DNA of 12,035 nt from NCBI GenBank assembly GCA_003345595.1, contig PRDI01000055.1, forward strand, positions 1-12,035. The letters are read 5' to 3'. The DNA comes from Candidatus Thorarchaeota archaeon. Lineage in GTDB: Archaea; Asgardarchaeota; Thorarchaeia; Thorarchaeales; Thorarchaeaceae. This document shows positions 1 to 12,035 of this stretch, one piece after another. The notes beneath the pieces were generated by a model. The model did no database searches. It was not told the DNA's origin and saw only the letters and a program-made list of their open reading frames with translations. Each line of letters starts with the position of its first letter. Position 1 is the first letter of the stretch. The translations under genes and the position numbers were made by a program.

Positions 1-384
1 ATTATCTGGGATCTGGCTGGTGATGACAGCTTCAAGGAACTTAGGCCAAACTTCTACGATGGCGCCATGGGACTAGTGATTATGTTTGACCTGACAAGAG
101 CTGACACGTTCAAGTCATTGCCCAACTGGATTCAGGAGGCCGTCAGGTTCATCAGACGCCGTGTGCCGCTCATTGTCGTTGGTAACAAGGCGGATCTGCA
201 ACCCTACGTCATTGACCAGTCTATGGCAGAGAGATACGCCACTGGTATCGGGTCGCGATTCATCGCCACAAGCGCAAAGACCGGATCCAATGTAGCTGAC
301 CTGTTCGAACAGGTTGGCATGCTGATTCATGAGAAGTCACAATCCGAAGCGGTAAGAGCAGGCAGACGCAAAGGCATCGAATGA
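1..384 (+). CDS. Rab-like small GTPase (Ras superfamily), 5'-truncated by window edge
   Basis: Frame 1 is open from base 1: IIWDLAGDDSFKELRPNFYDGAMGLVIMFDLT...VVGNKADL...TSAKTG. It has G3 (WDLAG), G4 (NKAD) and G5 (TSAK), plus RabF4/F5-like FYDGA and IMFDLT. The ORF-track ATG at 67 is internal. Confidence 0.93.
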   Translation: MIWDLAGDDSFKELRPNFYDGAMGLVIMFDLTRADTFKSLPNWIQEAVRFIRRRVPLIVVGNKADLQPYVIDQSMAERYATGIGSRFIATSAKTGSNVADLFEQVGMLIHEKSQSEAVRAGRRKGIE

Positions 385-414
385 GAAGGTTCTCTCAGCG
401 GCTGTGTGCCTGAA

Positions 415-1221
415 CTACATCTTGTCAATAATCTCCTCGAGGCTGTCAACTGTGATGTCTGGCGTCTGGTCAAGGCCGCGGGACTCGTATTCGAGTATCT
501 GCCCGGGGTCTCTCCGTACAAGCACGGTTAACATGCCTGCGGCCTTACCACCGGCTATGTCGGATGCAGGGTTGTCTCCTACCATTACGCAATCAGTAAC
601 ACGAAAGCCCAAGGACTTTGCCGATTCGACAAACATCTCCGGCAGAGGTTTCCCGACGATTGTGGCCTTGGTTCCTGTTGCATCCTCGATTGCGGCAACT
701 ATGGAGCGTTCTCCAATGAACGTATCCTCCATCCCCAAGTATACTCCAGGATAGTCTCTGCTGCCACTTATGCAAACAAGACCCGCGCCCCGTTTGACCA
801 TTTTTGTCGCGAAGTTGAGCTTGTCGAAAGTCATCCCTCGGTCTGCTCCGACTGCCACATACTGCACAGGCGGGTTGTTGGTGACGTCCAGTCCCCTTGC
901 GATGAAATCCTCAGTTGCTCCACCTTCGCTTATCACGAAGCAGCGAGCACCAGGGCGTCTGTTGTGTATAAAGGCGGCAGCCGCTGCTCCAGCGCTGAAG
1001 GTCTTATCTCGGTCGAATCCAAACCCCGCACCATTGACCGCGCTTTGGATCTGCCTTGAGGAGAGACGCCCGACATTGGTCAGTATCCCAATCGCTTTGC
1101 CCCTCTGTTGCAGCTCTTGGCAGAGTCGGATGGCATCAGGAAATGGTATCGGATGCTCGATATCCCTGACAAGAGTATTGTCAACGTCAAACAGCCAGAG
1201 TTTCTTGGTCGCCAGTTTCAC
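415..1221 (-). CDS. HAD-superfamily subfamily IIA (NagD-like) phosphatase
   Basis: Motif I LFDVDNTL, motif II LTN, motif III VGKP, motif IV MVGDNPASDIAGG. C-terminal PDITVDSLEE. GTG start with GGGGG upstream. Confidence 0.93.
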   Translation of the reverse strand: MKLATKKLWLFDVDNTLVRDIEHPIPFPDAIRLCQELQQRGKAIGILTNVGRLSSRQIQSAVNGAGFGFDRDKTFSAGAAAAAFIHNRRPGARCFVISEGGATEDFIARGLDVTNNPPVQYVAVGADRGMTFDKLNFATKMVKRGAGLVCISGSRDYPGVYLGMEDTFIGERSIVAAIEDATGTKATIVGKPLPEMFVESAKSLGFRVTDCVMVGDNPASDIAGGKAAGMLTVLVRRDPGQILEYESRGLDQTPDITVDSLEEIIDKM

Positions 1222-1304
1222 AAGTTTTCCCCCATTCCGTCATCAGTGGGTCGTCCATTTCCTGCGCGCACACAGCTAGTGACACCTGCAAGAACCATGC
1301 TGGA

Positions 1305-1664
1305 CTAATCGCTCTTGAGAAGAGGAATCACACAGATAAATCGGAAGGTTTCCTTGCTGTGCTTGTTGTCATAGCCGTGAGGCTCGTTCGGCGCCACGAA
1401 TATCACGTCGTCCTTCTGGGCGGTTGCATCCTCGGCAGATCCGAGCACTTTTGCCTGCCCACTCAGAACGAAAATCTCATGCTCTTCGGGGTGGTGATGC
1501 AGAGGGATCAGGCCTCCCGGCTTGATCTCGAAATACCTCATAGCATAGGTCTTTGCACCTGTCGTGTGGTCGACTAGCCATCGTACTGTTGCTCTGTCGG
1601 CGCCAACCAGCTCAACTGGGCGTTCCTCTCGCTTCTTGTAGTTGATGATGTGCAGTACCCGCAA
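1305..1664 (-). CDS. Cupin-domain protein (monocupin, metal binding)
   Basis: Cupin motif 1 PGGLIPLHHHPEEHEIFVLSG and motif 2 DVIFVAPNEPHGYDN. Start uncertain (TTG 1664 or CTG 1655). AGGAGG at 1665-1670 on the minus strand. Confidence 0.92.
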   Translation of the reverse strand: MRVLHIINYKKREERPVELVGADRATVRWLVDHTTGAKTYAMRYFEIKPGGLIPLHHHPEEHEIFVLSGQAKVLGSAEDATAQKDDVIFVAPNEPHGYDNKHSKETFRFICVIPLLKSD

Positions 1665-1723
1665 CCTCCTTCTGTTTCGACACGGGTATCTGATGATGCT
1701 CTAACCTTCGCTGATTCTGCAAG

Positions 1724-1731
1724 ATATAATA
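1724..1731 (-). promoter_or_regulatory. Putative TATA box for cupin/HAD transcript
   Basis: The minus strand reads TATTATAT about 60 nt upstream of the cupin start, an AT-rich island in a GC-balanced divergent intergenic region. Confidence 0.4.
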
Positions 1732-1794
1732 GCATTGGGTTGCGGCATTGTGGCAGATTCCGTGTGGCAAAGGGCCAGAGTGTGATTTCGCATA

Positions 1795-1808
1795 GGAAAG
1801 TTTAATGA
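1795..1808 (+). promoter_or_regulatory. Putative BRE + TATA box for the 1874 gene
   Basis: Purine-rich GGAAAG directly followed by TTTAATGA, the archaeal BRE-TATA arrangement. Confidence 0.5.
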
Positions 1809-1873
1809 GAGCAGCCACCGAAGCTACTTCAGCCCATTGTGGAACACCCATTTGAAGACCCGAAGGGATGTGC

Positions 1874-2386
1874 ATGAGCGAACAGGACACGTATGTGAGG
1901 GCAAAGCTCACCGAAATCAGCGGCGGATTAGAACGGCTCACAACCATACTCAACAGGATGATAGAGGTCATCTCGAAGTTTGGCGAAACACAGGAGGGGG
2001 TATCTGGGTTGGCCTCCGCCGTGGAAGCCAATAGCGGCAAACTGGACGAGCTCATACAAATGATGAGAAAGGTTGCCTTGGCTGGTCCTGTTGGCAGCAA
2101 AGCCGGCGAAGAGAGGACTGTGTCTTCTTCACTTCAGGCTGTCCTAGACACACTTGACTCTCAGATACACGAAGGGGCAATCGCTAGCGACGTTGCCGTG
2201 AAGCTTAACGACGCGGCAGAAACCTTCGAACAGAAAGCTGGTGGTGGACCGTTAGTCGTAAGGATACAGCGGTGGACACGCATACTTAGAACTTACGGAC
2301 GGGTAGACCCAATCACTCCAACTGATCTGAAGAAACTGCGCGAAGACATGAGGGAATGGCAGCGCGAACTGGCAAAGGGCAAATGA
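1874..2386 (+). CDS. Hypothetical protein: N-terminal coiled coil + C-terminal four-helix domain resembling Vps28 C-terminal domain
   Basis: Clean ORF of about 170 aa with GAAGGGA upstream (ATG 1874 preferred, 1868 possible). Heptad pattern over the first ~65 aa. The C-terminal W-x3-L-x6-D-x-I-T-x3-L-x2-L-x2-D-M pattern matches Vps28 CTD as recalled. High confidence as a CDS, moderate for the Vps28 call. Confidence 0.75.
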   Translation: MSEQDTYVRAKLTEISGGLERLTTILNRMIEVISKFGETQEGVSGLASAVEANSGKLDELIQMMRKVALAGPVGSKAGEERTVSSSLQAVLDTLDSQIHEGAIASDVAVKLNDAAETFEQKAGGGPLVVRIQRWTRILRTYGRVDPITPTDLKKLREDMREWQRELAKGK

Positions 2387-2526
2387 AGAATCTGGCGAGC
2401 ATGTGACCTAGTACCGTCCTCACGCTTATCGCATGATGCCCGGCCACAGGTGTAAGAACGCCGCAGACCATCATGTCGGCACATTGTTCACAGCGTTGGG
2501 AAACTCGCTTTTGCTGAGCAGTCAGC

Positions 2527-2532
2527 TTAAAT
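2527..2532 (+). promoter_or_regulatory. Putative TATA box for DHH nuclease gene
   Basis: TTAAAT ends 31 nt before ATG 2564, implying a very short or absent leader. No SD is visible. Confidence 0.45.
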
Positions 2533-2563
2533 TGCGGCTGGACAGACCTGTCAGCGCACATCC

Positions 2564-4081
2564 ATGTCAAGACCGTTTCCTATCGAGCCTGAGTCATTGC
2601 GAGAGCAGGTTCACTTGGCCTCTCGGGCAATCATGCATTCTAGGAAGGCTCTTGCGATCTCGCACATCGATGCGGATGGTATAACTTCTCTGTCAATCGT
2701 CATCAGTATGCTGAAGAGGCTTGGCAAGGAAGTGGTCTGGAGAAACATTCACCAGCTCAACTCTGAAACTGTGGTCGAGGTCGGGGTTTTGGCTAGAGAA
2801 GTGCAACCAGACCTTGTCATATTCAGCGACTTGGGCTCTGGTCAGATTGGTCTAATTCAGGAACATGTGCAGGGTACTCCGAGCATCGAGTGTATCGTAA
2901 TCCTTGATCACCACATTCCCGACGAAGCGTCTGATCTGAAGAGCGCGTCGGTAGAGAGAAACGGTATCATAGAGGTGAATCCTTGTCAGCATGGTGTTGC
3001 AGGTAGCTATGACCTGTCAGGTGCGGGTGCTGCATTTCTTGTCGCCTACGTCGTTTCACCTGATAACGTTGACCTAAGTGAGCTAGCGGTCGTGGGCGCA
3101 ACAGGCGACCTGCAGGACTACTATGGCAAGGGCTTCAGCGGGATCAACAAGGCGATTGTCCGCTTGGCAGAGTCCGAGGGTTATGTAGCAGTCCGAAGAG
3201 ACCTCACCTTCTTTGGAATAAGCACAAGACCCCTGCCTTATCTGCTTGAATATGCGACAGACCCGTATCTTCCCGGAATAACGGGCAATAGGGACGCTTG
3301 CTTTGCGTTCTTTGATGAGCTTGGGATTCCGCTAAAGGACGCAGATGAAAACTGGAGGACCTGGACCGATCTCGGCAATGAGGAGAAGAAGCAGGTTATC
3401 CAAAGACTCATCGATGTCATCACCCGCAGCTACGATAGTCCTCGAGCCGCAACTGGTATCATCGGTGACGTGATGACGCTTGTCCGGCGTCCACCGAAGA
3501 CCGAGCTCAGGACTGCAAAAGAGTTCTCGACGTTGCTGAATGCATGCGGGAGGAACAGAAAGGCTGAGGTCGGAGTGAGGATTTGCCTTGGCGACCTTCA
3601 ATCTTGGCATGAGGGCCAAGTGCTTCTGCAGCAGCACAGAGCGAACCTTGCGAGTGCCCTTCGACGGCTCGAAACTGGAGGCTTCATTGAAAAGCCTGGA
3701 ATGTATGTAGTAAGGGATCCTGAAACACCGGATACGATCATCGGAGTCGTCATTGGAATGGCACAAGGCTCGAGAATTGTCCCTGCTGATAAGCCGGTCA
3801 TCGGAGTGAGCACCAAGACTACCGGCGATAGTCCGATGGTGAAGATCTCAGGGCGTGTCGGAAGGTCTCTCGTCAAGAGTGGTGTCAACCTGCGAGATGT
3901 CTTCGTGACAGCTAGCCAATCACTGAATGGTGTCTACGGTAGGATGGTGGCTGAAGGGGGTGGACACCCGATGGCGGCAGGCGCCTTCGTGCTTCCAGAG
4001 TATCTCGAGGAATTCCTTGACCTGGTTTCCAGCCTGATACTCAACATGCTGCAATCAGATGGCGAAGAAAAAGGGAGATGA
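2564..4081 (+). CDS. recJ: DHH-family phosphoesterase, archaeal RecJ/GAN (GINS-associated nuclease, Cdc45 homolog)
   Basis: SHIDADG (motif I), FSDLGSG (II), ILDHH (III), DLSGAG, GATGDLQD (IV), FSTLLNACGR and DHHA1 GGGHPMAAG. Also the archaeal GAN-type insertion FGISTRPL...YATDPYLPGITGN. Confidence 0.92.
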   Translation: MSRPFPIEPESLREQVHLASRAIMHSRKALAISHIDADGITSLSIVISMLKRLGKEVVWRNIHQLNSETVVEVGVLAREVQPDLVIFSDLGSGQIGLIQEHVQGTPSIECIVILDHHIPDEASDLKSASVERNGIIEVNPCQHGVAGSYDLSGAGAAFLVAYVVSPDNVDLSELAVVGATGDLQDYYGKGFSGINKAIVRLAESEGYVAVRRDLTFFGISTRPLPYLLEYATDPYLPGITGNRDACFAFFDELGIPLKDADENWRTWTDLGNEEKKQVIQRLIDVITRSYDSPRAATGIIGDVMTLVRRPPKTELRTAKEFSTLLNACGRNRKAEVGVRICLGDLQSWHEGQVLLQQHRANLASALRRLETGGFIEKPGMYVVRDPETPDTIIGVVIGMAQGSRIVPADKPVIGVSTKTTGDSPMVKISGRVGRSLVKSGVNLRDVFVTASQSLNGVYGRMVAEGGGHPMAAGAFVLPEYLEEFLDLVSSLILNMLQSDGEEKGR

Positions 4082-4099
4082 GGGGGCGAAGCACCCCCT
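4081..4099. terminator. GC-rich hairpin between convergent genes
   Basis: AGGGGG-CGAAGCA-CCCCCT inverted repeat in the short gap between convergent stops. There is no long T tract, so a terminator role is only inferred. Confidence 0.4.
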
Positions 4100-4115
4100 G
4101 AGATACTATCTTGAT

Positions 4116-4574
4116 CTAGTACTCTTCAGCTGTCAGGCTGGCACCAATGACACCCGGTATGAAGAGCAAAGCGAAAGACGCAGCGAGGTCTATTGCGATT
4201 GATTGAATCGCAGGCCACAGCACCGAAGGCTCCAGAGCAAGGCTGTAACCAAGGATTGCGTAGCCCAAGAAGAAGAGGACCATTGCTATGATTGAAACGA
4301 AGAACATCCTGACTCCGCTCTTCGAAACCAGTCCAGCAATGAAGCCGCCAACACCAAGAGCGACCAAAGGGCTGTACACGCCCAACAGGGCGCTGCTATA
4401 TGGAGTTATCAGGACTTTGAAGAGTGCTGCACCCCAAGAAAGGAGGCCTGCGGTGATGGCTCCAGAGCCCAAGAGGGTCTGAATGTCAGCCACACTTAAG
4501 CCTAGAATCGCGAAGGCACCAATTACAACAGCCACGACTAGGCAAATCACAAGAGAGAATATTGTTCGAAACAT
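4116..4574 (-). CDS. Hypothetical integral membrane protein (about 4-5 TM, Gly-rich; DUF5518/TIGR04086-like motifs)
   Basis: 152 aa, almost entirely hydrophobic. GVGGFIAGLVSKS and PGVIGASL motifs. TATA box upstream. Confidence 0.85.
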   Translation of the reverse strand: MFRTIFSLVICLVVAVVIGAFAILGLSVADIQTLLGSGAITAGLLSWGAALFKVLITPYSSALLGVYSPLVALGVGGFIAGLVSKSGVRMFFVSIIAMVLFFLGYAILGYSLALEPSVLWPAIQSIAIDLAASFALLFIPGVIGASLTAEEY

Positions 4575-4636
4575 CGGGAATGCACTTCCTTGAGAACGTT
4601 ATAGAGTTCTGCAAGTCTTGAAGGATGCCTGATTCC

Positions 4637-4643
4637 TTTTATA
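4637..4643 (-). promoter_or_regulatory. Putative TATA box for 4574 membrane protein gene
   Basis: The minus strand reads GAAG-TATAAAA about 62 nt upstream of the ATG. Confidence 0.55.
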
Positions 4644-4693
4644 CTTCATGCCGGCTGGCTTGGCACTGAGCAATCAACATGGTGTGATGTATC

Positions 4694-5158
4694 TTATTCG
4701 TTTACGGCCCGTAATTCCCGAAACAATGATGTCACAATGTCGTTCATTGACTCTAGAAGATCAGCCACTCCAGGGTTCATTTTTCCCTTCGGCAGTGCGC
4801 CGGGCTGAAACCATCCAACCTGAGCCTCTGGAACTTCCGGTTTCGTATCTTCGGTCAGTGCACGGACTAGATATTGATTGACCACGAAGTGATACTCTAT
4901 GAGGCCTGCTGAGTCAGGGAGAATAATGTCTGCTGTGCCAACAAGCCGGATGGGTTTCGACTCAGTTCCTGTTTCTTCGCGGACCTCTCTGATCAAAGCT
5001 TGTTCTTGAGTTTCTCCTATTTCGACTGCACCACCAGGCAGGCTCCACGTCCCCTTGCCCGGTTCTTTATGCCGCTTCACCAGCAGGACTCCCTGACGTC
5101 CTACAACAATACCGCCAACGCCAAGGATTGGGTGGAGAGGATATCTTCTATCGTCCAT
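4694..5158 (-). CDS. Nudix hydrolase (ADP-ribose pyrophosphatase-like)
   Basis: Nudix box G-AVEIG-E-TQEQALI-REVREETG, preceded by WSLPGG. N-terminal RRYP..P.LGVG and downstream YHFVV segments. Confidence 0.95.
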   Translation of the reverse strand: MDDRRYPLHPILGVGGIVVGRQGVLLVKRHKEPGKGTWSLPGGAVEIGETQEQALIREVREETGTESKPIRLVGTADIILPDSAGLIEYHFVVNQYLVRALTEDTKPEVPEAQVGWFQPGALPKGKMNPGVADLLESMNDIVTSLFRELRAVNE

Positions 5159-5181
5159 CGATCAGCAAGCCGCAGTACGAG

Positions 5182-6342
5182 CTAATAAAGTGCGAGGCCT
5201 TCTGGCATCGGGATTGCTTTCCTGCACCACGGACACATCTGCTCTTCGCGGGGGTCGAATTTCACGTTCTCCAAATAAAGCCCGCGGGAATCGTGTCCAC
5301 AATGGGGACAGTGGATCTTGACGTAGCCTCTGAGTCTGAAAGATACCATCCATGCGTCAAGTGCAAGTTGCGATTGGCCATCTCGGTCGTACTCCTTCGC
5401 GAGAGCGACCCACACCGCTGCAGCGCCAGAATCGTCCCGGGCGCCGGAAATGAGACAGTCCATCAGTTCCTTGTGCCAGCCTAGCCTATCATACACGTCG
5501 AACAGCTTTTGCCAGCCCTCGGGATCATTGCCTATGCTGCGCTTGGCCTTCTCCAAGTACTTCTTGCAGTCTCGCTCATTTCCTTCGAGCTGCGACAGTA
5601 TGGCGAGTCGCCCGAGTGCCTCTACCTTTGTCGGGTCTTGTTCCAAGACTTTCCTGAAATAGGCGGCGGCCTCGCTTCTTCGGCCCTTCTGAAACTCTGC
5701 CTCGCCTAGAAGGATGAGAGTTCGGTAGTGGTCCGAGTCGACCGAACGTGCTCTCTCAATCAGTGGCATTGCCTCATCGACCTTCCCCTGGACGAGAAGT
5801 GCGTAGGCGTGGTTCGAGATGGCGACTATTGAGTCCGGTTGGAGGCGATGCACGGCCTCCCATACTTCAGCTGCACCATCGTAGTCTCCCATCCGATAAA
5901 GACACATAGCATACAGAGAGTGCAGCGTGATGTTGTCCGGAAAGTGGGTTATCGCCTGTCTCAGTGCCTCTGCAGCATGACTGTAGTCCGCCTTGACGTA
6001 AAGGACCTTACATAGGTCGCTCCAAGCTTCATGCTGGTCCGGATCAAGACGAATGGCCCTGCGGAGATATGTTTCTGAGTCGTCGAACTCTCCCATGGCC
6101 TTCAATGCCCGACCCATGACCAACGCAAGAACGCAGTTGTCTTCGCCTAAGTCCTCAGCTTTTCTCAAGGCTTCTATAGCTTTGGCGGGTTTTCCCATTT
6201 GGAGATAGGCCATGCCAAGACACACGAGAGCATCGCCATCCCTGCTATTGTCCCTCAGTATCTCTTCAAGGATGAGCACCGCTTCCTGCGCGCGTCCTCC
6301 CTCAAGTGCAATGGCTGCATCTCTGATTCTTGTAGAGGTCAA
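5182..6342 (-). CDS. Tetratricopeptide repeat protein with C-terminal Zn-ribbon
   Basis: Multiple 34-aa TPR units (e.g. ALVCLGMAYLQMGKPAKAIEALRKA; TLILLGEAEFQKGRRSEAAAYFRKVLEQDP). C-terminal CPHC-x21-CPWC. TTG start. 23 nt gap to the Nudix gene suggests an operon. Confidence 0.92.
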   Translation of the reverse strand: MTSTRIRDAAIALEGGRAQEAVLILEEILRDNSRDGDALVCLGMAYLQMGKPAKAIEALRKAEDLGEDNCVLALVMGRALKAMGEFDDSETYLRRAIRLDPDQHEAWSDLCKVLYVKADYSHAAEALRQAITHFPDNITLHSLYAMCLYRMGDYDGAAEVWEAVHRLQPDSIVAISNHAYALLVQGKVDEAMPLIERARSVDSDHYRTLILLGEAEFQKGRRSEAAAYFRKVLEQDPTKVEALGRLAILSQLEGNERDCKKYLEKAKRSIGNDPEGWQKLFDVYDRLGWHKELMDCLISGARDDSGAAAVWVALAKEYDRDGQSQLALDAWMVSFRLRGYVKIHCPHCGHDSRGLYLENVKFDPREEQMCPWCRKAIPMPEGLALY

Positions 6343-6432
6343 GTCGGTCTGTGCCTCTCCTGTTCCATAAGGGACTATTGAAACAACGGGCAGGTTGACC
6401 CGCGAGAGCTTTAGTGCGGCCTAGTTCCCGCA

Positions 6433-6456
6433 TTATAAGTACCCTGTCATATGACA
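6433..6456. promoter_or_regulatory. TATA-like TTATAA plus adjacent perfect 12-bp palindrome (putative operator)
   Basis: TTATAA at 6433-6438 and TGTCATATGACA at 6445-6456, in the divergent TPR/methyltransferase intergenic region. Confidence 0.5.
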
Positions 6457-6557
6457 CCGATGAAACCTGGGACCGTATGCCACGATGTGAGCCCAGATCT
6501 CTATTGATGGCTTGGGTACTGTGACAGAGAATGCAGTCATACACCAAAAGGGCTTTG

Positions 6558-6563
6558 TTATAT
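6558..6563 (+). promoter_or_regulatory. Putative TATA box; leaderless methyltransferase mRNA
   Basis: TTATAT ends 23 nt before ATG 6587. No SD is visible. Confidence 0.55.
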
Positions 6564-6586
6564 CTTGAGCCTCAATCGTAGATTCG

Positions 6587-7426
6587 ATGCCAAAGAAGAA
6601 CTACGCTACCCCATTTGAAGTCCTTCATGCTGCTAGCCTTCTCAGTCACAGGTCACGCATCGCAAAGTTTGAAGAGGCCCTTGGGGCCGTCGTGACACCC
6701 GAGAGCTACGTCATAGATCTCGGCACTGGGTCTGGAGTCCTCGCTATGCTTGCGGGAAAGGCGGGAGCTCGCAGAGTGACAGGGGTTGATGTCAACCCTG
6801 AGTGCATCGAGTATGCAGAGAAGGCGGCAAGGCTGAATGGACTGGAAGACAAGATCGATTTCTATGAGGGTCACTTCTCAGACTTCGTGCCTGATGAACT
6901 TGCGGATGTCGTCGTGTGCGAGATGCTCTCGTCGATGTTGTTGATTGAGCAACAGGTTCCGGCCAGCTGCCATGCTGTGAAGCATCTTCTGAAAGCAGGT
7001 GGTCGGATGATGCCGGAACAAGCAAGGGTGTGGGTTGTCCCGGCAGAATGCCCGGCGCTGTGGGAGCGTTTTGCAGTCAGTGGAATGACGTTCCCACGTG
7101 TACCTCAGACCGTGGGGCCGGACGAAAGCAAGGATCTTGCCGCTGCAAGAGAAGTCATCACGTTCAATCTCTCAACAATGAGAAAGACTCCGTCTGTCGA
7201 CAGAGCTTTGGAGTTCACTATCTCGGAGAGAGGGGTGCTGCACGGGATTGTTGGTTTCTTTCAGGCTAGACTCGTGAATGGGGTGAACCTTTACATGAAC
7301 GACGGATGGAGAGAACTCTTTCTGCCGTTCGACACGCCACGTGAGGTTCAGGTATCGGAGTCCATCGAAGTGCACCTGCGATACGTGCCCGGTCAGTTCG
7401 ACTCTGTGGTCGCGAAACTGGAATGA
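6587..7426 (+). CDS. Class I SAM-dependent methyltransferase, protein arginine methyltransferase (PRMT)-like
   Basis: Motif I VIDLGTGSGVLAMLAGKAGA, post-I RVTGVD, motif II ADVVVCEML with E-x8-E loop, motif III LLKAGGRMMP. Beta-barrel segments GVLHGIVGFF and DGWRELFLPF. Confidence 0.88.
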   Translation: MPKKNYATPFEVLHAASLLSHRSRIAKFEEALGAVVTPESYVIDLGTGSGVLAMLAGKAGARRVTGVDVNPECIEYAEKAARLNGLEDKIDFYEGHFSDFVPDELADVVVCEMLSSMLLIEQQVPASCHAVKHLLKAGGRMMPEQARVWVVPAECPALWERFAVSGMTFPRVPQTVGPDESKDLAAAREVITFNLSTMRKTPSVDRALEFTISERGVLHGIVGFFQARLVNGVNLYMNDGWRELFLPFDTPREVQVSESIEVHLRYVPGQFDSVVAKLE

Positions 7427-7525
7427 CTTGTGCAGGCATCACAATGTGAAATCCGAAACAACCATCGAGAGGTGTTCAAACCAAATCCAGTTCGAGTTGA
7501 CTGTTCGTGGTGAAGGGGCATCCAG

Positions 7526-8245
7526 TCACACTGCATAACTGATAGCCCTATTTGGACAGACATCAATGCAGCTGCCGCATAAGATGCACTCCTTGTGATA
7601 GAGGTCTTGCTTCAAGACTCTGTCCATCACGTCCAGATTCATTGGACAGGCAGTACTGCAAGTCCCACACTGCTCACAGAGCTCGGTGTCTGCTGCCAGA
7701 TGAAGAGCAGGCCACCCAGCTCGGTGTTGAATAGCTGCTCCTGCTATCATGATGGGAGCCAGCCAACATACATACTGGCAGTTCGTCCTCGTTCCGACTA
7801 GAAAGGCCGCCGGGACAATGATGGCTATCACACCAAAGAACATGATGAGTTCCTGAGTGATAGCAGTGGTTTCGGTGCCAAAGAACAGGTCGACTGAGTG
7901 GAACCCTCCTGCCCTCAGTGCAAGGAGCGCGATTGCAGAGAGCCATACACCAGAGATCATATACTTCGCCTTCTGGAACCGCCCGCCGGGTACTCGCTTG
8001 TTTGTCGCCGCTGCGCAGAGTTCATTCAGTCCTGAGCCTGGGCAGAGCCAGCCACAGAAAGCGCGCCCTAAAAAGAGGGATGACAGAAACAGGAGAACGA
8101 AAATGACAAGGCTTCCATTCACCACTCCCTGGGATGCCGCGACGATGACCAGCACCGGTGAGAAGAAGAGATGGAAGATCAGGAGGCTCTGGAAGAGTAC
8201 GAATGAGACCAGCAGCAGCGCTCTGCGAGTGATCTGTCTTTTCAT
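7526..8245 (-). CDS. 4Fe-4S binding membrane protein (NapH/MauN-like polyferredoxin)
   Basis: About 4-5 TM helices, GRAFCGWLCP, CQYVCW, and two ferredoxin motifs CEQCGTCSTACP and CILCGSCIDVCP. ATG 8245 preferred because AAGGA lies upstream; 8251 and 8275 are possible. Confidence 0.92.
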   Translation of the reverse strand: MKRQITRRALLLVSFVLFQSLLIFHLFFSPVLVIVAASQGVVNGSLVIFVLLFLSSLFLGRAFCGWLCPGSGLNELCAAATNKRVPGGRFQKAKYMISGVWLSAIALLALRAGGFHSVDLFFGTETTAITQELIMFFGVIAIIVPAAFLVGTRTNCQYVCWLAPIMIAGAAIQHRAGWPALHLAADTELCEQCGTCSTACPMNLDVMDRVLKQDLYHKECILCGSCIDVCPNRAISYAV

Positions 8246-8471
8246 GGCCATTCCTTGCGGTGTTTCCCTTCCCATTTGGGATAGGGGATGGTGAGGAGAA
8301 TCTCACTGCTGGTATTCGGGCGCTCTCAACCAGACTTCTCGGCGAGTCATCTCTGTTCTTGTGTTGACTCAAGAAAAGCATAACGCTCCTGCTGAAATCT
8401 GTGGATAGCAAGCTAGCGGCCATACCGAAGCGCTAATCAGACTCACCCATCGTCCGGCCCACGGATGAGAG

Positions 8472-8900
8472 ATGACGACTGCTTCTGTTCCGTCAACTTG
8501 GTTATGGATTCCGAAAACGTGGGCGATCCTGTATTCCGCCACTGCGGTATTGGGTCTCATCGCAGCATATCTAGTTAACCCGACGATGTACTCAGTAGTG
8601 ATGCTTGTGGTAGTCCCAGTCGTCTTGATCCCCTTGACATACAAGAACCTGGTGGATGGAGCGTGTAGCCTGAGGTTCAGAATGTGCGGTTTCGTAAAGG
8701 GTATCCTGGCAGGTCTGTTGTTCCTTGTACTGACTCTTGGCACAAATCTGGCTGTCTGGGTCTCCCTATCGTCGGCAGTCGGCTTGAGTCCTCTGGTGCA
8801 AAGCCAGTTGGTGTCGAATGTCTACTGGGTTTGGTTCTTCAGCGGAGCTCTGGGAGGAATAGGGGCGAGAGTTGCAGAGATAAGACATGGTGGCACTTGA
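8472..8900 (+). CDS. Hypothetical membrane protein (about 4 TM)
   Basis: 142 aa with four hydrophobic segments. Loop YKNLVDGACSLRFRMCG, plus KGILAG and SGALGGIGARV motifs. Confidence 0.8.
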   Translation: MTTASVPSTWLWIPKTWAILYSATAVLGLIAAYLVNPTMYSVVMLVVVPVVLIPLTYKNLVDGACSLRFRMCGFVKGILAGLLFLVLTLGTNLAVWVSLSSAVGLSPLVQSQLVSNVYWVWFFSGALGGIGARVAEIRHGGT

Positions 8901-9014
8901 CCTGACTGCTCCATGACTGTGAGTGCGTTCACTTAGAATCAGTGCGGATTCCGCGTTCACAATCGTCATCGCACTTCTGCACAACAGCGGATGCTACCAC
9001 ACGCTTCATTGGGA

Positions 9015-9027
9015 AGAAGCTTTTAAT
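9015..9027 (+). promoter_or_regulatory. Putative BRE + TATA for phosphoribosyltransferase
   Basis: AGAAGC followed by TTTTAAT, 37 nt upstream of ATG 9065. This supports 9065 rather than 8942 as the start. Confidence 0.5.
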
Positions 9028-9064
9028 GCGCAGTCATGCGGCTCAATGGCTGGTTGTGCTCGCC

Positions 9065-9733
9065 ATGGAACTGAAGGGACCTCTCTGCTACGTTCTCGAT
9101 TTCGACGACATATATGATTACGCCTATCAAACGGCGTTGAAGGTCAGGGAATCGGGCTGGAGACCTGATGCCATAGTTGGAGTTGCCCGAGGAGGGTGGG
9201 TCCATGCAAGGATCCAGTGTGACCTCCTTGGTGTGAAAGAACTCTACAGTGTCAAGGTGTCTCACTGGGGCGTCACCGCCACGAAGGACGGAAAGGCCAA
9301 GATATCCTGTCCCCTGGTGGGTGATGTGAAGGGCAAGCGAGTGCTTGTTGTCGATGATATCACAGATACGGGTGAGAGCCTGACGATGGCGGTGAACCAT
9401 GTGAAGGACATGGGCCACCCATCAGACGTGAGAACTGCTACGCTCATGCACATCGCGGGGTCGAAGTTCGTGCCGGACTACTTCGGTGTCGAGGTAACTT
9501 GGGCATGGGAGATATGGCCGTGGAACTACTATGAGGACTTGACTGCTCTGATCACGAAGGTGTTTCAGGGTGAGAAGGTCAAGGAGATGAGTACGCTCGA
9601 ACTCAAGAAGCATCTTCGTGAGTACAACAACGTGGTCGTTTCAGACGAGCAGATCTCCAAGATCAAGGCACACATGGGGTTCCTGGGTCTGATTCAGTAT
9701 CCTCTCGATAAGATATGGAGGATGCTGAAGTAG
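9065..9733 (+). CDS. Type I purine phosphoribosyltransferase (archaeal Gpt/Hpt-like, COG2236) with C-terminal helical extension
   Basis: PDAIVGVARGG, PRPP-binding VLVVDDITDTGESL, TATL, PDYF and W..WPW motifs. Confidence 0.93.
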   Translation: MELKGPLCYVLDFDDIYDYAYQTALKVRESGWRPDAIVGVARGGWVHARIQCDLLGVKELYSVKVSHWGVTATKDGKAKISCPLVGDVKGKRVLVVDDITDTGESLTMAVNHVKDMGHPSDVRTATLMHIAGSKFVPDYFGVEVTWAWEIWPWNYYEDLTALITKVFQGEKVKEMSTLELKKHLREYNNVVVSDEQISKIKAHMGFLGLIQYPLDKIWRMLK

Positions 9734-9735
9734 AT

Positions 9736-9774
9736 TCGTCCGTCGTGTGTTTCTTCGGAGATGTGCCTAGACGA
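9736..9774 (+). other. RNA hairpin with cUUCGg tetraloop immediately after PRT stop
   Basis: GTGTGTTTC-TTCG-GAGATGTGC (5 G-U pairs) closed by (T)CGTC/GACG(A). Confidence 0.4.
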
Positions 9775-9926
9775 TCGTAAAGCCTTTCGCGATACTCGAT
9801 TTTCTCATCTGTTTTCGAATGAACACGTGACAAGACATCAGAGTCCGATCATTATCATCATCGTCCAGAGTTACGGTCCTGATGTTGGCAATTGCATACT
9901 GGCCTTTTCTTTGGCTTTTCAGTAGC

Positions 9927-9932
9927 TATAAA
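9927..9932 (+). promoter_or_regulatory. Putative TATA box for MTAP gene
   Basis: TATAAA 51 nt upstream of ATG 9984, with an SD-like GGAGATGA before the ATG. T tracts at 9905-9919 may end the PRT transcript. Confidence 0.55.
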
Positions 9933-9983
9933 TCTAAGGCCGCTATCGACTCTCTTCTGTAAGTTCTTGGAGATGAGTCAGAC

Positions 9984-10844
9984 ATGGCTTTCGAAGCAAA
10001 GCTCGCGTACACACTCTTGGATCCCAAAATGAAGGAGAAACTTGAAGCTCTGCTGCCAGTTGAGATAGGGATGTTTGGCGGCAGCGGCAACTACGACCCA
10101 ACAATGATTGAGAACCCAATCGAGCTCAAGGTATTCACGCCCTACGGTGCTGCATCAGACAACTTCATCGTGGGAATGGTGAAAGGCCGCACTCTCGCCT
10201 TCCTCGCTCGACACAGCAGGAACCATCGGATTCCTCCTCACATGATCAACTACCGCGCAAACGTGTGGGGGATGAAGTCGCTTGGCGTGAAGAGAATCAT
10301 CAGTCCGTGCGCCTGCGGCAGTCTCCAGCCAGACAGAATAGATCTAGGCGAGTTTGTCATCGTCGACCAGATATTCGATAGGACCTTTGGCCAAAGGAAG
10401 GACACATTCTTCGATGGAGGCCCAGTGGCCCATGTTTCATTTGGGAACCCCTACTGCCCTGAGTTGCGAAAGATCACCATCGAAACAGCCAAGCAGCTTA
10501 GCTACAAGGTTCACGAGAAGGGGACCTATGTGTGTATCAATGGACCTAGGTTCTCCACGTATGCGGAATCGATATTCTTCCACAATCAGGGCTGGGAGGT
10601 TGTCGGGATGACCGCATACCCTGAGTCAGTGCTCGCGCGCGAGTCCGGAATTTGCTACGTGAATATTGCCATGCCCACGGACAAGGACGTGTATGGGACA
10701 GAGCACGTGACTCACGAGTTCGTCCTGAAGACGATGGCGAATAATATCGAACGTGTGAGGAAGCTCACCTTCGAGATGATTCCGAAGATACCCAAGAAAG
10801 CAACCTGCACATGTCAGACGGCAATGTCGCATGGTCTGTTCTAG
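9984..10844 (+). CDS. mtnP: S-methyl-5'-thioadenosine phosphorylase (MTAP, PNP/MTAP family 2)
   Basis: GGSG, TPYG, FLARH..NH.IPPHMINYRANVW, ACGSL, GPRFST.AES, VGMT..PE..LARE, base-specificity TDKD (DxD) and C-terminal CTC. Confidence 0.93.
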   Translation: MAFEAKLAYTLLDPKMKEKLEALLPVEIGMFGGSGNYDPTMIENPIELKVFTPYGAASDNFIVGMVKGRTLAFLARHSRNHRIPPHMINYRANVWGMKSLGVKRIISPCACGSLQPDRIDLGEFVIVDQIFDRTFGQRKDTFFDGGPVAHVSFGNPYCPELRKITIETAKQLSYKVHEKGTYVCINGPRFSTYAESIFFHNQGWEVVGMTAYPESVLARESGICYVNIAMPTDKDVYGTEHVTHEFVLKTMANNIERVRKLTFEMIPKIPKKATCTCQTAMSHGLF

Positions 10845-10935
10845 AGATGTACAGTTGGCCTCCACATAACGGAGCCGAGGACTTCCAAAACAGATATCAG
10901 TAGGCGTGTCTTCCTCCGCCTGTTGGGTGGAACGT

Positions 10936-12035
10936 GTGCTAGGTCGAAGAGGAGTCGCTCTCCTGTTTCTATTTCTTGGGACGCTGATTATGGTCCCTTT
11001 GCCTGTCACTGCGCCTCCTGACCTGTCTGGAGTGGTCCAAGATGTTCAGGAGAACCTGGTGCCAAGCCAAGCGGGATGGTTGTCTGGATGGCAGCACAGG
11101 AAGACTCATACGATTCACGGGTCGCCTGGTGCTGGCGCGGGCTATCAGGTACGGTTCACCGTCAATTTCGGCAGTGGAACAGACAGCGGCAGCAATGTTT
11201 ACTGCAACAACACGACTAGAGCAGACTTCGGAGATGTAAGATTCACCGCCAGTGATGGAAGCACACTTCTGGACTATTGGCTTGAATCGAACACAACTGA
11301 AAGGGCCACATTCTGGGTCGAGGTCGCAGCAGACCTGGATACCGATCAGGAGGTATGCATGTACTACGGGAATCCGTCCGCTTCAAGCGTTAGTAATGGC
11401 ACTGCCACTTTCGTCTTCTTCGATGATTTTGAGGACGAAACGGTCGGTGCAAACCCCGACACCATGAACTGGAAGTCACCCGTGGGGGAAAGCGGTGATT
11501 ATGACGTCATCGGCATCACACTGGACCCTGTAGACGCCGAGAATCAGGTAATATTAGTCAAAGAGTCAGGAGATGGAGTGACCACGTATGTGTACAGCAA
11601 AGACCTGACGATCGATAGAGACGTGGCCCTGGGATGGAAGTGGCGCAGAGACGGAGTAGAGCTCGTCTACAACGCATTCATCGGAACCACGACGGAGATA
11701 GCCAGATGGCGGTCGCCTACTCCTTATGACCACCTTGAGTGGAGAATTGCGAACTCCGATGAATACACTGATTTCGTACCTGCCTGGACTGACTGCGCCG
11801 CCGACACATGGTACTCATGCGAGTACAGATTCAGTCAGGAAGGATTCACCACACACAGTTGGGACGATGGTGATACATTCGCAGGCGGATACTACAAATC
11901 GTACCCCACGACCAGTGGGTACTTGAGGTATTTCAACGTTCCATCTAGCCACATGACCAGATCCAACAGCTACTGGACCGACGATGTCTACATCAGGAAC
12001 TACCTCGCACCTGAGCCAACTCATGGCAGCTGGGT
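10936..12035 (+). CDS. Secreted/cell-surface DUF2341-domain protein, 3'-truncated by window edge (absent from ORF track)
   Basis: Frame 1 is open from 10870 to the window end. MLGRRGVALLFLFLGTLIMVPLPVTA signal-like N-terminus, then GWLSGWQHRK...YQVRFTV...DFGDVRFTASDGSTLLDYWLE...FWVEV...MYYGNPSA...NGTATFVFFDDFE (DUF2341 signature), then a beta-rich domain ending DDVYIRNY..PEP. The GTG start could be 10906, 10927 or 10936. Confidence 0.9.
   Translation, partial: MLGRRGVALLFLFLGTLIMVPLPVTAPPDLSGVVQDVQENLVPSQAGWLSGWQHRKTHTIHGSPGAGAGYQVRFTVNFGSGTDSGSNVYCNNTTRADFGDVRFTASDGSTLLDYWLESNTTERATFWVEVAADLDTDQEVCMYYGNPSASSVSNGTATFVFFDDFEDETVGANPDTMNWKSPVGESGDYDVIGITLDPVDAENQVILVKESGDGVTTYVYSKDLTIDRDVALGWKWRRDGVELVYNAFIGTTTEIARWRSPTPYDHLEWRIANSDEYTDFVPAWTDCAADTWYSCEYRFSQEGFTTHSWDDGDTFAGGYYKSYPTTSGYLRYFNVPSSHMTRSNSYWTDDVYIRNYLAPEPTHGSW

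Follow-up and report, generated by a model that had tools for sequence, protein, structure and literature searches.

Does an Asgard archaeon encode a protein arginine methyltransferase (PRMT), and, if so, to which branch of this superfamily does the enzyme belong? PRMT-catalysed arginine methylation is regarded as a hallmark of eukaryotes, and the literature searched yielded no description of a PRMT homologue in Asgard archaea. The accessible portions of PMC7194090, PMC12153100, PMC11896706 and PMC10602318 contained nothing relevant on archaeal PRMTs. The question is raised by a gene in the window, that is, the whole stretch of 12,035 nucleotides from a Candidatus Thorarchaeota contig that we analysed. 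The gene lies on the forward strand (6587..7426), starts with ATG, ends with a stop codon at 7424-7426 and encodes a protein of 279 amino acids, for which the open reading frame, a structural model and fold matches in the PDB all indicate a PRMT-fold methyltransferase. A preliminary description had proposed a minimal PRMT in which the double-E loop is intact, the THW loop altered and the dimerisation arm missing, and had seen in it a sign of eukaryote-like arginine methylation. Its reading frame and all the motifs it listed proved to be correctly placed.

The invariance of residues was scored over 31 homologues, which are 47-89% identical to the query. The N-terminal helices (residues 6-28, 6602..6670, forward strand), with the sequence YATPFEVLHAASLLSHRSRIAKF, contain R24, which is invariant in 31/31 sequences and was aligned by the profile with the Arg of 'DKDRNIKY' in PRMT7 and likewise with the helix motif of PRMT9. 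We take R24 to be the counterpart of the Arg that binds the SAM carboxylate in PRMT structures. Motif I for SAM binding in the Rossmann domain, VIDLGTGSG (residues 42-50, 6710..6736, forward strand), aligned with the VLDVGCGTG-type motif of PRMTs. Its residues D44, G46, G48 and G50 are invariant, and it has the GxGxG pattern of a class I SAM-binding Rossmann domain that characterises the PRMT superfamily. The double-E loop CEMLSSMLLIEQQ (residues 111-123, 6917..6955, forward strand) follows beta4 and carries, within CEMLSSMLLIE (residues 111-121), two Glu in E-x8-E spacing, E112 with its codon at 6920-6922 and E121 at 6947-6949. Both are invariant in 31/31 sequences, as are C111, M113, L114, S115 and Q123, and the loop aligned with those of PRMT1/Hmt1 and PRMT8. 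The loop can thus be called intact, as had been proposed.

The THW loop, on the other hand, is indeed altered. The C-terminal half of the protein contains GVLHGIVGFF (residues 216-225) and DGWRELFLPF (residues 239-248), and DGW (residues 239-241, 7301..7309, forward strand) replaces THW, with D239, G240 and W241 all invariant. The Trp aligned with that of 'thW' in PRMT8 and of 'THW' in bacterial proteins, and it is the only residue kept of this superfamily signature. PRMT5 and PRMT7 likewise deviate from THW, and we therefore regard it as a variable signature. A second deviation concerns the helix motif 'L.D..R', where Asp is present in 27/28 relatives but is replaced by His or Gln in the Thor-type proteins. 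With both the His of THW and the Asp of the helix lost, the active-site environment differs from that of characterised PRMTs.

The AlphaFold model of the protein reached a pLDDT of 91.5 and a pTM of 0.87. A Foldseek comparison, suggested beforehand as a check, listed only PRMTs among its PDB matches (TMq 0.71-0.82), covering both domains and headed by T. brucei PRMT7 (4m38, E 3e-23, TMq 0.80). VIA, run over 48,161 chains, placed PRMTs at all of ranks 1-15 (Z 21.8-26.7, 258-278 residues aligned), followed at rank 16 by PrmA with a Z of 16.0 and 140 aligned residues from the Rossmann half only. DSSP of the model, VIA and Pfam PRMT5_C together delimited a C-terminal beta-barrel domain (residues ~145-279, 7019..7423, forward strand), and VIA alignments on PRMT5, PRMT3, PRMT2 and CARM1 extended from model residue 1 or 5 to 279. 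A model lacking the PRMT beta-barrel had been named as the outcome that would speak against a PRMT; in our model the barrel is present and packed on the Rossmann domain as in the 15 PRMT entries found by VIA.

Sequence searches against PDB chains gave the same families. By phmmer, PRMT1/Hmt1 was found with an E of 1.9e-15, the query's cEmlssmlliE standing opposite the chain's sEwmgyfllyE. The profile of the 31 homologues retrieved PRMT7 (1.1e-27), PRMT9 (3.8e-26) and PRMT8 (1.1e-24), the PRMT8 alignment covering residues 33-269 of the query and setting its dGW on the thW of the chain. Judged from these alignments, the resemblance of the motifs to those of PRMTs is well beyond chance. Neither of the curated Pfam barrel models includes the 279-aa protein: PF22528 (PRMT_C) did not match it at E values up to 1, and PF17286 (PRMT5_C) matched residues 149-264 with 29.6 bits, slightly under its cut-off of 30.3. 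By its motifs and its modelled fold, the protein falls within the PRMT superfamily as one of its compact representatives, a SAM-dependent methyltransferase of class I that is predicted to consist of a Rossmann domain and a PRMT-specific barrel.

The dimerisation arm had been described as missing, which was too strong. Alignment, hhalign and model agree on a shortened arm segment (residues 152-193, 7040..7165, forward strand), which counts 42 residues from P152 to F193 in the 3 Thor-type rows versus 52-55 (median 54) in the 28 other PRMT-like rows and ~54 in PRMT8, as counted on the profile alignment. In the hhalign comparison of the Thor with the bacterial alignment, gaps of 6 and 7 residues fell within this segment, and in the model it consists of one 5-residue helix (156-160) and short strands. 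Since 42 residues remain, we consider the arm shortened by ~12 residues rather than absent, and the protein may or may not be the monomer that the preliminary description suggested.

The distribution of the family bears on its supposed eukaryotic character. The gene is single-copy and occurs in 78/85 genomes of its family and 1/1 of the sister family, and the PRMT-like family does not extend beyond a single order of Asgard archaea. The PRMT_C barrel exceeded the Pfam cut-off in only 3/400 Asgard genomes, and a PF22528 scan of the 85 genomes of the Thor family gave 1 weak match. Bacterial PRMT-like relatives scored 89-124 bits at 27-40% identity over almost the full length, as against 60 bits at most over the Rossmann half for eukaryotic PRMTs. 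A search for related stretches, made with a 10-sequence alignment, confirmed 453/600 candidates, the named ones belonging to Myxococcota, Actinomycetota, Planctomycetota, Acidobacteriota and others, and hhalign matched the Thor and bacterial alignments with a probability of 100 and an E of 4e-59. In sequence terms, the family stands nearest to a broad radiation of PRMT-like proteins in bacteria and not to the eukaryotic PRMTs.

In a tree of the Asgard and bacterial PRMT-like proteins, the Thor clade formed a separate long branch (support 100/99) with P0138 as its only sister, a rare protein that has one close relative and no taxon in the Atlas. A second Asgard PRMT-like family, known from f17 and f18 (L100, 1965-3218, being one example), formed a clade of its own (100/100) inside the bacterial part of the same tree; an AU test did not reject a single clade of the f17/f18 and Thor families (p 0.112). 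A PqqD-like C-terminal tail, considered for the bacterial relatives, was discarded, as no such Pfam match appeared at E values up to 0.01. The evidence favours a view of the Thor family as a side branch, specific to its lineage, of a radiation that is mostly bacterial, rather than as the ancestor of eukaryotic PRMTs. The eukaryote-like framing of the preliminary description is weakened by the nearness of the bacterial relatives, the restriction to one Asgard order and the rarity of PRMT_C. Its interpretation as a PRMT holds for fold, double-E loop, DGW, barrel and compact size.

Upstream of the PRMT-like gene, a TATA-like box, TTATAT (6558..6563, forward strand), can be read ~26 nt 5' of the ATG. 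In most of the upstream regions shown for 29 orthologues, TTATAAGTA is followed after ~12 nt by ATGGCAAA, and the counterpart of this element in the window, at the equal position, is ATGCCAAAG. The TATA box and the start-codon context are thus conserved among the orthologues compared, and the box probably acts as the promoter for a leaderless transcript. The stretch was found, whole or in part, in DNA reads from wetland metagenomes (seven runs, 3 studies); no RNA run was among the matches listed.

On the opposite strand, a divergent gene (5182..6342, reverse strand, TTG start) encodes a protein of 386 aa which, according to Pfam TPR families and its model, has ten TPR-like helix pairs and a C-terminal zinc ribbon. 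The model (pLDDT 93.7) shows 20 helices followed by strands. In the zinc-ribbon end (residues 340-386, 5185..5325, reverse strand), C345, C348, C370 and C373 are invariant in 28/28 orthologues. The two genes stood head to head, at most 600 bp apart, for 75/81 PRMT-like matches, the gap having a median of 126 bp; among the 6/81 exceptions, four lay at contig ends. An orthologue of the TPR/zinc-ribbon protein occurs in 76/85 genomes of the family and 1/1 of the sister family, mirroring the distribution of the enzyme, and elsewhere just weak generic TPR matches were obtained. TPR repeats are also found with PRMT modules in single chains: in the fusion P0272, the TPR repeats occupy residues 17-278 and the PRMT module residues 312-557, and two bacterial Atlas clusters named as TPR proteins (498 aa, 51 members; 540 aa, 74 members) align with the entire fold of the query (TM 0.88-0.89). 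Further downstream lie a phosphoribosyltransferase gene (8942..9733, forward strand, Pfam Pribosyltran 6.1e-17), present downstream on the same strand in 9/11 orthologous loci, and a PNP_UDP_1 phosphorylase gene (9984..10844, forward strand, Pfam PNP_UDP_1 2.2e-40), which adjoins it in 7/11 loci where the flank extends far enough. We read the phosphorylase as MTAP-like; a functional link of either gene to the methyltransferase is uncertain.

Taking motifs, model and gene neighbourhood together, we favour, with some confidence, a SAM-dependent arginine methyltransferase that most likely works with the neighbouring TPR/zinc-ribbon protein. The enzyme would transfer a methyl group from SAM to a guanidino nitrogen of arginine, most likely in proteins or peptides. 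Arg24 and motif I would hold SAM, E112 and E121 the guanidinium, and the TPR/zinc-ribbon protein would most likely act alongside the enzyme by recruiting or presenting substrates. Whether the product is mono-, asymmetric or symmetric dimethylarginine is not predictable from sequence and fold. The literature searched yielded no activity measurement on the Thor family or its bacterial relatives.

The bacterial kinship of the enzyme suggests another type of substrate. The nearest relatives outside the Thor family are bacterial, as seen from the 453 confirmed stretches and the hhalign match, and in the part of PMC3417536 that was accessible, bacterial PRMT relatives are placed in antibiotic-like biosynthesis operons and described as peptide methylases of secondary-metabolite operons. 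A non-protein substrate is therefore conceivable, and the enzyme might be a peptide or small-molecule guanidino or amine methylase of the secondary-metabolite type instead of a modifier of cellular proteins. We consider this unlikely. No gene for an NRPS, a dioxygenase or an amine oxidase was present in the window or in 11 related loci, and a near-universal, single-copy gene, syntenic across an archaeal order, is more readily understood as a housekeeping gene than as part of accessory metabolism. Its conserved partner, moreover, encodes a TPR protein, and such proteins typically serve as scaffolds that bind other proteins.

Database names suggest yet another function, namely a PrmA-type methyltransferase acting on lysine or the N-terminus of L11, or an RNA methylase. 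Among the 120 homologues listed, 17/120 bear the NCBI name 'L11 methyltransferase' and 12/120 the JGI name 'predicted RNA methylase', and PrmA is the top Pfam match of the protein (1.2e-15). This match, however, links residues 31-119 to profile positions 154-240 of 296 and, covering these alone, reflects the generic Rossmann core. NCBIfam PrmA models reached 24-53 bits against cut-offs of 183-327, and solved PrmA structures aligned over 137-140 residues at a Z of ~16, compared with 258-278 residues at a Z of 22-27 for PRMTs. The N-terminal substrate domain of PrmA is absent, and the double-E loop and the beta-barrel are features of PRMTs, which makes a PrmA-like or RNA-directed activity very improbable; we regard the 'L11 methyltransferase' label on the Thor family as a systematic misannotation. 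The link to COG4076 comes from the JGI product name only, in the same 12/120 homologues listed, and the sources on COG4076, as far as they were accessible, yielded no match relevant to archaea. A catalytically weak or inactive PRMT fold, serving as a SAM sensor or as a scaffold for the TPR/zinc-ribbon protein, might be suspected from the lost THW His and helix Asp, the shortened arm, the PRMT1 'enzyme-prozyme' entry 6dnz among the PDB matches and the inactive PRMT paralogues of trypanosomes, but is hardly credible for a protein in which the residues tested for binding of SAM and guanidinium are, without exception, invariant in 31/31 sequences, which would be unusual for a dead enzyme.

For an active arginine methyltransferase, the same genome offers candidate substrates: an Ssb-like OB-fold protein of 193 aa with a 68-residue RGG tail, encoded on contig C9 at 1121-1699 of the reverse strand, and a protein that combines an N-terminal domain of the exosome type with a tail rich in Arg and Gly. 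SSB-like proteins with RGG tails occur just as regularly in the Asgard family f14 (19/19 genomes), where the enzyme had no match at an E of 1e-15, and the best SSB-like ORF in all 30 loci (15 of the Thor family, 15 of f14) had a tail with 3-13 RG/GR dipeptides. Since f14 carries the tails without an enzyme match, the tails are independent of the enzyme, and we rejected them as its marker. A more far-reaching proposal is a two-component arginine-methylation system of Thorarchaeia, in which a minimal PRMT, its shortened arm no longer sustaining the classical homodimer, would rely on the TPR/zinc-ribbon subunit for scaffolding and substrate delivery, and would target the RGG tails of the SSB-like OB-fold proteins, which the order has in multiple copies, as well as other nucleic-acid-binding proteins rich in Arg and Gly, as a eukaryotic-type RGG/PRMT axis of ancestral or convergent origin. 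In this full form the proposal is speculative and, to our mind, improbable.

One Asgard order thus retains, strongly conserved, a stripped-down PRMT fold with its catalytic glutamates intact. Its gene is accompanied by one for a TPR/zinc-ribbon protein, and the same genomes code for single-strand-binding proteins with RGG tails. If active, the Thor enzyme would be among the smallest PRMTs, would offer a handle on the real need for the arm and the THW loop, and would make it possible to ask whether RGG methylation arose before eukaryotes. This evolutionary significance is tempered in that the family is more likely an offshoot of the bacterial radiation than the ancestor of eukaryotic PRMTs.

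How does the protein compare with known systems? With eukaryotic PRMTs, of which PRMT7 and PRMT9 are closest by profile (4c4a, 4m38, 8rbk, 6pdm) and which also include PRMT1/3/8, CARM1 and PRMT5, it shares the Rossmann domain and beta-barrel, motif I, the helix Arg, E-x8-E and the THW-loop Trp, at 17-23% identity in structural alignments. It differs from them in its length of 279 aa, the arm shorter by ~12 residues, DGW and the His or Gln in place of the helix Asp, and it has neither an N-terminal accessory domain nor a second module nor a PRMT_C match. PRMT9 carries TPR repeats in the same chain, whereas those of the Thor system are on a separate neighbouring protein. PrmA has the class I Rossmann core in common with the Thor protein, the rest of PrmA being unmatched. 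The second Asgard family (f17/f18) resembles the Thor protein in its Rossmann domain and barrel, but its members have 417-422 aa with a C-terminal extension and, by our reading, E-x7-E and 'PSW' instead of E-x8-E and DGW. The bacterial PRMT-like proteins, mostly named 'L11 methyltransferase family', share the domain order and in most cases E-x8-E. They are 280-410 aa long, are matched by PRMT_C, have an arm of 52-55 residues and in many cases a C-terminal extension of ~70-80 aa. THW is found in 15/28 and the helix Asp in 27/28 of their rows, as opposed to DGW and His or Gln in the Thor protein, and some of them are fused to the TPR repeats that the Thor order encodes in a separate gene.

The 279-residue open reading frame at 6587-7426 on the forward strand, which starts with ATG, resembled protein arginine methyltransferases (PRMTs) far beyond chance. 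The strings quoted for it in the preliminary description were all present: YATPFEVLHAASLLSHRSRIAKF as residues 6-28, CEMLSSMLLIE as residues 111-121 with its Glu codons at 6920 and 6947, GVLHGIVGFF as residues 216-225 and DGWRELFLPF as residues 239-248. In a phmmer search of all PDB chains, 58 of the 60 rows among the matches listed were PRMTs (PRMT1/Hmt1, PRMT2, PRMT3, PRMT6, PRMT7, PRMT8, PRMT9 and CARM1; best E 1.9e-15), with PrmA in rows 58 and 59 at about 2e-8, and the double-E loops of query and PRMT chains paired residue for residue. A profile of 31 homologues matched PRMT7, PRMT9 and PRMT8 in the PDB at 1.1e-27, 3.8e-26 and 1.1e-24; the PRMT8 alignment covered query residues 33-269 and placed the THW of the chain opposite the DGW of the query.

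The AlphaFold2 model, computed from an alignment of 31 family homologues, had a mean pLDDT of 91.5 and a pTM of 0.87 and was unreliable only at residues 1-9. Foldseek against the PDB returned exclusively PRMTs among the matches listed, the best being T. brucei PRMT7 (4m38, E 3e-23, TMq 0.80). VIA-align, an independent search of 48,161 representative chains, likewise gave PRMTs at ranks 1-15 (PRMT5, PRMT3, PRMT2, CARM1, PRMT7, PRMT10, PRMT6, PRMT9 and PRMT1; Z 21.8-26.7), with 258-278 aligned residues that ran from model residue 1 or 5 to 279. These matches extend over both domains, and the PRMT-specific beta-barrel, whose absence would have spoken against the original assignment, is therefore present in the model.

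Residue conservation was scored on 31 family members, 47-89% identical to the query. The double-E loop was indeed intact, E112 and E121 being unchanged throughout, as were C111, M113, L114, S115 and Q123. Also invariant were the motif I residues D44, G46, G48 and G50, the triplet D239, G240 and W241, and R24. In the profile alignment, R24 matched the Arg in 'DKDRNIKY', a helix motif of PRMT7; in PRMTs this Arg binds the SAM carboxylate. The proposed alteration of the THW loop was borne out by the DGW found at that place in the Thorarchaeota family. Three residues before the R24-type Arg, 27 of 28 relatives from elsewhere had Asp, whereas the Thorarchaeota family had His or Gln. In PRMT1 this helix Asp pairs with the His of THW; a putative swapped pair, His/Gln with Asp239, may take its place in the Thorarchaeota family.

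As to the dimerisation arm, which had been described as missing, its reduced length stood but its absence did not. The P152-F193 segment counted 42 residues in three rows of the Thorarchaeota type vs 52-55 (median 54) in 28 other PRMT-like proteins and about 54 in PRMT8, as counted from the profile alignment. The profile-profile alignment showed gaps of 6 and 7 residues in the segment and of 5 more before the Trp, and in place of the arm the model kept short strands and one helix of 5 residues. This makes the arm about one third shorter than is usual in PRMTs, but does not abolish it; the protein may or may not be monomeric, as first suggested.

The source genome (2.73 Mb, 129 contigs) is 83% complete, and all named homologues came from Thorarchaeota or 'Promethearchaeota' MAGs. 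Across 400 genomes of the phylum (E <= 1e-15), the window's family had the gene in 78 of its 85 genomes and the sister family in its single one, nearly always as one copy. Other families of the phylum gave no PRMT-like match at this threshold, except for two Asgard families, f17 (3/3 genomes) and f18 (2/2), which matched distantly (1e-16 to 1e-21) in ORFs of 417-441 residues. Pfam PRMT_C scored above cut-off in 3 of the 400 genomes, all from f17 or f18, and in none of 14 control genomes. PRMT-fold genes are therefore rare in Asgard archaea, and the compact family is limited to one order. A full-text literature search, covering largely titles and excerpts, found no description of PRMT homologues from Thorarchaeota or other Asgard archaea. 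The f17/f18 genomes carried a second, distinct PRMT-like family (loci L100:1965-3218, forward strand, L102:1191-2459, reverse strand, and also L157 and L159) of 417-422 residues with a C-terminal extension, in which we read E-x7-E and 'PSW'; ORFs of 322-325 residues in the same genomes also exceeded the PRMT_C cut-off.

Among 1.84 billion protein representatives, 10,610 matched at E <= 1e-3; a threshold of E <= 1e-30 left only 9 of them, mostly fragments from the same family. The next tier consisted of proteins of 280-410 residues that scored 89-124 bits over almost the full query; PRMT_C was found in 8 of the 9 scanned, SE-x8-E was present in most and THW in 15 of 28. When a single genome was searched for each species, 453 out of 600 candidate stretches were confirmed, and every one of the 80 loci kept came from bacteria (Myxococcota, Actinomycetota, Planctomycetota, Verrucomicrobiota, Acidobacteriota, Chloroflexota and others). 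Eukaryotic PRMTs reached at most 60 bits, over the Rossmann half, whereas the bacterial relatives reached their scores over the full length. On these scores, the family would be closer to bacterial proteins than to eukaryotic PRMTs, which were not among the 73 rows of our tree (IQ-TREE, LG+C20+F+G4). In this tree, the 15 Thorarchaeota rows formed one clade on a long branch (support 100/99) with the rare protein P0138 as sole sister (100/99), and the f17/f18 proteins formed a separate clade (100/100) inside the bacterial part. The two groups may nevertheless share a single Asgard origin, since joining them was not rejected by the AU test (p 0.112).

In many of the bacterial relatives the C-terminus is extended by about 70-80 conserved residues (columns about 300-472 of our broad alignment of relatives), for which Pfam gave no hit at E up to 0.01. 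An Atlas cluster of 313 residues and 160 members, 95% viral (Uroviricota) and with PrmA-type Pfam matches, ranked among the closest in language-model features (score 0.96) and may represent a phage PRMT/PrmA-like methyltransferase.

Upstream of the gene and divergent from it lies a 386-residue ORF with a TTG start (5182-6342, reverse strand) and many TPR matches. Most of its orthologues appear to begin with TTG or GTG. Its model (pLDDT 93.7) showed a 20-helix superhelix followed by a small strand-rich end, in which four Cys were invariant in 28/28 orthologues and which we read as a zinc ribbon; its best PDB fold matches were generic TPR superhelices such as O-GlcNAc transferase. Of the 85 genomes of the family, 76 had a full-length orthologue, as did the sister family; only weak, generic TPR matches were found elsewhere. 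For 75 of 81 PRMT-like matches this gene lay on the same contig at a distance of up to 600 bp, always head-to-head, the median gap being 126 bp; in 4 of the 6 unpaired cases the PRMT-like gene was at a contig end. The pairing was kept in the sister family despite identities down to 40% and 28%. We infer that the two proteins are functional, and probably physical, partners. TPR-PRMT fusions were also seen: P0272 (584 residues; TPR 17-278, PRMT module 312-557) and two bacterial Atlas clusters of 51 and 74 members (498 and 540 residues) with N-terminal TPR repeats and a PRMT-like module, fused bacterial proteins of this kind occurring in Cyanobacteriota and Pseudomonadota.

The intergenic region (6343-6586) was compared with 29 orthologous ones. 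In most of these 29 printed loci, TTATAAGTA was followed after about 12 nt by ATGGCAAA, a strongly conserved pattern of TATA box and start codon (MAK...); in the window, TTATAT stands at 6558-6563 and ATGCCAAAG at 6587. This arrangement backs the assigned start and suggests that the mRNA is leaderless. Downstream, a phosphoribosyltransferase (8942-9733, forward) and a PNP_UDP_1 phosphorylase that we read as MTAP-like (9984-10844, forward) were kept across genera; of 11 loci, 9 had the former and 7 the latter on the strand of the PRMT-like gene. Methylthioadenosine inhibits human PRMT5, and the adjacency may be meaningful or a coincidence. In this genus, the gene for a 4Fe-4S membrane protein (7526-8275, reverse) is inserted on the opposite strand, ahead of the phosphoribosyltransferase and after the PRMT-like gene; among the compared loci it was seen only in the window and its closest genome, L009. 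Farther upstream are a Ras-family small GTPase cut by the window start (1-384, forward), a 172-residue ORF with no Pfam match (1868-2386, forward) and a RecJ-like DHH/DHH-CID/DHHA1 protein (2564-4081, forward).

When every ORF of the genome was scanned for Arg/Gly-rich stretches, 9 contained them. The top one, of 193 residues (C9:1121-1699, equal to L125:1121-1699, reverse), combines an Ssb-like OB fold (Pfam 8.6e-14) with a eukaryote-style RGG/GAR tail of 68 residues and 12 RG/GR dipeptides; another, of 288 residues (C49:84955-85821, equal to L126:1456-2319, forward), has an exosome-type ECR1_N N-terminus, a zinc ribbon and a C-terminal tail rich in Arg, Gly and Asp. Such proteins are plausible candidate substrates of the PRMT-like enzyme. 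The SSB-like family is multi-copy in the Thorarchaeota family (84/85 genomes, up to 8 matches per genome), and an RG-rich tail was present on the best-matching ORF in all 30 best loci examined there and in the Asgard family f14. In f14, too, the SSB-like family is multi-copy; it occurs in 19/19 genomes, with RG-rich tails, whereas f14 gave no match to the enzyme (E <= 1e-15). The tails are therefore independent of the enzyme.

In conclusion, the protein encoded by the ORF is a predicted enzyme that has the PRMT fold and an intact loop for guanidinium binding, from a conserved family that databases mislabel; arginine methylation is its likely activity, judging from the sequence. Fold and loop were as initially interpreted, but the suggested link to eukaryotic methylation was weakened by the higher scores of bacterial relatives: rather than a precursor of the eukaryotic enzymes, the family looks like a lineage-specific variant in a radiation that is mainly bacterial. 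It differs from other PRMT-like proteins by DGW for THW and His/Gln for the helix Asp. PrmA, at VIA-align rank 16 and followed by generic Rossmann methyltransferases, aligned over 140 residues with Z 16.0, as against 258-278 residues and Z 21.8-26.7 for the PRMTs.
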